64,000 bases of DNA, taken from positions 1 to 64,000 of IMG/VR virus record IMGVR_UViG_3300047476_000521. The stretch is one strand, 5' to 3'. Source of the stretch: a virus. The notes beneath the pieces were generated by a model. It worked only from the letters and a program-made list of their open reading frames with translations, ran no database searches and had not been told where the DNA came from. Positions 1 through 64,000 of the stretch are shown here, one piece after another; within the stretch, counting starts at the first letter, position 1; every line of letters starts with the position of its first letter. A program made the translations under genes and the position numbers.

Positions 1-40
1 GTATAGAGTCAATTAGAAATTTTCTAAGAGAAGCAGATAA

Positions 41-67
41 AAAAATGGGGAGCCGTTAAGCTCCCCA
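41..67 (-). terminator. Rho-independent terminator after the putative holin
   Basis: GGGGAGC/GCTCCCC inverted repeat next to an A-run (U-tract on the - strand). Confidence 0.7.
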
Positions 68-73
68 GATTAA

Positions 74-313
74 TTATTCGTCAGCCTTTGGTGGCTCTGT
101 CATAATGGCGTTATGAACTGTGGTGATCTGTGTAAGAAAACGCATGAAAGCCATGATAAGAGCCGCTACTAAACCAGCAGCAGGAACTACCATATTCTGA
201 GGAACTCCCCAGCTTCCAAGAACAGAGACCCAGTCAACTCCTGATACCTTTTCGGTGATAGCAGGTAGAAAAGCCATTAAAAACGCAACAAGATATGTCT
301 TATATCCTAGCAT
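74..313 (-). CDS. small two-TM membrane protein, putative holin
   Basis: ATG at 313 with AAGGAG SD; two hydrophobic segments (YLVAFLMAFLP, VVPAAGLVAALIMAFMR); late-promoter-like CATAAATA at about 352-359. Confidence 0.5.
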   Translation of the reverse strand: MLGYKTYLVAFLMAFLPAITEKVSGVDWVSVLGSWGVPQNMVVPAAGLVAALIMAFMRFLTQITTVHNAIMTEPPKADE

Positions 314-354
314 AATTATCTCCTTTCGAAAGAATTGCCCGAAGGCAACCCTAT

Positions 355-798
355 TTATGATTCGATCCACTTTCGGATACGATCGATATATGCTTCCTTC
401 TCGTCAGCAACATAATCTTTTCCTAAGAAGTTGCCTTTACTATCTCTTTTAGGATACTTATAGATACGATCCTCAACAGGTCCATACTTGTTCACCATTT
501 CAAACACTCTTGGTAGAATGTAGAAGTTTAGAAAAGCAGGATCGTGAATCTTGTTTTCAACCGACTTGTATGGTCTGCCTGCGAGATATGCCCGAGCAAG
601 AAACGTTGCACGGTTCTCATTACGAACGTCCCACTTACGGTGATTGCTGATTGATCGATACTTCTCGATTAGTTTGCGATCAGGTGTTCCTTGATCGCAT
701 TGCCATCTGATTTGCTTTTTGAGTTTGTGCTCCTCATGACGAATGACTTTTGCTTCTAGTCCGAGGTGCTTTGATTTGATTTTTAGTTCAATACTCAT
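355..798 (-). CDS. phage hypothetical protein (MSIELKIKSKHLGLEAKVIRHEE...)
   Basis: ATG at 798 with AAGGA SD; open frame; can be extended upstream through a TAG-interrupted leader. Confidence 0.75.
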   Translation of the reverse strand: MSIELKIKSKHLGLEAKVIRHEEHKLKKQIRWQCDQGTPDRKLIEKYRSISNHRKWDVRNENRATFLARAYLAGRPYKSVENKIHDPAFLNFYILPRVFEMVNKYGPVEDRIYKYPKRDSKGNFLGKDYVADEKEAYIDRIRKWIES

Positions 799-867
799 TT
801 GTGTTTCCTTTTGTTTGACTGGTTCATAAAATGAAGACAAAAGGAATTTTGGTGGTGATCTAGAAAC

Positions 868-891
868 CTAACGAAAAAAATTCTTGAACAT
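868..891 (-). CDS. 7-codon leader ORF MFKNFFR ending in TAG, in frame with the downstream gene
   Basis: GAAAGGA SD, ATG at 891, TAG at 870-868, frame continues as VSRSPPKF... into 355..798. Confidence 0.6.
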   Translation of the reverse strand: MFKNFFR

Positions 892-915
892 TGTTGTATC
901 CTTTCATGAAGTAAT

Positions 916-989
916 TGGCGCCCCTAGTGGGAATTGAACTCACATTGGTCGTTTTAGAGACGATTGCATTGCCATTATGCTATAGGGGC
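916..989 (-). tRNA. amber suppressor tRNA (anticodon CUA)
   Basis: 74-nt cloverleaf: acceptor GCCCCTA/TAGGGGC, D arm GCAT/ATGC, anticodon loop CTCTAAA, T loop TTCAATT, G73 plus encoded CCA. Confidence 0.85.
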
Positions 990-1052
990 GCAAACTATTT
1001 AGGCGATTTTTTCTAGTTTTACAAGCAGCTATTGTTCTAAAATATTTAGATT

Positions 1053-1120
1053 TATAAATAGAATTGTCTGTCGCGAGGTACGAACTCCACAGACTCTAGC
1101 CCTAGCAAGAGGAGCCCAGC
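1053..1120 (+). promoter_or_regulatory. late promoter TATAAATA plus conserved structured leader (copy 1)
   Basis: TATAAATA at 1053-1060; GTCTGT/ACAGAC stem, then TCTA...GGAG...CAGC-ATG; same layout as copies at 6006-6084 and 7696-7764. Confidence 0.7.
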
Positions 1121-1720
1121 ATGCATATTTATAATACGCCTTATACATATCTTATTGGTTGGACCGAACACGACAAGTGGTATTACGGTTCTCAATATGG
1201 CAAAAAAGCTAATCCTTCAAATTTATGGAAAACATATTTCACTTCTTCTAAACATGTAAAAAATTTTAGAGAAAAATATGGCGATCCGGATATAATCCAA
1301 ATAAGAAAAATATTTGAAGCATCTGAACAATGCAGAGAGTGGGAATACAAAGTTCTTCGTAGATTAAAAGCTAAACAAAAAGAAAAATTTTTAAATAAAA
1401 CAAATAGTAAAGGTATTTCCAACGAAGAAATGTTACTGCTAGGTAAACATCCTTCTCAAAATATAGATGCAAGGAAAAAAATTAGCTTATCGAATAAAGG
1501 TAGATTAGTTGGAGACAAAAATCCATCAAAAAGAGAAGATGTTCGTGAGAAATTAAGAAGACCTAAATCAGAAGAATGGAAAAGAAAAATTTCTGAATCT
1601 TCAAAAAACAGAAAAAGGCTGACATGTCCTTATTGCAAAAAACAACGTCAGCCTCAAATTTATAACAAACATCATGGAGAAAATTGTAAACTTAAACCTT
1701 CTCTGTGCGAAGAACTCTGA
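1121..1720 (+). CDS. GIY-YIG (Seg-like) free-standing endonuclease with NUMOD3-like repeats and C-terminal Zn finger
   Basis: YTYLIG...WYYGS, E(x)KVL and FLNK motifs; KSEEWKRKISES; CPYC...HHGENCK. Confidence 0.8.
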   Translation: MHIYNTPYTYLIGWTEHDKWYYGSQYGKKANPSNLWKTYFTSSKHVKNFREKYGDPDIIQIRKIFEASEQCREWEYKVLRRLKAKQKEKFLNKTNSKGISNEEMLLLGKHPSQNIDARKKISLSNKGRLVGDKNPSKREDVREKLRRPKSEEWKRKISESSKNRKRLTCPYCKKQRQPQIYNKHHGENCKLKPSLCEEL

Positions 1721-1787
1721 AAGTGGTGTTAGAAATCCACACACCAATCTCCCAGCAGTTCATCTGAATGTTATATCGCTTCGTCAT
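1692..1787 (-). CDS. small hypothetical protein (31 aa, MTKRYNIQMNCWEIG...)
   Basis: ATGA overlap with the upstream ORF stop; not in the ORF track. Confidence 0.5.
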   Translation of the reverse strand: MTKRYNIQMNCWEIGVWISNTTFRVLRTEKV

Positions 1788-1963
1788 TTTGCTTCTCCAA
1801 TTTCAAACACTGGCTTACCAACTAAGTTTCCGCCTTCTCGGAGCAACTGGACAAATGTCATTGCATCTGTGAAGGTGGGAAACTGTTTCGACTTATCAAT
1901 AATGAATCCGCTATTGTTCTTTACAGTGTAAACAACTCTGTATGGGTTTCTACGCTCAGTCAT
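1784..1963 (-). CDS. hypothetical protein
   Basis: AAGGAG SD, ORF. Confidence 0.65.
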   Translation of the reverse strand: MTERRNPYRVVYTVKNNSGFIIDKSKQFPTFTDAMTFVQLLREGGNLVGKPVFEIGEAK

Positions 1964-2024
1964 GTTTCTCTCCTTCATAGTTAGACAGTATAAAACATAC
2001 TGCCAATAAAGTCAACTATTTAGA

Positions 2025-2246
2025 TCACAGCTGGCAACTTTTAAGTAAATTAATAAGATTTGTTATCTGTGCATCTGTAATAAAATCTCTTTCTCCAATT
2101 CTATAAGACTCTAACATCGTAGCATAGTATGCAGCATTGTCGCCACGAATGAATACACCAGGCCAGTCATCATTGAATTGAACTGGACCAGTCTCCACAC
2201 GAACAGAGTCATTCTCTGTAATAATATGTCTAACGTCAGTGGTCAT
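2025..2246 (-). CDS. hypothetical protein
   Basis: ORF in operon; ETGPVQFNDDWPGVFIRGDNA segment. Confidence 0.65.
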   Translation of the reverse strand: MTTDVRHIITENDSVRVETGPVQFNDDWPGVFIRGDNAAYYATMLESYRIGERDFITDAQITNLINLLKSCQL

Positions 2247-2469
2247 GAGAAACAATCTTTCTTACTTCTAGACCTTGAGGTGGAAGTCTATCCACAAAGA
2301 ACATAGCATCTGCTTCAGTATGAAACTGTGCTATCACCTCGCCATGTCTAGCATCATATGACGTGGGATCAAGGAGCTGAAATGGCGTCACTACAACAAC
2401 TGCCCATTGCATAGGACGGCAATATACATCTACTTGCACAGTTTGAGCGATTGTCTTTTCAATGATCAT
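2236..2469 (-). CDS. hypothetical protein
   Basis: ORF coupled to the ligase stop (ATGA overlap). Confidence 0.6.
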   Translation of the reverse strand: MIIEKTIAQTVQVDVYCRPMQWAVVVVTPFQLLDPTSYDARHGEVIAQFHTEADAMFFVDRLPPQGLEVRKIVSHDH

Positions 2470-3587
2470 AGTTCCCTCTTACCTTTCCAGAATGCAACGA
2501 CTACGGGAAAACGTAGCTTTCCATCAACTGTTTTGTTCTGATATCGCACAGTAACATCAGTTCCAATCAGCTGCTCACGTTCAGCAAGAATATCTTTTAG
2601 AAATTCCTGCGTTCCACGAACACCAGAGCTCTGAGTAGTTCCATCCTTCAGTTTAATGTCAATAGACTTGGCATATCCTGCCCAGTTACCTTGACCCTCT
2701 GTGATGTCAACAATCTCAAACTCTTCATCTTCGAACTCTTTGTGCTTGATCAAAAACTTAGAACGCTTGCCTTCATACGGTGAGTCAGGAACACGGAGCA
2801 TTTGACCTTCATAACCAGCTTCGAGATAAAAAGCCAAACGCTCATTGATAGCCTGTTCATTTTCTACCATCAGAGTAGGAACAAGCTTAATTGATTCATA
2901 CCAATAATCAAAGTCTTCATCAAAGGCTTCGTCAAAGAATTTAATACGGCTGATGAAGTCGCCATCATTGATGGCGTCATATACCCAAAACTGAATCATC
3001 TGCTTGGACTCTTCGAGATCCTCGGCAGTCGGCTTTGTCTTACGAGCAAGAGAAATAATCTTTTCGAAGTCATTCTTGAGGTCATGGTTGTAAAGTTCAC
3101 CATCAAGAATGATGTCCGGAAAGATCTCAAAGAAACCCTGAAGCTCTTCAAGAATATGTGGAGCAGACAGAATAGGTTTACCCTGCCGGGACTGCATACC
3201 ATCCTTAGAAACGAGACAGCGAACACCATCTAGTTTGGGCTGCGAGTAATACGGGAACTTATTATGCTTCTTAGCGTCATACTTAGTAGCAAGCATACAC
3301 TCATGAAACTTAGCGCCGAGAGTTGAAGCAGCGTTCCAGTTGAAGTGATACTTACCCTGATGCAGTTTCTTTATATATTCAGCATCAATCTCGGCAATGA
3401 CCTGCTGCTCAACAGTTGTTGCATTAGAGCGTCCTGTATTCTTTTCAGTAGGATACTGCCAACCGGAAACAACGATCTTACCGCCATCAATCCCAGAGTG
3501 AGTGCGATACTTTTCGTGATCGTATTCCATCCACCAAACACGAGTCTTTCCCTTCGTGTCGATCTTATAAAGCTTATCGCGTTCCAT
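2466..3587 (-). CDS. ATP-dependent DNA ligase (T4 gp30-like)
   Basis: motif I QPKLDGVR, LDGELY, EGQMLR, KRSKFLIKHK, C-terminal LRFP. Confidence 0.95.
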   Translation of the reverse strand: MERDKLYKIDTKGKTRVWWMEYDHEKYRTHSGIDGGKIVVSGWQYPTEKNTGRSNATTVEQQVIAEIDAEYIKKLHQGKYHFNWNAASTLGAKFHECMLATKYDAKKHNKFPYYSQPKLDGVRCLVSKDGMQSRQGKPILSAPHILEELQGFFEIFPDIILDGELYNHDLKNDFEKIISLARKTKPTAEDLEESKQMIQFWVYDAINDGDFISRIKFFDEAFDEDFDYWYESIKLVPTLMVENEQAINERLAFYLEAGYEGQMLRVPDSPYEGKRSKFLIKHKEFEDEEFEIVDITEGQGNWAGYAKSIDIKLKDGTTQSSGVRGTQEFLKDILAEREQLIGTDVTVRYQNKTVDGKLRFPVVVAFWKGKREL

Positions 3588-3619
3588 CTCTGTGCCTCTC
3601 TTCAACTGTCATTATTATA

Positions 3620-3817
3620 TCATGAACGCTCTAGGATGTCAAGCAGTTTTTCAAGATAGTCGATCTCAGAAAGAGCTCCTTTCTGAAGTCCCTTGTAGTA
3701 CTGATCGTTAAGAGGGTTTTGCTTGGCATACAGTCTCCTGTTCTCGAGCCGAGAATACAGTTCCTCTTTGATCTGGTCCCATGCCTTTTCACGATCTTTA
3801 GAGTAAAAATCATACAT
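3620..3817 (-). CDS. hypothetical protein
   Basis: AGGAG SD, ORF. Confidence 0.6.
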   Translation of the reverse strand: MYDFYSKDREKAWDQIKEELYSRLENRRLYAKQNPLNDQYYKGLQKGALSEIDYLEKLLDILERS

Positions 3818-3930
3818 CAGTATCTCTCCTGTTTCACACGTTTACGGTCATACTTTTTCTTGTTGCGTATGACTCGCTGTTTATATTTACCGCTCTTAAG
3901 CTCTATCGCTATAGGATTATATGTTTTCAT
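3817..3930 (-). CDS. 37-aa basic peptide, ArfA-like
   Basis: MKTYNPIAIELKSGKYKQRVIRNKKKYDRKRVKQERY; AAGGA SD; own promoter; not in the ORF track. Confidence 0.55.
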   Translation of the reverse strand: MKTYNPIAIELKSGKYKQRVIRNKKKYDRKRVKQERY

Positions 3931-3957
3931 CGATTGTTCCTTTCGACCTTCAACATT

Positions 3958-4058
3958 GATTATACTGGGTTCTTGGAAAAAGTCAAGCGAATATTTTTTA
4001 AAAAAGACACTCTCTACGGTTAAGCCTTCGCTTGCCTTTTTCGCAGGATAGGGTATAC
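3958..4058. promoter_or_regulatory. divergent sigma70-like early promoters
   Basis: - strand TTGACT-N17-TATAAT; + strand TTGCCT...TATACT; AT tract between them. Confidence 0.7.
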
Positions 4059-4086
4059 TTAGAATATGGTTGATGAGGAGAAAACG

Positions 4087-4362
4087 ATGAAGACTGTTAG
4101 CGAAATCAACAAGGCCATTCTCTCGGGTAATTTCTCGCCGGACGATATCCGTTCTATTCAGCAGGCACTCAAGGCCGCTTATTCTACGATGCAGACTCGT
4201 GAGAAGTTTTCGTATCGAGTTGGTGAACAGGTAACTTTCAGTTCTCGTTCGGGAGAACAGATCGTTGGTAAGATTACTAAGATTAATCAGAAGACCATTA
4301 ATATCCGTACTAACACTGGTATGGAATGGAAGGTCTCGCCGTCGCTGCTCAAGAAGGTTTAA
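4087..4362 (+). CDS. hypothetical protein with SH3/KOW-like C-terminus
   Basis: GAGGAG SD; VGEQVTF...GKITKINQKT...WKVSPSLL. Confidence 0.7.
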   Translation: MKTVSEINKAILSGNFSPDDIRSIQQALKAAYSTMQTREKFSYRVGEQVTFSSRSGEQIVGKITKINQKTINIRTNTGMEWKVSPSLLKKV

Positions 4363-4373
4363 GGAGAACTCTA

Positions 4374-4595
4374 ATGCCGTATATCGACACTAGCGTTTAT
4401 GTTGATATTGACGAATTCCATGACGACGAGCTTATTGACGAGCTCGAGGATCGTGGATATATCGTCTCGAAACAGGCAGAAGATCCAGTCGATGTCTCGA
4501 AAATTGAAGAACTGCGTAAAGAATATATCACGTATGGATATACAGAAAAGTTTCGAGACTTTCTAGATCGCTTCTTCCACGAAACATTGGGTTGA
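4374..4595 (+). CDS. hypothetical acidic protein
   Basis: AAGGAG SD, ORF. Confidence 0.7.
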   Translation: MPYIDTSVYVDIDEFHDDELIDELEDRGYIVSKQAEDPVDVSKIEELRKEYITYGYTEKFRDFLDRFFHETLG

Positions 4596-4646
4596 CTTTT
4601 TTCAAAAACAGCGGTATAATGTATATACGATGAGAGGAGAACTGTA

Positions 4647-5453
4647 ATGGCTCGTGCCCGTAAGATTGACAACGTTATCCCGCTGCCTTCCTCTAACGAG
4701 AGCGACGATCAGATCGAGCGCCGTATCGCTGAGCGATTTGAAGTGCTGGATTTTCTGGCTCAGAATTGCATCGAGGGTCATTCTCGAGCTGCTATTATTT
4801 CTGGTTCTCCTGGCGTTGGTAAAAGCTACGGTATTATGCGTATGCTAGAAGAGTACGATCCTAGCGGTAATCAGTATACCATCGTCAAAGGTTACAGTCG
4901 TGCAACAGGAATTGTAAAGCTTCTGTATCAGTTTCGTCATCCAGGTAACATTATTGTTTTCGACGATTGCGACAGCGTTTTCTCTGACGATATTAGTCTC
5001 AATCTGCTCAAAGCGGTAGTGGATACTTGCGATCGCCGCCGTGTTTCTTGGTTGAGCGAAGGTAAGCTTCTCGACGAGGATACTGGCGAGTTGGTCCCCC
5101 GTCACTTTGATTTCGAAGGTTCAGTTATCTTCCTGACAAATCTAGATTTTGACGCCATGATCGCTCGTGGTCATAAACTCGCTCCTCATCTGGAAGCTCT
5201 GCAGAGCCGTGCGCATTACCTTGACTTGACGCTCAAGAGTGCGAAAGATAAGATCATTCGTATTCGTCAGGTTGTGCTTCAGGGACTGCTCTCGCATCTT
5301 GACCTAGATCAGCAGGTCGACGTTCTTACTTTCGTCGAAGCTTACTACGAGAATATGCGAGAGTTGTCTCTTCGTGCTGTTATTAAGTTGGGCGCTCTAC
5401 GTGCTAACAACGATAACTGGTCGAAGATCGCTCGCATTACTATGCTGAAGTGA
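4647..5453 (+). CDS. P-loop (AAA+-like) ATPase
   Basis: Walker A GSPGVGKS, Walker B IIVFDDCD, sensor VIFLTN; own promoter TTGACT...TATAAT at 4592-4620. Confidence 0.85.
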   Translation: MARARKIDNVIPLPSSNESDDQIERRIAERFEVLDFLAQNCIEGHSRAAIISGSPGVGKSYGIMRMLEEYDPSGNQYTIVKGYSRATGIVKLLYQFRHPGNIIVFDDCDSVFSDDISLNLLKAVVDTCDRRRVSWLSEGKLLDEDTGELVPRHFDFEGSVIFLTNLDFDAMIARGHKLAPHLEALQSRAHYLDLTLKSAKDKIIRIRQVVLQGLLSHLDLDQQVDVLTFVEAYYENMRELSLRAVIKLGALRANNDNWSKIARITMLK

Positions 5454-6005
5454 TTTGCATTTGCTTCCATGGCATTTACCATAAACTGGCGCTGTTACCG
5501 TTTTGCCACAATGTTCACACGTCTTTGGTTTGTAGTTAGGATTATCTGCGAAGAAACGTGCTGATCTTTTTGGTCTAGATGCTGCAGCGCCTTTTTTACC
5601 GTTATCGCTCTGTATATCTGAGCGTAGAAATGGGTGAGAGCCATCTTGTAATTGTTTGGCGATATATTGTTTGTGTAATTCTGGATTAGAAAAATTATGA
5701 ACGCCTCGTTCTATCTGATCTTGAACAGCAATTCTAGAAATGTCGCTCAATTCTTTACTGCTGAGAGATTGATGCATTCTTTTTGCTATTCTAGAAGCAG
5801 AGCCAATGTCGCCTTGATCTAGATGTATTTTAAAATGTTCTTCTATAGTAACTAATTGTAGATTGTTTATGTCATTGTTCTTGTGGTCTCCATCTATATG
5901 ATGGATCTCGTAAGAACGTCCGTGTTCATCTTTTGGGATTGGACCGTAATATTGTTCGTATATACGGCGATATGTGCGGCTGTGAGTGCGTTTATAAGTA
6001 GTCAT
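5397..6005 (-). CDS. HNH free-standing endonuclease with C-terminal Zn finger
   Basis: EIHHIDGDHKNNDINNLQLVTIEEH; CEHC...CHGSKCK. Confidence 0.85.
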   Translation of the reverse strand: MTTYKRTHSRTYRRIYEQYYGPIPKDEHGRSYEIHHIDGDHKNNDINNLQLVTIEEHFKIHLDQGDIGSASRIAKRMHQSLSSKELSDISRIAVQDQIERGVHNFSNPELHKQYIAKQLQDGSHPFLRSDIQSDNGKKGAAASRPKRSARFFADNPNYKPKTCEHCGKTVTAPVYGKCHGSKCKSLQHSNASDLRPVIVVST

Positions 6006-6084
6006 AGCTGTGTCTCCAAGGTTTTGCGTTAGACATAGAGCTCGTAGATGTTGGTAGCATCGTGACGGGCATCTTTTATTTAGT
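6006..6084 (-). promoter_or_regulatory. late promoter (CTAAATA) plus conserved structured leader (copy 2)
   Basis: GCCCGT-CAC-GATG...CATC-T-ACGAGC-TCTA-TGTCT...GGAGACA-CAGC-T-ATG. Confidence 0.7.
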
Positions 6085-6117
6085 TGACTTTACGCAGAAA
6101 CCTAATATAATATTTCT

Positions 6118-6585
6118 ATGATGAAAAGAAAAGGTGAAATGATGGGAATGAAGTGTTATTTGGTCGATGTTGATGGTACTGTTGCTAATACAGAGCATCG
6201 TATTCATTATATTACAAACGGTCACAAGGACTGGACTAACTGGCATGCGAATGCTCATAAGGACGAGCCAATTGATCAGATGGTAGAAATTCTTGATATG
6301 GCCTCTGCTGCTGGTATTAAGATTGTTCTCTGCACTGGTCGTGATGAGAAGTGCCGTGAGGATACTACTGGCTGGTTCTATGATAATGATATTCCTTTCG
6401 ATGCCCTCTACATGCGCAAGCAGGGAGATCGCCGAGATGATGATATCGTTAAGTTCGAATTGCTAGAGCAGATCTATGCCGACGGTTATGAGCCTGTTCT
6501 AGTATTCGACGATCGTGACCGTGTCGTTAAGATGTGGCGGGCCGCTGGGCTTCGTTGCTTTCAGGTAGCACCAGGAGATTTCTGA
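6118..6585 (+). CDS. HAD-family phosphatase (polynucleotide kinase 3'-phosphatase domain, PseT C-terminal-like)
   Basis: DVDGT motif I, TGR motif II, FDDR motif; true start may be 6139 or 6148. Confidence 0.85.
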   Translation: MMKRKGEMMGMKCYLVDVDGTVANTEHRIHYITNGHKDWTNWHANAHKDEPIDQMVEILDMASAAGIKIVLCTGRDEKCREDTTGWFYDNDIPFDALYMRKQGDRRDDDIVKFELLEQIYADGYEPVLVFDDRDRVVKMWRAAGLRCFQVAPGDF

Positions 6586-6767
6586 TGAGTGAGATCATGT
6601 GTAAGCCGATCCCTAATTGTTTATCGATCGAGGGAGGATCTTGGGAGTATGTTGTAGTCAATCGGCATACTAATAAGATTGTCGCTGCATTCACTAACGA
6701 TATCGATGCTGAACAATACGTCCAGCAGTGCGCTGGACCGTTCTACATTCGAGAAGTTGAAGATTGA
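6585..6767 (+). CDS. hypothetical protein
   Basis: AGGAG SD, TGATG coupling. Confidence 0.6.
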   Translation: MSEIMCKPIPNCLSIEGGSWEYVVVNRHTNKIVAAFTNDIDAEQYVQQCAGPFYIREVED

Positions 6768-6818
6768 CTTTTGTCGCATCTAGAGGTATAATACCTGAAT
6801 GAATTAAGGGAGTCAACT

Positions 6819-7238
6819 ATGCGCCTTCGTATTCGAGTTTCAAATCCGATGTATGCATACCGTCACACGTATGCTTCATATATTCAGATCCCTGAATACT
6901 ACGAATACGAAGGCGAGATTGTATCTCCCAAGCCTAAGTGGCTTTCCGATAACCAATTTATGATGGATACTGGCGAAGATGAATCCGTACTTCGTATTCT
7001 GGATAAAGACAGAATCATTTGTGGTTGGATACCTGGTAATGATAGGAAACTGTCTGCTCCTACGTCAGTTACTGTCCAATCCGGATCTTCTGGAAAGTCT
7101 TATATTGTATCTCTGGCCGATGGCGGTCTTAGTTTACGCTGCAATTGTACATCTTTTTCGTACAGGAAAACTTGCAGTCATATTAAGGAAGTAGAGGAAG
7201 CCGATGTTTACATTTGTCAAAATGCCATCGATGCATAA
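6819..7238 (+). CDS. SWIM zinc-finger protein
   Basis: YIVSL...CNCTSFSYRKTCSHIK (CxC...CxH). Confidence 0.75.
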   Translation: MRLRIRVSNPMYAYRHTYASYIQIPEYYEYEGEIVSPKPKWLSDNQFMMDTGEDESVLRILDKDRIICGWIPGNDRKLSAPTSVTVQSGSSGKSYIVSLADGGLSLRCNCTSFSYRKTCSHIKEVEEADVYICQNAIDA

Positions 7239-7695
7239 CAAGACTTTGACCTGTTTTACCGCAATGAGGGCAAGTAACATATTTACTGTGCACTTCATCG
7301 TAAACCCTCTGGAGATGATCCAATTTCGCTTTTGATCTGCTTTTACCACCTTTAACAGCGTTACGACGCTGTATTTCTGAATTCTGAAAAGGATTTCTTC
7401 CTTCAGATAGTAGTCTCTGTGCTAACTTTTTACCGAATGGATGATCGCCTCTTTCTATTCTTCTTTTGTTAGATAGACTAGCGAGTTGAGACTTATCGGC
7501 CGATAGAGAATGTTTAGAAAGTAGTAAACAAGCAGCCCAGTCTCCTTGTTCGAAATGCACGTTGTAATGTTCTTTTGGAGATAAAGCAATTAGGTTTGAA
7601 GGATTGTTGTTAGTTCTATCTCCATCGATATGATGGATATGATAACCTTGAGGAATAGGACCGAAATGTTGTTCGTAGATACGTCTATATATCAT
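7183..7695 (-). CDS. HNH free-standing endonuclease with C-terminal Zn finger
   Basis: HIHHIDGDRTNNNPSNLIALSPKEH; CPHCGK...HRWHFDKCK; paralog of 5397..6005. Confidence 0.85.
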   Translation of the reverse strand: MIYRRIYEQHFGPIPQGYHIHHIDGDRTNNNPSNLIALSPKEHYNVHFEQGDWAACLLLSKHSLSADKSQLASLSNKRRIERGDHPFGKKLAQRLLSEGRNPFQNSEIQRRNAVKGGKSRSKAKLDHLQRVYDEVHSKYVTCPHCGKTGQSLVMHRWHFDKCKHRLPLLP

Positions 7696-7764
7696 ATGCT
7701 GGCGCTCCTTATTAGCGTTAGAGTCCGTAGATATTGGAGTATCGTGACGGACAACTTATTTATA
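7696..7764 (-). promoter_or_regulatory. late promoter TATAAATA plus conserved structured leader (copy 3)
   Basis: GTCCGT-CAC-GATA...TATC-T-ACGGAC-TCTA-ACGCT...GGAGCG-C-CAGC-AT-ATG. Confidence 0.7.
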
Positions 7765-7775
7765 TGGGAAGCAGC

Positions 7776-8264
7776 ATGAATAACACACAAATATTTGCAT
7801 TCTTTATTCTACCTGCACTTATTAGTTGTGCTGTAGTCGCCTTTGCTCTGTTGTTCAACAGGCTTAACAAGCCCAAGGAGATCGACAAGCCAAAGAAGAC
7901 TGTTGGGCGAACTCTGTATAATTATGATTTGGACGAGTGGAATTATCTAGGGACAACTGAACTAACTGCAGGCGTTGGCGAAGTTAAGGATTACGGTTAT
8001 GTGTTCTTCTTTACACTAAAGTCCGACACAGATGTTCGTGATTATCATGTTCCCAATAGGTTATTCCGAGGACATGCATGGCTTGATGGCATGGCCGAGC
8101 CATGGAAAGCAGGAGAGCGTGAATATTATACGGTGATCAATAAAGCGCCATCTTCTTACCTCAAGAATTACATGAAGGAAAACTATAACTCCGAATGGTG
8201 TAGTAACACTAATTGGTGGGTTCCGATCGTTAAACAAGACCCAGGAACATATTGGGGAGCGTAA
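7776..8264 (+). CDS. hypothetical protein with N-terminal TM helix
   Basis: ORF; hydrophobic N-terminus. Confidence 0.65.
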   Translation: MNNTQIFAFFILPALISCAVVAFALLFNRLNKPKEIDKPKKTVGRTLYNYDLDEWNYLGTTELTAGVGEVKDYGYVFFFTLKSDTDVRDYHVPNRLFRGHAWLDGMAEPWKAGEREYYTVINKAPSSYLKNYMKENYNSEWCSNTNWWVPIVKQDPGTYWGA

Positions 8265-8899
8265 TGACTGATATTCTAAAAGACCTTGAAGGTTATCCCA
8301 ACGATCCTACAGTTGTAATGTCTCGGCGTTTAGTAGGTGATGTTGTTGCTGAAATCAAGAGGCTTCGTGCTGAACTTGTCACTGCCAACGAAGCAAATAT
8401 AGATTTGCGGAAAGCCGCTGCCGTCTTCCTCGATGTCATGCGAGCCGCCCAAGCCGAACTCGCCGCCGAGCGTCGAGACCACGAAGCGACAAAGATTGAA
8501 CACTCGTTAGCGATGAAACGTGCAGCAGAAGAGGCACGGGAAGCCCACATCAACCTCGCCGCCGCCCGTGAGGAAAGTGAGCGTTTGCGCTGGTCGTGCT
8601 CTGCCAAGGACGATGTGGCCCGAAAGATAGCGGAAATACATCGCACCAACCTCGCAGCCAAAAACGAAAATCTAAGAGATATGATGTTTCGTGCATATCA
8701 GGAAGGATGGAACTCCTCATTGAGCTACGTAGGCGAAGACGACATGATTGACGCTTGGGAGGAGTCCGCCGCCAAAGCTCGCATCGACGCCTTTCTCGAT
8801 TGGCTCCGCTCGAATGGGTTTGAGTTGGTGCCGATGGCGCTGATGCCAGAAGACATTGCCAACATCGACGCTGCGCTGAAAGGAGACGGGGATGAGTGA
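8264..8899 (+). CDS. hypothetical coiled-coil protein with a GC-richer mosaic segment
   Basis: ORF, Ala/Glu/Arg-rich. Confidence 0.65.
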   Translation: MTDILKDLEGYPNDPTVVMSRRLVGDVVAEIKRLRAELVTANEANIDLRKAAAVFLDVMRAAQAELAAERRDHEATKIEHSLAMKRAAEEAREAHINLAAAREESERLRWSCSAKDDVARKIAEIHRTNLAAKNENLRDMMFRAYQEGWNSSLSYVGEDDMIDAWEESAAKARIDAFLDWLRSNGFELVPMALMPEDIANIDAALKGDGDE

Positions 8900-9143
8900 T
8901 TTTCCTGACCTAGATAAACTCGTTGAAGAATGTCCCTATGACGTAAAGTTAGCAGTGACTGCTTGGGTGTTCGAGAACATCGATAATCATATCAACGAGG
9001 GTGGCTCGTTTCGATATCTAATCTATGATCGCCTAGGATTTGGTGGTGATGCTTACGTTCCGCTGTATTGTGCTGGTGGAATGAATGTTTCTAATGCATG
9101 TAACGATATAAAAGGTATTGAGGATGACAATGGAGCAGATTGA
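8892..9143 (+). CDS. hypothetical protein
   Basis: ORF; GGSFRYLIYDRLGF...YVPLY segment. Confidence 0.7.
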   Translation: MSDFPDLDKLVEECPYDVKLAVTAWVFENIDNHINEGGSFRYLIYDRLGFGGDAYVPLYCAGGMNVSNACNDIKGIEDDNGAD

Positions 9144-9348
9144 TAGATGGTTACCTATAATTGCCATATCAATTATATTCAGCGCATTTGGTATTGTTTT
9201 TATGTTTGCGCATAATGATAACTACAACAGATTTGTTCACAAGTGCATTGAAGCCGAAGGCGTTCCAGTTAGTATGATGACATACACCAAGGGATATGGT
9301 GATAGCTGGGCTTGTGTTAAGATTGATAGAAAGGTAGAAGTAAAGTGA
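9124..9348 (+). CDS. small membrane protein
   Basis: TM helix followed by KCIEAEGVP; similar to 25040..25255. Confidence 0.6.
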   Translation: MTMEQIDRWLPIIAISIIFSAFGIVFMFAHNDNYNRFVHKCIEAEGVPVSMMTYTKGYGDSWACVKIDRKVEVK

Positions 9349-9545
9349 GTAATACTACTATCACAGCAGAAAAGATGAATGAGTTCGTTACATTAGATGA
9401 CGGGTTTGTTTATTATTGGCCATCTGGTTTCGCTGGCGGCGCTCTTTCTGCTTATCAATTACGAGAGATCGCTGACGAACTAGACCGTCGTAACGAAGCA
9501 TGGCAGGCAGACATTAACAAGTATTTTGAGGAGAACAAGGAATGA
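9345..9545 (+). CDS. hypothetical protein
   Basis: ORF; DDGFVYYWP...LREIADELDRRN. Confidence 0.65.
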   Translation: MSNTTITAEKMNEFVTLDDGFVYYWPSGFAGGALSAYQLREIADELDRRNEAWQADINKYFEENKE

Positions 9546-9736
9546 AGAAGTTTCATATCGTTGAAGAAGAGACAATCAAGGCAATCTACGAGATTGAAGT
9601 CCCGGACGAGATCGTTGCTAAGGGCGTAGAAGCCATTTACGAATACTGGTATGAAATCGAAAATCCCGGTGACTATCTAATCGAGAGCGAATGCCGTGAC
9701 GTAGACGCTATTGATTGTTATGAGGTAACAACCTAA
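9542..9736 (+). CDS. hypothetical acidic protein
   Basis: coupled ORF. Confidence 0.6.
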   Translation: MKKFHIVEEETIKAIYEIEVPDEIVAKGVEAIYEYWYEIENPGDYLIESECRDVDAIDCYEVTT

Positions 9737-10047
9737 TGAAAATGATTTATAAGTACCCTTTGGGTATGGATATCCATCACAATGCTGTATATGAGATTGA
9801 AATGCCCCGAGGAGCAAAGATCCTTGATATTCAAACTCAAGGCGGTAATATACCTGTAATCTGGGCTATCGTAAATCCCAAGAAAGAGAAGCGTAAGTAT
9901 GTGTTCCATGTATTTGGAACTGGCTTCGAGATGCATGACTACGATAAGAAATATTATGATTATGTCAAGACAATTCAGCAATCAACTGCTCTAGGCGTAG
10001 CATTAGTATGGCACATCTTTGAAGTGCATGAGCCAGCCTTAAACTAG
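9736..10047 (+). CDS. phage hypothetical protein (IYKYPL...GTG...LVWHIFE type)
   Basis: ORF; motif pattern familiar from small phage proteins. Confidence 0.7.
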   Translation: MKMIYKYPLGMDIHHNAVYEIEMPRGAKILDIQTQGGNIPVIWAIVNPKKEKRKYVFHVFGTGFEMHDYDKKYYDYVKTIQQSTALGVALVWHIFEVHEPALN

Positions 10048-10056
10048 GATAATAAC

Positions 10057-10287
10057 ATGCCAGCAAGAATTACTAAGACCAGTCCATTTACTGATCGTAC
10101 TCATACTATGCAGTTTGACCTATACGATCAGGACGAATTCGAATTACGCCTATTAGCATGGCGTCGAGGGGATAAGTTAATTCAAGAGGCGTTTCCGGAG
10201 CTATCATCCGACGCCCGAGAATTCATCAAAAGCGGCGTGACGCCCGATGAATGGCGTAAGTATATGGGAGAAGAAGATGAAGCCTAG
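10057..10287 (+). CDS. phage hypothetical protein (LIQEAFPELS...REFIKSG.TP.EW type)
   Basis: ORF. Confidence 0.7.
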   Translation: MPARITKTSPFTDRTHTMQFDLYDQDEFELRLLAWRRGDKLIQEAFPELSSDAREFIKSGVTPDEWRKYMGEEDEA

Positions 10288-10369
10288 TATGTTTGGTGTT
10301 ACAATTGGCGTGGCTTATACTATTACAGTATCATATGTTATTAGTTTAATCGTCAAGGGATTATACGGC

Positions 10370-10440
10370 TGACCTATGATGTGACCAACCCGCTGACCAA
10401 CTTAATGACCAGCGGGTTGACCAACTTAATGACCTATTAA
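10370..10440 (+). repeat. six 12-bp-period TGACC units
   Basis: TGACC at 10370, 10382, 10394, 10406, 10418, 10430. Confidence 0.85.
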
Positions 10441-10586
10441 TCGTCCAATGCGGCGTCGTAATAACCTTCCTTCCATTCTTCCCAGAGCGGTTCTTCCGCA
10501 CCCCACGCATTGTAGGGATTATCATTCACCGACTGGTCGTTAAGATAGGCGTTATAGCCTTCCCAATAAGCTTCTGACCTATTCAT
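10437..10586 (-). CDS. small RMF/CrpP-like protein
   Basis: AYWEGYNAY...NPY...W.EWKEGY. Confidence 0.55.
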   Translation of the reverse strand: MNRSEAYWEGYNAYLNDQSVNDNPYNAWGAEEPLWEEWKEGYYDAALDD

Positions 10587-10590
10587 TGAC

Positions 10591-10872
10591 CTATCCTTTG
10601 ACCAACCGATTGACCAACTCCTCGGCCAATTTGCTTTTACCGCCGATATGCCAGTTGTACATACCTTTGGGCGTCTTATGCTCTTTCCAATCATAGATAG
10701 TAGCAACTACCTGATTATCAATCACGATTTGCCATTCGCAAGTAACCTTTTCGCCATCACCAGTATAATGAGGCTCGCCTAGCTTTTCTACCAGCGTCTT
10801 ATAGTCAGTCATAACATAACCTACAAGACCAGTCATAGCAACTTCATTCTGAGTAGCTTTACGAAAGTTCAT
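10591..10872 (-). CDS. phage hypothetical protein
   Basis: AAGGAG SD; LGEP...GDGEKVTCEW...TIYDWK...WHIGG. Confidence 0.7.
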   Translation of the reverse strand: MNFRKATQNEVAMTGLVGYVMTDYKTLVEKLGEPHYTGDGEKVTCEWQIVIDNQVVATIYDWKEHKTPKGMYNWHIGGKSKLAEELVNRLVKG

Positions 10873-10882
10873 AGTATTCTCC

Positions 10883-11194
10883 TTACTTAGAGTCAAATTT
10901 GGCTTTCAGGCGTTCAAACTCTTTTAATTCTGCTTCATTGCGAAGCTTTTCCCATCTTTTTTCGTTCTCAATTCGAACAGCCATTTCTCCATCAGTTTCT
11001 TCTCGTTCGGCACACACATAAAGATACTCTCTATCGGAGTATGCTTCGCTATGTGAATCAATATAGGCGTCTTTGCCATATTTGTCAATAAGATATTGAA
11101 TACGCTCGAGCGCCTGCCCGAGTTTAGAATAATCAATATCTAAGCTTTCGGCGGCATACTTGATAGTTTTTCTTTTACGATCAACCATAGTCAT
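10883..11194 (-). CDS. hypothetical protein
   Basis: AGGAG SD; REETD.E...FERLKAKF. Confidence 0.7.
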   Translation of the reverse strand: MTMVDRKRKTIKYAAESLDIDYSKLGQALERIQYLIDKYGKDAYIDSHSEAYSDREYLYVCAEREETDGEMAVRIENEKRWEKLRNEAELKEFERLKAKFDSK

Positions 11195-11201
11195 TCTCCT
11201 A

Positions 11202-11339
11202 TTAGTGCATTTCAATATAACCAGTATAACCCTGGTCTTCGGCGTTTTCCAAATGAGCGACGGCCATTTCCTCGGAGTCAAAAACTCCCCAAACGGAATA
11301 TTCTTTACCGTCGTGAATTAATACGGCGTAGACTTTCAT
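11202..11339 (-). CDS. small hypothetical protein (MKVYAV...GVFDSEE family)
   Basis: AGGAG SD, own promoter; not in the ORF track. Confidence 0.6.
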   Translation of the reverse strand: MKVYAVLIHDGKEYSVWGVFDSEEMAVAHLENAEDQGYTGYIEMH

Positions 11340-11490
11340 AGCTCGCTCTCCTATCTTGTTTTAATTATAGCTCGGATCGCGAGATTTGTCAAGCGTTGCC
11401 TAGACCGTGAGGCGAAATTTTTTCACTACGGCCAAGCTTGACTTTTTTCCAGATCCGAGGTATTATTAATATACGATGAGGAGAAAGCGA

Positions 11491-11700
11491 ATGAATAAGG
11501 GCGAATATAAAATTATAATTGGCGCTTTTGAGTTCGGCGGCATATCCCCTGAACCTATTCAAGAGGCTTATGACACGGCTGATAGTTTTTATGAACCTGG
11601 GCTAGATATGACAGTCCTAGTTTATTTAGACGAGTGGGGCGACGATACATTTGTCGAATTGCCTTATGCCGGTCCTTCAAAGGAGAAATCAAATGAATAA
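11491..11700 (+). CDS. hypothetical protein
   Basis: promoter TTGACT...TATTAT and GAGGAG SD. Confidence 0.65.
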   Translation: MNKGEYKIIIGAFEFGGISPEPIQEAYDTADSFYEPGLDMTVLVYLDEWGDDTFVELPYAGPSKEKSNE

Positions 11701-11878
11701 GATTGTTAACTACGTAGTATGGAGCGTAATTATTGGTACGTTTGCCCTTATTGGGTATTACGGTTATATTAGTCATTCGATGCTCAGGGATTGTATTGAG
11801 TCAAATGACCCTGGTAGTAAGGCTTGCTTTAAGTATAGCGTTTACTCCGGCCAGATGAGGAACGTAAATGTCTATTAA
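11693..11878 (+). CDS. small membrane protein
   Basis: AAGGAG SD; TM helix. Confidence 0.6.
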   Translation: MNKIVNYVVWSVIIGTFALIGYYGYISHSMLRDCIESNDPGSKACFKYSVYSGQMRNVNVY

Positions 11879-12077
11879 GATTATAACTTCATATGAAGAC
11901 CCGGAGTTTAAGCTATATGAGAATTATTTCTGGAAGTTCTCGCCCGATGACTGGGATTATATTATCATTGGCGAGAACTCACACGAGGTAGAGAGTATAG
12001 CCGAGAAGCTATATGTATGTGATTATCAAATGAAGGAGTTTGATAATCTTTACGTTGCCGTAACATATCACTCTTAA
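11868..12077 (+). CDS. hypothetical protein
   Basis: GAGG SD, ORF. Confidence 0.6.
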   Translation: MSIKIITSYEDPEFKLYENYFWKFSPDDWDYIIIGENSHEVESIAEKLYVCDYQMKEFDNLYVAVTYHS

Positions 12078-12553
12078 TTCCTTGAGGAGCGTCGAATGAA
12101 TCCAATTCTTAAATCATTTCTAATTGCAGTGGGAATAATCCTATCCCTTATCCTATTTGTGGCGATTATTCTATTAGTTCCATTTGGGTCACTAATCCTA
12201 GGCTTTCTAGCCATTTGGGGTCTTGTATATGCTATCCTAACGGGGAGAGTTTAAAGTGAAAACCCTATTCTATTGGCTGGCTATCTTTAGTATATTCCTA
12301 GTTGTATTATCTGAAACCCATGAAAAGCGAATAGAGATTTCTCTTATGGCTGTAATTGACCTACTATTCGCTTTATATTGGCAGAGGGAAGAGCGATGAC
12401 CAACTTAATGACCTATGAGGCTTAATACCCGAGAATGAATATGAGTTAATATGGTATGGAAAAGGAGTATTTTAAATCCCGTTTATTTTATCGTAGCGAG
12501 GATTGGTCCGTGTCGCTGTGTGTCTGTGGATACTAATGCGTGCTGGTGCTGGT

Positions 12554-12613
12554 TGACCTATTAGCTGACCAACTAATAAACCAACTTAGTGACCTATACG
12601 CTGACCAACTTAG
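12554..12613 (+). repeat. five 12-bp-period TGACC units (one degenerate)
   Basis: units at 12554, 12566, 12578 (AAACC), 12590, 12602; two more at 12397 and 12409. Confidence 0.8.
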
Positions 12614-12831
12614 TAATCAGCGACCAATTGACCATTACTATCAATATACACGAAAACATGACCAGTAGCCATAACACCAAAGTCATTATACTTGATAGTA
12701 TATTTGACCTGGCCTTTATTGGTGCTGGTATAAGAAGCCGAATGAATTTCATTTGAGCTCTCTATATAACCTGTTTCTTCAAGCAGGTTAACCAGCTGAT
12801 TACGGGTGAGTTTAGTAAGATCAGTAATCAT
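12610..12831 (-). CDS. hypothetical protein
   Basis: AGGAG SD, ORF. Confidence 0.6.
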   Translation of the reverse strand: MITDLTKLTRNQLVNLLEETGYIESSNEIHSASYTSTNKGQVKYTIKYNDFGVMATGHVFVYIDSNGQLVADY

Positions 12832-12843
12832 ATCATTCTCCTA

Positions 12844-13095
12844 TTAGTAATACTGTTCGACCTGCTTATCAACCATTTCACCAATCTCATTATAATTGGT
12901 GACACCACGAGCAGCCAATTCATTAATAGCCGCTTTGGTTACATCAGCATTTTGAGCACCAGAATAACCCCAATTCCAGTATACCAAATAGCATAGCTGC
13001 TCATTAGACATAACAGGCAAATAGCCGTGGTCTTGCTCGGCCTTATCAGCCATATCATTCATAGCAACCAGCCAATCATAGTCAAACGTAGTCAT
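12844..13095 (-). CDS. hypothetical protein
   Basis: AAGGAG SD, ORF. Confidence 0.65.
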   Translation of the reverse strand: MTTFDYDWLVAMNDMADKAEQDHGYLPVMSNEQLCYLVYWNWGYSGAQNADVTKAAINELAARGVTNYNEIGEMVDKQVEQYY

Positions 13096-13111
13096 ATGGT
13101 TTCTCCTTATA

Positions 13112-13261
13112 TTAGAGAACCCAAACCCGATTATAACAATTATCAGCCTTTATAATATAGCCGATAATAGTATTATAACCGAAGCAAAAGGCCGAAACTT
13201 CACAAACCACACACCCGAACTCATTATTATAAGGTTCGGGACGGGTAAAAGTCAAGTTCAT
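13112..13261 (-). CDS. small hypothetical protein (49 aa)
   Basis: AGGAG SD and promoter; not in the ORF track. Confidence 0.45.
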   Translation of the reverse strand: MNLTFTRPEPYNNEFGCVVCEVSAFCFGYNTIIGYIIKADNCYNRVWVL

Positions 13262-13283
13262 TAGCTATCTCCTATCTATTATT

Positions 13284-13493
13284 CATTCTAGCCCGTTTCC
13301 CGAAAAATAGCAAGCTTGGCCGTAAAAATATTTTTCTATTGCTACGCTTGACTTTTTCCGAAAAAGGGAGTACACTCTAGGGAGTGGTTGTTGAGGTGGG
13401 CTGGTTCTTCACAACGGCAGAGCTCTGGGTTGAAAAATATTTTTAAAAAGTCGGGTTGGGGGGGTTGACATTTTTCGAGTTACGGGTTAGACT
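13284..13493. promoter_or_regulatory. cluster of divergent/tandem early promoters with AT-rich UP elements
   Basis: TTGCTA...TAGAAT (-), TTGACT...TACACT (+), TTGACA...TAGACT (+). Confidence 0.7.
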
Positions 13494-13524
13494 GAATCTA
13501 CGATAGGAAAAACGGAGAAAACTG

Positions 13525-13746
13525 ATGACTCGCTCTGAAGCTTTACAATTCCTTAATAAGGCCGAATTCCGCCCGTTTACTAAGGCTGACTGGTATTCGT
13601 TCGCTGGTTGCGAATCAAACTATCCGCTTATATGCGAGGATTATAAAGGATTTCTTATTATAATCGATGGCGGTTCGTTTACCTTTTATCCGCATGAAGC
13701 TTTATATGAGGGAACGGATGAAGGCGTTGAGCGTTTCGAAATATAA
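13525..13746 (+). CDS. hypothetical protein (paralog A)
   Basis: KAEFRPFT..D...FAG..S.YP.I motif shared with the next ORF. Confidence 0.7.
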   Translation: MTRSEALQFLNKAEFRPFTKADWYSFAGCESNYPLICEDYKGFLIIIDGGSFTFYPHEALYEGTDEGVERFEI

Positions 13747-13773
13747 TAAAACAACTCAAATAGGAGAAAACTG

Positions 13774-13995
13774 ATGAACGCCACTACTGCTTTGATTATG
13801 GTTGCTAAAACCGAATTCAAGCCGTTTACTATCTCTGATTATGAGGCGTTTTCTGGAGTTACTAGCGAATATCCTATGATTGGCGAATACGAGGATTATA
13901 TCATTGTTATTGACGGTGATGTAATTCAGATTACTGAATGCGAATTGGGTTCTTGCTATCAGTTTAATCTCGGCGAGGCACTTCGAATCTTTTAA
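13774..13995 (+). CDS. hypothetical protein (paralog B)
   Basis: tandem paralog with the same GGAGAAAACTGATG leader. Confidence 0.7.
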   Translation: MNATTALIMVAKTEFKPFTISDYEAFSGVTSEYPMIGEYEDYIIVIDGDVIQITECELGSCYQFNLGEALRIF

Positions 13996-14055
13996 CTTGA
14001 CATTCCACAAATACCCAGTATAATCATTAGTGCAGGAAATGAAGGAACAGAAACA

Positions 14056-14367
14056 ATGACTAGCATATATGACTTCATCGAAGACGTCAATGAAAAGCTT
14101 TTCCGCCGTACTGATAATATGACTCGAGTATCTGCTGATAAGCTTGGATTGGATATCCGTGCTGGTTATAATCTTTATATTGATGAGGAATGCATTATAG
14201 TCGATAGGCATTATGACCGTATGCTACAATATTACGGTGCGTTCGAATATGTCGATAAAGAATTCCGAAACGAAATTGGTGATTATGTGATTTATACTAA
14301 TGGTGATGATCGGGTTTTGAACTGCCTTGAGCGTTACTATGACATGGAAGCAGAGGCTGAGCAGTAA
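14056..14367 (+). CDS. phage hypothetical protein
   Basis: promoter TTGACA...TATAAT; LGLD.RAG...LQYYGAFEYVD. Confidence 0.7.
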   Translation: MTSIYDFIEDVNEKLFRRTDNMTRVSADKLGLDIRAGYNLYIDEECIIVDRHYDRMLQYYGAFEYVDKEFRNEIGDYVIYTNGDDRVLNCLERYYDMEAEAEQ

Positions 14368-14457
14368 AATATTTTTTAAAAAAGTCCTGGAAGGGGGTTG
14401 ACTTTTTCGAGGAACCGAGGTAGAGTTAGATTATAGGTTGAAACGGAAGGAAGTCAA

Positions 14458-14607
14458 ATGTCTAACACTCGCTTTAGCCCCAAACGCCTCGATCCGGCTC
14501 TCGCCCTGGCTCTGCTTCAGACTCGCGAGAACGTAGCCGTTACCGTTTGCAAGCCCAAGCGTTCCAAAAAGGTTAACATTCCTTCCAATAAGGTTATCAT
14601 CAAGTAA
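14458..14607 (+). CDS. small basic hypothetical protein (49 aa)
   Basis: promoter and AAGGA SD; not in the ORF track. Confidence 0.55.
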   Translation: MSNTRFSPKRLDPALALALLQTRENVAVTVCKPKRSKKVNIPSNKVIIK

Positions 14608-14619
14608 GGAGATAATCAT

Positions 14620-14823
14620 ATGGCTAATATGTCCTACTGCAAATTCCAGAATACTTCTCGTGATATGGATGATTGCCTTGAAGATATGCGTGAGGCATAT
14701 GAGAATGCTGATACTCTTAAGGAGTATCTGGCTACTCTCTCAAAAGAAGAACAGTATGGCTTTAATATGATGCGCCAATACTGCCTTGAGTTTGTCCGTC
14801 TTATGGAAGATATGGAGCGCTGA
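14620..14823 (+). CDS. phage hypothetical protein (MANMSYCKFQNT..D..DC type)
   Basis: AAGGAG SD; recognisable N-terminal motif. Confidence 0.75.
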   Translation: MANMSYCKFQNTSRDMDDCLEDMREAYENADTLKEYLATLSKEEQYGFNMMRQYCLEFVRLMEDMER

Positions 14824-14824
14824 T

Positions 14825-15049
14825 ATGACATACTATATCCTCCACCTTGATAAAGGCATATTTAGAGTTCGATTGACTGCCGAAAAGGTTGCAACCTATC
14901 TTTTAGGTAAATCTATCAAATACATTGTAATAATGAAGAATTATCCCGAATCTGAGATTCTGGATAATTCCGAATCTGATGTTGTAAAGCGTTATGTTCC
15001 TTCTGATGGTAATGTATCAAAGATCCAAAAAGAACTGGAGGCATTATGA
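14825..15049 (+). CDS. hypothetical protein
   Basis: GGAG SD, ORF. Confidence 0.6.
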   Translation: MTYYILHLDKGIFRVRLTAEKVATYLLGKSIKYIVIMKNYPESEILDNSESDVVKRYVPSDGNVSKIQKELEAL

Positions 15050-15189
15050 TTAAGCTAATGAAAATCACAATTTACTTCAGCGGTGGACAGAAAACTTATT
15101 ATAATATCTCTCGTACCGCAGTCAAGTATTATATTGATTGGTATCGAGATAATAAGGATTTGTGCACCTATGTATTGGAGGATGCATAA
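15046..15189 (+). CDS. small hypothetical protein (NISRTAVKYYI paralog 1)
   Basis: GGAGG SD; tandem duplicate; not in the ORF track. Confidence 0.6.
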   Translation: MIKLMKITIYFSGGQKTYYNISRTAVKYYIDWYRDNKDLCTYVLEDA

Positions 15190-15326
15190 TGATTAAGCGA
15201 ATGAATCTCACGATCTATACGGATAAGGGTGTTATCCATTATCTTAATATCTCTCGTACTGCAGTAAAGTATTATATTGCTTATCATCAAGAGAACCCAG
15301 ATTTCTATGGCTACGCTCTAGATTAA
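15189..15326 (+). CDS. small hypothetical protein (NISRTAVKYYI paralog 2)
   Basis: GGAGG SD, TAATG coupling; tandem duplicate. Confidence 0.6.
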   Translation: MIKRMNLTIYTDKGVIHYLNISRTAVKYYIAYHQENPDFYGYALD

Positions 15327-15425
15327 AAAAAGTTCACAGTCGGGGTTGACTTTTTCCAGGATCTAGGGTAGAATGATAATACGATGGGTGATGAGCTCAT
15401 CCGGTGAAACTCTGATAGGAGATAT

Positions 15426-15950
15426 ATGATGTCTAAGCGTTCTGAGGCTATTGAGGTGATGAAGGCCAACGAGGGTAAGTCGATGGCTGATGTGGTTAAG
15501 CTTATCGCCGAGCGTATCGGTGTTACCGAGGGCAATGCTAAGTCCTACTACAAGTGGATTGTCCAGCACGGCATGGCTCCCGGTGAGGTTGTTAAGTCTA
15601 CCCGTGCCAAGGCAGAGCCCAAGGCTAAGGCTGCGAAGGCTGCTAAGCCGAAGCTTGTCAAGGTTCCCAAGCCTCGTGTGGCTGGGGACAAGGAAGAGGC
15701 TGAGAAGGCCAAGCTTGGTAAGGAAAAGACAGCGGAAGAAATTGCGGATATTCGTGCTAAGAACCTCCAGCGTTTAAAGGCTGTGGGAGCCAAATACGCT
15801 CGTGGCCAGTATGCCGAAGGTCGTGCTGGTGGTTTCACCAAGAAGCAGGCTCAGGAAGCCCGAGACTATGTCGCTGCTGTAAACGATGACCTGGAGTCCT
15901 TTAAGTCCCCGACGTTCTTGTCTATGGACGAGGTCAAGGTTCTCGTGTAA
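15426..15950 (+). CDS. putative DNA-binding protein: HTH-like N-terminus plus Lys/Ala-rich linker
   Basis: MADVVKLIAERIGVTEGNAKSYYKW; KAKAAKAAKPK; strong promoter and SD. Confidence 0.6.
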   Translation: MMSKRSEAIEVMKANEGKSMADVVKLIAERIGVTEGNAKSYYKWIVQHGMAPGEVVKSTRAKAEPKAKAAKAAKPKLVKVPKPRVAGDKEEAEKAKLGKEKTAEEIADIRAKNLQRLKAVGAKYARGQYAEGRAGGFTKKQAQEARDYVAAVNDDLESFKSPTFLSMDEVKVLV

Positions 15951-15982
15951 TTTCTAGCCTACCGCATTTTAGCACCAAAGTC

Positions 15983-16035
15983 AAGTCCGCCCTATCGTTG
16001 TCTCTGTGGAGCCCCAGGTAGGCGGACTTTTTTTT
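15983..16035 (+). terminator. Rho-independent terminator
   Basis: AAGTCCGCC...GGCGGACTT followed by a T-run. Confidence 0.65.
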
Positions 16036-16207
16036 AAAAATATCTCGTTTTAGGGGTTGACATTTTTCGGGATCTAGGGTACATTAAGAATATGGGGTGA
16101 ACTGAAAGTCTTGTAGTGATTAAGCTGTGGCTTGTCCATAACGAGTCTTGCAGTGATTAAGCTATGGCTTCGCCGTTCATCTCATACCGAACTCTGGAGG
16201 ATTGATT

Positions 16208-16327
16208 ATGGTTGTCTATTACACTCGCTGGCTCAATCTTTTTGTTACTGATTACATTATCAGCGATGTGAAGCCATATAGCTGCGATGCATCCTGGTGG
16301 ATTGTTCCTGGAACTCTGGAGGATTGA
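16208..16327 (+). CDS. small hypothetical protein (DVKPYSCDASWWIVPG paralog 1)
   Basis: GGAGG SD; tandem duplicate; not in the ORF track. Confidence 0.6.
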   Translation: MVVYYTRWLNLFVTDYIISDVKPYSCDASWWIVPGTLED

Positions 16328-16329
16328 TT

Positions 16330-16461
16330 ATGATCGTTGTATATTACGCTCCCTGTTTTAACGTTTTTTCTGTTACTGGTTACAATTTCAACGATGTGAA
16401 GCCATATAGCTGCGATGCATCCTGGTGGATTGTTCCTGGCACTATCAATCTGGAGAAGTGA
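16330..16461 (+). CDS. small hypothetical protein (DVKPYSCDASWWIVPG paralog 2)
   Basis: identical GAACTCTGGAGGATTGATTATG leader. Confidence 0.6.
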   Translation: MIVVYYAPCFNVFSVTGYNFNDVKPYSCDASWWIVPGTINLEK

Positions 16462-16462
16462 T

Positions 16463-16786
16463 ATGTTTCTTTTATTTGTAGGCTGGGACTATTATCCTGA
16501 GGGTGGATGGAATGACTATTGGGGAACGTATAATACGTTAGAAGAAGCAGAGGCCGCTTATTCGAATATCAAACGTAAAACCGATTGGTGTCATATAGTC
16601 GATATTAGTGGTGAAATTCCTCGCCTTGTAAAGGAGAAGAATGATGTTCGCTGTGACATTTGTGGCAAGCGGTCTGTTATATTTGACTCTTGGTTCAACT
16701 ACTTCCCTTGTGAAGACCACGAACATCTAACGCCCAATCAGTATAAAGACGAGAAAGAAAAGTTGAAAGGTAAGAGGGAACTATGA
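16463..16786 (+). CDS. hypothetical protein (YYPEGGWNDY motif, C-terminal CxxC...CxxH)
   Basis: GGAG SD, ORF. Confidence 0.65.
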   Translation: MFLLFVGWDYYPEGGWNDYWGTYNTLEEAEAAYSNIKRKTDWCHIVDISGEIPRLVKEKNDVRCDICGKRSVIFDSWFNYFPCEDHEHLTPNQYKDEKEKLKGKREL

Positions 16787-16816
16787 CCCATCTAGCAGAA
16801 TTTCTTGAGAAGTAAT

Positions 16817-17026
16817 ATGTTCGTCTATATCGTATTCTATCATATAGCGTATGAGGGAGAATATGCCCAGGCAGTATTCTCGTCCTACGATAAGGCTCGT
16901 TCATTCGAGTTGGAATTGATCTCCAAGATGAGTATAACAGGATCATCTGAATCAACGAGCATTCGTAAGGTTGAGGTGGATAAGGCTGATTATTATGGTT
17001 TTGAACTCGTAGGAGAGGAAGTCTAA
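16817..17026 (+). CDS. small hypothetical protein (VY...VFSS..KA family)
   Basis: ORF; similar to 11202..11339 and 17695..17886. Confidence 0.6.
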   Translation: MFVYIVFYHIAYEGEYAQAVFSSYDKARSFELELISKMSITGSSESTSIRKVEVDKADYYGFELVGEEV

Positions 17027-17266
17027 CATGCGTAATGAAGAACTGCTCGCCGTTATTGGTTTGGGTGTTATGACCCTGGGTATGATCCTATTCCTCACCA
17101 TTATTGTCTATCTTCCGGAGGTGTGATATGGATAAGCCAAAGAAGATTATCTCAGGATCATTCTCATATGTTTGTCGTCAGTCTCGCATATGGAGTGCAA
17201 TGGGCTATCGTATTGTAAAGCAGAAGCGTTGGAGTGATAACTCATATACGTTCGTATTGGAGAAGA

Positions 17267-17449
17267 ATGATGACTGATCTCGTAGATATGATTAAGAACC
17301 GTATTGCTCGAGTATCAATTGATGCCCGATATGGGTGCCCAATGTCATGGGATGAGGCCGAGAAGCTATTGGATATTATTGACAAGCTTCAGGCAGAGGT
17401 AGAGCGGCTGGAGGATTTCATCGAGGAAATCCTTCCCAAGGAGGACTAG
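17267..17449 (+). CDS. hypothetical protein
   Basis: GGAG SD, ORF. Confidence 0.55.
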   Translation: MMTDLVDMIKNRIARVSIDARYGCPMSWDEAEKLLDIIDKLQAEVERLEDFIEEILPKED

Positions 17450-17551
17450 CTCGATCTGAGCCATAAAATATTTTTCAAAAAGATCACTTTTCCGCTTGAC
17501 TTTTCCAGAGATTCAGGTACAATGGAATTATAGGTTGAAACGGAGGTTCTG

Positions 17552-17692
17552 ATGTCTACTATGTCCGCTAATGACGCCCACCGTCTGGAGCTTCAAGTCG
17601 CTATTCAGGAGTGCTATCTGAATGGTGATGCGGCTGGTGCAGCAGAGCTCGAGGCTGAGCTTCAGGAATTCGAAGACTGCATGGAGGATTGA
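17552..17692 (+). CDS. small acidic hypothetical protein (46 aa)
   Basis: promoter TTGACT...TACAAT, GGAGG SD; not in the ORF track. Confidence 0.6.
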   Translation: MSTMSANDAHRLELQVAIQECYLNGDAAGAAELEAELQEFEDCMED

Positions 17693-17694
17693 TC

Positions 17695-17886
17695 ATGAAA
17701 GTCTACGCTGTCGTCACCCCGCTCTCTGATCCCCATGGTGAGTCCACGGATGCGCTCAAGGTTCGTAAAATGTTCAGCACTCGCGAGGCCGCTGCTTCTT
17801 ATGCAAAGAAGTTGAGAGAACGTAATAAGAAGGATGGCGGATATCAGTGGACTTATTCGGTCCGTTCTTATACTATGGGAGCTTGA
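17695..17886 (+). CDS. small hypothetical protein (MKVYAV family)
   Basis: GGAGG SD. Confidence 0.6.
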   Translation: MKVYAVVTPLSDPHGESTDALKVRKMFSTREAAASYAKKLRERNKKDGGYQWTYSVRSYTMGA

Positions 17887-18799
17887 TATGACTATGGCTG
17901 AGATAATTGTGTTCGCTATCTTCGTCTATGCTGCTATGGAGGTTTGATTATGACTAGAATTCGTCTCTTTATCGCCTTTATACTGCTGGCAATTGGTGTT
18001 CTGCTTTTTGGTCCTGAATGGGCTTCCCGGACAATCGAAGAATCGAAAAGGAAATAACCAATGACCGAAGACCAAATTGAACGTATAGTCGAGCGTCAAA
18101 TGACCAACCTAGACCGACAACTGACCAAGGGTATGATTACCCAAGAGGAGTATGAGCAAGAGGTAAAAGAGCTTGACATGTGGGCTCGAGATGAGTATAG
18201 TGCCAGACAATTTTTTCGACAGTATCGGGAGTGGTAATGCCTTATCCAATTCGAACGATTGAACTGTATCAGAGAATGATGGCTGCTCAAAAGCGAGGCA
18301 CATTCACAGAGCATAATCTTCTTGACTTTATGCCGCATTTCTGGTATAATGGATCATATAATGAGTATTATGATACAGCATACTCCCCGAGGAGAAAGAA
18401 GCGATGAGAGAGGCAATAGGTTGGGCTTTACTGTTGGTGCCTTGTCTTTTGTGTTTGTTGGTGATGTGGCTTGGGCGAGACCATTCTGTATAAAGTCGGT
18501 CCTTTAGGAAATCACGAAAACTTGGCTGGGGGACCCGAAGCCTAGTGTCATCTCCGACAACACACCACAAGCTCCAAAGTCGCAACAAAGCTCCAAAGTC
18601 GCATCAAGAAACACTAAGGGACCCGAATCAAAAAAATTCCGCAAAAATTTTTAGGAGCCTGCAATGTTTATCGTCTATGGTATCGCCGATGATGTCATTC
18701 CTTATGGCTTTATCGATACGGTATATGGTGAGATCGAGTATAGTCTTGTATCTGATCGATCAGAATGGTTGGTTCCAGGAACTCAATGGTGGGTGTAAA

Positions 18800-18952
18800 A
18801 TGTCAATCACTGCAATCGTAACAACTACTGGTCTAGTGCTAATCGCTATCTCCATTTTCATGCAGTTCGGTATGATCCCTGGACTTTTCTCTAGTGGTTT
18901 GCTATGCGCGATTTGGGGTATTGGTAAGACATCTTATAGGGATTTGACATGA
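18800..18952 (+). CDS. small membrane protein
   Basis: two hydrophobic segments. Confidence 0.5.
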   Translation: MSITAIVTTTGLVLIAISIFMQFGMIPGLFSSGLLCAIWGIGKTSYRDLT

Positions 18953-19167
18953 AAAGACTAATCTCTGCAATCCAAAACGTTTTGAGTGTGCCCGTATATA
19001 ATGGTATGCGTAAGACACAGGGTCTTCCAGAAATTCATAATGCTGCCATGCGTCATGCATTCATCTATGGTGGTGATGCAGAGTCTCTTATGATTCTTCG
19101 TATCTATGCACTGTATCTGGATAACAATGGATGCTATCCTGATTCCGAAGATAAACTGTGGGTGTAA
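18949..19167 (+). CDS. hypothetical protein
   Basis: coupled ORF. Confidence 0.55.
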   Translation: MKRLISAIQNVLSVPVYNGMRKTQGLPEIHNAAMRHAFIYGGDAESLMILRIYALYLDNNGCYPDSEDKLWV

Positions 19168-19168
19168 A

Positions 19169-19327
19169 ATGTCATATTATGAATTTGTTCTAGTATATAA
19201 TGAAGGTGTTCAGTGGTACAGGGATGGAATGCTTTGTTCTGATAATCCCTATTATGGTGTATCAAAAATCCTTGCTGACAGATTTGACGATGGCTACTGG
19301 GATGCTGAGTATGGAGATAAGTCATGA
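19169..19327 (+). CDS. small RMF/CrpP-like protein
   Basis: YNEG...G..CSDNPY...F.DGYWDA. Confidence 0.45.
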   Translation: MSYYEFVLVYNEGVQWYRDGMLCSDNPYYGVSKILADRFDDGYWDAEYGDKS

Positions 19328-19468
19328 TACGTGAACTTAATTACAGGGTTGTTGGATGTGATGACGAGGTTCATATTGAGAACGTTTCGTTAACGTTAGC
19401 TCGTGTCATTGCAACTATGCTTAATGATATGCATGATCATACATATTTCATTGTAGAGGAAATGGAAG

Positions 19469-19672
19469 ATGAAACTACGTAAGCTTGAAAATAATGCAAA
19501 AGAATATGAATGGGAATCTGGTAAGGCTCGTTATGCCATAATCTATATTCACGATGAGGGACCCGGACCCTCTCCTGTTATCGCAACGTTTGATTCTTTA
19601 TATTGGGCAACAAAGTTTGTTGTGGCTGGAGGCAGTAACATGCGAATTATGGAGATTGTTGATGGAGATTAA
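19469..19672 (+). CDS. hypothetical protein
   Basis: ORF with SD. Confidence 0.55.
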   Translation: MKLRKLENNAKEYEWESGKARYAIIYIHDEGPGPSPVIATFDSLYWATKFVVAGGSNMRIMEIVDGD

Positions 19673-19883
19673 TGGCGCTGTTGACTATGGGTCAATGACA
19701 GATGAAATGCTTCTTGACGAAGTTCATCGCCTGGCCTCTTCCGTTTCATATTACAATGCTGCTGAGGGTAATTGGAGTAGCGAAACTGCAGATCGTGTTG
19801 CTACTAATGCTAAGTTTCGTGCAGCACGTGAAGAACTTGCTCGTCGTAATATGATGTTTGAAAATAGGGGTTATCTATTATGA
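19662..19883 (+). CDS. hypothetical protein
   Basis: GGAG SD, ORF. Confidence 0.6.
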   Translation: MEINGAVDYGSMTDEMLLDEVHRLASSVSYYNAAEGNWSSETADRVATNAKFRAAREELARRNMMFENRGYLL

Positions 19884-20182
19884 AAATTGCTGTTGATCTA
19901 GACTACGAGACTGTTGATGAAATCTTCCTTCAGATCCTTTATGATGGTTATGAAACAACATATCATTGTTATGAAGAAGATGTTCAAAAATTCGTGCAAG
20001 ATCCTACGTCTTGGGCCTTTAAGCGTGAAGATATCTTTAACTCTACAAGAGTTCTTGATGCCTACGAAGTTCTAGCAAAGCATTTTTCCGTAGGAACAGA
20101 GGCAGAAAAGCGTTTGCAGGCTATTCGTGACCGATTAGATTATAAGAATAAGATTGCAAAGGGTATGTCTCAGGTTGATTGA
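19880..20182 (+). CDS. hypothetical protein
   Basis: coupled ORF. Confidence 0.65.
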   Translation: MKIAVDLDYETVDEIFLQILYDGYETTYHCYEEDVQKFVQDPTSWAFKREDIFNSTRVLDAYEVLAKHFSVGTEAEKRLQAIRDRLDYKNKIAKGMSQVD

Positions 20183-20244
20183 CTGTGATTGTGGAAACCT
20201 AAGTATTTTGGTCGGTGGACCGTCTCTGGTAAAAAGGAATACGG

Positions 20245-20433
20245 ATGGCAAAAGATAAGAAATATAGTCAATCTAAAGTTTTTGAATTCAAACCTAAAGA
20301 TAATATTACTGAAAACGAGATAATCGAGTTGCTGGTTCTTATTCGTATTGGTGTCAGTGGCGAATTGTTGGATAAAGCTTCTCCTGAACTAAAAAAACAC
20401 TTCGTTGAAGTTCGAGATAAAAAATCTGCATAA
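20245..20433 (+). CDS. hypothetical protein
   Basis: AAGGA SD, ORF. Confidence 0.65.
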   Translation: MAKDKKYSQSKVFEFKPKDNITENEIIELLVLIRIGVSGELLDKASPELKKHFVEVRDKKSA

Positions 20434-20499
20434 AATATTTCTTGTCTTTGGAATGATATATATAATACATCTATGCTTATCAATTGAAGGATAAATGAA

Positions 20500-20712
20500 A
20501 TGCAAGAATGGCAGTACGATAATCAGTTTTTTATGGAAGGTCGTAGTCATTTTTCTATGGGCGGTTCTGTCGAGGATTGTCCATATAACTACTTGAGCGT
20601 AAAACAAACCGATGAAAAACGGGTGCAGTCTGAACTGTATCGCCAGAAAGAATGGCTTGCTGGTTTTCATTTTGAGTACAAGGAATCTATAGACTCTAAG
20701 AAAATTGCTTGA
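20500..20712 (+). CDS. ribosome modulation factor (RMF)-like protein
   Basis: EGRSHFSMGGSVEDCPY...RQKEWLAGF matches the RMF pattern G...G.S.E.CPY...R..WL.G. Confidence 0.55.
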   Translation: MQEWQYDNQFFMEGRSHFSMGGSVEDCPYNYLSVKQTDEKRVQSELYRQKEWLAGFHFEYKESIDSKKIA

Positions 20713-20749
20713 GAGAGTCTAAGATATTTAACAACTAATGGAGTATAAA

Positions 20750-20932
20750 ATGGATAAGATTACTATTAAGTTCGAACTAACATTCGAAGAAGCTAACGCT
20801 GTTCTCTTTTCTCTAGGTAAGATGCCATATGATCAGGTAGCTGCTCTAGTCGAAAAGCTACGCCAGCAGGCAGCACCACAGCTTCCTTCTCCTGGTCAGA
20901 ATGCGGATTTTGGAGTCGATCCTGCGGAATAA
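20750..20932 (+). CDS. small phage protein (L..EE.N.VL..LG.MPY.QV..L type)
   Basis: GGAG SD, motif. Confidence 0.65.
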   Translation: MDKITIKFELTFEEANAVLFSLGKMPYDQVAALVEKLRQQAAPQLPSPGQNADFGVDPAE

Positions 20933-20999
20933 GGGCTTGACTTTTTAAAAATATCGAGCTATACTATGTATATAATGAAGGTTGTGAAGGAGAACCAAA

Positions 21000-21962
21000 A
21001 TGTCTCATGAGATTGAAATTATTAATGGTATGGCTCAGATGGCTTATACTGGCGCTGTTCCGTGGCATGGTCTTGGTAAGGAAGTTCCTGCCGATCTGAC
21101 TCCGGAACAGATGCTTGAAGCTGCTGGACTCAATTGGGAAGTTCAGAAGTTTCCTACTTTTGCTATTCTGGATGAAAACGATCCAGATAGTGTCATCGAA
21201 ACTGGTCAGTCTGCTCTTATTCGCACTAAGGATAAGAAGCTGCTTGATGTTGTTTCTGATGACTGGAACCCTGTCCAGAATGCTGAAGCGTTTGACTTCT
21301 TTAACGAGTTTGTCATGGCTGGCGATATGGAGATGCATACTGCTGGTTCGCTCAAGGGTGGACAGATTGTTTGGGGCCTCGCAAAGATTAAGGACTCTTT
21401 CGAGCTTTTCAAGGGAGATCAGATTGACTCTTACCTTCTATTTTCTAATTTTCACAAGTATGGCTTTAGCACTGACGTTCGGTTCACACCGATCCGAGTC
21501 GTTTGTAACAATACGCTCACGCTCTCGCTGAGCTCTAAGGTCGAGCGTATGGCCAAGATTTCTCATCGTAAGCAGTTTGTTGCTTCTGATGTAAAGGATA
21601 TGCTTGGTATCGCTACTGATAAGCTGCAGAAGTATAAGGAGATGGCTCAGTTCCTTGGCTCTAAGAAGGCTAAGACCGAATCAATCGTCGAGTACTTCGA
21701 GCGTATCTTTCCTCTCGCTAACGCTACCGAGGGTAAGCGTTCTAAGAATGCGAACATTGCTCTCGGTATCATTGACACTCAGCCTGGTTCGGAGTATGCT
21801 CAGGGAAGTTGGTGGCAGCCGTTTAATGCTGTTACCTTTATGACTGACCATGTTCTGGGTCGTACGGCAGACACTCGTATGCAGTCTGCCTGGTATGGTT
21901 ATAACAAGGGTCTTAAGACCAAGGCTCTTGAACTGGCTGTCGAAATGGCTGAGGCTGCGTAA
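21000..21962 (+). CDS. DUF932 family (phage/plasmid-like) protein
   Basis: PWHGLG, AGLNWEV, PVQNAEAFDFF, TAGSLKGG, TPIRVVCNNTL. Confidence 0.9.
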   Translation: MSHEIEIINGMAQMAYTGAVPWHGLGKEVPADLTPEQMLEAAGLNWEVQKFPTFAILDENDPDSVIETGQSALIRTKDKKLLDVVSDDWNPVQNAEAFDFFNEFVMAGDMEMHTAGSLKGGQIVWGLAKIKDSFELFKGDQIDSYLLFSNFHKYGFSTDVRFTPIRVVCNNTLTLSLSSKVERMAKISHRKQFVASDVKDMLGIATDKLQKYKEMAQFLGSKKAKTESIVEYFERIFPLANATEGKRSKNANIALGIIDTQPGSEYAQGSWWQPFNAVTFMTDHVLGRTADTRMQSAWYGYNKGLKTKALELAVEMAEAA

Positions 21963-22080
21963 TAAAAGAATTGACATCCTACTTGGAATATAGTAGGATG
22001 TCTTTAGTTGATACCGAAGCACATAGTGTGCCAGGATTGACTGTGTAAGGACTATATGTCCAGACCTATGGAGAAGTGAA

Positions 22081-23439
22081 ATGAAGACTACGTTTACTGT
22101 TAAGACTGTTCACGAGCTTATCGACCTTGCAATCAAGGGAAAGCTTAATCCCGACCCTATCTCTCAGCGTCCTGCTACCTCCTCTGGCCCTAAGAAGTCT
22201 CAAGAAATTATTGAGGCCATGCGTAATCATTTTGGCGTGGGAATGATTACAGTTCGAGATATTTCTAACGATCTTAAGATGCAGGAAGTCTATCCTGGCG
22301 TTCATTATCTTGTTATTGATGGTGGACACCGTATTCGAGCGTTTACAGATTTTTATACCAATAAGTTTAAGTTGGCTGGTAAGTATTTCAACGAAACTGA
22401 AGATACATCTTTCCTGAACACGGAAATTCCGTTTGAAATTGTCATCTGCACTTCTGCGGAGGCTACTAAGATTTTCCGTACACGTAATAAGACTACTTCT
22501 GTTAACTTTATTGAGATGATTATGTGCGATGACGAGTCTTCTATTTGTCGCGAAGTTCGTAGCCGTACAAAGTATTATAAGGAATATCAGAACTCTGTTC
22601 ATCCTTTGTTCGAAGCAAAGCGTAATTCTAAGGGCGAATGGGTTCCGGAATGTTTTGATTCTGACATCAACCCCCGTCGTAAATGGGATGAATACGTATT
22701 CATCGCAATTCTTAAGACTATTGGCGGTGGAAACGTTGATGCTGGTCAGCGAGAGATTGAATCTCTTGTTCATGGCGAATATGATGGTAAGAACCCTGTT
22801 TCTAAGAATGTTCTTAAAACAGTTGATCGTTTCTTTGCTGATGTTGATGATTTTAGGTATCGTCGTGGTAAGAAACTTAATGGCGATATCTATGCAGCAT
22901 TTCAACTTGTTTGGTTTGCTCTTTATGAGCAGAATCGCGAGTTTGTTATCAGCGATCGCTATCAGTTCAAGGATAAGTTCATGGAGGCTTATTCTAAGTT
23001 GACTGGTACTGGTAATAGTCTTTATAACGATAAGACTATTAATGTTGGAACAGAAGACGAACCTGAATACGTTTTCGTAAAGGAATTTGTTCGTGTAAAT
23101 ACGAAGAATTTTTCGAACAGCGTTATTCAGCGTCAGTGTGCCAAAATTATTCTTGAAGAAATGGGTAAGGATATTGGAGTTACATTCCGAGACTCTAAGC
23201 GTTCTTTATCTACTGCTAAGCGAGAAGAAATGCTTGCTATTCAGGGGTATAAGTGCGCAATCGATGGAGAACAGTTAACTCTTGAGGACTCTGTTTGGGG
23301 CCACGATACTCCTTGGGCTCAGGGAGGGCAGTTGAAGGACGGCGCTGTTATCCGTAAGTCCCATAACCGCGACATGGGTTGTACTACTCTGGACGAATAT
23401 CGTCTTATCCTCAACATGCGTAAAAATAAAGCTGCTTGA
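22081..23439 (+). CDS. DUF262/ParB-like domain plus C-terminal HNH (GmrSD-like) protein
   Basis: P.SQR, LVIDGGHR, IF.TRN; C-terminal CAIDG...GHDTPWAQGG...HN. Confidence 0.75.
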   Translation: MKTTFTVKTVHELIDLAIKGKLNPDPISQRPATSSGPKKSQEIIEAMRNHFGVGMITVRDISNDLKMQEVYPGVHYLVIDGGHRIRAFTDFYTNKFKLAGKYFNETEDTSFLNTEIPFEIVICTSAEATKIFRTRNKTTSVNFIEMIMCDDESSICREVRSRTKYYKEYQNSVHPLFEAKRNSKGEWVPECFDSDINPRRKWDEYVFIAILKTIGGGNVDAGQREIESLVHGEYDGKNPVSKNVLKTVDRFFADVDDFRYRRGKKLNGDIYAAFQLVWFALYEQNREFVISDRYQFKDKFMEAYSKLTGTGNSLYNDKTINVGTEDEPEYVFVKEFVRVNTKNFSNSVIQRQCAKIILEEMGKDIGVTFRDSKRSLSTAKREEMLAIQGYKCAIDGEQLTLEDSVWGHDTPWAQGGQLKDGAVIRKSHNRDMGCTTLDEYRLILNMRKNKAA

Positions 23440-23487
23440 CAAATCTCTATAAGAGAGATATAATATAAAAAGAATAAGGAGAGAACT

Positions 23488-24618
23488 ATGGCTCGTCGCC
23501 CTGCAATGATCAAGCGTAAACCGAAGACTATTCGAGTCTCTAAGAGCGAACAGTATATCGTTAATCGCAAGTATCTGGGCGACGAGCCTCTCATGGTAGA
23601 CGAGATTAGCCTTAGTCAGTGCTTCACATGGTATAACTATATGTGCACTACTAATGATGCTCGAGACTATCTCAAGGAGTATTTCAAGAATACTGGTAAG
23701 CCAGAACTGGCCAAGAAGCTTTCGAGGATCTCTGACTGTGATATTCCTCTGACGGCTGCTTGGATTGCACGTATGATCTCTCGTGGTCATAAGCCTGCAG
23801 GCTCGACCATGCAGTTCTTTAGTAGCAAAATTCTAAATATGTGGGATAAGGCGAAGGAAGAGCCCAAGCAGGATTCTAATGAAACGCCAAAGGTCTCTAT
23901 CCAGGATCGTATGCGTGAGCGTATGCATGATATTTTGGGAGAAATTGAAGGATTGATTGACGATTATATGTATAAGAATGAAGAGTTTTCTCTTTACGAT
24001 TGGTTGCAGGCGAATAATATTCCTGCTGCTTATGCTACGTCAATTATTTCTAAGTTCTCTCCTGTCCTAGATGAACTTCTAGAGGCATATGAGGGTAAAG
24101 ATGAACAACTCAAGGAAGGCTACCGCCACCTCAAAAAGGCGGATCTCAAGAAGATCATCACGTTCTACAACACCCTCATCGAAGATGCGGAACGGTATTC
24201 TTCAAACACGAAGAAAGTTAGAACGGCTCGCAAACCGCGAACGGTTTCGGTCGAAAAGAAAATCAAGAACCTCAAGTTCCAAAAGGAAGATGCAACTCTT
24301 AAGATTGTTAGTGTCTCTCCAGAAAAAGTCATTGGAGCGATGGAACTCTGGACTTACAATACGAAGTATAAAGTCTTTACACGGCTCGTGGCGATTGATC
24401 GGGGTGGCTTACAAGTCAAGGGCACTAGCATTACGAACTATGACGAAAATAGTTCTATCTCTCGGAGTGTTGGAAGGAAAGAGCCAACTGAGTTTCTCAA
24501 GCGTGTACTCGAAGGTGGCAAACTTGTATTACGAAAAGTCTTGGATGACCTCAAGACAGAAAAGCCTCTGGCGTATCGTATCAACGAAAACACGATTCTA
24601 CTGAGGGTGGTGCAGTGA
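23488..24618 (+). CDS. T4-like phage hypothetical protein
   Basis: long ORF; SIQDRM, LQVKGTSI, RINENTILL motifs. Confidence 0.75.
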   Translation: MARRPAMIKRKPKTIRVSKSEQYIVNRKYLGDEPLMVDEISLSQCFTWYNYMCTTNDARDYLKEYFKNTGKPELAKKLSRISDCDIPLTAAWIARMISRGHKPAGSTMQFFSSKILNMWDKAKEEPKQDSNETPKVSIQDRMRERMHDILGEIEGLIDDYMYKNEEFSLYDWLQANNIPAAYATSIISKFSPVLDELLEAYEGKDEQLKEGYRHLKKADLKKIITFYNTLIEDAERYSSNTKKVRTARKPRTVSVEKKIKNLKFQKEDATLKIVSVSPEKVIGAMELWTYNTKYKVFTRLVAIDRGGLQVKGTSITNYDENSSISRSVGRKEPTEFLKRVLEGGKLVLRKVLDDLKTEKPLAYRINENTILLRVVQ

Positions 24619-25043
24619 AGATTCATAATGAGCCTCGACTTTTAAAACCAGAAAACGTTTCATTAATCGAGGAAAAATATAATGGTAAATATGTTTTCGA
24701 ATCTGCTCTCAAAACTAAAGACGGGAGTTGGACAGACAGAGCCTATGCGATCTTTTACACCGAAGAGCCACATCCCGAAGGTTCGAACTATTTTGCAATC
24801 GGGTGGGACTATTTCGGTAATCTGATTATTACTAATGGCATATCTGCTACTGAGGAGTTTCAAGGCGTTGAATACAAAGGCGAAGTATACTATTCCCGTT
24901 ACAGTCATGATTTTCGTGAGTGCCCTAACGGTCTTTTTGTTGACGGTGGCAGGAACTACACACGTTACGGTGGTTCCGTTTTGAAAGAGTGCAAACTGGT
25001 AAAGATTAGGGTTAATAAGGATCAATTGGAGGTTGTTGAGTGA
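24615..25043 (+). CDS. phage hypothetical protein
   Basis: FY...PHPEGSNYF, YSRYSHDF...VDGGRNY. Confidence 0.7.
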   Translation: MKIHNEPRLLKPENVSLIEEKYNGKYVFESALKTKDGSWTDRAYAIFYTEEPHPEGSNYFAIGWDYFGNLIITNGISATEEFQGVEYKGEVYYSRYSHDFRECPNGLFVDGGRNYTRYGGSVLKECKLVKIRVNKDQLEVVE

Positions 25044-25255
25044 GTAATGATGATAAATGGTTCTTGTTTATTCTATCTGGTTTATTATTTTTATTCATCG
25101 TTGCTATTGTCGAGGGTTCCAAATACGAAGAAGAGTTTGTAGAGAAATGTCATGCAGCTGGTGGTGTGCCATCTAAGTATTATACGATGGTAGGCAAAAC
25201 GCATCGCACAGAGCGTGCCTGCCTTCATCCTCGTGCTATTATTAATATGGAGTAA
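25040..25255 (+). CDS. small membrane protein
   Basis: TM helix followed by KCHAAGGVP. Confidence 0.6.
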   Translation: MSNDDKWFLFILSGLLFLFIVAIVEGSKYEEEFVEKCHAAGGVPSKYYTMVGKTHRTERACLHPRAIINME

Positions 25256-25257
25256 AT

Positions 25258-25644
25258 ATGTCTAGGTTTAAAGAACTCTCGATTCTTGCTTTTTTCTTTG
25301 TTCTCGGCTTTTTGTTTACATATAAAGTTGCTCATGCAGAGGAAACGAATACAGCTCCAATTGAGTTAAAGTGTTATAAGAACGACGAGTTTATGACACT
25401 TATCGCTTCAGAAAAGCTCTTTTCTGTTTTCAACGGCGAAAAGACTCCAACCAGAACTATTGAAGTTCTATCATCAAAGAACCGTAGTATCTATTTTGTT
25501 GAGTATGATACCTCCAAGAGCGGTAGTGCTTTCCAATCAAAGGAATATTGCGTAACACAGAAGATTAATAACCCTTTATTCAATGATAAATTTATTGATT
25601 TTCTTCATGAAGTATTAGAGAAGTCAAAAGGACAAAAGACATGA
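25258..25644 (+). CDS. exported hypothetical protein
   Basis: signal peptide ending AHA. Confidence 0.65.
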   Translation: MSRFKELSILAFFFVLGFLFTYKVAHAEETNTAPIELKCYKNDEFMTLIASEKLFSVFNGEKTPTRTIEVLSSKNRSIYFVEYDTSKSGSAFQSKEYCVTQKINNPLFNDKFIDFLHEVLEKSKGQKT

Positions 25645-25889
25645 GTGAATTAATTGGTTTTCCGACAGGCGGATTAGTGACTAAGCATCCAATCGAAGAA
25701 ATTCGCATGGTTATGTTTCCTAAGATGATGGTGCATCCAGAAACGAAACAGATGGTAATGGTTCCTATGCAGGATCTTCAGTATAAGCGTCAGGGTTCAG
25801 CTGAATGGTTTTCTGTTCGAATTGATGAAATGGAAAAGCACGAGTTTAATCCAGAGGAAAAGAAGAGTAATATTATCGCAGGAGCTTAA
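25641..25889 (+). CDS. hypothetical protein
   Basis: coupled ORF. Confidence 0.6.
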   Translation: MSELIGFPTGGLVTKHPIEEIRMVMFPKMMVHPETKQMVMVPMQDLQYKRQGSAEWFSVRIDEMEKHEFNPEEKKSNIIAGA

Positions 25890-25890
25890 T

Positions 25891-26016
25891 ATGAAAAAGA
25901 TCGCATTAGTTCTAGTAGGTTTATCCTTTCTTAGTTTTAGTTTGGCTGGGTGCGGTGCAGCGGGAACAATTGCTCGCTGCTCACTACTGGATAACACATC
26001 TAGGCCATGTAACTGA
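25891..26016 (+). CDS. small lipoprotein
   Basis: MKKIALV...SLAGC lipobox; AGGAG SD. Confidence 0.65.
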   Translation: MKKIALVLVGLSFLSFSLAGCGAAGTIARCSLLDNTSRPCN

Positions 26017-26227
26017 TACGCCTACGATCAAAGATTTTGAGGAAGAATTGAATGAATAAGTTCGATGATCAGAAACTACTTGACATCAACAATCTTATAC
26101 ACTATATTATGTGGAGTAAGGATAAGATTGCTGGTGGCGTTCAACAGGAAGAAGCGGTAAAGGCTCTTTCTCGTTTGCTTGATTATCCTGTCGATCTGAT
26201 GATTTCTATATCAGGTAAGGACAAAAA

Positions 26228-26515
26228 GTGATTCGTGTTTTTGTTATGTTGCTTCTTTCTTGCTCTGCCGCTCTTGCTGAGGACATCTCTTGTCAAAAGA
26301 AGCCAACTCATAACTTTGTTATCGAGTGTAAGAGCAAGAAAGAAGCGGATGTCTCTCTATTAGCACTAAACGGTGGTGAATGTGCTTCTGTTGCATTTCA
26401 CAAACATGTTGGCGCAGAGAAAGCATTTGAGATACCTGGAACAAAAGAGTGCTTCTATGTTCGAAGCGTAACACTATCAATAGATGGCAAGAGTAAGACA
26501 ATCGGACCACTATGA
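26228..26515 (+). CDS. exported Cys-rich hypothetical protein
   Basis: signal peptide ending ALA. Confidence 0.6.
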   Translation: MIRVFVMLLLSCSAALAEDISCQKKPTHNFVIECKSKKEADVSLLALNGGECASVAFHKHVGAEKAFEIPGTKECFYVRSVTLSIDGKSKTIGPL

Positions 26516-26706
26516 TAAAGGAACTGATCATACTGGCGCAGGTGGCTAATACAATTCCTCCTGCTGACATTATGAGAAATGACATTCCGACTTATTCATG
26601 GGAAAGGCCAACACAGCCACCGAGATATCAAGTTCCTGCTACTGGTATTTACTCGGCAGGATCTAGACCTCCTCCGATTTCGTTTGAAGAGGTTGAAGTA
26701 GAATAA
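26512..26706 (+). CDS. hypothetical protein
   Basis: coupled ORF. Confidence 0.5.
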   Translation: MIKELIILAQVANTIPPADIMRNDIPTYSWERPTQPPRYQVPATGIYSAGSRPPPISFEEVEVE

Positions 26707-26713
26707 ATAGAAT

Positions 26714-27025
26714 TGCCAAAGGTCGTTGAGAGACGAAACATAGGTTTCTTGGACGTGGGTGCGATTCCCACCGTCTCCACCATGGATACATTCAACCATA
26801 CACACCTGGTGCTAACTAGGTTGCGCAGCCGAAAAGACGTAGAGAAAGAGTCTGTTAGCGGAATGTATCTTTGATGGGGACGAACAGGTTCGACAGGATT
26901 CAGTAAGGTCGTAAGGAGACTGTAGGCATTTATAGGTGCAAACGATAACTTCGCACCATTTGAGATGGCACTAGCTGCTTAATCTCATTGGGTTGGCAAC
27001 TTCCTAGAAACAGAATAGTTGCTTT
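26714..27025 (+). ncRNA. ssrA: circularly permuted two-piece tmRNA, tag (A)ANDNFAPFEMALAA
   Basis: acceptor piece ending CGTCTCC-ACCA at 26782 precedes GGGGACG at 26876 (G3.U70 alanine identity); tag reading frame 26938-26982; outer ends approximate. Confidence 0.9.
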
Positions 27026-27044
27026 TTTCATTTTGGAGTTTATA

Positions 27045-27242
27045 ATGACCGATCAAAAAGACAAATACACCGGCATGCGTGAGTTTAATTTTGCATTGAG
27101 CACTAATGTCTATATCTGTGCAGCAGCAGGAGCTTTTCTAGGAGCAATTCTAGGTTATTGGGCGACAGGATTAGTAGAGATCTCTGTAGCTTCGTCAATC
27201 ACTTTCTTAGTTCTTTCTGGTATCTTTGGGATGTTTGTGTAA
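27045..27242 (+). CDS. small two-TM membrane protein
   Basis: GGAG SD, hydrophobic. Confidence 0.65.
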   Translation: MTDQKDKYTGMREFNFALSTNVYICAAAGAFLGAILGYWATGLVEISVASSITFLVLSGIFGMFV

Positions 27243-27287
27243 CATTAGCTTGCTTTTTCGTCAATCATAGGGTATAATACTAATAAT

Positions 27288-27364
27288 GGCTCCGTAGCTC
27301 AGCTGGATAGAGCAACAGACTTCTAATCTGTGGGTCGTGTGTTCGAATCGCACCGGAGTCGCCA
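27288..27364 (+). tRNA. tRNA-Arg (TCT)
   Basis: cloverleaf GGCTCCG/CGGAGTC, anticodon loop CTTCTAA, TTCGAAT, encoded CCA; promoter TTGCTT...TATAAT upstream. Confidence 0.95.
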
Positions 27365-27504
27365 TTTTATCGGAGAACAAAAATGTCTGACCGTCATAAT
27401 CACTGGTTTTGGAACTCCCGTTTTGTTGATGTGGTTCATCAACAGCTGCTAAGGCTAACTTCTTGGATCTGGCAAAAGCAGAATCATAACCACTGAGGTT
27501 TAGT

Positions 27505-27702
27505 ATGCAATTTAGACCTTCAGCTTCGTATTCTCAACTCACCCTGTTAAGGCTTGCATTTGAATACGAGTTAAACAATGTTTTAAAGTTCGAGGATAGG
27601 CAGGAATTCTTTAGAGTTATACAATACCTACAAGAGCGAATTGAACAAATTAAGGAAGATGAGAAAAAATGCTTAAAGATTCAAGGTTCGTCGAAGAAGT
27701 AG
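27505..27702 (+). CDS. hypothetical protein
   Basis: GAGG SD, ORF. Confidence 0.55.
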   Translation: MQFRPSASYSQLTLLRLAFEYELNNVLKFEDRQEFFRVIQYLQERIEQIKEDEKKCLKIQGSSKK

Positions 27703-27887
27703 AAAAGCTCTGTAGAGATAAAAACATCGAATATATTGATGCTGTTGTTTATTGGTGTAATAAAAACAATCTAGAAATTGAAACTGCAGCTTACTGGATT
27801 AAAAAGGATCCGGTAATGAAATCTAAAATTCAGCTAGAAGCTGAAAATCTAAATGTCCTAAAGCGTGGGGCAAGACTTCCGATATAA
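27669..27887 (+). CDS. 33: late promoter transcription coactivator gp33
   Basis: YIDAVVYWC..NNLEIE...KSKIQLEAENLN.LK; position before genes 59 and 32. Confidence 0.85.
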   Translation: MLKDSRFVEEVEKLCRDKNIEYIDAVVYWCNKNNLEIETAAYWIKKDPVMKSKIQLEAENLNVLKRGARLPI

Positions 27888-27890
27888 ATA
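27883..27890 (+). promoter_or_regulatory. T4-type late promoter
   Basis: TATAAATA. Confidence 0.65.
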
Positions 27891-27917
27891 ATGGGTTAAC
27901 CATTGTTGGAGGCTAGT

Positions 27918-28427
27918 ATGCACGTTAAAACAATCGGTAAACCCTTAAATGTATCTCTGTCAATGGCCAAAAAGGCAGCTGTTTTTTATGGAAAATATCT
28001 TGTCGGTAATGGTAAACTCTACAATAATTTGAAACTGACAATTCAATTTGAAAAAATGTCTTCTATGGAGGACGATTATGCCTACTGTGATTGGGTAGAC
28101 GATAACAATCTAAAAAGAGAATTTGTAATAGGCGTAGATAGAACTCTCAATAAAAAAGAGACCTTGCTAGCTTTAGCCCATGAGATGGTGCATCTAAAGC
28201 AATACGCCAAAGGAGAGATGAAAGACATTCATCATCCAGTCAGAATGGTCAAATGGCAAGGCGAGAGATATCTTTATGAGGAAATGGATTATTGGGAATG
28301 TCCCTGGGAAATTGAAGCGTATGGTCGTGAGAGAGGTCTATACTTCAAATTTTTGAATTATCTAAAAGATGGTGAGCCCGAATTAAAATGTCAGCCTTCG
28401 AAGCGTATAAAGATTATGTCGCCTTAA
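27918..28427 (+). CDS. HEXXH zinc metallopeptidase-like protein
   Basis: LAHEMVHLKQY...PWEIEAY. Confidence 0.75.
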   Translation: MHVKTIGKPLNVSLSMAKKAAVFYGKYLVGNGKLYNNLKLTIQFEKMSSMEDDYAYCDWVDDNNLKREFVIGVDRTLNKKETLLALAHEMVHLKQYAKGEMKDIHHPVRMVKWQGERYLYEEMDYWECPWEIEAYGRERGLYFKFLNYLKDGEPELKCQPSKRIKIMSP

Positions 28428-28963
28428 AAAACCATTTCACCAAAACTGACTACGACTATATCAAATATAACGGTAAAACAGGTCTAACTTTTTCTTCCTT
28501 TGAGAAACGCAAGGATAAGGTGTTCTTTGAGAAGCTTGCGAAAAATCCGGACTATCACGAGTATCTTGTTGCTAACCTTAGTAACAATCCGAAGCTTTGG
28601 ATTCGTGATCTCGCATATTCAGAAAATGCTAATGTAATCTTCCAAAACTGGAAGAAACGAAACCAATCCCTCACATATAATTTCAAAACAGATTTCAAGA
28701 AAATTTTAGATGCTCCAAAAGGGCATCAACATCCTGCAGCCATGCGAACGTATCTAGCAGGAGAAATTAGTTTAGAGTCCCTTTGTATATTTGTATCTAT
28801 GACTGGTGCGCTTAAAGAGTGGGACTCTAAGTTGGAATACGATCCTATCTGGGAAGATCTTAGGATTAGGGTCGTAAAATATACTCCATTCATCAAATTT
28901 GATAAAATGAAGATTAAAAAAGTCATGCTTGACGTTATGGATGATTTGGGGTATACTAAATAA
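28388..28963 (+). CDS. 59: helicase loader gp59
   Basis: Y.ALKNHF...YDYIKYNGK, FEKRKDK.FFEKL, ISLES, KYTPF. Confidence 0.9.
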   Translation: MSAFEAYKDYVALKNHFTKTDYDYIKYNGKTGLTFSSFEKRKDKVFFEKLAKNPDYHEYLVANLSNNPKLWIRDLAYSENANVIFQNWKKRNQSLTYNFKTDFKKILDAPKGHQHPAAMRTYLAGEISLESLCIFVSMTGALKEWDSKLEYDPIWEDLRIRVVKYTPFIKFDKMKIKKVMLDVMDDLGYTK

Positions 28964-29023
28964 TGTTGGGTGATACAAATGCCCATCATACATTGTAATA
29001 CATTGTCATACGGAGAAATACAC

Positions 29024-29929
29024 ATGGTAGATTTCAAGTCACTTAAAGCTTCTTCAGGTAAGAAGTCCCTCGAAACACTTACAGCAGAACTAACAAAGAT
29101 TTCAGGCGGCGAAAGCAAGGGCTCTGATGATCGTTTTTGGACGCCAACAGTCGATAAGGCTGGTAACGGTTATGCTGTTATTCGTTTCCTTCCCCCACCA
29201 GCTGGCGAAGACGTTCCATTCGTTCGTATCTTTGATCATGGTTTCCAGGGTCCAGGCGGATGGTATATCGAGAACTCGCTAACAACTCTCGGTAAGAACG
29301 ACCCAGTTTCAGAGTATAATTCTAAGCTTTGGAACTCAGGTATTGAAGCCAACAAGGAAATTGCTCGTAAGCAGAAGCGTCGCCTTCATTTCGTAAGCAA
29401 TATCTATGTTGTTACTGATTCAGGCAATCCTGCTAACGAGGGTAAGGTTTTCCTTTACAAGTACGGCAAGAAGATCTTTGATAAGCTAAAGGAAGCTATG
29501 GAGCCACAGTTTGCTGATGAAGAGGCAATTAATCCTTTTGATCTTTGGGCTGGTGCTAACTTCAAGTTAAAGATCCGTCAGGTCGAGGGTTATCGTAACT
29601 ACGATAAGTCAGAGTTTGATAAGATTGCTCCTCTTCTGAACGATGACGAAGAGCTAGAGGCAGTTTGGAAAAAGGAACATTCTCTGAAGGAATTCCTTGC
29701 GCCATCTAACTTTAAGACTTATGAAGAGCTACAGGCTCGTTTGGCTAAGGTTCTGGCCGAAGACTCTGCGCCTGCAAAGCGTGCAAAGGCTGAGACCACA
29801 GAAGTTCCTTGGGATAACGATGAGGATTCAGCGCCAAAGTTTAAGGCTGCTAGTGCACCAAAGTACGCAGCTGAAGATGATGACGATGATGAGTCGTTAG
29901 AATTCTTTAAGAAGCTCGCAAGCGAGTAA
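29024..29929 (+). CDS. 32: single-stranded DNA-binding protein gp32
   Basis: DKAGNGYAVIRFLP, WYIENSLTTLG, YKYGKKIFDK, NYDKSEF, acidic tail. Confidence 0.97.
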   Translation: MVDFKSLKASSGKKSLETLTAELTKISGGESKGSDDRFWTPTVDKAGNGYAVIRFLPPPAGEDVPFVRIFDHGFQGPGGWYIENSLTTLGKNDPVSEYNSKLWNSGIEANKEIARKQKRRLHFVSNIYVVTDSGNPANEGKVFLYKYGKKIFDKLKEAMEPQFADEEAINPFDLWAGANFKLKIRQVEGYRNYDKSEFDKIAPLLNDDEELEAVWKKEHSLKEFLAPSNFKTYEELQARLAKVLAEDSAPAKRAKAETTEVPWDNDEDSAPKFKAASAPKYAAEDDDDDESLEFFKKLASE

Positions 29930-29933
29930 AATT

Positions 29934-29958
29934 AAAGGGAGCTAAAAGCTCCCTTTTT
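29934..29958. terminator. bidirectional terminator
   Basis: AAAGGGAGC-TAAAA-GCTCCCTTT between convergent genes. Confidence 0.8.
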
Positions 29959-29959
29959 A

Positions 29960-32008
29960 TTATCCAGCCATATGCTTTTTATAATGTTTCATTTCTTCCC
30001 AATGGTTTCCGCCGATCAAAGCAGCCCAGTCAGGCCAACCGACATCTCCTGGAAGATTGTATGCGTATCCGGATGCATCTGCAGGGCTCATCGAACCTGT
30101 TCCTCCTTGAGGAGAAGGAACGTTTTGAGTTGCAACAATTTGAGGAGTTTGTGTTTCTGCCATTCTTTGACTTTCAATAGCAGCTTCTTTTACTCTTTGA
30201 ACGTTTTGATTGGAAACTGTTGGTTTTGGTGTTAATTCTGCAAAAGGCATAGGAGTAGATTCTATTCCTTCTAAAGCAGAACCAATCATAGGTAATACTG
30301 ATCCCAGGATTCCGCCTAGACCCATAGGCAACATTCCCCCCATCATTCCCATAAGCTGTCCCATAGGGAAGCCAGCCGTCTGTGGAGCCATTGCAGCTTG
30401 AGTCATAGGAGCTTGGGTGACTGGTTCTGCTGCTGATGGAGCAGAAACAACAGATGGGCTAGTAGTCATACCAGGAGTTGGTGGCGTCATTTGAGGAGCG
30501 CTCGAACCAGGAGTTGTTGGAGTCTCTCCAGCGGAAGGAGTTACTTGCCCTCCAATTACTGATTGACCTCCTCTGATTCCTTTTCCACCGATCTGAGCAT
30601 GTATATGATCTTGATGACCTTTTGTTCTCCAAAGAACAGTATAACCTGCAGCTTGAATTTGTTTTGCTAGTTGATCGAATTTTGGACCCCATGTAGGATC
30701 TTGAGCTTCGACTATGCCACCAGGAGCATTAATATCAATGGCCATGTTGTCATAATGAGCGCTGTTTTTACCATGAGCAGTAGGGCTTACTCCTCCAAAA
30801 GCTGGATGTTCAGAAACTTGAACCTTCATTCCTTTGAGCGCATTACCTAGTGCAACAAGATCGCCTGATGGTAGAGAAGCAGAATTTTCCATTTTTTCTG
30901 CATGACCTTCTCCGTGCATTGCTCCACTAATTGGCCCATGACCACCTTCTTTGCCTATTGTTTCAGTTCTTAAAGAAGTAGCTGAAGGAATAGACTCTGG
31001 TTTGTTAGTAGGAGTTGCAGTAGCAGTTGTCGCACCAGAAGTTGTTGAAGTAGATTGAGTAGTAGTTGGCGTTGAGCTACCTTCGCTTTTTGCTAATGCA
31101 ACAGCATTAGCCATTCTTTGACCTAAGTGTTGATGAGACGATCTTTCGTAACCATAATCAATTGCTTTAGCAGCATCAATTGCACTAGAAGCAGCTTTCA
31201 GCATTTCTCCAGCACGCTTTTCAGTATTGGTTAGTTCCCACTGAACGAATTCTAATTGCTGTTTGAAGTTTGATTGCCTAATGGGAATACCCATTACTTC
31301 TTGGAATTTTCTCTGTCTGTCTGGATGCCACTGAGCAATACCATAAGCTTGTCCGCTATCCCCTACAGCATCTGTTCTTAGGTTTTTACCTGATTCTGTT
31401 TGTAGATTACCTACAATACCAGCTGATTGCTCTTTAGACCATCCTTTGGATTGGAAGAACGACATTGCTTCAGAAGAACTTCCTGATTCTCCAACGCCTT
31501 TACCAACAGGTCCAGAAGTTACACCGCCAGATAGCTGAGAAGCTCCATAACCAATTGCTCCAGCAACAGCCATTCCGCCAATAGCAGCTGCCACATTACC
31601 AAAACCAGCGGTCAAAGAACCAAGAACAGAATTAGATCCCTGACCAACTAAACTGTTGTTCAGGCTACGATTCATTGATTCTGTGGTATCATTAAGAATT
31701 TTAATATTTCTTGATATATTATTAAGAGTTCCAAGCATGGTTGTTTGTAAACTGACTGATTCTTGGAATATTCTAGTTAGACCATCAACTTTTTCGTTTG
31801 TTTGTTCAGATGCATATTGACCTTCAGCAATTGTATTGTGAAGATCAATAATATCTTTTCTTTGTGATGAAAAAGTGTTGGCTAGATCTTTAACTATCTT
31901 AGATAGACTAGCAGAAGAAGCAGTGGCAGCTTGTCTGAATTGACCAGCTGATTCTCCCATAACTGATCTTAAACTTCTAGAAACTTCTGCTAATTCTGCC
32001 GTTGCCAT
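29960..32008 (-). CDS. tail/baseplate hub or tape-measure-like protein with tail lysozyme and putative M15-type peptidase domains
   Basis: helical N-terminus; GWSKEQSAGIVGNLQTES...YGIAQW (tail lysozyme); SAHY..MAIDI...HQDHIH. Confidence 0.7.
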   Translation of the reverse strand: MATAELAEVSRSLRSVMGESAGQFRQAATASSASLSKIVKDLANTFSSQRKDIIDLHNTIAEGQYASEQTNEKVDGLTRIFQESVSLQTTMLGTLNNISRNIKILNDTTESMNRSLNNSLVGQGSNSVLGSLTAGFGNVAAAIGGMAVAGAIGYGASQLSGGVTSGPVGKGVGESGSSSEAMSFFQSKGWSKEQSAGIVGNLQTESGKNLRTDAVGDSGQAYGIAQWHPDRQRKFQEVMGIPIRQSNFKQQLEFVQWELTNTEKRAGEMLKAASSAIDAAKAIDYGYERSSHQHLGQRMANAVALAKSEGSSTPTTTQSTSTTSGATTATATPTNKPESIPSATSLRTETIGKEGGHGPISGAMHGEGHAEKMENSASLPSGDLVALGNALKGMKVQVSEHPAFGGVSPTAHGKNSAHYDNMAIDINAPGGIVEAQDPTWGPKFDQLAKQIQAAGYTVLWRTKGHQDHIHAQIGGKGIRGGQSVIGGQVTPSAGETPTTPGSSAPQMTPPTPGMTTSPSVVSAPSAAEPVTQAPMTQAAMAPQTAGFPMGQLMGMMGGMLPMGLGGILGSVLPMIGSALEGIESTPMPFAELTPKPTVSNQNVQRVKEAAIESQRMAETQTPQIVATQNVPSPQGGTGSMSPADASGYAYNLPGDVGWPDWAALIGGNHWEEMKHYKKHMAG

Positions 32009-32015
32009 TTGTTAC

Positions 32016-32201
32016 CTATCTATTTCCTGATGCCTTTTTGGCTTCCTCTACCTCTTTTATATAATTCACCAAAAGTTGAACATAGATATCTCTTTCAAAT
32101 GGTATAAGGTTTTCTACTTCGCTAATTGAATATTTATGATGCTGAACTAAAGAAAATATAGTCGAATAATAAGAACTCAGGTTCGAGTAGTTCAGCGCCA
32201 C
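32016..32201 (-). CDS. 51: baseplate hub assembly protein gp51-like
   Basis: QHHKYSISEVENLIPFERDIYV; GTG start without a clear SD. Confidence 0.8.
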   Translation of the reverse strand: MALNYSNLSSYYSTIFSLVQHHKYSISEVENLIPFERDIYVQLLVNYIKEVEEAKKASGNR

Positions 32202-32905
32202 GTAAAAAAATCGTTTAACGAACTCAAAACAATTTCACGTTCGTTGCCTAATTCGTTTTGGTATAAAATTTTATATTCCATTTTAGGAATGTTGACCAAG
32301 AATTCTTGGATCTTTTCGAAAGTCTTGATATTCAGATTTTCTAAAAATTCATTAATTTCTTCGTTTCTGTAATCTTTAGTTTCAAAAATCTGTTCTTCGA
32401 AGTAGATAGAATCTATACAACGTACAATAAGTTCAAACATATAATCCTTATCTAACTTCAAAAACTGCTCGTCATCATAAAGAGAAGCAGAAGGATACTT
32501 CATGATAATTCCTGATTGAGGAGTTATCTTAATATTGTTGTCTATCTTTTCTGGATATTTGATCTTTACATCTTCAAGATTAATTTCGAAATCATAAATC
32601 TTACCGTCTTCGTTGTCTTTGTAAGAAACCTTAATAAGATTGTCTACTGAGATAGATCTTAATTTTAGAAAAATATATTCTAGATCAAAAATAGCCAATT
32701 TACCGATATCGAGTTTTTTGTCTATCGAACAATTGTTTACTATTTGCTTTATAGAAGTTAAAACATCTGCTGGGTTTTCGCTTTCCTTAGCCATCAACAG
32801 CAGCTTTTCTTCTTTCACCAAAAAAGGTCTAAATTGATAATCCTTTTTCAAAGAAGGAATATTAATTTTGTAAACTGGGTAATCAATTTTAGGCAACCTT
32901 GACAT
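32192..32905 (-). CDS. 26: baseplate hub subunit gp26-like
   Basis: LPKIDYP...RPFLVKEEKLLLMA, FDLEYIFLKLRSIS, MKYPS. Confidence 0.85.
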   Translation of the reverse strand: MSRLPKIDYPVYKINIPSLKKDYQFRPFLVKEEKLLLMAKESENPADVLTSIKQIVNNCSIDKKLDIGKLAIFDLEYIFLKLRSISVDNLIKVSYKDNEDGKIYDFEINLEDVKIKYPEKIDNNIKITPQSGIIMKYPSASLYDDEQFLKLDKDYMFELIVRCIDSIYFEEQIFETKDYRNEEINEFLENLNIKTFEKIQEFLVNIPKMEYKILYQNELGNEREIVLSSLNDFFTWR

Positions 32906-32920
32906 TTCAAACTCCATTAA

Positions 32921-33586
32921 TTAGTTTATAAGTGTTTCCTTATACACAGCTGGTCTGTTTGGACCAGGTTGTTCCAACTTAACCTTTTGTACGGTTGAGT
33001 TTTCTATAGTATATTCAGTATAAGCTATTTGCACGTTAATCTTCATGAGATTAGTATCTCCCCAAGAAAGAGGAAAATCTCTTATTGATGTTGGGAAAGC
33101 TTCAAATAAATGTAATTTTTGAACGATATTACCAAAATGGTCGTATATAAAGATAGACATTGTAGAAGAATAGTTTTCTTTATATTCCGCTGTATAATTT
33201 GGAGCCCAGTTTCCTGTAGTGGAACCATTAAACTGAAAAATAGCTCTAGTCCACTGATACCAGAACTGCCAAAACTCGCAATAATGATCGCCCAATGTAG
33301 ATATGTTTATTTCTTGGAACTGAGCGTTTATTGGCATCTTTTGAGTTGGGCCGATACCATATCTGTTTATATCTGCTGTCATCAAAGAAATACCAGGAGC
33401 TCTGACCTGATCAATTCTGAATTCCAAATTCTTAGCAATATTAGATATTGAAGTAGGTGTGCCTTGATTGCTCAAAGAAGAATTAAATAAAATCCTAGGA
33501 CTCTGGACCAACATAGAAAAAGAGTTATTGTCTAGATATCCAAAATCTCTTAGATTCGTTTGGAATTTATTTACGTCGAATGGCAT
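32921..33586 (-). CDS. tail tube-like / baseplate tube initiator (gp54/gp19 fold)
   Basis: V.APG, LFEAFPTSI..FPLSW, VQIAYT. Confidence 0.7.
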   Translation of the reverse strand: MPFDVNKFQTNLRDFGYLDNNSFSMLVQSPRILFNSSLSNQGTPTSISNIAKNLEFRIDQVRAPGISLMTADINRYGIGPTQKMPINAQFQEINISTLGDHYCEFWQFWYQWTRAIFQFNGSTTGNWAPNYTAEYKENYSSTMSIFIYDHFGNIVQKLHLFEAFPTSIRDFPLSWGDTNLMKINVQIAYTEYTIENSTVQKVKLEQPGPNRPAVYKETLIN

Positions 33587-33594
33587 TTTTTATC

Positions 33595-34167
33595 CTAGTA
33601 AGGCGGAGAGCCGCTGTATTTTTTATTTGGGTTGATAGACCATCTCTGTAATGGTAACATAGCAGCCTTTTCCCAATCGCCAGCATTAACTAGATGAAAA
33701 GAACTTCTGACATGAGAAAACAGATATTTCTTTATACAATTTTCCACGCCAACAAACTGCCTAGAATACCTACTCAATAATTCATACGATACTAATAGTT
33801 TTGTTGATTCGTTGTATTTATTATTGTTCTTGATATCGTCTAAAGCTCTAAGAAGGTTTATTCTAGCCAAGGGTGGTAAATAATGGATATTTATACCAAG
33901 AAACCCATCTTTATACATTTCTATAGGGAAAACCAATGGATGCATGTCATAAAAGGGTAGAGTGTCTTTATGTTTCGCCTCGTAAAAGAAAAGATACATG
34001 CTTCCAACCTGAGGCATGGAAAACTTCTTAAAAATTTTATTTGGATCTCTATTTTGTTGTTTCTGAACGTCTGCTACTGAACCTTTGAACCAGTCAACAG
34101 CTGAAGCTGATTGAGCCGCTATTTCCCTAGCAGTAGCTCTAAGCATTTTTGAGAATCTGTTTGACAT
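33595..34167 (-). CDS. 2: DNA end protector gp2
   Basis: GSMYLFFY.AKHK.TLPFYD..PLVF, GINIHYLPP, CIKKYL.SHVRS. Confidence 0.9.
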   Translation of the reverse strand: MSNRFSKMLRATAREIAAQSASAVDWFKGSVADVQKQQNRDPNKIFKKFSMPQVGSMYLFFYEAKHKDTLPFYDMHPLVFPIEMYKDGFLGINIHYLPPLARINLLRALDDIKNNNKYNESTKLLVSYELLSRYSRQFVGVENCIKKYLFSHVRSSFHLVNAGDWEKAAMLPLQRWSINPNKKYSGSPPY

Positions 34168-34616
34168 TAGAACTTAATTCCTAACTCTTTTTCTGTCATA
34201 ATAATAAATTCATAACCTCTATCCTTACAATATTCTCTGGCAGCTTTCCATTTAGCGGAGTTAACTCCCCAGGTCATAACCTGTTTTATATACGTTTTGG
34301 ACTTCTTTTTTCCTTCGGTCAAAACAGGAGGCATGGTTTGGTATAAAGGTTTTACTTCTATAAGCAGAGTTTTAGTTCGACCATCTAAGGTATTTAACCT
34401 GACAGTAAAATCTACATAATAACGATGAATTCTGTTATCAACGGGCGATCTGTATGGAACAATAGTTTCTTCCGAAGACCACCATATTATCTGAGGGTCA
34501 GCGTCAAAACGGTTCATTGCTTTCAATTCCCAACTAGACCTATAGACTATATTTGTTGGGTCGCCTCGGTATTTTTGTGGGTTTCTTGGACTGAAAAATC
34601 CCTGATATTTTGCCAT
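34167..34616 (-). CDS. 4: head completion nuclease gp4
   Basis: PRNPQKYRGDP.NIVYRSSWE, WSSEE, HRYYVDF, IEVKP, N.AKW.AA. Confidence 0.92.
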   Translation of the reverse strand: MAKYQGFFSPRNPQKYRGDPTNIVYRSSWELKAMNRFDADPQIIWWSSEETIVPYRSPVDNRIHRYYVDFTVRLNTLDGRTKTLLIEVKPLYQTMPPVLTEGKKKSKTYIKQVMTWGVNSAKWKAAREYCKDRGYEFIIMTEKELGIKF

Positions 34617-34629
34617 GTTTAATTTTTGT

Positions 34630-34658
34630 AATAAATAGATTAAGTAACTCTATTTATA
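34630..34658. promoter_or_regulatory. divergent late promoters
   Basis: AATAAATA (+, 34630) and TATAAATA (-, 34658-34651) between genes 4 and 48. Confidence 0.65.
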
Positions 34659-34673
34659 GCGACGTAGGTAACA

Positions 34674-35408
34674 ATGGCCCGTACAGTAAATTTTCCACAA
34701 CCTCCTGGTAGGTCTCAAAGAAAAAATGATTCTTTTCCAAACGACCTGGAACAGAACAACAGAAGATTCTTCACAAAACTTACCTTTTCCAAATATAATT
34801 ACAGTTTTGCTGGTGGGGCAGGAGCTATTGTTCTTGGAGACAGCGTAACGTTACCATTTCCTAGAAAGCTAAATGACAACGAAATTATTAACTGGGAAGA
34901 ATGGTCTGGTGCTGCAGCAGCAGGATCTGCTCTTCAAACCATCGGGCAATTTGTTCCAGGAGCAAGTATGGCAGGATCTGCTATTTCTTCTTTAGCGGCT
35001 GGTGTTGATATGATGGGTACTTTTACTGGTCAATCTGTTAACCCGTTTCAGTTTATGATGTTCAAACGCCCAAATTTTAAAGAACATACGTTACAATGGA
35101 CTTTGGCTCCAAACACTAAAGAAGAGTCAGAAACCCTTAAAAGAATTATTAATACATGTAAAAAAGCTGCATTGCCATCAGGAGGCAGAACTAGCATTAT
35201 GATGGATTATCCAGATTTATGTAATGTGTCTTTTACTCCTGATAATTACCTTTATAAGCTAAAACCTTGTGCAATAATTTCAGTTCATGTTGATTATACT
35301 GGAGCAGGCGGTCCTTCTTTTTTCAATTCTGGTGCGCCAACAGTCGTAAACTTAACTCTTCAGCTTAAAGAAATAGAGCTTTGGAGTAAAGACAACTATC
35401 AAGAGTAA
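34674..35408 (+). CDS. 48: baseplate tail tube cap gp48-like
   Basis: VNP...MFKRPNFKEH...W.LAP...ES; C.I.SV.VDYT; LTLQLKEIE. Confidence 0.75.
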   Translation: MARTVNFPQPPGRSQRKNDSFPNDLEQNNRRFFTKLTFSKYNYSFAGGAGAIVLGDSVTLPFPRKLNDNEIINWEEWSGAAAAGSALQTIGQFVPGASMAGSAISSLAAGVDMMGTFTGQSVNPFQFMMFKRPNFKEHTLQWTLAPNTKEESETLKRIINTCKKAALPSGGRTSIMMDYPDLCNVSFTPDNYLYKLKPCAIISVHVDYTGAGGPSFFNSGAPTVVNLTLQLKEIELWSKDNYQE

Positions 35409-35411
35409 TAA

Positions 35412-36293
35412 ATGGCACAGAAATATTTCGACAAGTTCCCTATCGTAAATTACGCTAATACTCAAGCAATAGACATCACAAGACGTGTAACTGTTCTTGA
35501 TAAAATTGCATCAGAGCCTTACGTATTCTATCCATACGAGATCACAGATAACGAAAGAGCAGACCAATTTTCTGCAAGATATTACGACGATCAATACAAA
35601 AGTTGGATATTGTATATAACAAACAAAATTATAGATCCATATTACGAATGGTATTTACACGAAAGAGATATGCAAGAGTTTATCATCAAAAAATATGGTA
35701 CATTCTACGCTGCTCAAACTAAAGTCAAATACTATACCAATGACTGGACTGGGCAGGACAATATTACAGTTAGTGCATATAATGCTTTGACCTTGAGCAT
35801 GCAAAAATATTGGGAACCTATGTTTGGTAATTATAACAGAGTTATGTCTTACAAAAGAAAAGAAGTTGACTGGAAAGCTAATACTAACAAAATCATGGAA
35901 TATGCAGTTTCTACTTCGAATCCTACGTTTCAGATGGATGAAATATGCGACATAGTTTTTGACGCTCAGTATTATGGTAAAGGCCAAATACTTTCAGTTG
36001 TTGATGATAAAGTTTCTATACAACATATCAGCGGGGTTTACCAAACTAATAACGTAGTTTCTATTTCTGGTTCAAGTTACCTTTATGGAACTGAAAGCGC
36101 AGTAAACACGGCTTTTACAGATGAAAGACTTGTTTCTAGAAACATTAGCGTTGAAGAAGAAGCTTATTGGAAACCTGTTACTTATCTTGAATACGAAACA
36201 GAGAAAAACGAATTTAATAAAACAATCAGAGTTCTTGACAGTAGTTTGAGACAAACGGCAGTGGATAATTTAACAGACTTGTTGAAGGAGTAA
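35412..36293 (+). CDS. 53: baseplate wedge subunit gp53
   Basis: YFDKFP, Y.I...ERADQ....YY....WILY..N.IIDP..EW. Confidence 0.85.
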   Translation: MAQKYFDKFPIVNYANTQAIDITRRVTVLDKIASEPYVFYPYEITDNERADQFSARYYDDQYKSWILYITNKIIDPYYEWYLHERDMQEFIIKKYGTFYAAQTKVKYYTNDWTGQDNITVSAYNALTLSMQKYWEPMFGNYNRVMSYKRKEVDWKANTNKIMEYAVSTSNPTFQMDEICDIVFDAQYYGKGQILSVVDDKVSIQHISGVYQTNNVVSISGSSYLYGTESAVNTAFTDERLVSRNISVEEEAYWKPVTYLEYETEKNEFNKTIRVLDSSLRQTAVDNLTDLLKE

Positions 36294-36294
36294 T

Positions 36295-37548
36295 ATGGCT
36301 GTAGGCGATGTAAAAATTTCCAGTTTGAAAATTGGAAATCTAGACCTTATCAAATCTGGCGAAGCTTCTATAGTAGGATTTAATATCTACGAAGATATTC
36401 TAAATCCTTATGGCCCTGTTGCAGAAATAAGGGTCATAGATCCTTCAGACGCTTTGTCTAAAAACAGAATAAATGGTTCATACGACCAGGATGTTGAGAT
36501 AAACTTTTCTGGCGACGATAATATCTTAGGTTCTGGTGGTGGTAATTTTAAATTTAAAATGTATCAAAACAAAAACCTCAACGATCAATCGCTACACAAC
36601 GTTGGTTCAGGCCACAACAAACAATACGACATCAGATGCGTTTCACCAGAATTTTTGAATGCGCAAGGCAATCATATCGAAAAGAGCTTTAAAGGAAATA
36701 CAAGCGAAGTAGTGGAATATATCCTTAAAGAAGGTTTTAAAACTAAAAGAACTATAGAAAAAGCTAAGACCAAGGGAAACAGAAGAATAGTTATACCAAA
36801 AATGCATCCATTAGATGCATTGAAAAAGATGAACACTGAACATGTTTCAGAAAAATATGAGTCTTCTACATTTGCTCTTTTTCAACAAGCTGATCAACAG
36901 GGCGAACACAAGTATGTGTTTAAAACCTTCGAAGAATTATTTGAAGAACAACCTGCAGTTAAATTGAAACAGACTACTAGCCTGAACTATGACTATAAAG
37001 ATCAAAACGCCAAACAAAAATCTATTCTTTGGTTCAGGCCATCTAAGAATTTTGATACTGGCCCAAGAGCTTTAGACAAAACTGAAGAATACACAGTAGA
37101 TCTAACAACTCATAAAGTTGTGGCTACAAATTACAACAAGAAGAATAAGTTTAAGTTTGCAGACAGTCAAGGGGTTTACGACGAGTCTCCCTCTTATGCT
37201 AAATCTTTGCCTATTAGATATATACATGATAAAGCAAACAACAAAGACAAGCATACAACTTCTTCGGCTAAAACTAAAAGGGCTGCTTTTCTTTCTCATC
37301 TGGCTCAGAATTCAGCAGAACTAGAGGTTTATTATGATCCTAAAATAAAATTAGGGTCTATGATAGAATTAGAAATACCAAAAAAGGCCAACAGCGATAC
37401 TGAAGAAGGCGAAGGCCAGTTTAATGGAAAATGTCTTGTAGTCGCAATCAGAACAAAATATAAAGTGGCTGCAGAACCACCTAAATGCACAATGGTTCTC
37501 AGGGTTGTGAAAGCTTCGTTCAAACGTGGCGGCGGAGGTCAAGGATAA
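36295..37548 (+). CDS. baseplate hub protein (gp27-like position)
   Basis: IYEDIL.P, FKTFEEL, G.MIELEIP...NGKCLV.AIR; lies between genes 53 and 5. Confidence 0.6.
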   Translation: MAVGDVKISSLKIGNLDLIKSGEASIVGFNIYEDILNPYGPVAEIRVIDPSDALSKNRINGSYDQDVEINFSGDDNILGSGGGNFKFKMYQNKNLNDQSLHNVGSGHNKQYDIRCVSPEFLNAQGNHIEKSFKGNTSEVVEYILKEGFKTKRTIEKAKTKGNRRIVIPKMHPLDALKKMNTEHVSEKYESSTFALFQQADQQGEHKYVFKTFEELFEEQPAVKLKQTTSLNYDYKDQNAKQKSILWFRPSKNFDTGPRALDKTEEYTVDLTTHKVVATNYNKKNKFKFADSQGVYDESPSYAKSLPIRYIHDKANNKDKHTTSSAKTKRAAFLSHLAQNSAELEVYYDPKIKLGSMIELEIPKKANSDTEEGEGQFNGKCLVVAIRTKYKVAAEPPKCTMVLRVVKASFKRGGGGQG

Positions 37549-37952
37549 TGTTTTATATTGCAGAAGTAAGAAATTTTGAAGACGATCCAACAAGATCAGG
37601 TCGAGTAAAAGTAAGAATTTACAATGAACATAACGACGAACAGGAAATTAAAGACGACGATTTACCTTGGGCTATGGTTGTTCAACCTAGCACATCAGCA
37701 GCTACTGCTAAATTAGGTTACGCTCCTCATGGTTTAAGAGTTGGATCAAGAGTTCTTGTTACATATCTTCCGCACGATTCTGCTAAACAATATCCTATAG
37801 TTCTTGGTTCTTTACCAAGAGGGGATATGCCAGAAGGCAACGATGACAGTAATGGTGGTGTTGGTAAAGATTCTCAAGAATCTCAGAAAAATTCTGGTGG
37901 TAAAATTAGAAAACCAGGCCCTGACAATCCTGCGTATACTAAGGAAAAATAA
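37548..37952 (+). CDS. gp5 N-terminal OB-fold domain as a separate ORF
   Basis: DDP..SGRVKVRI...DLPWA...G.RV...Q.PIVLGSLP. Confidence 0.8.
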   Translation: MFYIAEVRNFEDDPTRSGRVKVRIYNEHNDEQEIKDDDLPWAMVVQPSTSAATAKLGYAPHGLRVGSRVLVTYLPHDSAKQYPIVLGSLPRGDMPEGNDDSNGGVGKDSQESQKNSGGKIRKPGPDNPAYTKEK

Positions 37953-39388
37953 TGACACAAGAAACTGCTTTCGGAGAAGAAAAGAAAACCGTTTTACATC
38001 GTAAAACTAAACCCAAAATTTTGAAGGGCGATGTAAAATACGCTGATCCACCAAGATCAAAAGGTTCGGATGGCGAAAAGGTAGAAGAAATCCGTAAAGA
38101 ATACGCCAAGAATGCAGATAAACCAACCACAGCTTCTGGCGATGTTGGTGGTAAAGACCTACCTCAAGTTTTACAAAAAGTTGATGGAAACGGTCAATCA
38201 CAGGTTATGCCTCAACTTTATCAACAGATGCAGCAGATAACAAGCTTGTTGTCTATGGGTTCAGGATCTAGTGGAGGTCAAAACGGCGGACAACAAAGTT
38301 TCGGTGATAATCCGTTATCTGGCCCTACAGTTATTCTTAATGATTCTTTTACTGGAGCTCTGGCTATCCTTGTAAGACAGTTCGGGTTTGATAAAGTTAT
38401 AGCTTTGTTCACTTCAGTTTTATCAGGTAATGGTTTAGACAACATCAATATATTATACAGAGATATAGTAAAAAATGGTATGGCTAATCTCATAAGACTA
38501 GCTTTATATTTCGGACCATTAAATATTCCTGTTTCTCAATACGATGACACTGTTTTCGGAGACTTAGTTCCATCTCCGCTGGTTTCTGCAAGTTCAGTTC
38601 CTGATTTGTATGTAAAGCAATACTACACATTAGACAAAGATCCTTTCCCTGGTTATGAAGAATGGTTGTCTCCTGATAAGACAAAAAAGGTTTACGTTAA
38701 AAAACCAACTAAATCTTATCATTTTAGCACATCTAGCGAAGAAATATTTTCTGAATCTGAAACTCAGCTAGCTGCAGATTTAGCAATTTATTTCGAATTA
38801 AATACAAACGGTTTACCAATTAGAAAGCTTACACCAACTAAATTAAACGATATTCTTTATAAGCAGTTGGTAACCATAGAAAATAACTCTATGGATTTGG
38901 GAGCGGGTAATAAGAGTAGCTCTTCTAGTAATTCTAATAGCATGCTTGGAGGTCAATTACAGTCTCTGATTAGTATGTTAACGCAACAGACAAGCAAACC
39001 TAATGCAGCTGTCACTAGCTTAGATGATGTGATGCAAAAATTCAAAAAAGATATGGGCCTAAACAACAAAATATTCGAGCTTGGCAAACAAGCTCTTGGT
39101 GGAGGTTCGCCTTTAGGTTCTCTTGGTAATATGGGCGGTATCTCTAATATCATGGGAGGTTTTTCTATGGGAGGTGGCGGCCTTGGTGGCGTGCTTTCTT
39201 CAATAGGTCTGCCGAGTCAGCTTGGTAGTTTTGGTTCGTTTGGTGGTAATTCTGGTGGCGGCGGCGGAGCAGCTGGTTCTGGATTTGGTGGTTATACTGG
39301 CGGTAACTATGATGGTGGAGATGTTTCCACGGAAGGTATGAAAAATATATCGCAAATGCTACAAATATTAGGAATTTCAAATGGCTGA
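37952..39388 (+). CDS. virion-associated hypothetical protein, Gly-rich C-terminus
   Basis: long ORF between the gp5 halves. Confidence 0.7.
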   Translation: MTQETAFGEEKKTVLHRKTKPKILKGDVKYADPPRSKGSDGEKVEEIRKEYAKNADKPTTASGDVGGKDLPQVLQKVDGNGQSQVMPQLYQQMQQITSLLSMGSGSSGGQNGGQQSFGDNPLSGPTVILNDSFTGALAILVRQFGFDKVIALFTSVLSGNGLDNINILYRDIVKNGMANLIRLALYFGPLNIPVSQYDDTVFGDLVPSPLVSASSVPDLYVKQYYTLDKDPFPGYEEWLSPDKTKKVYVKKPTKSYHFSTSSEEIFSESETQLAADLAIYFELNTNGLPIRKLTPTKLNDILYKQLVTIENNSMDLGAGNKSSSSSNSNSMLGGQLQSLISMLTQQTSKPNAAVTSLDDVMQKFKKDMGLNNKIFELGKQALGGGSPLGSLGNMGGISNIMGGFSMGGGGLGGVLSSIGLPSQLGSFGSFGGNSGGGGGAAGSGFGGYTGGNYDGGDVSTEGMKNISQMLQILGISNG

Positions 39389-40193
39389 TGACAACAAGAA
39401 ACTACCGAAAGATGCAGTTTGCGAAGGCGATATAGAACCAAAATACGGTTTTATAACTGGATACTGGAGAGAATGTGGTGGTAGTAATTGGCATTACGAG
39501 AATGTTTCCGAACAAAATAAAACGTTCTCTCAAACTATGCACCCATCCGGAGCTTATGACACTATTGAAAAAAATGAAAAGAAAAAAGAAATTCACAGTA
39601 GTCATAGACCTGGAGAAGTTAGGCATTATGTTGGTGGCGGTAAATCTACTCATGTTGACGGGCATCATGACATTAACGTTGAGTCAACTTTTAGAATAGA
39701 ATCTGCTGGAGACATAGGTCAGGCTACTGGTAAAAATTATTATAGAGGCACCAAAAATAAAGAAGTAAAAATCTCCGGAGATACAGCAAAAATAAAGACA
39801 GGTTCAAAGGCTGTTAGTTCTAGAGGCTATACAGGAACTGTTAGAAATTCTTATGAAGAAGATTATTTCAACCATGTAGAAGGCGATATTGTCAGCATGG
39901 GCGAAAAGAATAAAGTTACTGTTACTAAAAAAGATTATGCTATAAACGTTGGTCAAAATATGGACACGTACGTTGAGCAGAAAGGAAAAATTGAAACTGG
40001 TAGCACCATGTTTATTCAAACTGGTTCTACAGCAACAATTAATTCTGCTTCTGATGTTAGTGTTAACGCAGCTTCTGAGATAGTATTAAACGCTAGTTCA
40101 AAAATTACTCTAAAGGTGGGTAGTTCAAAAATAGAGATTAGTTCTGGTTCTATAACTATTACATCACCATCTATCGAATTTAAACAAGGGTAA
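39381..40193 (+). CDS. gp5 C-terminal beta-helix spike domain as a separate ORF
   Basis: HPSG.Y; VxG repeats; KITLKVGSSKIEI...ITI. Confidence 0.75.
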   Translation: MADDNKKLPKDAVCEGDIEPKYGFITGYWRECGGSNWHYENVSEQNKTFSQTMHPSGAYDTIEKNEKKKEIHSSHRPGEVRHYVGGGKSTHVDGHHDINVESTFRIESAGDIGQATGKNYYRGTKNKEVKISGDTAKIKTGSKAVSSRGYTGTVRNSYEEDYFNHVEGDIVSMGEKNKVTVTKKDYAINVGQNMDTYVEQKGKIETGSTMFIQTGSTATINSASDVSVNAASEIVLNASSKITLKVGSSKIEISSGSITITSPSIEFKQG

Positions 40194-40202
40194 ATATATT
40201 AA

Positions 40203-40490
40203 ATGACAGAAGCACACGTAAACGGCCAGCTGAGATCATGTGGAGCAACAACAATAGTATCAGGTCAAAGTTTTGTTAAAGTAGATGGTCAGCTGTGGGC
40301 TGTAGAAAATGATCAAAACAGTCATGGAAGCGGTCAATTGATAGCTTCAAAGACTTATGTTAAAATTGATGGAAAGTCTGTTATTATAAAAGGCGACAGT
40401 GCACAACAAGATGCTTTATGTCCCTCTCTAGGAGGAGAACACTGTAACCCAAAAGCCCAAGAGGGTAAAAGTTTTATAAAGGTAAGCTAA
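40203..40490 (+). CDS. PAAR-like spike tip (gp5.4-like)
   Basis: CGA...V.VDG...H...V.IDGK...GD...C...HC. Confidence 0.75.
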   Translation: MTEAHVNGQLRSCGATTIVSGQSFVKVDGQLWAVENDQNSHGSGQLIASKTYVKIDGKSVIIKGDSAQQDALCPSLGGEHCNPKAQEGKSFIKVS

Positions 40491-40924
40491 TGGCAACTAA
40501 ACCAACAAGAGCAGATACATTTACAGGTAGCAAAAAACAAGTAGATTTCTTTTCTGACTTTATGACAAGTTTTGCAAAAACGCCAATTGGTAATCAGTTA
40601 GCAAAAGTATCTAATGAGCATTCTGTAAATCAATCTTTAAAAAACCTATTGAAAACCAATTTGGGCGAAAGATTGTTTCAACCAACTGTTGGGTCAGAAA
40701 TTATGGCTACCTTGTTTGAAATGAATGTTACAGATTCTCTCAGTATGTTAGAAATGTTTATCAGAAATACTATTGAAAACAACGAACCTCGTGTTAATTT
40801 AGTAGAGGTAAACGTTGAAACTGTAGTTAATGATGAAAATACTATTGAAATAACATTAATCTACAACTTAATAAATAATCCAGAGTTAAATACTCTTACC
40901 ATGTTACTAAAAAGAGTCCGATAA
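40490..40924 (+). CDS. 25: baseplate wedge subunit gp25
   Basis: SLKNLL.T..GERLFQP.VGS, IENNEPRV. Confidence 0.9.
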   Translation: MATKPTRADTFTGSKKQVDFFSDFMTSFAKTPIGNQLAKVSNEHSVNQSLKNLLKTNLGERLFQPTVGSEIMATLFEMNVTDSLSMLEMFIRNTIENNEPRVNLVEVNVETVVNDENTIEITLIYNLINNPELNTLTMLLKRVR

Positions 40925-42745
40925 ATGGCAAATAGCTCTCTTACTTTAACTTCTCTTGATTTCGATACTCTCAAGTCTAATTTCAAAGAGTATCTAAAAG
41001 CCCAGTCTACCTTCAAAGATTATAATTTTGACGGTTCGAACATCAACGTGTTATTGGACGTTATGTCTTATAACTCATATTTGAATTCGTTTTACTTGAA
41101 TATGGTAGCTTCTGAGATGTTTCTGGACTCTGCTCAGAAAATAGATTCAGTAATTTCTCATGCTAAAGAACTAAACTATATTCCTAGAAGCGCCCACGCT
41201 GCAGTAGCTAATGTCTCATTTACTGTAGAAGCTTCTGGTTTTACTGCAAACAAATTAGTAATCCCAAAGGGAACTAGATTTTCAGGACTCAACTCTAACG
41301 GAACATACACTTTCGTTACTGACCAGTCTTTGACTTTCACATCAAGTAATAATACATATTTGGTGGATAATATTCAGATCAACGAAGGTAATTATTTTCA
41401 AGATACTTTTGTTGTTGACTATGACATTGAGTCTCAGAAGTTTGTGCTTTCTAACGAGTTTATTGACATAAATTCAATACAAGTAAACGTCATAGAAAAC
41501 TCTGGCTTGTCAAATACAGAATTCTCATTCGTTAATACTTTGTTTGGATTGAATAACCTCTCAGAAGTTTATTTCGTTCAAGCTGTTGAAGGCGGTAAAT
41601 ACGAAATATTGTTTGGTGACGGGCTTTTCGGTAGAAGACCATTAAATGGTGCCACTATTTCGGTTAGCTATATCGTTACTACTGGTTCCGATGGTAATGG
41701 CGTAGAAAGTTTTACTTTAAGCGACAACATAGGTCCAGTAAACGGTGGTACAGCAGAAGCTTCTGAGATAACAGTTATAACTCCTTCTGTTTGGGGAGCC
41801 AATCAAGAAAGCATTGAGAATATTCGTTTCAATGCTCCTAGATATTATGCTACTCAACAAAGAGCAGTATCTGTAGACGATTATGCTTCTCTTGTATATG
41901 CTAATTTCGGCGGCGCTGTAGACGACGTTATTGTTTATGGAGGTCAGGAATTAGAACCTAAACTATACGGTAGAGTAATTATTGCTATTAAACCAACAGC
42001 CTCTACTATTGCATCTTCTTTGTTAAAGACTAATATTGAAAACTATTTACAGGATTTTATTGCTTTACCTAATAGAGTGGTTGTATCTGACCCAGACTAT
42101 TTCTACATTAAGGTTAGATCTTCAGTTCAGTTTAATTCTAAATCTTCTACAAAGTATTCTTCTGAAATTAGAAGCCTTATATTAAATACTGTTATAGACT
42201 ATAGTAGAAATCAATTAGAAAAATTTGGTAATGATTTTAGATATAGTAGATTCGTTACTCAAATAGATAATACAGATAATAGTATAACCAGTAATGATAC
42301 CCATGTCAAATTAGTAAAAAGAATCAATCCTAAGATTGATTTTGCTACTTCATATGATATTAGATTTAATAATCCTGCTGAATTAGAAGGCGTATATGCT
42401 GGTATAGCTTATCCAGACGATAGAGTTCTTATGAGTTCTTCTTTCTCTTATATTAATGAAAGAAACGAAGTAACTCCTAATTGTTATATCGAAGATGATG
42501 CTGTCGGTAATCTTATAGTTTATACTTATATTAAAGGGTTAAAAACCGTATTAAATAATGCAATAGGAAACATTAATTATGAAACCGGAGCAGTTTCTAT
42601 AACTAACCTTAAAACCAGAGATTATGGTAATTATATTACTCTAGAGCTTTCTACTAGAAATAAAGATATTATAGCATCAAAGAATATGGTATTGGTTATA
42701 GAAGCCGAAGACATTAGTATTAACGTAATAGAAACATTGAAGTAA
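40925..42745 (+). CDS. 6: baseplate wedge subunit gp6
   Basis: LDFD..K, DYNFDGS...LLD, EMFLDSAQ, FGDG.FG, Q.RAV..DDY. Confidence 0.92.
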   Translation: MANSSLTLTSLDFDTLKSNFKEYLKAQSTFKDYNFDGSNINVLLDVMSYNSYLNSFYLNMVASEMFLDSAQKIDSVISHAKELNYIPRSAHAAVANVSFTVEASGFTANKLVIPKGTRFSGLNSNGTYTFVTDQSLTFTSSNNTYLVDNIQINEGNYFQDTFVVDYDIESQKFVLSNEFIDINSIQVNVIENSGLSNTEFSFVNTLFGLNNLSEVYFVQAVEGGKYEILFGDGLFGRRPLNGATISVSYIVTTGSDGNGVESFTLSDNIGPVNGGTAEASEITVITPSVWGANQESIENIRFNAPRYYATQQRAVSVDDYASLVYANFGGAVDDVIVYGGQELEPKLYGRVIIAIKPTASTIASSLLKTNIENYLQDFIALPNRVVVSDPDYFYIKVRSSVQFNSKSSTKYSSEIRSLILNTVIDYSRNQLEKFGNDFRYSRFVTQIDNTDNSITSNDTHVKLVKRINPKIDFATSYDIRFNNPAELEGVYAGIAYPDDRVLMSSSFSYINERNEVTPNCYIEDDAVGNLIVYTYIKGLKTVLNNAIGNINYETGAVSITNLKTRDYGNYITLELSTRNKDIIASKNMVLVIEAEDISINVIETLK

Positions 42746-42746
42746 A

Positions 42747-45700
42747 ATGGATTTCAACATAGAAAAAACAATATCGAATTTTATTGAAAACCAGTTCCCT
42801 CAATTCTATAAAGAAGAGGGACAAAACTTCATTCAATTCGTAAAAGCTTACTATGAATGGTTGGAAGAAGATTCTTCTACTAATGGTTATGGTGGTTCTA
42901 TTAAAGAAAGCAGAAAGCTTTTTGATTATAGAGATATTGATACAACAGTAGAAAGATTTCTAGAATATTTCCAAAAGAAATATCTTTATGGTATTCCATT
43001 TAATGTTATTATTAATAAAAGATTCCTATTAAAGCATATCTTGGATGTTTATCGTTCTAAAACAACTATCCAGGGTTATAAGCTTTTATTCAGATTGATA
43101 TACAACGAAGATGTTGATATTTACATTCCTGGTAAAGACGTTCTTAGAATTTCTGATGGTAAATGGGTAAGTCCTCGTTACTTAGAAGTTACATATACTG
43201 AAAACCTTGAGTCTTTGATTGACAAAACTGTTATTGGTGTGTCTTCAAAAACTACAGCTACAGTAGAAAAAGTTGTAAGAGAAAGAGTCAACAAAGATAT
43301 TGTATATCTGGCTTATATTACCAGCGTTGCCCCAAAAGGCGGCGATTTTGATGTTGGTGAAAGAATTGTAGATTATCGTTATAGAAACGATTCTGAAACT
43401 ATTAGTAAATCCCCTGTTATTGTTGGTTCTCTTGATACATTGGATGTGTTCAATAGCGGTAACTCATTTAACGTTGGAGACATACTAAAAATAGCTTATA
43501 AAGACCCAGATACAAACGAAATCGACTCGTTTGGTATTGAAGGTCTTGTTATCGTTAAATCTTTGTTCCGTGGTTACGGTTCTTTGAATTTCAATATCGT
43601 AAATGGCGGTTTTGGATTTCTTGCCAATTCTGCAATTTTCATTTATAAGAATATTCTAGATCAAACAGGCCAAGGTGCCAGCTTTAACATAAAACTCGCT
43701 GATACTAGACAGTTATCATTTAATACAGACTGGATTCAAGACTTCATCGATTTACGTCTTGACGAAGCATCTTTTGGGTTTTTAGGCAACCCGACAGCTA
43801 ATCTATCGTCAACCATAGGAGATGTTTTACAATATGACTCTGGCGTTTTCGGTAGAATCGCTGCTCTCACTAATGTTTTGGCTGGTAATGCTTATATCGC
43901 TCCTGCCAACGTATTCATCAGATCAACATTCAATTCCAAAAACTTACCTGGTAAGCTTTGGTATTATAACACCAACACTTTCATAAACACATATTCAAGC
44001 GGCGTATATGTAAATACAACATATGTAGATTCTACAAACAATGCAATTCTAATACCAAATGCTATAAAGCATTATGATTTGAATGCTTATGTTGATTATG
44101 TTGTGCCTGCTGGAAACGTTGCTATTACTGGACTGACAGCTAATTCTAGATATTATGTCAAAACAACTAATAGCACTGGTATCACTCTGAGTTCTACACC
44201 AGGCGGTTCAACAGTTGACATAGGAACAGTTCCTTCAACAAACACAACACAACGTCATTTTTTCAATACTAAAGCATTGACTAAGAGTTTCTTTGCAAAT
44301 AATACTTCTGTAAATAACAGCAGTTATTCAATACTTGTTACTGACGCTGATACATATTTTGCTGCTAATGATTATGTGTATTATCTGGTTCCTGCAGGAA
44401 ATACAGGCATAAATGGTATAGAATCAAATACATTTTATTATGTAGAAACTGTAAATTCTACTGCTTTGACTTTATCAGATACTGTTGGTGGACTTAATCC
44501 ATTAGCTATTTCAACAGACGTATATATTGCTGGCGAAACTCATTATCTACTAAATGATACAACTCGTGCTCAGACTCCTTATGTTAATGCCAGTTTAGAA
44601 GAGGTGTTTTCAAACAGCACTTCTGTAAACAACGCAGCATATTCTTTTATGATTGCCAACGCAGATTTAATTTTCAGCGCAGATCAGAGAATTTTTTATG
44701 ACGTTCCTGTTGGTAATACTGCTATTTCAAACCTTGTGGCAAATTCAGTATATTATGTCAAAACAGTAAATAGTAGCGCTCTTACGTTAAGCAATACATC
44801 TGGTGGAGCTACTATACAGATATACGCAAGCGGTTCTTTGAATGAGACTCATTTGTTGAAGGGTTCAAAGTTCTCAAAGTATTTTGCAGTAAACGACTTG
44901 ATGTACCTTCAAGCAAATAGTTCTGATGCTAATACTATGGAATTAGCCGTAATTAGAGATATTATAAGCGACACATCAGTACAGCTATATGGGTTTACTA
45001 ATAATACTTCAACCAATTCTATGGTATACGGTCGTGCAGTTGTTATTATGCCAGCACAATTTGCTAACTCTGAAGTAACATCCAGAAACAGAACTACAGG
45101 TCAGCTAGATCAGTTTAGTTTATTATCATACGATAACGACCCTTCTAATTATGGCCCCTATGCCAGTATTATGAGAAGACTTGATGATACTATTAATGGT
45201 ATTAATGATAATATTCTTGCTCTAAACTCTAGCGGTAATAACATCGTAGAAAGAGTTTCTGCTATATCTTCTGGTATCGGTTACGTTGAGGGCGAATCCG
45301 TTCACGCTTATCGTTATGGTATTCTGAATGTTCCAACTATTGTAAATGGTGGTAGAGGTTATTCTAATGGCGATACTCTAATATTTACTGGAGGATACAC
45401 TAATAGTCCTGCAAGAGGCTCAATTGTAACCAATTCAAGTGGTAATGTTGTATCTGTAAATACAATGACTGGAGCTTGGTATGGTGGTTCTGGGTATAAT
45501 GATGTTCCTTCCATTACAGTAAGATCTTCCAACGTTTTGGCTACAGGAGCCGTTCTTACAACATCGTACATACCTTTTGATACTGCCAACGAAATTAGAG
45601 GTCTAGTTAGAAAATCTGGTATTGGTAGAGATATAGGTTATTGGGCCAACGAAGACGGTCTATTAGATTCAGAAAAGAAAATTCAAGATAGTTACTACTA

Positions 45701-46076
45701 TCAGGATTATTCGTATGAAATTAAAACTGCTATCAGCCTAGAAAATTATAAAGACATTTTCTATACTACATTCCATCCAGCTGGTACAGAACTATTTGGA
45801 AAATATGAGCTACAGCCATTTACTGTTGATAGCGATATTGTTCTAGAGTTTGATACTTTTGCAAACACTTCTTGGCCTTTGTGGCTTACCTGCGACATTG
45901 CTGACTCCAGAATCAGATGCGATACTTACTACGACGAGCTTCCAGATGGTAGGTTGTTAACTACCATCCTAACCGTTGATAGATTCAGTTTCGCCAATAA
46001 TTATTTTGGATGTGATATAAATACAACAAAAGTAGATACAAGGCTTATTACTTGTGACAAAACAGCAGAAGATTGA
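42747..46076 (+). CDS. 7: baseplate wedge initiator gp7-like with internal repeat domains
   Basis: QFP.F, F.KAYYEWLE, SDGKW, IQDSYYYQDYSY, HPAG..LFG. Confidence 0.8.
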   Translation: MDFNIEKTISNFIENQFPQFYKEEGQNFIQFVKAYYEWLEEDSSTNGYGGSIKESRKLFDYRDIDTTVERFLEYFQKKYLYGIPFNVIINKRFLLKHILDVYRSKTTIQGYKLLFRLIYNEDVDIYIPGKDVLRISDGKWVSPRYLEVTYTENLESLIDKTVIGVSSKTTATVEKVVRERVNKDIVYLAYITSVAPKGGDFDVGERIVDYRYRNDSETISKSPVIVGSLDTLDVFNSGNSFNVGDILKIAYKDPDTNEIDSFGIEGLVIVKSLFRGYGSLNFNIVNGGFGFLANSAIFIYKNILDQTGQGASFNIKLADTRQLSFNTDWIQDFIDLRLDEASFGFLGNPTANLSSTIGDVLQYDSGVFGRIAALTNVLAGNAYIAPANVFIRSTFNSKNLPGKLWYYNTNTFINTYSSGVYVNTTYVDSTNNAILIPNAIKHYDLNAYVDYVVPAGNVAITGLTANSRYYVKTTNSTGITLSSTPGGSTVDIGTVPSTNTTQRHFFNTKALTKSFFANNTSVNNSSYSILVTDADTYFAANDYVYYLVPAGNTGINGIESNTFYYVETVNSTALTLSDTVGGLNPLAISTDVYIAGETHYLLNDTTRAQTPYVNASLEEVFSNSTSVNNAAYSFMIANADLIFSADQRIFYDVPVGNTAISNLVANSVYYVKTVNSSALTLSNTSGGATIQIYASGSLNETHLLKGSKFSKYFAVNDLMYLQANSSDANTMELAVIRDIISDTSVQLYGFTNNTSTNSMVYGRAVVIMPAQFANSEVTSRNRTTGQLDQFSLLSYDNDPSNYGPYASIMRRLDDTINGINDNILALNSSGNNIVERVSAISSGIGYVEGESVHAYRYGILNVPTIVNGGRGYSNGDTLIFTGGYTNSPARGSIVTNSSGNVVSVNTMTGAWYGGSGYNDVPSITVRSSNVLATGAVLTTSYIPFDTANEIRGLVRKSGIGRDIGYWANEDGLLDSEKKIQDSYYYQDYSYEIKTAISLENYKDIFYTTFHPAGTELFGKYELQPFTVDSDIVLEFDTFANTSWPLWLTCDIADSRIRCDTYYDELPDGRLLTTILTVDRFSFANNYFGCDINTTKVDTRLITCDKTAED

Positions 46077-46088
46077 TAGGGGGATAAA

Positions 46089-46673
46089 TTGGCAATAGAA
46101 ACAGCTAACATTGGCGTAAATCCAAATGATGGACTAGGCACTCCTTTGAGAGATGCTGTTTATATGTTTAATCAGAATTTTATACAGCTTAGTACTAATG
46201 CTGTAGTGAACACCAGTATTCAGGTAGGAAATAACACATTAGGTAACGTTTACGTAAACACCTCAGTTATTTTCGTTCAAAATAATGCTGGTTCGGTCAG
46301 AGTTGGTAATAACTCAACAAACGTTGTAGCAAACAGTTCTGGGTTCCATACAGCTGGATTGGTCAATACTGGTAATCTAACAGTTACCGGAAACAACATA
46401 ACTCTAGGTTCATCAACAACTACAGCTAATGGCTATATTTGGCTTCCAAACGGAATGAAAATGAACTGGGGTTGGATTTTTGCTAATTCTTCTGTAGGTA
46501 ATGCTACATTTTCTTCAGCTTTTGCTACGGCTTGTTATGTTGTAACAGCTACAGCCAATGCTTCTGATATAACATATAATGCAGGTGTTATAAGCATGAA
46601 CACTACTGTAGCAGCTATCAGAACCGCCAATGTAACCGCTACTAATGTGTATTACATCGCACTAGGAAAGTAA
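46089..46673 (+). CDS. small baseplate/fibre protein (gp9/10-like N-terminus)
   Basis: NIG..PNDG.GTPLRDA...N.NF; C-terminal GYIWLPNG...WG. Confidence 0.65.
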   Translation: MAIETANIGVNPNDGLGTPLRDAVYMFNQNFIQLSTNAVVNTSIQVGNNTLGNVYVNTSVIFVQNNAGSVRVGNNSTNVVANSSGFHTAGLVNTGNLTVTGNNITLGSSTTTANGYIWLPNGMKMNWGWIFANSSVGNATFSSAFATACYVVTATANASDITYNAGVISMNTTVAAIRTANVTATNVYYIALGK

Positions 46674-46683
46674 GGCATAAATT

Positions 46684-48219
46684 ATGGCTGGAGTTCTATT
46701 ACCTGCATATAAAAAAGCTCTCATAGACGAATTGTTTGATAATATCAGATCAAACACTTCTTTTTATTATGCTTTTGCTGCCAACCCTGTACCATATTCA
46801 GGTTTAACTCCTAACACGAGTTTGGACGATTACAGCGCTAAATTTGAAAACGATTGGTTGATGTTATTCGGTAAAAGGTTATCTACTGCTAATTTTGCGC
46901 CTTTGATCCAGAATAATCTTTGGGTTTCAAATACAGTTTATCTAAGATACGATAATAGCGACTCTGACCTATATTCCAACAATATGTATTATGCCATTTC
47001 TTCGCCCCAATACGACGGCGGAACATATAATATTTACAAATGTTTGGATAACGCCAACGGAGCTCCATCAACTGTAAAACCAACAGAAGTCCAATCAACT
47101 TCGTTCTATACCTCTGATGGTTATTTGTGGAGATATATTACTTCTATTCCTTATCGACTTTATAAGATGTTTTCCACAAACGATTATGCTCCACTGTATG
47201 CTAATACGATTACTTCTATCTACGCCAATCAATACAGCGGCGTAGAAAAAGTAGTTATCGTAGACGCAGGAACAGGTTATTCTGCATATCATGATGGAAC
47301 TATTTTGTCAGCTAACAGCACAGTTTTACAGATTGGTAACGATGCTAGTATTCAGTCTGGATATTATACTGACAGTGCAATCTATATTTACAACGTTACA
47401 GCAACAACATCTCAGATTTTCAGAGTCTCGGATTACGTAGCCAACAGCGTTGGTAAATGGATCTATATTGACGGCGAAGCAAACACTACAAACATTCTAC
47501 CAGAAGCTACTCAATATCATATTTCACCAAGAGTTCAGTTTATAACTGATGGTGGTACTAAACCAGTAGCTTATACTAACATAAATCCATACAACAACTC
47601 AATTGCAGATGTTGTTATGTTGGATATCGGAGCAGATATTTCTTGGGCTAATACTACAATTCATGCTCTTGTTGGTTCTTCTGCGAACGTTTATTCTATT
47701 GTTCCTCCACCAGGCGGTCATGGCGCCGACGTTCTTTCAGAACTAAATGTAAAGGCTATTGGCGTTAATTTCCATTTTGCTAATACAGAAGGCGGAACAA
47801 TTCCAACTAGACCTCAATACAATAAAATTGGATTGTTAAAGAATCCATATGGTTTGCATGCCAATGGAGCAAAAAGCAATACTCAATACACATCAAACAC
47901 CTTTAGTCAAATTTTAGAAGCAGACCTATCAAGCCCGGTTCAGTTTCAGCTAGGCGATAGAGTATATGGTAACACCAGTAACGCATTTGGAGTTGTGGCT
48001 TTTGCTAATACTACTAAACTGTATCTAACAGGCGATAAGACTTTTGCTAATGGTGAATATGTATTCTCGAGTAATGGCGTTTTGAATTCTGAAATGACCA
48101 TAACAACTAAGGGCGACATATATGCCAAGGATATATCTCCCCTTTACGTTCAGAATATAAATAATGTTAATAGATCTAACAATCAAACAGAATCTTTCAA
48201 ACTGATCATTCATATCTAA
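46684..48219 (+). CDS. 8: baseplate wedge subunit gp8-like
   Basis: YKCLDN.NGA.ST.KP, DGYLWRY, PPGGHG, IGLLKNP, RS.NQTE..KLII. Confidence 0.85.
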   Translation: MAGVLLPAYKKALIDELFDNIRSNTSFYYAFAANPVPYSGLTPNTSLDDYSAKFENDWLMLFGKRLSTANFAPLIQNNLWVSNTVYLRYDNSDSDLYSNNMYYAISSPQYDGGTYNIYKCLDNANGAPSTVKPTEVQSTSFYTSDGYLWRYITSIPYRLYKMFSTNDYAPLYANTITSIYANQYSGVEKVVIVDAGTGYSAYHDGTILSANSTVLQIGNDASIQSGYYTDSAIYIYNVTATTSQIFRVSDYVANSVGKWIYIDGEANTTNILPEATQYHISPRVQFITDGGTKPVAYTNINPYNNSIADVVMLDIGADISWANTTIHALVGSSANVYSIVPPPGGHGADVLSELNVKAIGVNFHFANTEGGTIPTRPQYNKIGLLKNPYGLHANGAKSNTQYTSNTFSQILEADLSSPVQFQLGDRVYGNTSNAFGVVAFANTTKLYLTGDKTFANGEYVFSSNGVLNSEMTITTKGDIYAKDISPLYVQNINNVNRSNNQTESFKLIIHI

Positions 48220-48232
48220 TAGGTATCAAATA

Positions 48233-51200
48233 ATGGCTCTAAAAACAGATTTCAATGTCGCACCTTATTTTGACGATTATGATGAGTTCAAAGATTATTA
48301 TCGTGTTCTTTTTAGACCAGGAACAGCGGTACAGGCTAGAGAACTAACTCAGCTTCAGACAATTTTACAGAAACAGATCGAAAGATTCGGTAGCTGGGCT
48401 TTCAATAACGGCGATATTGTATATGGCTGTCAGATTTTTGACATGCCATCTGTTGGTTATGTTCGTTTGATGGATTTTGCTTCAAACGGTTCTGCCAATT
48501 CAGCCACTTTAGACGTAAGAGATTATGTCAACGCTGTTGCAATCAGTCACACTAGTAACCTAAGAGCTCAGGTTCTTTACGCCAATGCAGGATTCAGCAC
48601 CAATTATCCTGATACTAATATTCTATATCTAAAATATATCAACACTGGTGATGGTGGGGAATCTGTATTTTCCAATAATGAACTACTGAAATTCGTTCAA
48701 GTCACTCCTCTTGGTAACGTTGCTTTGGCTAATGTTTACAGTTGGGCCAACGTTTTCGCTAATACAGTTACTACTGGCAATGCGCACGGAATAGTTGTTT
48801 CAGAAGGCGTTGTGTTTATTGCTGGAGAATTCGTAAGAGTTGCTAATTCAACTTTTGGTTTGGTTAACAATTTCGGAACATATGCTGGTAATAACGTTGT
48901 AGGTTTCGATCTCATCGAAGAAATTATAACTGAAAACCAAGATGAAACTCTAGTTGATAACGCTCTTGGATATCCAAACGAAAATGCTCCTGGAGCGCAC
49001 AGACTAAAACTTACTCCATATATTGTATCCCTTACCCCTGAAGAAGCTTCTCTGAGAGAGAAGTTCAATCCTATTGGAACTTATAATTACGGATACCTTA
49101 TTTCTAAGGCTCAGCCTTCTACTAATCTTTATTCTATTATTGGCGATGTTGTTTCTAAGAGAACTTATGAAGAATCTGGAAATTACGTAGTAAATCCATT
49201 CATTGTAGACACTATAACTACAACTCCAGGAAACGATGTTGCAGCTGCAAACTCAAGCAGCGTTTTGGGACGTATTAGTTCTGGCGTTGGTTACGCTCAA
49301 GGAAACAGAGTTGAGTTATTAAAAACCAGCTATATCAACATGCGCCGTGGTGTTGATACACAAACTAACCGTTCTCAGGAAATTTATTTCAATTATGGTA
49401 ACTATTTCCTTGTTAACGAGTTTTCAGGCACATTTTTGAACGATGCAGTTCAAACTGTAAAATTATACAACACTGCCCAGAGATCAGTTTCTAGCAGAAC
49501 TTATGCCACAACATCTCCAACAGGAACTTTGATTGGTACTGCCAAAATGCGTTGTATCACATACGCATCTGGAGTTCCTGGATCTTCAACAGCACAATAT
49601 TATGTTCACGTTTTTGATATTTCTTTGACATCTGGATATTCTCCAAGTCAAGTAAAAGCTTTGTATTTTGATGGTACTAATAAAGGTTTTGCTGACGTTG
49701 TGTCTGCTGGCGTTCTTGGAGCAGATAATAAAGATCAGCTTTACAGCTTTGGTGTTACTGGTGTTAAAAACCTAAGAGATCAAAACAATAATATCAATAC
49801 AGATTATTATTACAGAACTTCTAATACTTCTGCTACAATGATAACTACTGGTGATATTGTTGTTAGACTTGCTTGTTCTCAGCCAGGTGGAACAGATATT
49901 CTTCCTTACGTTGGTGGTACAACTCTTATTGATACTGACGCTGCTGATATTATCATTACAGCTAAAGCAGACGTAGATTCGAATGCTTTGACAGGTACAG
50001 TAAACGTAACATCTACTTCTACAATTGTTAGAGGAAACAGTACTACATTCCTTAGCGATTTTACTCCTGGCGATATTGTAAAGATCGACGGAGCTAAGAG
50101 AATTGTTACTTCTGTTGCTAACAATATCTACATGACTGTAGACGGTAATCTAGCATACACAAACAATACAACTGCTTATCGTAAAAACTACGCTAACGGT
50201 AAAATCATTCCTTCTACAAGAGGTTTGTCTGGTCCTAACACTTATGTAACTATTGATGATTCTACAACTTTGACAATTCATTCTGGTCAGTTTCCAAATA
50301 CTTCAGTACCAGTAGATGTTTCTTATATCGTAAAAAGAACAGTTACAACGCCAGCCAAGAAGCTTATAAAGAAGAGAAGATTCGTTAAGATCAACACTGC
50401 TTCGAATATTAAAGGTCCATGGTGTTTAGGTTTCAGCGATGTTCATAAGATTAACAGAATTTATGGAACAGCTAATGGCGTTTACACAGTAGCTGGCGCA
50501 GACCTGACTTCTGACTTTATTTTTGATACAGGACAAAAAGATACTCACTATAGTCTAGCATATCTTTATGCAAAGAGCAGTTATTCTGCGGCTTCTTATC
50601 CAAACCTATTAATTGACCTTGACTATTTCGCAGTAGATACAACAACAGGTATGGGATTCTTTACAGTAGAATCTTATCCAATCGATGACGCTAATACTGC
50701 TAATACTAATGCTATTCAGACCAAAGATATTACTTTGTATGTTAATGAGAGCGGAGCAAAACTTCCTCTAAGAGATCATGTGGATTTCAGAACTCCATGT
50801 ATTAATACCGCTAATGATTGCGGCGTTTACGATACATCAAATGGAGCTCAAATAAACACTGCTATTAGTTATTCTACTCTGAATCCATCAGCAACAGTTA
50901 ACTTCAGCGTTCCAGCTGCAGGTATAAATTTCCCTGCATACGGAAAGAGCCTAGAAGCAGATTATACTTTCTACCTAGGTAGAAAAGACCTTATTATGAT
51001 CACTCCTGATAATATTGTGAAGGTCAAAGAAGGTGTATCTAGCTTAAACCCTCAATCGCCATTGTATCCAGAAAACGCTATGGCATTGTCTGTCTTAAAC
51101 ATTCCGCCTTATCCTTCTCTTTCTACAGATCAGGTAGACGAGTTTTTAACTATAAATCAATCTGCAACTAGCTTAATTAGAGACGCTAATCTAGCTATTT

Positions 51201-51982
51201 CTTGTATCTCAGTTTCTAACAGAAGATACACTATGAGAGATATTGGAACTATCGATCAGAGAGTTTCAAACCTTGAATACTACACTCAGCTTTCTCTTCT
51301 AGAGAAAAAGGCAAAAGACCTTACAATTACAGATCAAAACGGTCTAGACAGATTTAAAAACGGTATTTTCGTTGATCCGTTTTCTAGTTTTGCTTTGGCT
51401 GATACTTCTAACCAAGAATTTAATATAGCCATCGATCAAGATAAAGGTCACGGAAGACCTAAAATTATCAGAGAAGTTATAAACATTGCGTTTTCTCCAA
51501 CAGCCTCTTCGAATGTTGTTAAAACTGGAAGACTTATAACTCTTAATTATGCTGAAGTTCCTTTCGTAACACAGCAGTATGCTACTAAATATAGATCTTC
51601 GGCTTTGGTTGCTGCTTCTTGGAACGGTTTCGTAACATTGATACCTTCTTACGATAATAACATCAATCAGAAAAACACTGGTTCAGCTGATATCTTCATA
51701 GATCTCGCTGCTCCTTGGAAAGATTTTGCTGCTAGTCCATTGGCTTATAGTTGGGGCGATTGGAGAACATCAGTAAACACTGAAGTATCATCAGTAACCA
51801 CAGGCGAAGTTCGTAATATTACAAGAGATTGGCGAGGAAACCTAGTTAGCGATCAGCCTGTTAACCCTGCGCCAGTGCCTGCTGCAACAGCAGCTGCTGG
51901 AGGTCTACCTCTTATATTTGTGCCTTGGGTTGGATTTGTTCCTGCCAGCCTAAATCTCAATGATTTGTTCAGAGGTTCATAA
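48233..51982 (+). CDS. large virion structural protein, VrlC/DUF4815-like N-terminal part
   Basis: PYFDDY...VLFRPG.AVQARELTQLQ, APGAHR, RTYEESGNY, YTMRDIG, RFKNGIFVD. Confidence 0.85.
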   Translation: MALKTDFNVAPYFDDYDEFKDYYRVLFRPGTAVQARELTQLQTILQKQIERFGSWAFNNGDIVYGCQIFDMPSVGYVRLMDFASNGSANSATLDVRDYVNAVAISHTSNLRAQVLYANAGFSTNYPDTNILYLKYINTGDGGESVFSNNELLKFVQVTPLGNVALANVYSWANVFANTVTTGNAHGIVVSEGVVFIAGEFVRVANSTFGLVNNFGTYAGNNVVGFDLIEEIITENQDETLVDNALGYPNENAPGAHRLKLTPYIVSLTPEEASLREKFNPIGTYNYGYLISKAQPSTNLYSIIGDVVSKRTYEESGNYVVNPFIVDTITTTPGNDVAAANSSSVLGRISSGVGYAQGNRVELLKTSYINMRRGVDTQTNRSQEIYFNYGNYFLVNEFSGTFLNDAVQTVKLYNTAQRSVSSRTYATTSPTGTLIGTAKMRCITYASGVPGSSTAQYYVHVFDISLTSGYSPSQVKALYFDGTNKGFADVVSAGVLGADNKDQLYSFGVTGVKNLRDQNNNINTDYYYRTSNTSATMITTGDIVVRLACSQPGGTDILPYVGGTTLIDTDAADIIITAKADVDSNALTGTVNVTSTSTIVRGNSTTFLSDFTPGDIVKIDGAKRIVTSVANNIYMTVDGNLAYTNNTTAYRKNYANGKIIPSTRGLSGPNTYVTIDDSTTLTIHSGQFPNTSVPVDVSYIVKRTVTTPAKKLIKKRRFVKINTASNIKGPWCLGFSDVHKINRIYGTANGVYTVAGADLTSDFIFDTGQKDTHYSLAYLYAKSSYSAASYPNLLIDLDYFAVDTTTGMGFFTVESYPIDDANTANTNAIQTKDITLYVNESGAKLPLRDHVDFRTPCINTANDCGVYDTSNGAQINTAISYSTLNPSATVNFSVPAAGINFPAYGKSLEADYTFYLGRKDLIMITPDNIVKVKEGVSSLNPQSPLYPENAMALSVLNIPPYPSLSTDQVDEFLTINQSATSLIRDANLAISCISVSNRRYTMRDIGTIDQRVSNLEYYTQLSLLEKKAKDLTITDQNGLDRFKNGIFVDPFSSFALADTSNQEFNIAIDQDKGHGRPKIIREVINIAFSPTASSNVVKTGRLITLNYAEVPFVTQQYATKYRSSALVAASWNGFVTLIPSYDNNINQKNTGSADIFIDLAAPWKDFAASPLAYSWGDWRTSVNTEVSSVTTGEVRNITRDWRGNLVSDQPVNPAPVPAATAAAGGLPLIFVPWVGFVPASLNLNDLFRGS

Positions 51983-52016
51983 ATAATATTTAAAATGATC
52001 GCATAGGAGAAATAAA

Positions 52017-54737
52017 TTGGCTCTTACTAATACGACTACAACAACAGTAACTACTACTAATACTCAAGATGGAACTAAATTAGTAGTTTCAACTAATGAG
52101 ACTAAAAAGACTATTGGTAATTACGTTACTGATGTTTCTATTCAGCCATACATTAAAAATAGAGTTGTTTCTTTTTATGCATATAATATGCGTCCAGGAA
52201 GAAGATTACACGTATTTTTTGATAGCGTAAACGTTGATGCATACTGCGCTCCTGGCGAAAGAATTGTCAGCGGAAATACTGCTATCAACAACACTTATCC
52301 AGTACCATCTGATACTAGTAACTTTGCTTCAGTTACAAGAAGCGGCGATTGGGGAACAGCTATTTACAGCGATCCTCAGGGTAGAGTTGCGGGTCAGTTT
52401 AATATTCCTGAATCTGTATTCAAAACAGGCGATAGAACTTTTCAGCTAGTTGACGTTGACTCTATTGCTCGAGGCAATGACGCTGTCACTACAGTTTCTT
52501 CTGCTACATTCACAGCATCTAATATGAATGTAACTAAGGAAAACCTTACTCTAACTACTGTTAATCCTGATCTAGGATTTCTTCCTGTATCTAACACTAT
52601 AGTTAACGTTGATACTACAGTAGAAGTTGTAGTAACTCCTGATAATATTACCACTCTTCCACCACCGCCTCCTCCGCCACCAATATTCTTCCCCGAGCCA
52701 GTTGCTCAGGCTTTGTCAATTAACACTCCTAATGGCGAAACTGGAATTTATGCAACTTCTATTGATGTTTTCTTTAAACAGAAAGCTTTGATTGCAGAAC
52801 ATGGCATAACTCTTTATCTTTGCGAAACTATCAACGGTTATCCTAATGGAAGAGCTGTACTTCCTTTTTCTAAGGTCCATAAAACATATTACGAAGTAAA
52901 CACCAGCGATGACGCAAGCGTTGCTACCAGATTTACTTTCGAATCTCCTGTATTCTTGACTAACAAACAGCTTTATGCTTTCGTTCTTAGACCTGATAAT
53001 AACGATCAGGACTATCAAGTTTGGACTGCTGAACTTGGCGACACTGACGTTAAAACTGGTTACCAAGTATTCAGTCAGCCAGTAATGGGAACTGCTTTTT
53101 ATGGAGCAACTGAACAGCAATGGACTGCTCTTCAGACTGAATATGTTAAGTTTACTTTGAACAGAGCTAGATTCAATTCACAAAGAGGTCAAGCAGTATT
53201 CTACAATACTAATACTGAGTTTATTCCTGTTACTGGATTGACATATTCAAACACTTCTGTTTCTATTCTGTCAGGCGATTATGTATTCGAATCTACAACA
53301 TCAAGTCCAACTACAGCCAATACTTCAGTAAGAGGCGTAATTGATTATTATGACGATTTAAATAATATTTTTCACTGCGAGAATTCTACCGGTAACTTTA
53401 CCGTCAACAGAATGGTTCAGGTTCATAGATTCAGTAATTCGACTATAACACCAAACACCTCAACTATTATAGCTTATGCTAATACATCATCTATGTATAA
53501 TCCTGGTATTAATGCGATCGTACCTCAGTTTGCGTATATTACTCCTCCTGGAACTTCGCTAGAATATTACTACAGAGGAACTTCTAATGCCTACGCAGTT
53601 GATACAGCAGAGTATAAAGTAACTTCTGGTTATGATTACGAGTTCTACGACAGAGAAAGAATTGTCGCGAGTAAGACAAACGAATTGAATAATATGTCTG
53701 GCAACAAATCTATGATGTTGAAGGGCGTAATGATTTCCGATAGTGAATTTTTATCACCAGCTATCGATACTGTTAGATACCAGCAGCTTGTTTTGAAAAA
53801 TGATATTGATCCTATAGCTTTTGAATATGACGAATTTTTCAATAATGGTGTTACTAAATCAAAATATATTTCTAGAGTCGTAACATTAGCTCCAGGCCAA
53901 GATGCTGAAGATTTACAAGTTATTCTCACAGCTTTCAGACCTATAGGTTCAGATATCGAAGTTTGGGTTAAATTCTTAAACGGCGAAGATGGCGAACCTA
54001 TAAATCAGAAAACATGGACTCCACTCTATAATCTAGGTCAGAATAATTATTCCGATCCAAGTAACCCATCAGATTTCAGAGAATACGCTTTTGCTGTTTC
54101 AAGTTATTATAGACCTCTTCAGCTTGAAGGAACTGTAACAGTTTCAGGAACCACAGTCACTGGAGTAAATACTAAATTCCTTACTGAATTGAGCCCAGGT
54201 TGGTTCGTATCGTTCATACCTCCTGCAACAGCAGGTTTCAGAGAACAACAGAGAAGAATTGTAAGTATAGCAAGCAACACTTCTTTGACAGTAGCTTCTA
54301 ATTTTATTGGAACATATACTACTGCAACTACAATGTATTTGGCTCCACCTTCTACTGTCGCTTGGTCAGGAAAAGCTGATACTACTGCTCTTACTGGTAC
54401 AGTAACAACTAGCACTACTAACAACAGTATTATCGGAAGTTCTACTCTATTTACTACTGAGTTGGCCGCTGGTTCTATTATTAGTATCGCTGGCGATCAA
54501 CAAACTGTAGTTTCAATATCTAATTCTACTTTCTTGACAGTAGGAACTCCATGGTCTTCAGCTGTTTCTGGAGCAAACGCTTCAGTCGTGGTAAACCCTG
54601 GACTAAGTTATTATAATTCTTCTAGAAGTTTGTTTACTTCTTTCAGGCAGTTCCAAATTAAGATTATCCTAAGATCTAACGATAGTTCTAAAGTTCCGAT
54701 TATCGACGATCTTAGAGCTCTAGCGATGCAGTTGTAA
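52017..54737 (+). CDS. large virion structural protein, VrlC-like C-terminal part
   Basis: AGGAG SD plus TTG start; P.AQ, T.IDVFF, FTFESPVFL, KYISR.VTL, FQIKIILRS...P...DLRA.A. Confidence 0.8.
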   Translation: MALTNTTTTTVTTTNTQDGTKLVVSTNETKKTIGNYVTDVSIQPYIKNRVVSFYAYNMRPGRRLHVFFDSVNVDAYCAPGERIVSGNTAINNTYPVPSDTSNFASVTRSGDWGTAIYSDPQGRVAGQFNIPESVFKTGDRTFQLVDVDSIARGNDAVTTVSSATFTASNMNVTKENLTLTTVNPDLGFLPVSNTIVNVDTTVEVVVTPDNITTLPPPPPPPPIFFPEPVAQALSINTPNGETGIYATSIDVFFKQKALIAEHGITLYLCETINGYPNGRAVLPFSKVHKTYYEVNTSDDASVATRFTFESPVFLTNKQLYAFVLRPDNNDQDYQVWTAELGDTDVKTGYQVFSQPVMGTAFYGATEQQWTALQTEYVKFTLNRARFNSQRGQAVFYNTNTEFIPVTGLTYSNTSVSILSGDYVFESTTSSPTTANTSVRGVIDYYDDLNNIFHCENSTGNFTVNRMVQVHRFSNSTITPNTSTIIAYANTSSMYNPGINAIVPQFAYITPPGTSLEYYYRGTSNAYAVDTAEYKVTSGYDYEFYDRERIVASKTNELNNMSGNKSMMLKGVMISDSEFLSPAIDTVRYQQLVLKNDIDPIAFEYDEFFNNGVTKSKYISRVVTLAPGQDAEDLQVILTAFRPIGSDIEVWVKFLNGEDGEPINQKTWTPLYNLGQNNYSDPSNPSDFREYAFAVSSYYRPLQLEGTVTVSGTTVTGVNTKFLTELSPGWFVSFIPPATAGFREQQRRIVSIASNTSLTVASNFIGTYTTATTMYLAPPSTVAWSGKADTTALTGTVTTSTTNNSIIGSSTLFTTELAAGSIISIAGDQQTVVSISNSTFLTVGTPWSSAVSGANASVVVNPGLSYYNSSRSLFTSFRQFQIKIILRSNDSSKVPIIDDLRALAMQL

Positions 54738-54738
54738 A

Positions 54739-54954
54739 ATGAATAATAAATACTATAAAACGGATTTCGAAGGCTTAGTAAAAGACCCTGATAGTGGAGC
54801 CGTTCTCAACGTAGATAATGTTAAATTAGAAGCTTATAAAAAGCATAAACTGGCTCTTGAAGCCAGTTCTAAAAACGTTGAAAGAATTAATAAAGTTGAG
54901 AATGATATAAAAGAGATCAAAGAAATGCTCAGCCAATTAATAAAGAGAAACTAA
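54739..54954 (+). CDS. small T4-like virion-module protein
   Basis: LVKD..SGAVLN.D...EIKEML..L. Confidence 0.75.
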   Translation: MNNKYYKTDFEGLVKDPDSGAVLNVDNVKLEAYKKHKLALEASSKNVERINKVENDIKEIKEMLSQLIKRN

Positions 54955-54957
54955 TAA

Positions 54958-57900
54958 ATGACAGTTTTAATTGCAAATACAGCAAATAACAATACTTTCG
55001 ATTATTGGCGCAATAGAACCAACGAACTAGCATATGCTATGTCAGTGTATGCTGTCACAGCAAACGGTTCTAATGCAGCTGTTGGTAATGCTGCAATTAC
55101 TGGAATGTTTAGTGCGAATTCTTTGATCCTTACTCATAATGCGAACGTTGGAACTTATATCTCTGTAGGTAATTTTAGTGCCGCAGAATCCAATTCAGCT
55201 TATGTCAATACAACATTTATGCATGTTGGTAACGTTTCTGTAAATTCTACAGTAAACGCCATTGCTATGAAAACTTTCAACGTTTACGTTGGTTCTAATG
55301 TTGTTGTAAACACCTCTCAACTTTTTATAGGCGAAAGTGTAACTAACACAGTTCACGATAAGTGGCGTATAGTATTTCATGGTAACAGCACTGTCAATAC
55401 TGTCGCCAATTCTACCACAGTTCAAATCACAAAAGATGCTATTTCTTCTGTTCTTACCTTTGATACTTTGTGGGTAGGTAACAGCGTTATTAATGCTACA
55501 ATGGTAACGACAGCTAACGTAGAACCTACTGGTTTTACAGCTAATACTACTACATTCATGCTTGGACCTAATGTATATGCCAATAACACTACATTGGTTT
55601 TGGGTTATACATCGACTTCAAACGTTCTTTCTAACTCAACTTTTATTGATGTTAGAAGTCCAACTGGTAACGTAAAGATTAACTCTACTTTGATTAGCCT
55701 AGCTAATTCTTCTAGCGTAGCTAACCTTGCATCTGATTATTTACGTATTGGTAATTCTTACGTAAATAGTACTATTATTACTACTGGTAACGTAACAGTA
55801 AACACAACTGCTATTGTTGTTGGTAATTTAAATTCTCCTGTTGTTGCTATAACAGCAAGAGCGAATAACGTAACAGCTATTGGAGCAGAATCTAATTCTA
55901 ACATTGCTCTTTCCGGTAGATCAAACAGTTCTACTGGCGTTTATGGTATTTCTGTCAGTGGTTATGGTGTTTCTGGTATATCTAATTCTTCTATCGCTGT
56001 CTATGGTGTATCTAATACCAATTGGGCTGGTTATTTTGTTTCTAATACCGGTAATCCGTTTTACGTAGGTAATGCCACAATAGAATTCGCAAGAATTACA
56101 TCTGGTGGTCGTTTAGGTATAGGTAACAGCAACCCAACTCACGACCTTTCTGTTAACGGAACTATATTTGCTCTTACTTCCGTAGCAGTTTCGGGTAACT
56201 TCTTAACAAATACCAGCGGAATTTACCATACTGGTACAGCTAATGTAAACACTCTTACTTCTGGTTCTAATAGCGGAACAGCCACTGCCATAACAGGTTA
56301 CTCTGGTTCTTTGTATGGTGTTTATGGTATATCAAATACTTCTTTTGGTGTATATGGTTTTTCAAATTCTTCTTATGGCGTTTATGGCGTATCAAATACT
56401 TCTACAGGCGTTGATGGTAGATCTACCAGCGGCTACGGCGGTTCGTTTATTTCGACCAGCGGTTTGCCTCTATACGCAGGTAATAACACTACAGAATTTT
56501 TCAGAGTAACACCAACAGGTAATGTCGGCGTTGGATCAGGTTCTTCTTCAGATTCTAAATTCAGAGTTTACGATGCTACAACTAATACTGGCATTAGAAT
56601 AACATTCAACGGTACTAGCGTTCATTATTATGACGCTAATACTCATTATTTTAGAGACACCGCTGGTAATATAAGAGTTACTTCTAATACTACTGGTGTT
56701 GGTATTGGTAATACAACATATACAGATATGTTGGCTGTTGGTGGTTCAGTTTATTTCGGAACAACTCTTCAAGTTGTTACTAGTGTAAATTCTGCTGCTC
56801 ATACAGTTGGAACAGCGTCAATTGTAAACGCTACAGGTTTCTGGACAACAGGAACAACTAACGCTGCTGTACTATCTGTAGGTTCTGCGGTAATAGGTAA
56901 CACTAGCGGTCTATTCGTTGCTAACTCTCTAAACACTAACAACGTTAATGTTGGAGCAGGAACTTCTAATTCAGTAGTAAACTCGACCGCTCTTATCGTA
57001 AGAAACGTTTCTACTTCTACAATTGTTAATACTAGTATTATCCAAAGCACTGGTAACATTAATGTTTCTGGAGCAGCAATTCAGCTTGGTACAGCTGGTG
57101 GATATGCTAATATTGCTGGTAATATGTATGTAAGAGATTCTCTATACGTTACAACAAGCGTAAATTCCGCTAGTTATACTGTAGGAACTGCGACTATCGT
57201 AAATACTGCTGGTTTCTGGACTACAGGAACAACTAACGCTGCTGTTCTATCAGTAGGATCTGCAGTAATAGGTAACACTAGCGGTCTATTTGTTTCTAAT
57301 TCAGTCAATACCAATACTGTAAACCTTGGCGCAGGATCTTCTAACTCAGTAGTAAATTCTACTGCTTTGATTGTTAGAAATTCTTCTACATCAACTATAG
57401 TCAATACAAGTATTATACAGAGTAGCGGTAACGTTAATATTTCTGGAGCCGCTGTCCAACTTGGCGTAGCTGGAGGTTATGCCAACGTCGCTGGCGATAT
57501 GTTCGTCAGAGGAAATCTACAAGTAAGCGGTAATTTAACATACACTGGCGTTGCTACTGGCGATATTAATCCATTCGGTAATAATTTCAACCTAGGTAAT
57601 TTAACTAATCGTTGGGGATTATTCGCTGGAGCCATTGTTGCTTCTGCAAATATTACAACATCTCATAGCTTGTTGGTAAATAATCAGATTGTTCTTGGTA
57701 ATACATCAACAACATCATATATTACGATTGTTCCTCCGAACAATACAGAGAGAACTCAGGGTAACACTTTCCTAAGCGCCAACGGTTCTTGGGGAGCCCT
57801 ACCAACATTACCAATTTCAAATAGCTCTGTTACTACTACCGGAACTAGTGCACAAGTTATCGATAGCGTTCTACTTTCAACAAATGATGCATACGAGTGG

Positions 57901-58122
57901 TTAATTAATGTAATCGATAATGTGACAACAGGAAGAAGACACGCTACGAAAATTATCGCTACATGTAATTCTTCCGCCATGGTTGGTACTGAATACGCAA
58001 CAATATTTAATGTTGCCTCTCTTGGAACGTTTACAGTTACTTCAAACGCTACTCATGGTATTGTCCAATATACTCCAGTGCCATCTTCTACTACAGTAGC
58101 ATTTACTAGGATTAACGCATAA
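54958..58122 (+). CDS. tail fibre-like protein
   Basis: NTFDYWR..TN start; Asn/Ser/Thr/Gly-rich; GVYG.S repeats; GIG...P...L.V.G. Confidence 0.75.
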   Translation: MTVLIANTANNNTFDYWRNRTNELAYAMSVYAVTANGSNAAVGNAAITGMFSANSLILTHNANVGTYISVGNFSAAESNSAYVNTTFMHVGNVSVNSTVNAIAMKTFNVYVGSNVVVNTSQLFIGESVTNTVHDKWRIVFHGNSTVNTVANSTTVQITKDAISSVLTFDTLWVGNSVINATMVTTANVEPTGFTANTTTFMLGPNVYANNTTLVLGYTSTSNVLSNSTFIDVRSPTGNVKINSTLISLANSSSVANLASDYLRIGNSYVNSTIITTGNVTVNTTAIVVGNLNSPVVAITARANNVTAIGAESNSNIALSGRSNSSTGVYGISVSGYGVSGISNSSIAVYGVSNTNWAGYFVSNTGNPFYVGNATIEFARITSGGRLGIGNSNPTHDLSVNGTIFALTSVAVSGNFLTNTSGIYHTGTANVNTLTSGSNSGTATAITGYSGSLYGVYGISNTSFGVYGFSNSSYGVYGVSNTSTGVDGRSTSGYGGSFISTSGLPLYAGNNTTEFFRVTPTGNVGVGSGSSSDSKFRVYDATTNTGIRITFNGTSVHYYDANTHYFRDTAGNIRVTSNTTGVGIGNTTYTDMLAVGGSVYFGTTLQVVTSVNSAAHTVGTASIVNATGFWTTGTTNAAVLSVGSAVIGNTSGLFVANSLNTNNVNVGAGTSNSVVNSTALIVRNVSTSTIVNTSIIQSTGNINVSGAAIQLGTAGGYANIAGNMYVRDSLYVTTSVNSASYTVGTATIVNTAGFWTTGTTNAAVLSVGSAVIGNTSGLFVSNSVNTNTVNLGAGSSNSVVNSTALIVRNSSTSTIVNTSIIQSSGNVNISGAAVQLGVAGGYANVAGDMFVRGNLQVSGNLTYTGVATGDINPFGNNFNLGNLTNRWGLFAGAIVASANITTSHSLLVNNQIVLGNTSTTSYITIVPPNNTERTQGNTFLSANGSWGALPTLPISNSSVTTTGTSAQVIDSVLLSTNDAYEWLINVIDNVTTGRRHATKIIATCNSSAMVGTEYATIFNVASLGTFTVTSNATHGIVQYTPVPSSTTVAFTRINA
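56772..57521 (+). repeat. 375-bp (125-aa) internal tandem duplication in a fibre gene
   Basis: GGTTTCTGGAC at 56836 and 57211; near-identical peptide repeats; ends approximate. Confidence 0.85.
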
Positions 58123-58454
58123 TGGCAACAAAGGCTAACCTAGTCATAGATCAAGGTACAACTTTTAGTGTTGATCTAGATCTAACAGACGATAACGGCG
58201 ATGCACTTGGATTGGATGGATTTACCGCTAACGCTCAACTTAGAAAGTGGTATACTTCTTCTAATTCTACAGCTTTCGCGACATCTATAAACACTTCTTC
58301 TGGCCAGATATCTTTGTCTCTTACAGCTAATCAGACTGGGTTATTAACAGCTGGTAGATACGTTTATGACGTAGAATTAACACAATCTTCCACTAACGCT
58401 ATCTCTAGAGTTGTTGAAGGTATAGTAACTGTGACACCACAAGTAACGAGATAA
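58122..58454 (+). CDS. virion structural/adaptor protein
   Basis: NLVIDQG.TF, AQLRK, GRYVYDVE, RVVEGIVTVTP.VT. Confidence 0.75.
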   Translation: MATKANLVIDQGTTFSVDLDLTDDNGDALGLDGFTANAQLRKWYTSSNSTAFATSINTSSGQISLSLTANQTGLLTAGRYVYDVELTQSSTNAISRVVEGIVTVTPQVTR

Positions 58455-58457
58455 TAG

Positions 58458-58727
58458 ATGGTAAACGTCGTTGTATCGAGAAAAAGAAACGTAAGAATTT
58501 CAACAAACGCCACAGCTGGCGTTATCGACACAACCACGCCAGTGACGCTTAAAAATATTCCAACTATTGCATCTGGCGTTGATACCATCGACGAATTGAG
58601 AGACGTAGGAGTTTCTCAAAGATCCGAAGGTTCTACATTAGTTTATGATGTTACGACCGACACATATCAAGTGAAACAATTGACTTTTGGTTTTATTGAC
58701 GGCGATTTGGATGGTGGAGTTTTTTAA
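58458..58727 (+). CDS. small virion protein
   Basis: L.DV...G.TLVYD, C-terminal LDGG.F. Confidence 0.7.
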   Translation: MVNVVVSRKRNVRISTNATAGVIDTTTPVTLKNIPTIASGVDTIDELRDVGVSQRSEGSTLVYDVTTDTYQVKQLTFGFIDGDLDGGVF

Positions 58728-58766
58728 TCAATAAATATATAAAAATTTCAAGGGAGCCCTGTTTAA

Positions 58767-60419
58767 ATGGCCAATAATAGAATTCAAATCAAAAGATCGG
58801 TAGCTAATGCTACGGTGTCAGGTCTATCTAACGGCGAATTGGCCTTTACTCAAGCCAGTAACACGTTACACATAGGACTTCCCGACGGCACTGGCGTACT
58901 AAGAATTGGTGGCGCTCAGTATCCAGGCGTATTAACTAATAATCAGGCTCTCGTTGCAAACGCAACAGGCGGTATAGATAAAGTTATCGTCGCAAATGCT
59001 GTTGTAACATCTCTAGTCGCTAATGGCTCTGCTGGTTCAAACGGTCAGGTTCTTGTTACAAACGGTTCTGCTGTTTACTGGGGTACTGGTACTTCTGGCG
59101 CTAATACTTATGTTCAGTTTAACGACTCCGGAGTTGCTAATGGCGTCTCTGGGTTTACCTTTGATAAAGTTACCAACACTCTTTATACTGCCAATAATGT
59201 TTGGACAAGTTTTGTCAACGCATCAGCAATAACTATTGGTAGCTCTCTTGTTACGAACTCTACAGGCCTTTATCACACTGGAACAGTCAACGCAGCAGTT
59301 CTTTCTACCGCAGGAAATCTAGCTAATACTTCTGGTGTTTATCCTGTATCTAACACTGTAGGTTCTGAGTTAGGTCGCGACGACGAACGTTGGATCGTAA
59401 AAGCCAACACAATACACGCTTCAGGATTGATTAATGGTAACAGCGGCCTTATTATAGAAGGCACTACAAATACCTCTGTTGCATTTAACATTCCAACTTC
59501 TTTTGTTGCTAACAGTTCTGGCCTTTATCACACTGGAACAGTCAATTCTACATCTTTCAATGTAGGTAACACTACTACTGGTGTTGGAGGCGTTTACGCT
59601 AATTCTACTACTGTGGTGGTAGGAAACTCTTCAGTAAACACTCAGATTACACAGGGCGTTATCAAAGTTAACGATAACGACGTAGTTGCTAATTCTTCTG
59701 GAGTGTTTGTTGAAAATACTGTTAACGCTCTATCTTACTCTATTGGCACTGCCTATACTGTAAACAGCACATCTCTAGTTTATACTGGCGAGTCAGTTAA
59801 TGCGACTTCAGCAACCCTAAACGTAAGAGATGCAAACATCACTGGAAACCTTTTCGTTTCTGGTGCTGTTGTTACAGTTAACGTTTCAACTATTCAAGTT
59901 AACGACAATATTATCGAGCTTGCGTATAATAATAACCAGACTGACTTAGTTGATACTGGCTGGTATTCTCCAGCAGGTAATAATACCAATGTTTGGTATT
60001 CTGGTCTTGTTCGTGTTGCTGGTGGTTCTTCTGCTGGCAATCCTTACTTTAAGCTTTTCTCAACATCAGTTAACCCAAATACATCTACAACAGTAGATAT
60101 TAATGCTGCTACTGGAACTCTTCAAGCATATCTAGCTCCATACGGTATTAATGGCGCTCTAGTTGCTAATAGCTCTAACGTTCAAATCACAGCTAACAGC
60201 ACCCTTGGTGTTAACTTTGTTGCCAACAGCCTAACTTTATCTACCGCTCTAGCTGGAACAGAAGGTGGTACTGGTTATAAGACTTCAGAGAATCAGTCTA
60301 TCCTTGTGGGTAATGCAACAAATGGATATAACAAATTATCATTAGGTTCTGAAGGATACGTTCTACAGTCTAATGGATCTGCTCTACTTTACGACTACCT
60401 TGATGGTGGTAGTTTCTAA
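58767..60419 (+). CDS. tail fibre-like protein
   Basis: IQIKRS...L..GELAF N-terminus; V.DNIIEL; C-terminal LDGGSF. Confidence 0.75.
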   Translation: MANNRIQIKRSVANATVSGLSNGELAFTQASNTLHIGLPDGTGVLRIGGAQYPGVLTNNQALVANATGGIDKVIVANAVVTSLVANGSAGSNGQVLVTNGSAVYWGTGTSGANTYVQFNDSGVANGVSGFTFDKVTNTLYTANNVWTSFVNASAITIGSSLVTNSTGLYHTGTVNAAVLSTAGNLANTSGVYPVSNTVGSELGRDDERWIVKANTIHASGLINGNSGLIIEGTTNTSVAFNIPTSFVANSSGLYHTGTVNSTSFNVGNTTTGVGGVYANSTTVVVGNSSVNTQITQGVIKVNDNDVVANSSGVFVENTVNALSYSIGTAYTVNSTSLVYTGESVNATSATLNVRDANITGNLFVSGAVVTVNVSTIQVNDNIIELAYNNNQTDLVDTGWYSPAGNNTNVWYSGLVRVAGGSSAGNPYFKLFSTSVNPNTSTTVDINAATGTLQAYLAPYGINGALVANSSNVQITANSTLGVNFVANSLTLSTALAGTEGGTGYKTSENQSILVGNATNGYNKLSLGSEGYVLQSNGSALLYDYLDGGSF

Positions 60420-60437
60420 TACTTTTAGGAGTTAAAA

Positions 60438-60764
60438 ATGGCTATTGTATATGATTGGGTAATTTCACAATTAGAATGTTATACTGTAAAGGATAAACTT
60501 CCGGAAGTAGTATTCAACGTTCATTGGAGATATACTGCAAAAGACGGCGAATATTATGCCGATGTTTATGGTTCACAAGCTTTAAACGCTGACGATATTA
60601 CAGATTTTATTCCTTATGAAGAACTAACTAAGGAACAAGTAGTATTATGGTTAGAAGAAGCTATTGGAGAAGATAAAATAGCTTCGTTCCAATCTAGTCT
60701 ACAAGCTTCTATTGATTCGTTAAAGAATCCTCCAGTAGTAACTCCTCCTTTACCTTGGAATTAA
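60438..60764 (+). CDS. fibre-associated small protein (possible assembly chaperone)
   Basis: W.ISQLE, VHW, FIPYEELT.EQV..W, C-terminal LPW. Confidence 0.7.
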   Translation: MAIVYDWVISQLECYTVKDKLPEVVFNVHWRYTAKDGEYYADVYGSQALNADDITDFIPYEELTKEQVVLWLEEAIGEDKIASFQSSLQASIDSLKNPPVVTPPLPWN

Positions 60765-60800
60765 TACTTCAACGTCACATATGAATTATACTGGAGATTT

Positions 60801-61349
60801 ATGATGGAGTCAAGCGAAAAAGTAACTGATAGAGAAAATTATTTAACAGCATATATCCAGAAACACGAAACATTGCTTCTGGAATATGTTAGAAAAAACG
60901 TAGATTTTGAAATTAAATTATTAGCTTATATGAGTTCTCTACAAGAGGCTAATAGGCGTATAGAAGAACTATCTTTACATTTAAATCAACAGACTGAGTT
61001 AGCCAGTCAAGCAACTCTTGGTGTTGAAAAACTTTCTATAGAAAAAAATCAACTGTTAGAAAAACAATCTTTTTATGAGTCTGAAATAAAAGACTTAGAG
61101 TCATCATTGTTGTCTAAAACAAAAGAGTTGGCTGCAGCCCTCGATGAATTGTCAGAGATTAAACAAAATAATAAAAATTCTTCTAAGCAAGTCGAAGAAA
61201 TTCGCAGGGAATTACAAAAACAAAACGAAGAACTAAATACTTTATATAGAGAAAACGAAGAGTTGAAAGGTAATTCAACTCAACCAAAAAAAGAAAATAA
61301 TGTAAAAAAGAAACCAGCCCAGGCAATATTGCCTCCGGACGAATTTTAA
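60801..61349 (+). CDS. coiled-coil hypothetical protein
   Basis: heptad-rich ORF. Confidence 0.7.
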   Translation: MMESSEKVTDRENYLTAYIQKHETLLLEYVRKNVDFEIKLLAYMSSLQEANRRIEELSLHLNQQTELASQATLGVEKLSIEKNQLLEKQSFYESEIKDLESSLLSKTKELAAALDELSEIKQNNKNSSKQVEEIRRELQKQNEELNTLYRENEELKGNSTQPKKENNVKKKPAQAILPPDEF

Positions 61350-61387
61350 TTTAACTCAGTATATACTGAGGTATTAGGGAGCCTAGA

Positions 61388-64000
61388 ATGGCTAATACGG
61401 TTTTTAAACTTCGCCGCTCTTCTGTAGCAGGCAAAGTTCCAAATACATCCACGCTTTCTATTGGTGAATTAGCCATAAATTTGACTGATAAGATTCTTTA
61501 TTCGTCAGATGGATCTAATGTATTTGAAATAGGTTCGAACCTTTCAAATATAAGCGTTTCTTCTAATGCCTCTATCAACAATTTAATAGTTGATTCTGTT
61601 TATGCCAATGGTTCATTAGGCGTAAGCGGTCAAGTTCTTTCCTCTAATGGTTCACAAGTTTTCTGGGCGACAGCAGGAACAGGAACAGTAAATGAAATAA
61701 ACACGGCAAATGGCCTAGTAGGCGGACCAATCACCACAAACGGAACAATATATGTTCTTGCTAATAACGGTATTGTTTCTAATACATCAGGTTTGTTTGT
61801 AAATGCTTCGTATATTGCTACATTAAATGCAAATAACGCAACAACTGTTGGTGGTAATACTTCTTCAGATTTAAGATCTTATTCTGAATCAACAGCATCT
61901 AATGCTTATTCTAATGCTGTATCGTATGTTGATGGTAAAATTGCTACTGCTAATGCAGCTATTACTAGTAATGCAGCTACTGCTTATTCTAATGCTGTAT
62001 CGTATGTTGATGGTAAAATTGCTACTGCTAATGCAGCTATTACTAGTAATGCAGCTACTGCTTATTCTAATGCTATAGCTTTTGCTTCAAACGCCTCTAA
62101 TATTAATACAGGAACTTTAGCAGAAGCCAGACTTCCATATCGTATGGATCAAAACGTTCGTACTAACGATACAGTTACGTTCGGTAATATTACAGTTTCT
62201 GGTAATCTAACAGTTAATGGCACTACTATTACCTTACAAGGTAATACTGTTAGCTTTACTGATAATATGTTATATTTGAATCAAGGAATATCAGCGAATA
62301 TCACTAATATCTCCGGTAATGGAACTTATGTAACATTTACTGCTAACAATAATTATTCTACTGGTTGGGACGTAACAATAACTGGGGTTAACCCTTCTTC
62401 GTATAATGGTAATTATAATAACATTTTCTTGGCTAATGCAACGCATTTCGTAGTAGCTAACACTAATACTGCTTCTTATGTTTCTGGCGGTGTTGCTAGA
62501 GGCAAAACAGATTCGAATCCAGATTTAGGTTTTGCTGCTGGTTATAATGATGGAACATATCAGCACGCCGGATTCTTTAGAGATGCATCTGATGGTATCT
62601 GGAAAGTTTTTGATGGGTATTTACCAGAACCAGATCAAAGCGTATTCATCGATACTACAAATACAAGTTTTAAGGTAGCAAATTTCCAGGCAAATACATA
62701 CTTTGCTGGTAATACAAGCACTAACTGGTTTGTTGCTAATGGTTCAGGAGCGTATCATACAGGAACAGTTAACGCTGCTAGTCATACAGTAGGAACTTCA
62801 TTTACTGCTAATTCCACTATGACTAATACTGTTTCTTTGGTAGTTTCTACTAATACAGCTACTATCGGAACTGGAACATATTTTGTTGCCAATGGTAATG
62901 TTGGTATTGGAACTTCAACACCAGGGTATAAGTTAGAGGTAAACGGCGAAACAAGAATATTGAACAATCGTTTCGCAAGCGGTTCAATTGAGGTCAATGG
63001 ATTAGGGACCGGAAATCGTTACGCTCTTATTGATTTTATAGGTGACGATACTTACACCGATTATGGTTTAAGAATCATTAGAGACAATGTTGGAGCAAAT
63101 AGCGGTTCTGAAATTAGCCATCGTGGTACAGGGCAGTTAGGATTAAAGACAATAGAAGCTGCTCCCATAACATTTTATACAAATAACGCCGAACGTATGC
63201 GAATCGCATCTGATGGAACTATATCTGTTGGAACTACAACAACAGGTTCAGTTTCTATGTTGTTTGGCGGTAATGCTCCTGCTGTCGCTGCGGCTAGAAC
63301 TTTACAAGCGGCGCAATTAATTTCGTCATCAACGACGACAAATTTTATTAATATTGCTTCTTATCCTTCTGTTGCAAACGCAGTATTTACTCTACCTAAT
63401 TTGTATCATTTTCTTGCAGGACAAGCAACATACGGTGCGTCTGCAACTATAACAAGTCAGTCTGGGTTTTATGTTGCATCATCTCTTACTGGAGCAACTA
63501 ATAACTACGGATTTCGTAGTGATATTCCTAGTGGAACTGGTCGTTGGAATGTTTACTCTGGCGGCACTGCTGATAACTTTTTTGCAGGTAATGTTGGTAT
63601 AGGAACTAATTCACCAAGCAATTTATTAGATGTTGCCGGTATGATTCGTATGAATTCGGCCACACAATTTAACGGTCTTACGATGCAGAATGGTACTTAT
63701 GAGTTTGCTAAACTCTATGGTCAGTCTGCTACAAACGACAATGGTGTTTTATCTTTAAACTTAGCGGGAACACCAAATGTTATACTAAGAGCTTCAGGAA
63801 TAAATTACATTAATGGTGGTAATGTTGGTATTGGCGTTAGCTCTCCATCTCAAAAACTTGATGTAGCTGGAATAATTACCAATCGTGGCGCTGCTTCTGT
63901 TGGTTGGGTTAATATATCCCAAGGAGATACTAGAACTGGTTTTACTGATTATATGTATGCAAATTCACAAAGCGTTGGATTTGTTGGATATGGCGACAGT
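61388..64000 (+). CDS. long tail fibre protein, truncated by the window end
   Basis: GGGAG SD; MANTVFKLRRSSVAGKVP...L.IGELAIN..D; appears open to the window end; GNVGIGT..P...L.V.G repeats; not in the ORF track. Confidence 0.8.
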   Translation, partial: MANTVFKLRRSSVAGKVPNTSTLSIGELAINLTDKILYSSDGSNVFEIGSNLSNISVSSNASINNLIVDSVYANGSLGVSGQVLSSNGSQVFWATAGTGTVNEINTANGLVGGPITTNGTIYVLANNGIVSNTSGLFVNASYIATLNANNATTVGGNTSSDLRSYSESTASNAYSNAVSYVDGKIATANAAITSNAATAYSNAVSYVDGKIATANAAITSNAATAYSNAIAFASNASNINTGTLAEARLPYRMDQNVRTNDTVTFGNITVSGNLTVNGTTITLQGNTVSFTDNMLYLNQGISANITNISGNGTYVTFTANNNYSTGWDVTITGVNPSSYNGNYNNIFLANATHFVVANTNTASYVSGGVARGKTDSNPDLGFAAGYNDGTYQHAGFFRDASDGIWKVFDGYLPEPDQSVFIDTTNTSFKVANFQANTYFAGNTSTNWFVANGSGAYHTGTVNAASHTVGTSFTANSTMTNTVSLVVSTNTATIGTGTYFVANGNVGIGTSTPGYKLEVNGETRILNNRFASGSIEVNGLGTGNRYALIDFIGDDTYTDYGLRIIRDNVGANSGSEISHRGTGQLGLKTIEAAPITFYTNNAERMRIASDGTISVGTTTTGSVSMLFGGNAPAVAAARTLQAAQLISSSTTTNFINIASYPSVANAVFTLPNLYHFLAGQATYGASATITSQSGFYVASSLTGATNNYGFRSDIPSGTGRWNVYSGGTADNFFAGNVGIGTNSPSNLLDVAGMIRMNSATQFNGLTMQNGTYEFAKLYGQSATNDNGVLSLNLAGTPNVILRASGINYINGGNVGIGVSSPSQKLDVAGIITNRGAASVGWVNISQGDTRTGFTDYMYANSQSVGFVGYGDS
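61903..62074 (+). repeat. exact 78-bp tandem repeat (about 2.2 copies)
   Basis: TGCTTATTCTAATGCT at 61903, 61981, 62059; encodes AYSNAVSYVDGKIATANAAITSNAAT. Confidence 0.9.

Follow-up and report, generated by a model that had tools for sequence, protein, structure and literature searches.

What would a suppressor-type tRNA with anticodon CUA do directly upstream of a mini-ORF that is itself interrupted by an in-frame TAG, and how would either relate to the unannotated gene that follows? The question arises on the minus strand of the window analyzed here, the whole 64,000-nt stretch that forms positions 1 to 64,000 of IMG/VR virus record IMGVR_UViG_3300047476_000521; its source is a freshwater, T4-like phage. 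A sequence-only reading of this DNA had listed a tRNA(CUA), an SD-led ATG at 891, an in-frame TAG (hereafter the gate), an RSPP motif and a further in-frame ATG at 798 with its own SD, all of which are indeed present at these positions, and had suggested that together they might form a readthrough sensor or switch.

Parts of the locus

The tRNA (916..989, minus strand, as are all features of the locus) is a 74-nt, class I molecule that is evident in the sequence and is found both by ARAGORN and by the general tRNA model of Rfam (RF00005; 61 bits, cut-off 29), with the acceptor stem GCCCCTA/TAGGGGC, a G1:C72 pair, discriminator G and an encoded CCA. The Pyl label that ARAGORN attaches to it derives from the CUA anticodon alone; the tRNA fits the general model. 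No isoacceptor in the genome is close to it (the best, at 68%, is a 77-nt tRNA labelled Leu(CAA)), and the closest nonsuppressor relatives of the 44 distinct suppressors that we compared are scattered over 17 tRNA types, a spread that points to no single origin or amino acid for these tRNAs.

From the CCA end of the tRNA, 24 nt lead to the leader ATG (891..889), which is preceded by an SD-like AAAGGA (899..904). Seven codons (871..891; ATG TTC AAG AAT TTT TTT CGT, MFKNFFR) separate the start from the gate, a TAG with the purine G at its +4 position that forms the eighth codon of the mini-ORF (868..870). The post-gate codons VSRSPP (850..867) end in a Pro-Pro pair written CCA CCA (855..850), 57 nt 5' of the next gene and followed by Lys rather than by a stop. 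After the TAG the leader reads VSRSPPKFLLSSFYEPVKQKETQ, and the same frame continues into the ATG at 798 (MSIELKIK...), the start of a 147-aa unannotated gene (355..798; hereafter gene X) that is preceded by its own AAGGA. What links the leader to gene X across relatives, and was absent from the sequence-only reading, is a predicted hairpin that appears in both the minimum free energy (MFE) and centroid structures: its 5', anti-SD arm (TTCCTTTTGT, 837..846) begins 4 nt past the Pro-Pro codons and its 3' arm (ACAAAAGGAA, 805..814) holds the SD of gene X.

The next gene on this strand (74..313) encodes a hydrophobic protein of 79 aa with no family match in Pfam or PHROGs; it may share a transcript with gene X, and a terminator-like hairpin with a T run (46..67) likely ends the transcription unit. 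The terminator scan gave no such site between 798 and 891, and the promoter scan gave nothing convincing 5' of the tRNA. A megablast search of the first 3 kb of the window against the phage collection returned no match. One 184-nt contig from a freshwater metatranscriptome run is identical to positions 645-828, but its library may contain DNA and shows neither strand nor level, and hence we infer nothing from it about expression.

The product of gene X is basic (pI 9.75) and is predicted by AlphaFold2 (pLDDT 92) to consist of a long helical hairpin with a small alpha/beta part after it. Sequence clustering (966 clusters at 90% identity, 2570 at 50% identity) places it in a large, unannotated phage family, with no sequence-profile match in Pfam, PHROGs or the PDB and no structural match by Foldseek against the PDB or in the ESM Atlas. 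VIA-align returned generic, nondiagnostic helical hairpins only (best Z 7.8, residues 1-75); these include the tRNA-binding arms of seryl- and valyl-tRNA synthetases, a likeness that is not diagnostic of function. Longer, fused forms of X were not found, which is weak evidence. Among 185,579 cellular species representatives X has a single match, on a 156-kb MAG contig where the module is present too. The gene sits within tRNA arrays.

Conservation of the leader, its tRNA and its hairpin

We collected 164 X loci, left out 10 that are cut at the 5' end, and reduced the remaining 154 to 108 distinct 130-nt upstream regions. An SD, a start, 0-11 codons, a gate stop and then a Pro-Pro pair 53-99 nt before X are found in 103 of them, the SD-like motif itself preceding the leader start in 102 of the 103. 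Four more regions are gated variants (L137, with two TAGs, and L073, L167 and L179, which end in RDGPS, RDSPN and RDGPN, respectively), leaving L145, where the tRNA lies 23 nt 5' of X, as the sole leaderless region. The co-occurrence among homologs that the sequence-only reading had put forward as a check, namely an SD-led start, an in-frame TAG, an R-x-P-P-like end and a tRNA(CUA), is thus borne out by these leaders and by the tRNA(CUA) that ARAGORN finds upstream of X in 79 of the 108 regions.

These leaders encode 83 distinct peptides. Their gate is TAG in 101 cases and TGA in 2, followed at +4 by a purine in 93 (A 69, G 24, C 9, T 1), and the Pro-Pro pair is written in 13 different ways. 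A stop comes immediately after Pro-Pro in 85 leaders; in 6 it is delayed by one codon and in 12 by three or more. Leaders outside the lineage that contains an additional protein (Y, below) have 1-12 codons 5' of the gate and 2-17 beyond it, and, that lineage aside, no leader has a hydrophobic, signal or membrane segment. In the 50 distinct segments of the viral set, Pro-Pro lies 53-71 nt from the start of X and the spacer between gate and Pro-Pro is most often 3 codons (27 of 50). The leaders end in RAPP (L101), RGPP (L092, L008, L098), RDPP, K/R/H-PP or RDGP, so that, of the R(S/A/G)PP motif first suggested, it is the Pro-Pro that is conserved; the core is Pro-Pro plus stop, usually preceded by K, R, G or H, and the R-x is not strict. 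Both cultured phages with X carry the module: Synechococcus phage BUCT-ZZ01 (MGGDAS-TAG-INLKPP-stop) and roseophage DSS3_MAL1 (MKS-TAG-IRPPP-stop). Five distant loci depart from this pattern: in L366-368 and L370-371 an R-x-P-P stretch is in frame +1 relative to an ATG-AAC-TGA mini-ORF, and the record with L368, which is 61% complete, has 28 tRNAs with no suppressor among them.

In the phage's own 136-kb genome, G000, which served as a control for chance, the first in-frame stop 5' of CCNCCN is TGA in 125 cases, TAA in 114, TAG in 57 and absent in 173; that is, TAG comes first in 57 of the 296 cases with a stop within 20 codons. The same measure applied to the 50 distinct viral-set leaders gives TAG 48, TGA 2 and TAA 0. 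It is this comparison of relatives, and not the window by itself, that places the module beyond chance, and it indicates that selection acts on the peptide and its decoding rather than on the DNA. At this comparative level the parts of the module, their order and their spacing are established, as are selection on the peptide and the match between gate and anticodon.

That match is carried by two independent cases: L086 and L098 are the only loci with a tRNA(UCA) among the 108 regions and also the only ones gated by TGA. The gate therefore follows the anticodon, which supports the readthrough switch that the sequence-only reading had envisaged. Indeed, the X genes of L098 (UCA/TGA) and L092 (CUA/TAG) are 94% identical in DNA and their tRNA-plus-leader segments only 56%, indicating that tRNA and gate were swapped together. 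Where it is found, the suppressor tRNA lies a median of 121 nt 5' of X. Neither ARAGORN nor a relaxed pattern detected one upstream in 18 of the 108 regions, 13 of which have less than 1000 nt of flank; Rfam or inspection by eye places a suppressor tRNA in L073, L078 and L079, and no suppressor lies within 1.2 kb in L058 and L100.

A second gated protein argues that gates are in fact read. In L058, L074 and their relatives a conserved protein of about 80 aa (Y) lies between the gate and Pro-Pro, and ribosomes must therefore read through the gate to make it. Of 65 distinct loci in other phages, 63 gate Y directly, at codon 3-9. At the gate position, Q is present in some of the gene calls that databases give for Y, which may be a real CAG or the product of calling genes with TAG read as Q.

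The hairpin of the window is, taken alone, ordinary (MFE -10.5 kcal/mol, z -1.08; matched by 31 of 200 dinucleotide shuffles). In 47 of the 50 distinct viral-set segments the SD of X is paired, in the MFE fold, with nucleotides at or beyond Pro-Pro (median z -2.8). A fixed but loose SD-pairing criterion picks out 46 of the 50, compared with 61 of the 192 ordinary gene starts taken from G000. The stems are wholly different between subfamilies, and the 3' arm always includes the SD of X. Because the register of the 5' arm differs among subfamilies, an RNAalifold consensus of 24 leaders contains no pairs, and we instead used an alignment-free arm-swap test that compares cognate with noncognate arm duplexes over 107 loci. 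Cognate duplexes average -13.4 kcal/mol and noncognate ones -7.8 (Mann-Whitney p 1.6e-50), with the cognate partner within the best 5% for 84 of the 107 loci; as measured by these predicted duplex energies, co-variation of the two arms is shown.

Proposed mechanism and its alternatives

We hypothesize that the module is a translational attenuator gated by readthrough, which we consider its best explanation and a probable one. What we infer from the arrangement of the parts is a charged tRNA that decodes the gate, a ribosomal pause at Pro-Pro and a hairpin that limits translation of X. The phage suppressor tRNA would read UAG, and the mini-ORF just downstream on the same strand carries that codon. 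Without the tRNA, release factor 1 would terminate at the gate; a ribosome there would have a footprint ending about 12 nt before the hairpin, and the 10 nt that would pair with the SD of X lie past the Pro-Pro codons, so that a gate-stopped ribosome would fall short of the sequestering hairpin and X would stay mostly silent. Where the charged suppressor tRNA prevails over the release factor, the ribosome would go 4 codons further to Pro-Pro and pause, masking the anti-SD arm and freeing the SD of X for other ribosomes to initiate. X output would then report how effective the phage's own suppressor tRNA is. Ribosomes that continue past the pause would, in the window and the two relatives nearest to it, enter X in frame, probably as a local side effect.

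The same hardware could serve termination after Pro-Pro followed by re-initiation at X, with the hairpin bringing stop and start closer together and the pause inessential. The immediate stop in 85 of the 103 leaders fits such an arrangement, as does the L002 group, where the terminal TGA of the leader overlaps the ATG of X in a classic coupling signature; in most loci, however, 47-65 nt separate the stop from the start of X, which is long for re-initiation, and an invariant Pro-Pro maintained through 13 synonymous codon pairs would be left to explain, slow termination at such a pair being a known effect (PMC3834316). We regard this account as unlikely, if worth keeping in view. A different form of re-initiation, after termination at the gate, may operate in some leaders, since the rare start codon ATT follows the gate in 43 of the 103. 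That the leader instead senses the termination or elongation machinery of the host (release factor 1 or 2, EF-P, ribosome rescue), with the tRNA as a constant competitor, would accord with readthrough being a competition between tRNA and release factor, with the general EF-P dependence of Pro-Pro pauses (PMC12992588) and with the tmRNA that ARAGORN and Rfam identify in the phage genome. Yet the gate changes with the tRNA, which sits close upstream of X, so that the tRNA looks like the matched input, and we think the host-machinery account quite unlikely. Sensing of the tRNA and sensing of host machinery are mutually compatible views.

An N-terminally extended form of X made by amber readthrough, which the sequence-only reading had also suggested, does have its in-frame join in the window, the L001/L022 contig and L103, but these are three very close relatives (X 88-96% identical) and elsewhere the leader stops before X or runs in another frame; such an isoform is very improbable as the purpose of the module. 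TAG-recoded gut phages are the best-known source of phage suppressor tRNAs, and in a recoded genome the leader would be an ordinary small gene with TAG as a sense codon. In G000, however, 192 greedy ORFs called with table 11, of which 24 have TAG as their stop, cover 90.6% of the sequence; there is no convincing case of a gene broken by TAG, and N-terminally gated ORFs show no TAG excess (TAG 17, TAA 19, TGA 22). The genome uses the standard code and is not recoded, the X leader is the only clear client of its suppressor tRNA, and it has no homologue of Y (best tblastn E 0.68); we hold the recoding account to be exceedingly improbable. A chance spacer ORF, or a hairpin that signals tRNA processing or transcript stability with no translational role, could draw on the leader and hairpin of the window, which on their own are not statistically unusual, but the synonymous Pro codons, the invariant gate, the 83 peptides, the SD in the 3' arm and the arm-swap test all speak against it. 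Its probability is next to negligible, the comparison among relatives already contradicting it.

The attenuator may have a broader role, which we put forward tentatively, as possible rather than probable: the tRNA would be an orthogonal signal and not a recoder, and the module a self-test checkpoint or timer that licenses a few gated genes such as X and Y. On this proposal host tRNAs do not read the gate, and readthrough would therefore report only that the phage tRNA has passed through transcription, processing and charging and is admitted by the ribosome; X, being basic, built on a helical hairpin and located within tRNA arrays, would have the translation apparatus as its target, be it host tRNAs, termination or another part. 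If true, the tRNA would be a dedicated regulator of a small gene set, and standard-code phages that keep suppressor tRNAs may gate a few chosen genes rather than recode their proteomes. Matched tRNA/gate pairs (UAG, UGA), together with the compact modules of pause and hairpin, might in addition be used as natural orthogonal switches. The gating idea is directly testable because X occurs in cultured phages of genetically tractable hosts: the BUCT-ZZ01 record names Synechococcus elongatus PCC 7942 in its host field, the host of DSS3_MAL1 is by its name presumably Ruegeria pomeroyi DSS-3 (its record lacks a host field), and genetic tools exist for both bacteria.

Comparison with known systems

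To our knowledge, every natural pausing leader peptide described so far responds to amino acids, to drugs, or to protein secretion or membrane insertion. The literature covered, which takes in few of the subscription journals, yielded no natural leader gated by a stop codon next to a phage suppressor tRNA, nor the three-part module that the sequence-only reading had believed undescribed. Classical trpL-type attenuators place an alternative terminator or antiterminator with a U tract after the leader; here the scan shows no terminator-like site between 798 and 891, and the hairpin has the SD of X as its 3' arm. In prfB, an early in-frame stop combined with a +1 frameshift senses the gene's own product, release factor 2, and sets downstream output. 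The early stop as a decoding sensor is shared with the present module, in which the stop would be read by a suppressor tRNA and control would pass through a hairpin to a separate cistron.

Monitoring arrest peptides (SecM-secA, MifM-yidC2 and ApdA/ApdP/ApcA) share with these leaders a small upstream ORF with a proline-rich core (PMC7897499, PMC10951233, PMC12992588) and a hairpin, near enough for a paused ribosome to reach, that hides the SD of the next gene. In contrast, the leaders here span 10-20 codons with no signal or membrane segment and hence no pulling force from secretion or insertion as input, their putative arrest site can be reached only past a stop codon that the adjacent tRNA would read, and most stop right after Pro-Pro; the module would work like the SecM/RAPP-type family and is not a member of it. 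Two relatives end in IRAPP-stop (L101) and IRGPP-stop (L092), and arrest at RAPP and RGPP is robust and is not relieved by EF-P (PMC12992588); RSPP, the motif of the window, does not appear among the arrest motifs tested in the papers covered. A C-terminal Pro-Pro interferes with termination and arrested ribosomes in every context tested (PMC3834316). The termination pause at Pro-Pro-stop known from YbeL-PP (Hayes, Bose and Sauer 2002, cited in PMC3834316) is shared by the 85 leaders with an immediate stop and absent from the window, where Lys follows; in YbeL-PP the pause is a quality-control problem solved by tmRNA, whereas here Pro-Pro appears to be a deliberate pause. The recoded phages (crAss-like, Lak and others) also have tRNA(CUA) or tRNA(UCA), and their suppressor tRNAs have been proposed to time gene expression; their genomes have many in-frame stops in late genes, unlike the standard-code G000.

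A further parallel is an engineered one. In synthetic transcriptional switches for unnatural amino acids, with TAG in a leader, an orthogonal suppressor tRNA carries ribosomes past UAG and turns on a downstream gene via Rho or tna, and a doubled UAG sharpens the response (PMC6412442); L137, with its two TAGs, is a natural counterpart. The synthetic switch acts on transcription, whereas the module described here is natural and phage-borne and would act on translation initiation. The quantity sensed would be stop-codon suppression by the adjacent tRNA, a logic that we found elsewhere only as a synthetic design (PMC6412442).

Conservation of the gated leader

Every part of the arrangement described in the sequence-only reading is present in the window, including the frame shared with the next gene. 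On the minus strand, a tRNA with anticodon CUA (989..916; ARAGORN, Rfam) is followed by a Shine–Dalgarno (SD)-like AAAGGA (904..899), a leader start ATG (891..889) with six codons after it, an in-frame TAG (the gate; 870..868), VSRSPP (867..850) with 17 codons after it and X, a 147-aa ORF with its ATG at 798 and its end at 355 (798..355). A 79-aa hydrophobic protein lies after X (74-313, minus strand), with a terminator-like hairpin next (46-67); relatives carry tRNA genes (Gly-UCC, Thr-UGU) in its place. Homing-endonuclease-like genes, with PHROGs matches to homing, intron-like and HNH endonucleases, occur at 1121-1720 (plus strand) and 5397-6005 (minus strand), the former just upstream of the tRNA(CUA) and on the opposite strand to it. 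Folding places the arms of a hairpin between Pro-Pro and X at 846..837 and 814..805 (minus strand); its minimum free energy (MFE) of −10.5 kcal/mol (z −1.08) was equalled in 31 of 200 shuffles, and because this hairpin alone is not significant, the window's single sequence supports the module no more than chance would and the case comes from its relatives.

X has no Pfam or PHROGs family, and its relatives (966 clusters at 90% identity, 2570 at 50% identity) are named nothing but "hypothetical protein". The AlphaFold2 model (pLDDT 92, pTM 0.80) predicts an antiparallel helical hairpin of 70 residues, together with a third helix, a beta hairpin and a final helix; fold searches returned only generic helical hairpins. 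The protein is basic (pI 9.75; median 9.83 over 41 relatives), its invariant positions are chiefly K, R, H, N or E residues of the two long helices, and it lies inside tRNA arrays in many phages; we infer a putative role with RNA or the ribosome.

Loci encoding X were drawn from IMG/VR, JGI and ENA metagenomes, GTDB genomes (one match, on a 156-kb MAG contig) and two GenBank phages (Synechococcus phage BUCT-ZZ01 and Bacteriophage DSS3_MAL1), giving 164 with the window; 10 were cut at the 5′ end and the 154 analysed yielded 108 distinct 130-nt upstream regions, among them a viral set of 50. A common plan of SD-like motif, start, gate stop and Pro-Pro is found in 103 of the 108. The SD-like motif precedes 102 of these 103 leaders, the gate follows the start codon and 0-11 further codons, and Pro-Pro comes 2-17 codons after the gate (~80 in one lineage), most often three (27 of the 50 viral-set leaders). 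Pro-Pro lies 53-71 nt upstream of the X start in the viral set and ~99 nt upstream of it in BUCT-ZZ01. The gate is TAG in 101 leaders, TGA in two and TAA in none; as a chance control, reading back in frame from any CCNCCN pair in G000, the whole phage genome behind the window, meets TGA first in 125 cases, TAA in 114 and TAG in 57. Pro-Pro is usually preceded by K (28 leaders), R (26), G (13) or H (7), and stops within one codon of Pro-Pro (n=91) are TAA (69), TGA (15) and TAG (7). Because there are 83 distinct leader peptides, Pro-Pro is encoded by 13 different codon pairs and a stop comes immediately after it in 85 of 103 leaders, selection acts on the ribosome-read content of the leader, not on its DNA sequence.

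Five regions depart from this plan. Locus L137 carries two amber codons (MNYEKIRGLPV-TAG-VS-TAG-KIREPP-stop, L137:560-660); L073, L167 and L179 are gated and end in RDGPS-stop, RDSPN and RDGPN, respectively; and in L145 the tRNA lies 23 nt before X and the leader is absent. On the contig shared by L016 and L083, an ORF of >200 codons (L016:2186-3000) separates the tRNA(CUA) from a minimal leader, TTG-TAG-IIKPP-TAG; tRNA and leader are therefore separable by 815 nt with the leader kept. Five distant loci (L366-L368, L370-L371; X 39-43% identical) have a mini-ORF, ATG-AAC-TGA, then ATA, with R-S-P-P or R-G-P-P in the +1 frame ~60-110 nt before the X start, and the record that holds L368, 61% complete, has 28 tRNAs with no suppressor among them; this arrangement could reflect frameshifting, four-base TGAA reading or decay.

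The suppressor tRNA and its clients

By ARAGORN, 79 of the 108 regions have an upstream tRNA(CUA) on the same strand and two have a tRNA(UCA); four more carry CUA within an atypical 6-nt loop, and a relaxed pattern found another five. ARAGORN and the relaxed pattern left 18 regions without a suppressor, 13 of them with a flank <1 kb; Rfam or inspection by eye placed a suppressor tRNA in three more of the 18. X starts a median of 121 nt from the 3′ end of the tRNA. G1:C72 and an encoded CCA are common to all 44 distinct suppressors, 35 of which have A as discriminator; comparison with isoacceptors resolved no origin for them. Several suppressor-position tRNAs have unusual anticodon loops of 6 or 8 nt (L060:886-959, L064:222-297, L067:942-1017, L165, L318); the 6-nt loops, for example CCCUAA, appear in ARAGORN as "(ct)" and the one 8-nt loop as "ccta", all before ordinary TAG-gated leaders.

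Among the 103 leaders, TGA gates occur in L086 and L098 only, and these are precisely the loci that carry tRNA(UCA) (a further TGA-gated leader, L369, has a flank too short to reach a tRNA). X is 94% identical at the DNA level between L098 (UCA/TGA) and L092 (CUA/TAG), whereas their tRNA-plus-leader segments are 56% identical, the anticodon matching the gate in each; tRNA and gate were therefore swapped as one cassette.

G000 is a single 136,102-bp contig (38.9% G+C; the window is its first 64 kb) whose products include T4-like baseplate, tail and gp32-type proteins; 30 tRNAs and a permuted tmRNA are also encoded. It uses no recoded genetic code: the standard code fits (192 greedy ORFs, 90.6% coverage; stops TAA 111, TGA 57, TAG 24), ORFs gated near the start show no TAG excess (TAG 17, TAA 19, TGA 22), and its genes include no convincing TAG-interrupted case. 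Two long in-frame extensions past TAG proved to be neighbouring genes, each with its own start. Within G000, no client of the suppressor tRNA other than the leader is visible. Two tRNAs called by ARAGORN as Leu(UAG) and Leu(CAA) (C1:108713-108789 and 109134-109210) have short variable arms and a length of only 77 nt, whereas bacterial leucine tRNAs are class II; the Leu(CAA) tRNA is the closest in-genome tRNA to the suppressor (68%).

Elsewhere, a second protein family is gated. In L058, L074 and relatives, a conserved protein of ~80 aa, Y, lies between gate and Pro-Pro (L058:895-1149, L074:877-1140), ends in Pro-Pro-stop and stands in for the short leader before X. The Y family (1816 clusters) is beta-rich, has no match to a known fold or family and is absent from G000. 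Among viral contigs (L183-L262), 63 of 65 distinct loci share a plan of SD, ATG, 1-7 codons, TAG (codon 3-9) and conserved body, A comes next after the gate in 61 of 63, and 31 of the 66 rows listed have a tRNA(CUA) no more than 900 nt upstream, frequently 24-39 nt ahead of the SD. Since the majority of gated Y genes have no Pro-Pro end and no X downstream, these phages use the pairing of amber gate and neighbouring suppressor tRNA more generally, and X is the case in which the gate would work via leader and hairpin.

The hairpin and proposed control of X

MFE folding pairs the X SD region with a stretch beginning at the Pro-Pro codons or immediately 3′ of them in 47 of the 50 viral-set segments (median z −2.8; 39 below −2 in mononucleotide shuffles); in the remaining three, an anti-SD word is seen by eye just 5′ of the Pro-Pro codons. 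The stems differ wholly between subfamilies: TTCCTTTTGT pairs with ACAAAAGGAA in one, CCTAAATTGG with CCAATTTAGG in a second and TCTCCTTGAT with ATCAAGGAGA in a third. A fixed SD-pairing criterion identified 46 of 50 segments versus 61 of 192 ordinary G000 gene starts, and because this control rate is high we added an alignment-free arm-swap test, in which each locus's −85..−31 window was paired with the −24..−1 window of its own or other loci. Cognate duplexes averaged −13.4 kcal/mol and non-cognate ones −7.8 (p 1.6e-50); at 84 of 107 loci the cognate arm ranked within the best 5% of partners.

We hypothesize that release factor and suppressor tRNA would compete at the gate. A purine follows the gate in 93 of 103 leaders, a context that has long been recognised as favourable to amber suppression; a review (PMC6412442) describes only an effect of this base on release factor 1 recognition. 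Readthrough ribosomes would arrive at Pro-Pro and pause. Pro-Pro at a C terminus is reported to hinder termination and to arrest ribosomes in every context examined (PMC3834316). The L101 leader ends in IRAPP-stop and those of L092 and L008 contain RGPP; RAPP and RGPP cause robust arrest unrelieved by EF-P (PMC12992588). The paused ribosome would hold the anti-SD arm, freeing the X ribosome-binding site, such that X output would be proportional to working suppressor tRNA. Assuming a ribosome footprint of ~15 nt downstream of the P site, cover in the window would reach ~858 with TAG in the A site and ~837 with the second Pro in the P site, so that only ribosomes past the gate could open the stem.

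The leader parts and their co-variation are demonstrated at the level of sequence, and with a gated leader in 103 of 108 regions and anticodon matching gate, the earlier proposal of a three-part module acting as a readthrough switch stands; decoding, pausing and regulation we infer, and the whole chain, from gate readthrough through pause and SD release to X output, we regard as fairly probable. A close variant with the same logic has ribosomes terminate after Pro-Pro and re-initiate at X. The other suggested purpose, an N-terminally extended X isoform, would draw on the shared frame of leader and X, which holds in the window, on the L001/L022 contig (X 96% identical) and in L103 (88%); elsewhere the leader either terminates ahead of X or finishes with a TGA that overlaps the X ATG. 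As the shared frame is confined to these three close relatives, an extended isoform is at most a local by-product. Two database gene calls for X (P0030, P0038) have long N-terminal extensions with FPAAPV or FPPPPV, possibly in-frame fused leaders as in the window.

Relation to known systems

Pro-Pro-stop pauses are among the classic substrates of tmRNA, and the phage tmRNA and the leader may therefore be linked. The permuted (two-piece type) tmRNA of the window lies at 26690-27073 (plus strand; tag ANDNFAPFEMALAA), and that of BUCT-ZZ01 ~500 nt downstream of its X (L020:3385-3803). The gated leader may also explain the retention of suppressor tRNAs in standard-code phages. Full-text literature searches, from which much of the subscription literature was absent, turned up no natural leader with a stop gate next to a suppressor tRNA of a phage; the nearest published match is an engineered TAG-in-leader switch (PMC6412442). 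In synthetic switches a "multiplexed UAG" sharpens the response, and the double amber of L137 is its counterpart in nature. The module belongs with the arrest and attenuation leaders, and its novelty is its input.

Follow-up and report, generated by a model that had tools for sequence, protein, structure and literature searches.

Several homing-endonuclease genes of the T-even phages and of Aeh1 (I-TevI, I-TevII, I-TevIII, segB, and mobE) are described as carrying a hairpin that sequesters the ribosome-binding site and has a late promoter embedded in it (PMC2988022). The T4 late promoter itself is an 8-bp box starting at −13, for which variants at −13/−12 are used, including a/gC in Aeh1 (PMC2988020). 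In IS10/Tn10, a short cis-antisense RNA made at the outer end, RNA-OUT, controls the transposase message RNA-IN and is effective on every copy in the cell (PMC5006887), and cis-antisense control of the same type is described for art200/tnpA of IS200. Cyanophage S-PM2 makes a ∼225-nt antisense RNA, CfrI, that extends from an endonuclease gene to psbA and whose function is given as unknown (PMC2984593). PeSLs, mobile regulatory cassettes of T4-type phages, are short composite sequences that recur at gene-module boundaries, where they are reported to act as exchange points between unrelated genes (PMC4122927) and to mediate modular shuffling (PMC4122927; PMC2839356).

Here, we analyze an element that precedes three endonuclease genes in the window (the 64,000-nucleotide stretch of virus record IMGVR_UViG_3300047476_000521 that was examined) and that may be the core of a portable control module of ∼105 bp that forms the 5′-terminal part of free-standing homing-endonuclease cassettes.

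Results

The original prediction had placed one RNA motif upstream of a GIY-YIG gene on the plus strand and of two HNH genes on the minus strand, each copy behind a late promoter. All three copies (c1 on the plus strand, c2 and c3 on the minus strand) and their promoters are present, with the box TATAAATA at c1 and c3 and CTAAATA at c2, and comprise the following features:

1053–1060, plus strand: c1 outer late promoter box, TATAAATA, 5 nt 5′ of the first G of P1
1066–1120, plus strand: c1 structured core, including P3 with the Shine-Dalgarno (SD) sequence GAGGAG (covariance model E = 3e-20); P1 1066–1071/1089–1094, bulge CGC 1072–1074, P2 GAG/CTC 1075–1077/1085–1087, UCUA 1095–1098, CAGC 1117–1120, ATG at 1121
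1126–1133, minus strand: c1 inner box, a perfect TATAAATA, opposite codons 2–5 (caT ATT TAT A)
1121–1720, plus strand: c1 endonuclease ORF, 199 aa, GIY-YIG-like (SegE type), C-terminal CCHC finger
6077–6083, minus strand: c2 outer late promoter box, CTAAATA, 6 nt 5′ of P1
6007–6070, minus strand: c2 structured core (covariance model E = 1.4e-14); P1 6070–6065/6045–6040 with one C·A mismatch, bulge CAC, P2 GATG/CATC, UCUA 6039–6036, P3 TGTCT/AGACA 6035–6031/6015–6011, CAGC 6010–6007, ATG at 6005
5993–6000, plus strand: c2 inner box, TATAAGTA, on the strand opposite the gene at codons 2–5
5397–6005, minus strand: c2 endonuclease ORF, 202 aa, HNH_3, C-terminal CCHC finger
7757–7764, minus strand: c3 outer late promoter box, TATAAATA, 4 nt 5′ of P1
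7698–7752, minus strand: c3 structured core (covariance model E = 1.9e-23); P1 7752–7747/7728–7723, bulge CAC, P2 GATA/TATC, UCUA 7722–7719, P3 CGCT/AGCG, CAGC 7701–7698, ATG at 7695
7183–7695, minus strand: c3 endonuclease ORF, 170 aa, HNH_3, C-terminal CCHC finger

Read on the minus strand, the c1 core folds as well, as aP3 and aP1/aP2, and the inner box there is followed by TGCAT and then GCTGG. The inner-box variant of c2, TATAAGTA, is the outer box in two other loci (L133 and L165). No inner box is found in c3, where codons 2–4 read ATA TAT AGA.

A regular expression used alongside a covariance model (R1; 61 positions, 14 bp) found exactly five strong copies in the 136,102-bp source genome (E ≤ 1e-14; next best E = 0.16), three of which had belonged to the training set of R1. 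All five precede homing-endonuclease-type ORFs, and four other endonuclease-like ORFs in the same genome are without the element. In viral contigs outside this genome, R1 gave 107 matches (E ≤ 0.01) in 83 sources; the training sequences are among them, as are many duplicates, and the distinct rows number 50. Metagenomes contributed 27 further matches in 24 loci. The motif was thus found beyond its genome and, as anticipated, with endonuclease genes downstream. Several copies per genome are seen, five in the source genome and four in L157. In the "phages" collection of isolated phages, the best matches were no better than chance; the phage clade carrying the cassettes is uncultured and T4-like. 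No described family matches on either strand in Rfam 15, neither at the three window sites at gathering thresholds nor over 900–7900 even at E ≤ 10. It should be noted that the patterns used for the collection scans fixed TCGYGAC, TAGAG, and the R/Y classes of P1, so that ascertainment accounts for part of the invariance of these features; the patterns did not require complementarity, and second copies that the model alone recovered have quite different P1 arms. The sequence counts are phylogenetically non-independent, and the frequent ACGCU...AGCAU type may go back to one evolutionary event. Taken with these qualifications, the searches support a conserved, covarying element that is confined to endonuclease genes and shared by unrelated nuclease families.

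The downstream proteins are of HNH_3, HNH, GIY-YIG, and NUMOD3-only types. Matches to HNH_3 (PF13392; cut-off 24.8 bits) score 48.1 bits (E = 9e-13) for the c2 product, 57.6 bits (E = 9.4e-16) for that of c3, and 63.2 bits for that of c5. The c1 product matches SegE_GIY-YIG weakly (15.3 bits, E = 0.024; cut-off 25), with a YTY...YYG spacing read by eye, and phrog_314 "homing endonuclease" (PHROG 314) at E = 2.6e-10. The three window proteins share a C-terminal T-CxxC-x-K...H-xxx-CK zinc finger, as had been noticed. Because this finger is absent from the c4 and c5 proteins, and a regular expression finds it in only 12 of the 47 distinct downstream proteins, matches do not generally lie before nucleases ending in it, and the suggested autoregulatory pair of zinc finger and RNA is unlikely; nothing supports a role of the motif as an RNA cofactor. 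What survives of the suggested conserved chassis is therefore the motif, portable between nuclease families, and not the finger. This portability is best seen at L131:3744 (GIY-like, 222 aa) and L157:6519 (HNH, 168 aa), which have in common 23 nt of upstream sequence, the leader, and the first six codons, differ there at 2 positions over about 103 nt, and have unrelated catalytic domains; these loci show a portable module swapped between nuclease families. The module boundary lies 5–15 nt upstream of the promoter box, and the earlier phrase "element end" applies only insofar as nothing of the cassette lies farther out than the module. A type I toxin-antitoxin arrangement was rejected, the targets being modular nucleases of 108–269 aa, not a small hydrophobic toxin peptide.

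The covariation on which the motif had been proposed is borne out. P1 is Watson-Crick in 351 of 354 cells over 13 arm combinations, with almost no wobble in either direction, as would be expected if both strands must fold. Pairing holds in 89.3% of the cells of the model-fitted alignment, compared with 71.8% in shuffles (0 of 500 reach 89.3%) and 28%–40% when the partners are slid, and double changes occur at 12 of the 14 pairs. On MAFFT alignments that had not been fitted to the structure, RNAalifold recovered P1 and P2 unaided. Single-sequence folds give the proposed P1–P2 and P3 in c1, c2, c3, and c5 and a different fold in c4; their z-scores are weak (−0.3 to −1.2), and the support therefore comes from the comparison between sequences, not from energy. 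The predicted internal loop, CRC opposite Y, recurs throughout the 38 distinct hairpins, with CAC in 25 and CGC in 13 and, opposite the bulge, C in 26 and U in 12. The P2 loop, said to end in AA, does so in 29 of 47 cases and not in the remainder. The SD always lies within P3.

The same 14 pairs, scored on the unfitted alignments, are paired in 95.1% of cells when read as antisense and in 84.2% when read as sense. Most of the non-Watson-Crick pairs are A·C on the gene strand, that is, G·U on the opposite strand, so that the latter has at least an equal claim to be the folded molecule. Among 290 cells of variable pairs in the extended P3, A·C occurs 40 times versus 8 for G·U; the invariant CUA and CAG, which can pair via G·U only, and then only on the antisense strand, lengthen P3 to 8 bp there, and it is on this strand alone that RNAalifold predicts the extended P3. 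At P2, pair 5 is C·A in 21 cases versus U·G in 7, and pair 6 is Watson-Crick in 15 of 16. The minimum free energy is lower for the antisense strand in 45 of 47 contexts (−18.1 versus −13.7 kcal/mol), a gap inflated by the G+U richness of that strand; the z-scores differ modestly (antisense −1.93, sense −1.54). With 23 sense-compatible G·U pairs, the sense strand may also fold. Together, the pairing statistics show that the conserved fold fits the antisense strand better than the gene strand. At the sequence level, the predicted antisense RNA (median length 67 nt) covers the SD and the AUG and forms an 8-bp hairpin with an anti-SD loop. At least 5 U are found in the first 10 nt of its tail in 49 of 59 contexts; this U-rich tail starts one base past the stem, contains A residues, and is not independent evidence, because the outer promoter automatically dictates it.

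The outer TAAATA lies 3–6 nt 5′ of P1 in 44 of 59 distinct contexts (30 of them with a 5-nt spacing), with T at position −1 in 46 of 47 and G at +1 in all 47. Conservation also extends into the coding region, reaching +12 as T-ATT-TAT, the complement of the late promoter box. This inner box mirrors the outer one: just as the latter stands 5 nt from P1, TAYTTA stands 5 nt from CAGC in 30 of the 59 contexts, 6 nt from it in 8, and 7–10 nt in 7, 45 in all. At the variable codon 2, T fills the third position in 41 of 47 (background 0.348, p = 1.5e-13), Ile at codon 3 is spelled ATT in 29 of 34 (background 0.377), and Tyr is spelled TAT in 34 of 35; in L161, L169, and L323, the start codon is shifted and CAGC-N5-TATTTA is retained. 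Judged by this codon choice, T-ATT-TAT is under selection at the nucleotide level. The inner box is mostly just a 6–7-mer across copies, and 13 of 59 contexts, c3 and c4 among them, lack it. Outer and inner boxes show no significant co-occurrence (both 27, outer only 11, inner only 5, neither 4). The original prediction had put the whole motif on the late transcript; the outer box upstream of P1 agrees with this, whereas the conservation to +12 as a late-promoter complement and the better fold of the opposite strand do not, and the element now appears to be more than a leader of a late mRNA.

Discussion

We propose that one of two facing late promoters produces the nuclease mRNA and the other a ∼67-nt antisense RNA lying over the ribosome site of that mRNA, in the manner of RNA-IN and RNA-OUT of IS10, and put the probability of this reading at roughly 0.5. 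The two T4-type boxes would face each other ∼65 bp apart. If the outer one (TAAATA followed, usually after 5 nt, by G) fires, the nuclease mRNA would begin with the first base of the P1–P2 hairpin, with the SD held in the short hairpin P3. Firing from the inner one, the complement of codons 2–4 (T-ATT-TAT), would start the second transcript, usually 5 nt on, at the G opposite CAGC; this RNA would run back across the leader through the 8-bp hairpin with its anti-SD loop and then the P1–P2 hairpin and would presumably end in the U-rich complement of the outer promoter. By pairing with the translation-initiation region of the mRNA, it could keep nuclease synthesis low. Unrelated nucleases, we suggest, all begin M-x-I-Y because the inner box overlaps codons 2–4. 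The conserved CRC/Y internal loop is not accounted for by the antisense model. The broader formulation, in which a strand-symmetric, self-contained module with two facing late promoters and a cognate ∼67-nt antisense RNA is common to the whole T4-like clade, may hold with slightly less than an even chance.

The fold could instead serve the gene strand only, as a cis-regulatory leader: the mRNA would start at the first base of P1, P1–P2 would be a 5′-terminal stem-loop that either shields the message or offers the CRC/Y loop as a binding site to a phage or host factor, the weak P3 would tune ribosome access to the SD, and the AU-rich codons 2–4 would keep the start open. 5′-terminal hairpins stabilize mRNA, the spacing of the outer box puts +1 at the G of P1, RNAalifold recovers P1–P2 on the sense strand, and the invariable placement of the SD in P3, six or seven U·G pairs on the sense strand at P2 pair 4/5, and a sequence-conserved internal loop that resembles a protein site all speak for such a leader. 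It leaves unexplained, however, the exact TATTTAT with its silent third base, the CUA/CAG pairing that exists only through G·U on the other strand, and the 40:8 excess of A·C over G·U in P3, and RNAalifold gives no P3 in the sense direction; we consider a sense-only leader unlikely, if still credible. A mask of the T4 kind would work on read-through transcripts, whose AUAAAUA is the exact complement of the UAUUUAU of codons 2–4; the resulting helix, P0, would close a three-way junction that conceals the SD and AUG, and the late transcript, without the 5′ arm, would be translated, as documented for I-TevI, segB, and mobE (PMC2988022). Some cassettes, such as L167, are indeed co-oriented with their neighbors, but most lie antisense to them, so that sense read-through is not expected (upstream flank opposite in 19, same in 7, ambiguous in 14, and too short in 4, by a crude ORF-based call). 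P0 is moreover AU-only and is predicted with at least 4 expected pairs in just 11 of 47 sense contexts, its two arms show no significant co-occurrence, and both L140 copies keep TATTTAT without an upstream box, which makes a read-through mask quite improbable.

An element acting as DNA, either a PeSL-like recombination and shuffling module or a single-stranded hairpin used in double-strand-break repair or replication, with the RNA folds incidental, would fit the position at the cassette boundary, the exchange between unrelated nucleases, the multiple copies per genome (five here, four in L157), and a P1 that by its Watson-Crick-only covariation could form hairpins on both strands. Recombination homology needs no base pairing, yet many compensatory changes keep it; the strand asymmetry and the positions of the promoter boxes, SD, and AUG point to transcripts, and no recombinase or structure-specific partner was found, leaving a DNA-level role improbable. 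The inner box might also be an outward late promoter that feeds a displaced neighbor, the antisense fold being that gene's 5′ leader. At c1, the perfect antisense TATAAATA points at a tRNA (989–919); at L013, the cassette lies 31 nt into a host gene, the 5′ end of which is reconstituted immediately past the module; and T4 endonuclease genes are reported to embed promoters for downstream genes (PMC2988022). The arrangement is nonetheless not general: in the co-oriented L167, the inner box aims into the 3′ end of the upstream gene, at c2 and L157:6519 the neighbor has its own sigma-70-like promoter beyond the module, and the U-rich tail after the hairpin would oppose read-out. To an outward promoter we give the least credence.

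If the antisense reading is correct, homing endonucleases would be subject to a family-wide brake by antisense RNA, one that can be carried from gene to gene, whether GIY-YIG, HNH, or nuclease-less. One genome can have near-identical leaders at different loci (c3 and c5), which makes action in trans conceivable, and the brake could act in a copy-number-dependent manner on all cognate nucleases, like multicopy inhibition in IS10.

Among known systems, the T-even hairpins share with this module a late promoter directly upstream of the endonuclease gene (44 of 59 contexts; TATAAATA at c1 and c3) and RNA structure around the SD. As described, they are gene-specific and stable and need sequence upstream of the late start, whereas the two-hairpin element is family-wide, lies wholly downstream of the predicted start, and has a weak P3; a mask hairpin of the T-even type with its 5′ arm upstream of the late start was rejected on this placement of P1–P2 and P3 and on the occurrence of P0 in 11 of 47. 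Like a PeSL, the module is exchanged between unrelated genes, here GIY-like and HNH (L131:3744 and L157:6519). PeSLs are described as flanking ORFan genes and as combining, on one strand, a terminator stem-loop with an early promoter; the module, by contrast, has late boxes on both strands, reaches into the coding region, covaries, and is confined to endonuclease genes. The terminator plus sigma-70-type promoter arrangement of PeSLs was rejected, since sigma-70-like promoters lie outside the module (e.g., 6084–6111). CfrI provides a precedent for an antisense RNA opposite a homing-endonuclease gene in a T4-like phage, but the RNA predicted here would belong to a conserved cassette that heads many such genes. 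IS10 and the module have no sequence or Rfam relationship; in place of sigma-70 promoters there are T4-type late boxes here, a homing endonuclease takes the place of the transposase as the target, and the predicted overlap would be the whole ∼60-nt leader with two conserved hairpins. In both, there are several copies per genome, and a DNA-cutting or -joining enzyme of a mobile element would be controlled by a short RNA opposite its start, here from facing boxes that are predicted to yield ∼67 nt over the SD and AUG.

A conserved leader in a T4-like phage genome

At all three sites in the window the layout reads exactly as the original prediction had it. A T4-type late box (TATAAATA at copies c1 and c3, CTAAATA at c2) lies 4-6 nt before a 6-bp stem P1, which encloses a 3-nt C-R-C bulge, a short stem P2 and a single Y, and 3' of P1 follow UCUA, a short hairpin P3 containing part of the SD, CAGC and, after 0-2 nt, ATG. 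The c1 ORF encodes a GIY-YIG-like protein of 199 aa (SegE_GIY-YIG below the Pfam cut-off; PHROG 314 "homing endonuclease", E 2.6e-10), and the c2 and c3 ORFs encode HNH_3 proteins of 202 and 170 aa. The source record, of which the window is the first 64 kb, is 136,102 bp long with 38.9% G+C, and its DNA ligase is 40-46% identical to ligases of T4-like phages of Alphaproteobacteria. Megablast of the "phages" collection found no close isolate, and a "distant" blastn search of that collection with the c3 leader returned only chance matches (E 3 to 9). Using a regular expression and then a covariance model (R1) built from nine copies, we found exactly five strong copies in the whole genome (G000), the next best match having an E value of 0.16. 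The two copies beyond the window are:

114893-114950, minus strand: c4, preceding a 198-aa GIY-type protein
131994-132055, minus strand: c5, preceding a 176-aa HNH_3 protein

Four endonuclease-like ORFs of the same genome are without the element:

107298-106708, minus strand
75238-75819, plus strand
105587-105976, plus strand
128380-127952, minus strand

None of these four starts with M-x-I-Y, and two of them, lying within a tRNA cluster, have plain TATAAATA promoters. A long-range closure in the minimum free energy (MFE) fold of c4 was dropped, because the other copies do not have it.

The element belongs to a wide family, and the observation as a whole is both confirmed and extended. Scanning viral contigs with a degenerate pattern yielded 81 loci, and the model gave 107 matches at E<=0.01 on 83 sources, representing 50 distinct rows; in metagenomes, P1 was complementary in 24 of at least 120 loci, from which 27 model matches were obtained. 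Among the 134 pooled hits, 125 could be parsed into at least 59 distinct contexts, the nine unparsed hits being left out of that number. Five weak or atypical model hits (L137:3801, L159:116, L184, L185 and L143) were set aside from the position-by-position conservation analysis onwards. Of 55 distinct elements, the strand-pairing alignments described below omit 6 because their P3 is atypical (L184, L143, L185, L223, L169 and L323). The broad pattern CCGTCACGAN{8,20}CTCTA gave mostly chance matches, with true copies at four loci among the matches listed (L013, L071, L083 and L122). Neither strand of the window sites matches any Rfam family, even with the threshold relaxed to E<=10, and no prior description of the element was found in the openly accessible main texts of the literature searched.

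Two kinds of unusual copy were noted. A hairpin variant, GCCYGTCGCGAG...CTCTAG, is followed directly by (G)ATCAGCA, is without P3, SD or a following ATG, scores weakly with the model (26-39 bits) and may be a related element in another context:

L223 2441-2516, minus strand
L248 2731-2812, plus strand
L184 4165-4222, plus strand
L185 146-199, plus strand

In two further loci the element comes right after a tRNA-like 3' end rather than a late box, the inner box described below is also missing, and one of the two copies heads a truncated 37-aa remnant ORF:

L150 12411-12476, plus strand
L158 1151-1218, minus strand

Compensatory changes in the stems

P1 occurs in 13 arm combinations, in which 351 of 354 cells are Watson-Crick; they include GTCTGT/ACAGAC, GTCCGT/ACGGAC, GCCTGT/ACAGGC, GTGGTT/AACCAC and GCGGGC/GCCCGC, as well as GATAGC/GCTATC, GTGACT/AGTCAC, GTTAGT/ACTAAC and GTAGAT/ATCTAC. 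In the scan patterns each P1 letter was held to its R/Y class while complementarity was left free, and the wobble and mismatch combinations that they permitted are nearly absent. In the model-fitted alignment 89.3% of the cells are paired, compared with 71.8% in shuffles (none of 500 reached the observed value) and 28-40% with slid partners. RNAalifold recovered P1 and P2 unaided from plain MAFFT alignments.

The antisense strand pairs better than the sense strand

The predicted folding energy of the antisense strand, i.e., the strand opposite the nuclease gene, is the lower one in 45 of 47 contexts (mean -18.1 versus -13.7 kcal/mol for the sense strand). Since G+U content biases such a comparison, z-scores and wobble counts were used alongside the raw MFE; relative to dinucleotide shuffles, the z-scores are -1.93 (antisense) and -1.54 (sense), with the antisense strand better in 31 of 47. 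The type of non-Watson-Crick pair is clearer evidence on the strand than folding energy. The antisense strand forms CUG/UAG pairs from the invariant CUA (within CUCUA) and CAG (within CAGC), extending P3 to 8 bp; on the sense strand, the third of the three is A.C in every case. Across the five variable pairs of the extended P3 in 58 contexts there are 224 Watson-Crick pairs, 40 A.C, 8 G.U and 18 others (A.C to G.U is 22 to 4 in the viral-contig set alone). P2 pair 5 is C.A in 21 cases and U.G in 7, and 15 of 16 cells at the following pair are Watson-Crick; this also accounts for the P2 loop earlier described as ending in AA, since its A's are the U's of a longer antisense stem. When the 14 pairs of P1 and extended P3 are taken together for 49 distinct elements in unfitted alignments, 84.2% of cells are paired on the sense strand and 95.1% on the antisense strand. 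It is also on the antisense strand only that RNAalifold predicts the extended P3. All these pair counts are of sequences and not of independent events. Counting against a purely antisense reading, 23 G.U pairs are compatible with the sense strand only, and P1 has hardly any wobble of either kind, as selection on both strands would give.

The tip of P2 reads UUGGCG on the gene strand in some copies and its complement CGCCAA there in others (c4 at G000 114893-114950, L013a and L167 versus L193, L138, L158 and others), as if it had been inverted between copies. Such a change would make no difference to a sense/antisense pair, but it would to a protein site on a single strand. A YUNR U-turn at the start of the antisense P2 loop occurs in just 4 of 38 and was not used as an argument. 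By eye, the CRC/GA loop was also considered as a K-turn, tRNA-like structure, RNase III site or small ribozyme; these readings were dropped because there is no GA on the opposite strand, the helices lack the necessary length and Rfam has no matching family.

A second late box within codons 2-4

Conservation continues into the gene as T-ATT-TAT at positions +6 to +12 (41, 42, 35, 36, 36, 38 and 38 of 47 contexts) and ends at +13. T occupies the silent third position of the variable codon 2 in 41 of 47 (background 0.348, p 1.5e-13), ATT encodes 29 of 34 Ile residues (background 0.377, p 1.5e-8) and TAT encodes 34 of 35 Tyr residues. This codon usage shows that selection here acts on nucleotides and not on the protein, which explains the M-x-I-Y start common to unrelated nucleases. 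The late box ATAAATA has TATTTAT as its exact complement, which forms an inner box on the opposite strand. Among 59 contexts, the inner box follows CAGC by 5 nt in 30, by 6 nt in 8 and by 7-10 nt in 7. This mirrors the outer box: of the 44 contexts having one, 30 have it 5 nt before the G of P1, 10 at 4 nt, 3 at 6 nt and 1 at 3 nt. Where the start codon has shifted, either 2 nt further from CAGC (L161) or upstream of CAGC (L169 and L323), CAGC-N5-TATTTA is retained. The inner box is absent in 13 of 59 contexts, and the two boxes co-occur no more than expected. Within the genome, the inner boxes are:

c1: 1133-1126, opposite (-) strand, a perfect TATAAATA, then TGCAT and GCTGG
c2: opposite strand, TATAAGTA, the same variant as the outer box in L133 and L165
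c5: ATAAATA
c3 and c4: none

PMC2988020 places the start of the 8-bp T4 late box at -13, with variants at -13 in use, and gives a/gC-TAAATA as the late-box consensus of Aeh1. With the T4 geometry and a 5-nt spacer, +1 falls on the G of P1 for the sense RNA and on the G opposite CAGC for the antisense RNA.

A tRNA (window 919-989, minus strand; Rfam, 61 bits) lies just past the c1 module, downstream of the opposite-strand TATAAATA, and another begins 9 nt after a TATAAATA at G000 106185; the tRNAs of this genome may be late-transcribed, and that at 919-989 may be fed by the inner box of c1. The window also contains a permuted or alpha-type tmRNA (26680-27025, plus strand; 88.3 and 71.3 bits) and a second tRNA (27288-27361, plus strand). 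Many near-consensus sigma-70-like promoters lie on both strands of positions 1-9000, among them one matching at 12/12 positions (3642-3614) and four at 11/12 (4592, 3986, 6084 and 6764), and the three window cassettes are oriented opposite to these early-type units.

A 5' module that moves between unrelated nucleases

All 47 distinct downstream proteins of at least 80 aa are of modular endonuclease type or nuclease-less relatives. Among 23 representatives searched against Pfam, above-cut-off matches were to NUMOD3 (6), HNH_3 (3), GIY-YIG (2) and HNH (1, with another just below), while 6 had no family at E<=0.05; PHROG 314 "homing endonuclease" was matched by 6 of 10 proteins scanned. The C-terminus T-CxxC-x-K...H-xxx-CK is indeed common to the three window nucleases, but it did not hold up as a fixed partner of the leader: it occurs in 3 of the 5 element-headed proteins of the genome and, by regular expression, in 12 of 47 overall; it is a frequent module that is not tied to the element.

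Cassette limits were derived from occupied and empty sites with 97-99% flank identity, and the outermost part of the cassette is the ~105-bp 5' control module, beginning 5-15 nt upstream of the box. Two near-identical phages carry cassettes at different sites, each being empty at the other's site: L131:3744 encodes a GIY-like protein of 222 aa and L157:6519 an HNH protein of 168 aa. Over ~103 nt, made up of 23 nt upstream, the leader and ATGTCTAYTTATCACACA, the two differ at only 2 positions, and they are unrelated beyond ATGTCTAYTTATCACACA. Nuclease families have thus recently exchanged the 5' module. The idea of a conserved chassis with a swappable nuclease domain is therefore supported for the 5' end, and for that end only; the proposed tie to the Zn finger is not.

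For the five cassettes of the genome, flanking direct repeats scored no higher than in shuffled controls, and a 30-bp duplication at a cassette flank was seen in L013a only. Three insertion sites are of interest in themselves. In L013 (10350-11060) the cassette lies 31 nt inside a phage gene, whose interrupted 5' end persists as a 16-codon stub, and a second copy of that end with synonymous changes restarts the gene just past the module, in what looks like a rebuilt, cleavage-immune target; the uninterrupted counterpart is at window 28388-28418. In L167 (3560-4260; compare G000 90089/90090) a co-oriented cassette sits exactly between a TAA and the next ATG, and the nuclease ORF extends 8 nt to a stop codon within the next gene, which has lost its SD. 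In L157 (5960-6740; compare L131 2840-3010) the cassette splits a neighbour's sigma-70-like promoter (TTGACA...TATAGT) and, past its own late box, supplies another promoter of TTGACA type in its place.

Discussion

Homing endonucleases must be expressed enough for spread and below the level that harms the carrier, and T4 strikes this balance by gene-specific hairpins and operators. The element described here is new: a conserved regulatory cassette that heads homing endonuclease genes. The reading that covers most of its features is that of face-to-face late promoters making two overlapping RNAs, to which, judging from sequence, we assign a probability of about 0.5. One would be the nuclease mRNA, with the P1-P2 hairpin at its start and the SD within P3. 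The other would be an antisense RNA with a predicted median length of 67 nt (range 62-90) that begins with an 8-bp hairpin whose loop is an anti-SD, ends with the P1-P2 hairpin and a U-rich tail, and would mask the ribosome site. In 49 of 59 contexts the predicted tail contains 5 or more U in 10 nt, which follows automatically from the presence of the outer box. The antisense model leaves the conserved CRC/Y loop unaccounted for.

That loop and the sense-only G.U pairs suit a sense-only leader, in which a 5'-terminal hairpin would provide a site for a factor; given the A.C pairs that this reading places in P3, we regard it as possible but doubtful. Action at the DNA level, as a shuffling or hairpin element, is distinctly unlikely; the module swap would suit it, but the strand asymmetry points to transcripts. 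The complementarity of the late box to codons 2-4 would also be expected of a mask as in T4, in which the promoter pairs with these codons on read-through RNA. However, that helix would be AU-only, at least four of the expected pairs are present in just 11 of 47 contexts, and most cassettes are antisense to their neighbours (by a crude longest-ORF estimate in which 14 of 44 are ambiguous on each side), making it a slim prospect. Slimmer still is an outward promoter serving the neighbouring gene, for which the tRNA past c1 would be an example.

One conserved module, present in at least 59 distinct copies, serves many unrelated nucleases and moves between them, and it provides a clean case of a "leader" reassigned to the opposite strand by wobble-pair asymmetry. 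If the two-RNA reading is true, homing endonucleases would join IS10 and IS200 among mobile elements restrained by cis-antisense RNA, the promoter written into codons 2-4 would explain the M-x-I-Y of unrelated nucleases, and the module would be a compact bidirectional late-promoter and terminator part, testable with the T4 late transcription machinery, in which the gp55/gp33/gp45 polymerase reads TATAAATA.

RNA-level restraint of a mobile element's nuclease is an already known kind of control. The closest described arrangement to the proposed pair is RNA-IN/RNA-OUT of IS10, in which, according to PMC5006887, an antisense RNA of 69 nt with complementarity to the translation-initiation region keeps ribosomes from binding and acts on every copy. 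In T-even endonuclease genes the RBS is hidden by gene-specific hairpins within which the late promoter is nested, and I-TevI also represses its own late promoter (PMC2988022); PeSLs are terminator and early-promoter cassettes that mediate shuffling (PMC4122927); and CfrI of S-PM2 is a ~225-nt antisense RNA opposite an endonuclease gene (PMC2984593). As these are described there, the module has its logic in common with the T-even hairpins, its portability with PeSLs and its polarity with CfrI, but is not a member of any of the three.

Follow-up and report, generated by a model that had tools for sequence, protein, structure and literature searches.

The three endonuclease cassettes of a freshwater phage described here are very probably free-standing homing endonuclease genes (HEGs) of the T4 seg/mob kind, spread by intronless homing. 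We found nuclease domains (copies 2 and 3), presence/absence polymorphism and co-conversion of flanking DNA (copy 3), and matches to PHROG homing/HNH endonuclease families. We further observed polymorphism at fixed sites, junctions 0–6 nt from the Cys-Lys (CK) codons of a C-terminal finger, a clean insertion, travelling flanks, and exchange of nuclease cores and leaders. The window, i.e., the whole 64,000-nucleotide stretch analysed, comes from a single IMG/VR virus record; in the comparison with sample contigs, only those parts of it with contig cover were used as evidence. In the proposed mechanism, each cassette would consist of a late-type promoter/hairpin leader, a nuclease core and a C-terminal DNA-binding half with a C2HC finger; it would lie antisense in an early-gene region with its finger end flush with the 3' end of the convergent host gene, and translation would run on into the antisense of that gene to a stop codon that either occurs there by chance or co-evolved in the flank. 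The enzymes, probably expressed late, would cut the cassette-less allele near the 3' end of the host gene, and the cassettes would spread between co-infecting relatives through double-strand-break repair. The flush, stop-less end may persist because nothing past the last zinc ligand is needed and almost no spacer is tolerated.

All three copies carry a C-x2-C...H-x3-C-K finger, after which the proteins are unrelated. An earlier reading made from the sequence alone (the sequence-only reading) gave the coordinates of the three cassettes, all of which were re-read from the sequence and are correct. It also described, as we find, that each copy is antisense to both neighbours with a 3' end overlapping a convergent gene, that the ORFs have no stop codon of their own and terminate in the antisense of the convergent host gene, and that the tails after CK are unrelated: LKPSLCEEL in copy 1, SLQHSNASDLRPVIVVST (18 aa) in copy 2 and HRLPLLP in copy 3. 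At the site of copy 3, the only one of the three with an empty allele at >95% identity, the features are:

6819-7238, plus strand: SWIM-type gene, native sequence up to 7201
7150-7201: diverged cassette-linked left flank, 16 mismatches in 52 nt against relative L075
7183-7695, minus strand: copy 3, HNH ORF, 170 aa
7202-8257: clean 1056-bp insertion against L075, made up of 5 nt, copy 3, its leader and o176
7696-7764, minus strand: copy 3 leader, TATAAATA at 7757-7764, hairpin at 7723-7752
7776-8264, plus strand: o176, passenger gene, probable start at 7764 or 7776
8258-8473: co-conversion tract on the right, each of the 14 mismatches to L075 in this flank falling at 8291-8473

Copy 3 is an HNH_3 protein (57.6 bits, cut-off 24.8) with its finger at 7210-7272 and its CK codons at 7207-7212 (TTTACA on the plus strand). 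It overlaps the SWIM gene by 56 nt, the SWIM ORF extending 26 nt beyond TTTACA. The site is filled in L074 and empty in L075, which matches the window at >95% identity over 5957-7201 and then directly over 8258-8689. By this comparison the 3' junction lies 5 nt after CK, the insertion sits within the penultimate SWIM codon, and the target GGAAGC|AGCGTAATG is intact, being neither duplicated nor deleted. Sample X7 holds both alleles, as a joint from 7149 to 8258 and as a filled contig covering 7448-7730. The SWIM gene gains 10 aa, its last 12 codons and stop being antisense copy 3 finger sequence, and the last two codons and the stop of o176 are the former SWIM end. The o176 product has a hydrophobic N-terminus and gave no usable match in Pfam, PHROGs or the protein atlas. 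Among 18 aligned SWIM homologs, 16 end near ..EVMEAA (120–131 aa) and the exceptions, P0013 and L073, have the cassette-type end; L073 was also the one relative found by searching IMG/VR with the SWIM gene.

The mismatches between the window and L075 are concentrated next to the insertion. On the left, 16 of 17 lie at 7150-7195, within the last 52 of 1245 nt, and one in the other 1193 (binomial P about 1e-21); the TTA at 7183-7185, in this diverged flank, is the stop codon of copy 3. On the right, mismatches cease beyond the tract listed above (0 in 8474-8689). Such clustering of mismatches beside copy 3 is what co-conversion leaves behind in classical intronless homing, and it contradicts the sequence-only reading, which had envisaged insertion in the absence of flanking co-conversion. 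In the SWIM homolog P0013, residues 1-108 contain 16 differences whereas residues 109-139 contain none, so that the HEG-linked SWIM end is present in a second, diverged background. Co-conversion is visible at the copy 3 site only; the filled/empty pair L014/L017 described below has no diverged patch beside its HNH junction.

Copy 2 provides a second empty-site comparison, in which the following features matter:

4647-5453, plus strand: ATPase (phrog_1250), C-terminus at its native position
5397-6005, minus strand: copy 2, HNH ORF, 202 aa
5454-6147: copy 2 insert, physical extent 694 nt against L076-78
6006-6082, minus strand: copy 2 leader, late-type CTAAATA, hairpin at 6040-6070
6084-6111, plus strand: outward-facing TTGACT-N16-TATAAT promoter of the HAD gene, inside the copy 2 insert, 11/12 matches

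Copy 2 (HNH_3, 48.1 bits, cut-off 24.8; finger at 5457-5519) has its CK codons at 5454-5459 (TTTGCA on the plus strand), directly abutting the ATPase TGA (5451-5453), and its tail and stop are read from the ATPase antisense in a 57-nt overlap. The site is empty in L076-78 (72–79% nucleotide identity), where the ATPase TGA, 7 nt (GGATATA) and the HAD ATG follow one another, and relative to this arrangement the 3' junction lies 0 nt after CK. It is filled in L099, whose ortholog of copy 2 is 69% identical over residues 1-183, up to the last Cys; a contig joint in X4 from 5297 to 6172 (depth 4.4) has copy 2 absent. The ATPase has its native C-terminal position: of 63 IMG/VR loci, 59 show homology as far as residue 265 or 268 of its 268. 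Its last codons differ with occupancy: it ends TCC[KR]* in the cassette-less L014, L004, L073 and L076-78, and TMLK* (window), CLCK* (L099) or CTYL* (L017) where the site is filled. On its other side the insert continues beyond the late-type promoter and gives the HAD gene that follows a new 5' end together with the sigma-70-like promoter, which is absent from the L076-78 empty site. The comparison of L004 with L005/L006 was rejected as a further filled/empty pair, the region downstream of the ATPase being replaced with no readable junction. Against 50,697 phage records, megablast and blastn with the region gave no match, and tblastn with the ATPase in phage records found relatives at ≤42% identity only.

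The features at the copy 1 site are:

1046-1120, plus strand: copy 1 leader, TATAAATA at 1053-1060, hairpin at 1066-1094, Shine-Dalgarno sequence
1121-1720, plus strand: copy 1, GIY-YIG-like endonuclease ORF, 199 aa
1692-1787, minus strand: 31-aa host ORF, convergent with copy 1

Copy 1 matches phrog_314 "homing endonuclease" (E 2.6e-10) and, weakly, SegE_GIY-YIG (15.3 bits, cut-off 25), a model that its homolog P0233 matches with 25.0 bits. The finger (1625-1687) leads into the CK codons (TGTAAA, 1685-1690), a C at 1691 and TTA at 1692-1694, which is the reverse complement of the 31-aa ORF stop TAA; the stop of copy 1 (1718-1720) is within the antisense of that ORF. The native end of the 31-aa ORF is placed by a homolog of 31 aa in L083, from which the window ORF departs entirely in its last 6 codons and stop. 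Comparisons at this site comprised the distant L083 and a low-depth joint in X8, and the 3' junction is bracketed at 1–22 nt after CK. The X8 joint runs from 1022 to 1744 with 28 other letters between (depth 2.7). It was rejected as the ancestral empty site of copy 1, as the C-terminal half of the 31-aa ORF would then be an unrelated sequence; it looks like a deletion variant in which half of the 31-aa ORF was removed too. An IMG/VR search with the 64-aa ORF at 1784-1978 found no relative.

A third empty-site junction comes from an HNH homolog in the L014/L017 pair, where it lies 6 nt after CK; here too the insert exceeds the promoter, with a sigma-70-like promoter and a new 5' region. The finger end is 0–6 nt from the native end of the convergent host gene at all three empty-allele sites, a pattern that is more than chance. 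With the conserved end of the adjacent gene as reference, the L073 junction follows CK by ≤1 nt and the L099 junction follows the last Cys codon by ≤10 nt. The sequence-only reading had proposed a unit that runs from the late promoter to CK and inserts much like an insertion element, with a mechanistically defined 3' end and no co-conversion. Its 3' part holds insofar as cassette DNA stops 0 (copy 2), 5 (copy 3) and 6 nt (L014) after CK, as alignment with empty sites, the check it had suggested, reveals; the intact copy 3 target fits it as well. At the 5' end, similarity among the paralogous cassettes does begin at the late-type promoter, but the physical inserts are longer, comprising 1056 bp with o176 at copy 3 and 694 nt with the HAD promoter at copy 2. 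Domain searches of the cassettes returned only HNH_3 and the weak SegE_GIY-YIG match, with no transposase or dedicated recombinase, and a repeat search gave short chance matches only, with no pairs at the cassette ends; neither terminal inverted repeats nor a target-site duplication is present. The L017 GIY cassette and a fourth HNH gene (131464-131994 of the genome) have their own stops. Together with the co-conversion tracts at copy 3, these observations make an insertion-element-like unit highly improbable.

The same reading had suggested checking whether similarity among homologs always stops at CK, and a survey of the finger shows that it does not. The finger (C-x2-C-x8-14-[aromatic or basic]-x0-2-H-x2-4-C near the C-terminus; zinc binding is predicted) was matched in 1830 representative clusters (E≤0.001), and 158 of 159 checked sequences fit the pattern, the 159 consisting of 150 among the matches listed and the hits of a separate search. 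In Pfam, no family matches the C-x2-C-x12-14-H-x3-C finger. Tails are short (≤10 aa in 131 of the 158 pattern-fitting sequences), yet in 109/158 representatives the last Cys is succeeded by [KR]-x-[KR]. Typically for the family, K-x-[KR]-(P) leads to a stop codon, the median tail length being 7 residues. Most family members thus do continue past the last Cys, which is a further point against an element ending at CK. The copy 3 protein led to 9 IMG/VR loci, 6 of them through a pattern forcing KH after the Cys, a biased sample. In other phage groups, the ORF stops 3–8 codons after the Cys in 6/6 loci and outside any neighbouring ORF in 5/6, in a sample biased by the requirement for WHFDKCKH.

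These tails bear on another explanation of the flush ends, namely that a short tail, a stop and a 3' spacer were part of the cassettes on arrival, and that later deletions trimmed them down to the last zinc ligand and the end of the host gene. The family-typical tail is missing from copy 2 (KSL..), L073 (KSL..) and L099 (G..), these phages pack their genes with hardly any space between them (a TAATG overlap; a 7-nt spacer), and deletion does occur: L010 retains the leader and a remnant reading M-S-T-I-stop, an in-frame deletion of the cassette body, and by its sequence probably represents a decay stage of a cassette. We nevertheless consider such streamlining rather doubtful, since a trimming deletion at copy 3 would need to have stopped at precisely the nucleotide where the insertion began (the target there is fully intact, which argues against later trimming) and no intermediate with a longer 3' spacer is found among the relatives examined.

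The leaders, characterized by leader alignment, pair counts and motif matches, suggest how cassettes and nucleases may be related. Exact TATAAATA precedes copies 1 and 3, CTAAATA precedes copy 2 and the fourth HNH gene, and the promoter element is kept in 9/9 aligned leaders; the label "late" is given for similarity to the T4 consensus. The window contains 8 occurrences of TATAAATA where 7.2 are expected, which is no enrichment, and motif frequency was dropped as support for the promoter label. At Rfam gathering thresholds, no family matches the leader hairpin. The HNH gene of L014 and the GIY gene of L017 have unrelated ORFs but 139 nt of leader in common (92% identity); that HNH and GIY cassettes have a structured leader in common is a new point. 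Occupation of the same site by different nucleases, likewise new, is seen in L017, which has a GIY-like gene where the window and L099 have HNH, and in L073, where the SWIM 3' end carries a non-HNH endonuclease with 47% identity to copy 3 over its C-terminal 113–118 aa (E 1e-35).

Such exchanges allow a further interpretation, according to which the sites were invaded once, long ago, and leader and finger DNA have since served as handles for core swaps; we regard it as a distinct possibility, although with less than an even chance. Equally tentatively, the span from late promoter to CK would then reflect limits of homology between cassettes rather than limits of an element. Besides the common leader and the homologous binding halves at the SWIM site, an ORF in L070 that fuses a GIY-like N-half to a C-half like that of the L014 HNH protein is consistent with exchange, as is the occurrence of the finger on HNH_3, GIY-YIG and NUMOD3 proteins, 2–8 times in many; recombination and domain swapping of phage HEGs with repeated Zn fingers have been published (PMC10055350). 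On the other hand, the flush position of the first occupant is left unexplained, no recombinant pair with crossovers in both handles was caught, and the window copies, being only 21–24% identical to copy 1 overall, are too diverged for recent exchange.

Intronless homing, which we favour as the route of spread, in its simple form does not explain the flushness of the original copy 3 insertion either. It is conceivable, but quite unlikely in our judgement, that the cassettes became established as stop-less, UTR-less modules whose physical 3' end is the last finger codon, with insertion coupled to the finger end. If true, the insertion step would be tied to the finger end, for example through illegitimate repair of a break where the finger-bound enzyme sits or, alternatively, through plug-in exchange of cores between the leader-hairpin handle and the finger handle. 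Either route would be a distinct way of founding new homing sites.

To our knowledge, the first entry of free-standing HEGs into new sites is poorly understood, only their later spread by homing having been well studied. At the present locus, an empty and a filled allele can be compared nucleotide by nucleotide, the filled one having a clean flush insertion with a passenger gene and clear co-conversion tracts, and relatives hold a different nuclease on a homologous binding half at the same site. It illustrates how a selfish gene fits into a near-spacerless genome by giving up its own stop and recoding the end of its neighbour, one cassette (copy 2) also providing the host gene downstream of it with a substitute promoter. 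The leader hairpin and the unnamed finger module provide handles for annotation and for studies of HEG regulation and targets.

Among known systems, SegH and Hef reportedly occupy, in relatives of T4, the positions that mobC and mobE have in T4 itself. The loci described here likewise have different endonuclease families at one intergenic position in related phages, but unlike SegH and Hef the occupants of the SWIM site have a homologous DNA-binding half (47%, 118 aa) and differ in the nuclease core only, which points to a core swap rather than independent invasion. The free-standing seg (GIY-YIG) and mob (HNH) HEGs of T4 move by intronless homing (PMC2988022), and our cassettes have in common with them the nuclease families, the location between conserved genes and the presence/absence polymorphism, as well as, by resemblance, late or middle promoters, and further structured leaders, co-conversion and overlaps with neighbouring ORFs (PMC2988022). 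As described in the cited sections of that source, the overlaps of T4 segC, segF, mobA, mobC and mobE are at the 5' end, with a co-oriented upstream gene, whereas here the cassettes are antisense, overlap a convergent gene at their 3' end and terminate at a borrowed stop codon, and the host gene can itself extend into the cassette, as the SWIM gene does. The T5orf172 HEGs of ICP1 and other vibriophages have repeated Zn-finger binding domains subject to domain shuffling (PMC10055350); fingers arranged as "beads on a string", recombination between HEGs that exchanges nuclease and binding parts, and essential genes as neighbours are similar here. Their fingers are CapR, DUF723 and DUF4397, of the motif CxxC...CxC, compared with C-x2-C-x12-14-H-x3-C in our cassettes, and stop-less 3' ends and a common leader hairpin are not among the T5orf172 HEG features described in the cited sections (PMC10055350). 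Finally, mobE of Aeromonas phage Aeh1 is inserted into nrdA (PMC3045599; PMC2988022), where, as here, insertion of a HEG reshapes the coding end of a host gene that stays functional (PMC3045599); in Aeh1, according to the cited part of that source, the host gene is split in two (PMC3045599), whereas here only the last residues of the neighbour are affected, the SWIM product being longer by 10 aa and the ATPase having a recoded end.

Three endonuclease genes in the window end in a zinc finger of the form C-x2-C...H-x3-C-K, and the codons for its last Cys and Lys (CK hereafter) mark the place where each gene meets a convergent neighbor. All coordinates proposed in an earlier, sequence-only reading are confirmed by the ORF list and the sequence. 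The endonuclease genes of the genome are as follows.

1121-1720, + strand: copy 1, protein end ..HHGENCK LKPSLCEEL, TGTAAA at 1685-1690
5397-6005, - strand: copy 2, HNH_3, protein end ..CHGSKCK SLQHSNASDLRPVIVVST
7183-7695, - strand: copy 3, HNH_3, protein end ..WHFDKCK HRLPLLP, CK at 7207-7212
131464-131994 of the genome, outside the window (L128), - strand: fourth HNH, with its own stop and without the finger

Copy 1 has a YTY..YYG motif and a weak SegE_GIY-YIG score; a 31-aa ORF (1692-1787, - strand) is convergent with it, and the stop of this ORF begins one base past TGTAAA. The CK codons of copy 2 (5454-5459) adjoin the ATPase stop (5451-5453), and the antisense of the copy 3 finger is read through by a SWIM-type gene (6819-7238, + strand). 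The neighbors of the fourth HNH lie in the same orientation as the gene itself, and its C-terminal domain differs from those of the other copies; it overlaps the start of a 627-aa gene that by eye, from the sequence, we call ribonucleotide-reductase-like.

The 3' boundaries can be located by comparison with sites that lack a cassette. The metagenome contig L075 matches window positions 5957-7201 at 98.6% and then directly 8258-8689. Its empty allele reads ..GAA GCA GCG TAATG.., where the SWIM end ..EVMEAA* overlaps the start of the next gene; 16 of the 18 aligned SWIM homologs end near ..EVMEAA, which makes the empty form the usual one. Relative to L075, the window carries 1056 bp between GGAAGC and AGCGTAATG, with neither loss nor duplication of target sequence, and this insert begins 5 nt after the CK codons of copy 3. 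The insert also holds the leader and a second gene, whose final codons and stop formerly ended SWIM:

7776-8264, + strand: o176, hydrophobic N-terminus, inside the 1056-bp indel of copy 3

No family match was found for o176, which was detected in the window and the related locus L074 only and appears to be carried along by the homing unit as a passenger.

At the copy 2 site, three related loci (L076-78, 72-79% nucleotide identity) have the ATPase TGA, 7 nt and the HAD start, compared with 694 nt (5454-6147) in the window, the first letters of which are exactly the CK codons. This insert extends beyond the late-type promoter, adding a TTGACT-N16-TATAAT promoter and a new HAD 5' end. The copy 2 ortholog in L099 is 69% identical to copy 2 as far as the last Cys, where the similarity stops. 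Judged by the conserved end of the neighboring gene, the junction lies at most 10 nt after the last Cys codon in L099 and at most 1 nt after CK in another related locus, L073. The phages of L014 and L017 are 99.7% identical, and only L014 has an HNH gene that ends in this kind of finger; cassette-specific DNA stops 6 nt after CK, and the TGA stop of the HNH gene falls in a promoter spacer common to both phages. These phages carry several copies of an intergenic promoter element of ~66 nt, and the HNH gene is inserted in the spacer of one of them.

For copy 1, the homolog of the 31-aa ORF in L083 is also 31 aa long, and L083 lacks an endonuclease gene, a tRNA and o161 at that position. Over their final 21 nt the two ORFs show no relationship (6/21 identical), and among close homologs of copy 1 the tail K[FL]KP[SL][LV]CE[EQ][LF] is better conserved than the finger itself, which together place the junction somewhere 1-22 nt after CK. 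The earlier proposal of a 3' end near CK is thus supported at the resolvable sites, the distances being 0 nt for copy 2, 5 nt for copy 3 and 6 nt for L014.

The same reading had likened the cassettes to insertion elements rather than to homing genes with co-conversion of flanking DNA. The flanks of copy 3 argue for homing. Of the 17 left-flank mismatches with L075, 16 lie at 7150-7195, in the last 52 nt before the junction, compared with 1 mismatch in the remaining 1193 nt (binomial P ~1e-21); on the right, all 14 mismatches lie at 8291-8473 and none at 8474-8689. The stop of copy 3 is a TTA inside the diverged left block, where an L075-type flank would give CAA, so that copy 3 takes its stop from a host-gene end that moves together with the cassette. 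The SWIM homolog P0013 shows 16 differences from the window protein within residues 1-108 but matches it throughout residues 109-139, which indicates that a second background has acquired the cassette-linked SWIM end. One freshwater sample (X7) contains the two alleles, the empty one as a joint 7149->8258 and the filled one as a contig. The ATPase ends in TCC[KR]* in cassette-less relatives and in TMLK*, CLCK* or CTYL* where a cassette follows. Neither terminal repeats or duplications at the cassettes nor, in domain searches, a recombinase domain within them were found, and with the co-conversion-type flank mismatches this leaves the insertion-element mechanism without support. We conclude from sequence comparison that the cassettes are those of homing endonucleases, packed unusually tightly and without stops of their own.

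L010 (6760-6800) represents a late point in the life cycle of a homing endonuclease gene (HEG). Relative to L017 (3585-4253), it has lost the 654-bp body of a GIY-like ORF by an in-frame deletion and keeps the leader, the recoded end of the ATPase and a remnant reading M-S-T-I-stop; by this alignment L010 is the scar of a lost endonuclease gene. Separately, L014 7516-7608 has 25 mismatches with L017 within 93 nt, in phages elsewhere 98.5-99.7% identical. This cluster falls where a further gene for a GIY-like endonuclease (L014 7598-8119, - strand) has its 3' end, and may be a second co-conversion patch.

The cassettes are modular. The endonuclease that L073 has at the 3' end of SWIM combines another N-terminal domain (YVY..YIGKG) with 113 C-terminal residues that share 47% identity with copy 3 (E 1e-35); the conserved SWIM KEVEE codons, read antisense, supply the tails SLLPL* in L073 and HRLPLLP* in the window. 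The site after the ATPase is occupied by an HNH gene in the window and L099 and by a GIY-like gene in L017. A chimeric ORF in L070 (2407-3078, + strand) joins an N-half resembling the L017 GIY-like protein (56% identity) to a C-half, finger included, resembling the L014 HNH protein (47% identity). The finger, often in 2-8 copies, is found with HNH_3, GIY-YIG and NUMOD3 proteins (1830 representative clusters). The residue after its last Cys is K in 124/158 proteins and [KR]-x-[KR] follows in 109/158, which implies that the module normally continues two residues past CK. The tail after the last Cys has a median of 7 residues (at most 10 in 131/158); copies 1 and 3 are ordinary in this respect and copy 2 is at the long end (at least 19 residues in 9/158).

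The upstream side is also shared, with ~60 nt of leader common to all four endonuclease genes of the record and a 139-nt leader common to the L014 HNH and L017 GIY genes (92% identity). An alignment of nine leaders, 4 from this genome and 5 from relatives, extends from a [TC]TAAATA element as far as the ATG. Just downstream of this element is a two-helix hairpin with 97.8% of cells paired, compared with 26-40% in slid controls; compensatory changes occur at 5 of 10 pairs, and the observed score was reached by 0 of 500 shuffles. Its occurrences are listed below.

1066-1094, + strand: leader hairpin of the window
6040-6070, - strand: leader hairpin of the window
7723-7752, - strand: leader hairpin of the window
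L128, L073, L014, L004 and L099: leader hairpin in other loci, common to HNH and GIY cassettes

No Rfam family matched the hairpin at gathering thresholds. It does not cover the Shine-Dalgarno sequence, and we infer that it would act at the 5' end of a late transcript. In the metagenome sample X6, contig depth reaches 175 at the copy 3 leader (window 7691-7731) and several contigs match this leader alone and then continue into different sequence; copies of the leader seem to occur in many contexts in that sample.

The source, an IMG/VR virus record, is 136,102 bp long, with an estimated completeness of 82%, and the window is its first 64 kb. No DNA-level relatives of the window were found among 50,697 deposited phage genomes, and the ATPase is at most 42% identical to deposited-phage proteins (Pseudomonas PA5oct-like and T4-like phages). 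A permuted alpha-type tmRNA at 26680-27073 (+ strand; RF04321, 88.3 bits; RF01849, 71.3 bits) has the tag ANDNFAPFEMALAA and is followed by a tRNA-Arg(UCU) at 27288-27364; the tmRNA hints that the host is an alphaproteobacterium. A tRNA with anticodon CUA (amber-suppressor type; 916-989, - strand) directly adjoins the copy 1 cassette, and its Pyl label by ARAGORN comes from the anticodon alone. TAG ends 11 of the 120 ORFs of at least 120 aa in the 136-kb record and is thus in use as a stop. Near-consensus promoters (TTGAC[TA]-N16/17-TATAAT) recur ahead of early-type gene groups:

4592-4620, + strand: near-consensus promoter
6084-6111, + strand: near-consensus promoter
6764-6792, + strand: near-consensus promoter
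3642-3614, - strand: near-consensus promoter
3986-3959, - strand: near-consensus promoter

According to the sections of PMC2988022 consulted, the free-standing seg and mob genes of T4 lie between conserved genes, with late promoters and co-conversion, and can reach new sites by illegitimate break repair at microhomology. Barth et al. describe, in the sections of PMC10055350 consulted, phage HEGs with repeated zinc-finger binding domains and domain swapping. These sections of the two papers contain neither a convergent 3' overlap with a stop-less endonuclease ORF nor a leader hairpin common to HNH and GIY cassettes, and we do not claim that either is absent from print. The T4 HEGs described in the same sections of PMC2988022 have 5' overlaps with upstream genes, whereas the cassettes reported here overlap a convergent gene at their 3' end and have no stop of their own.
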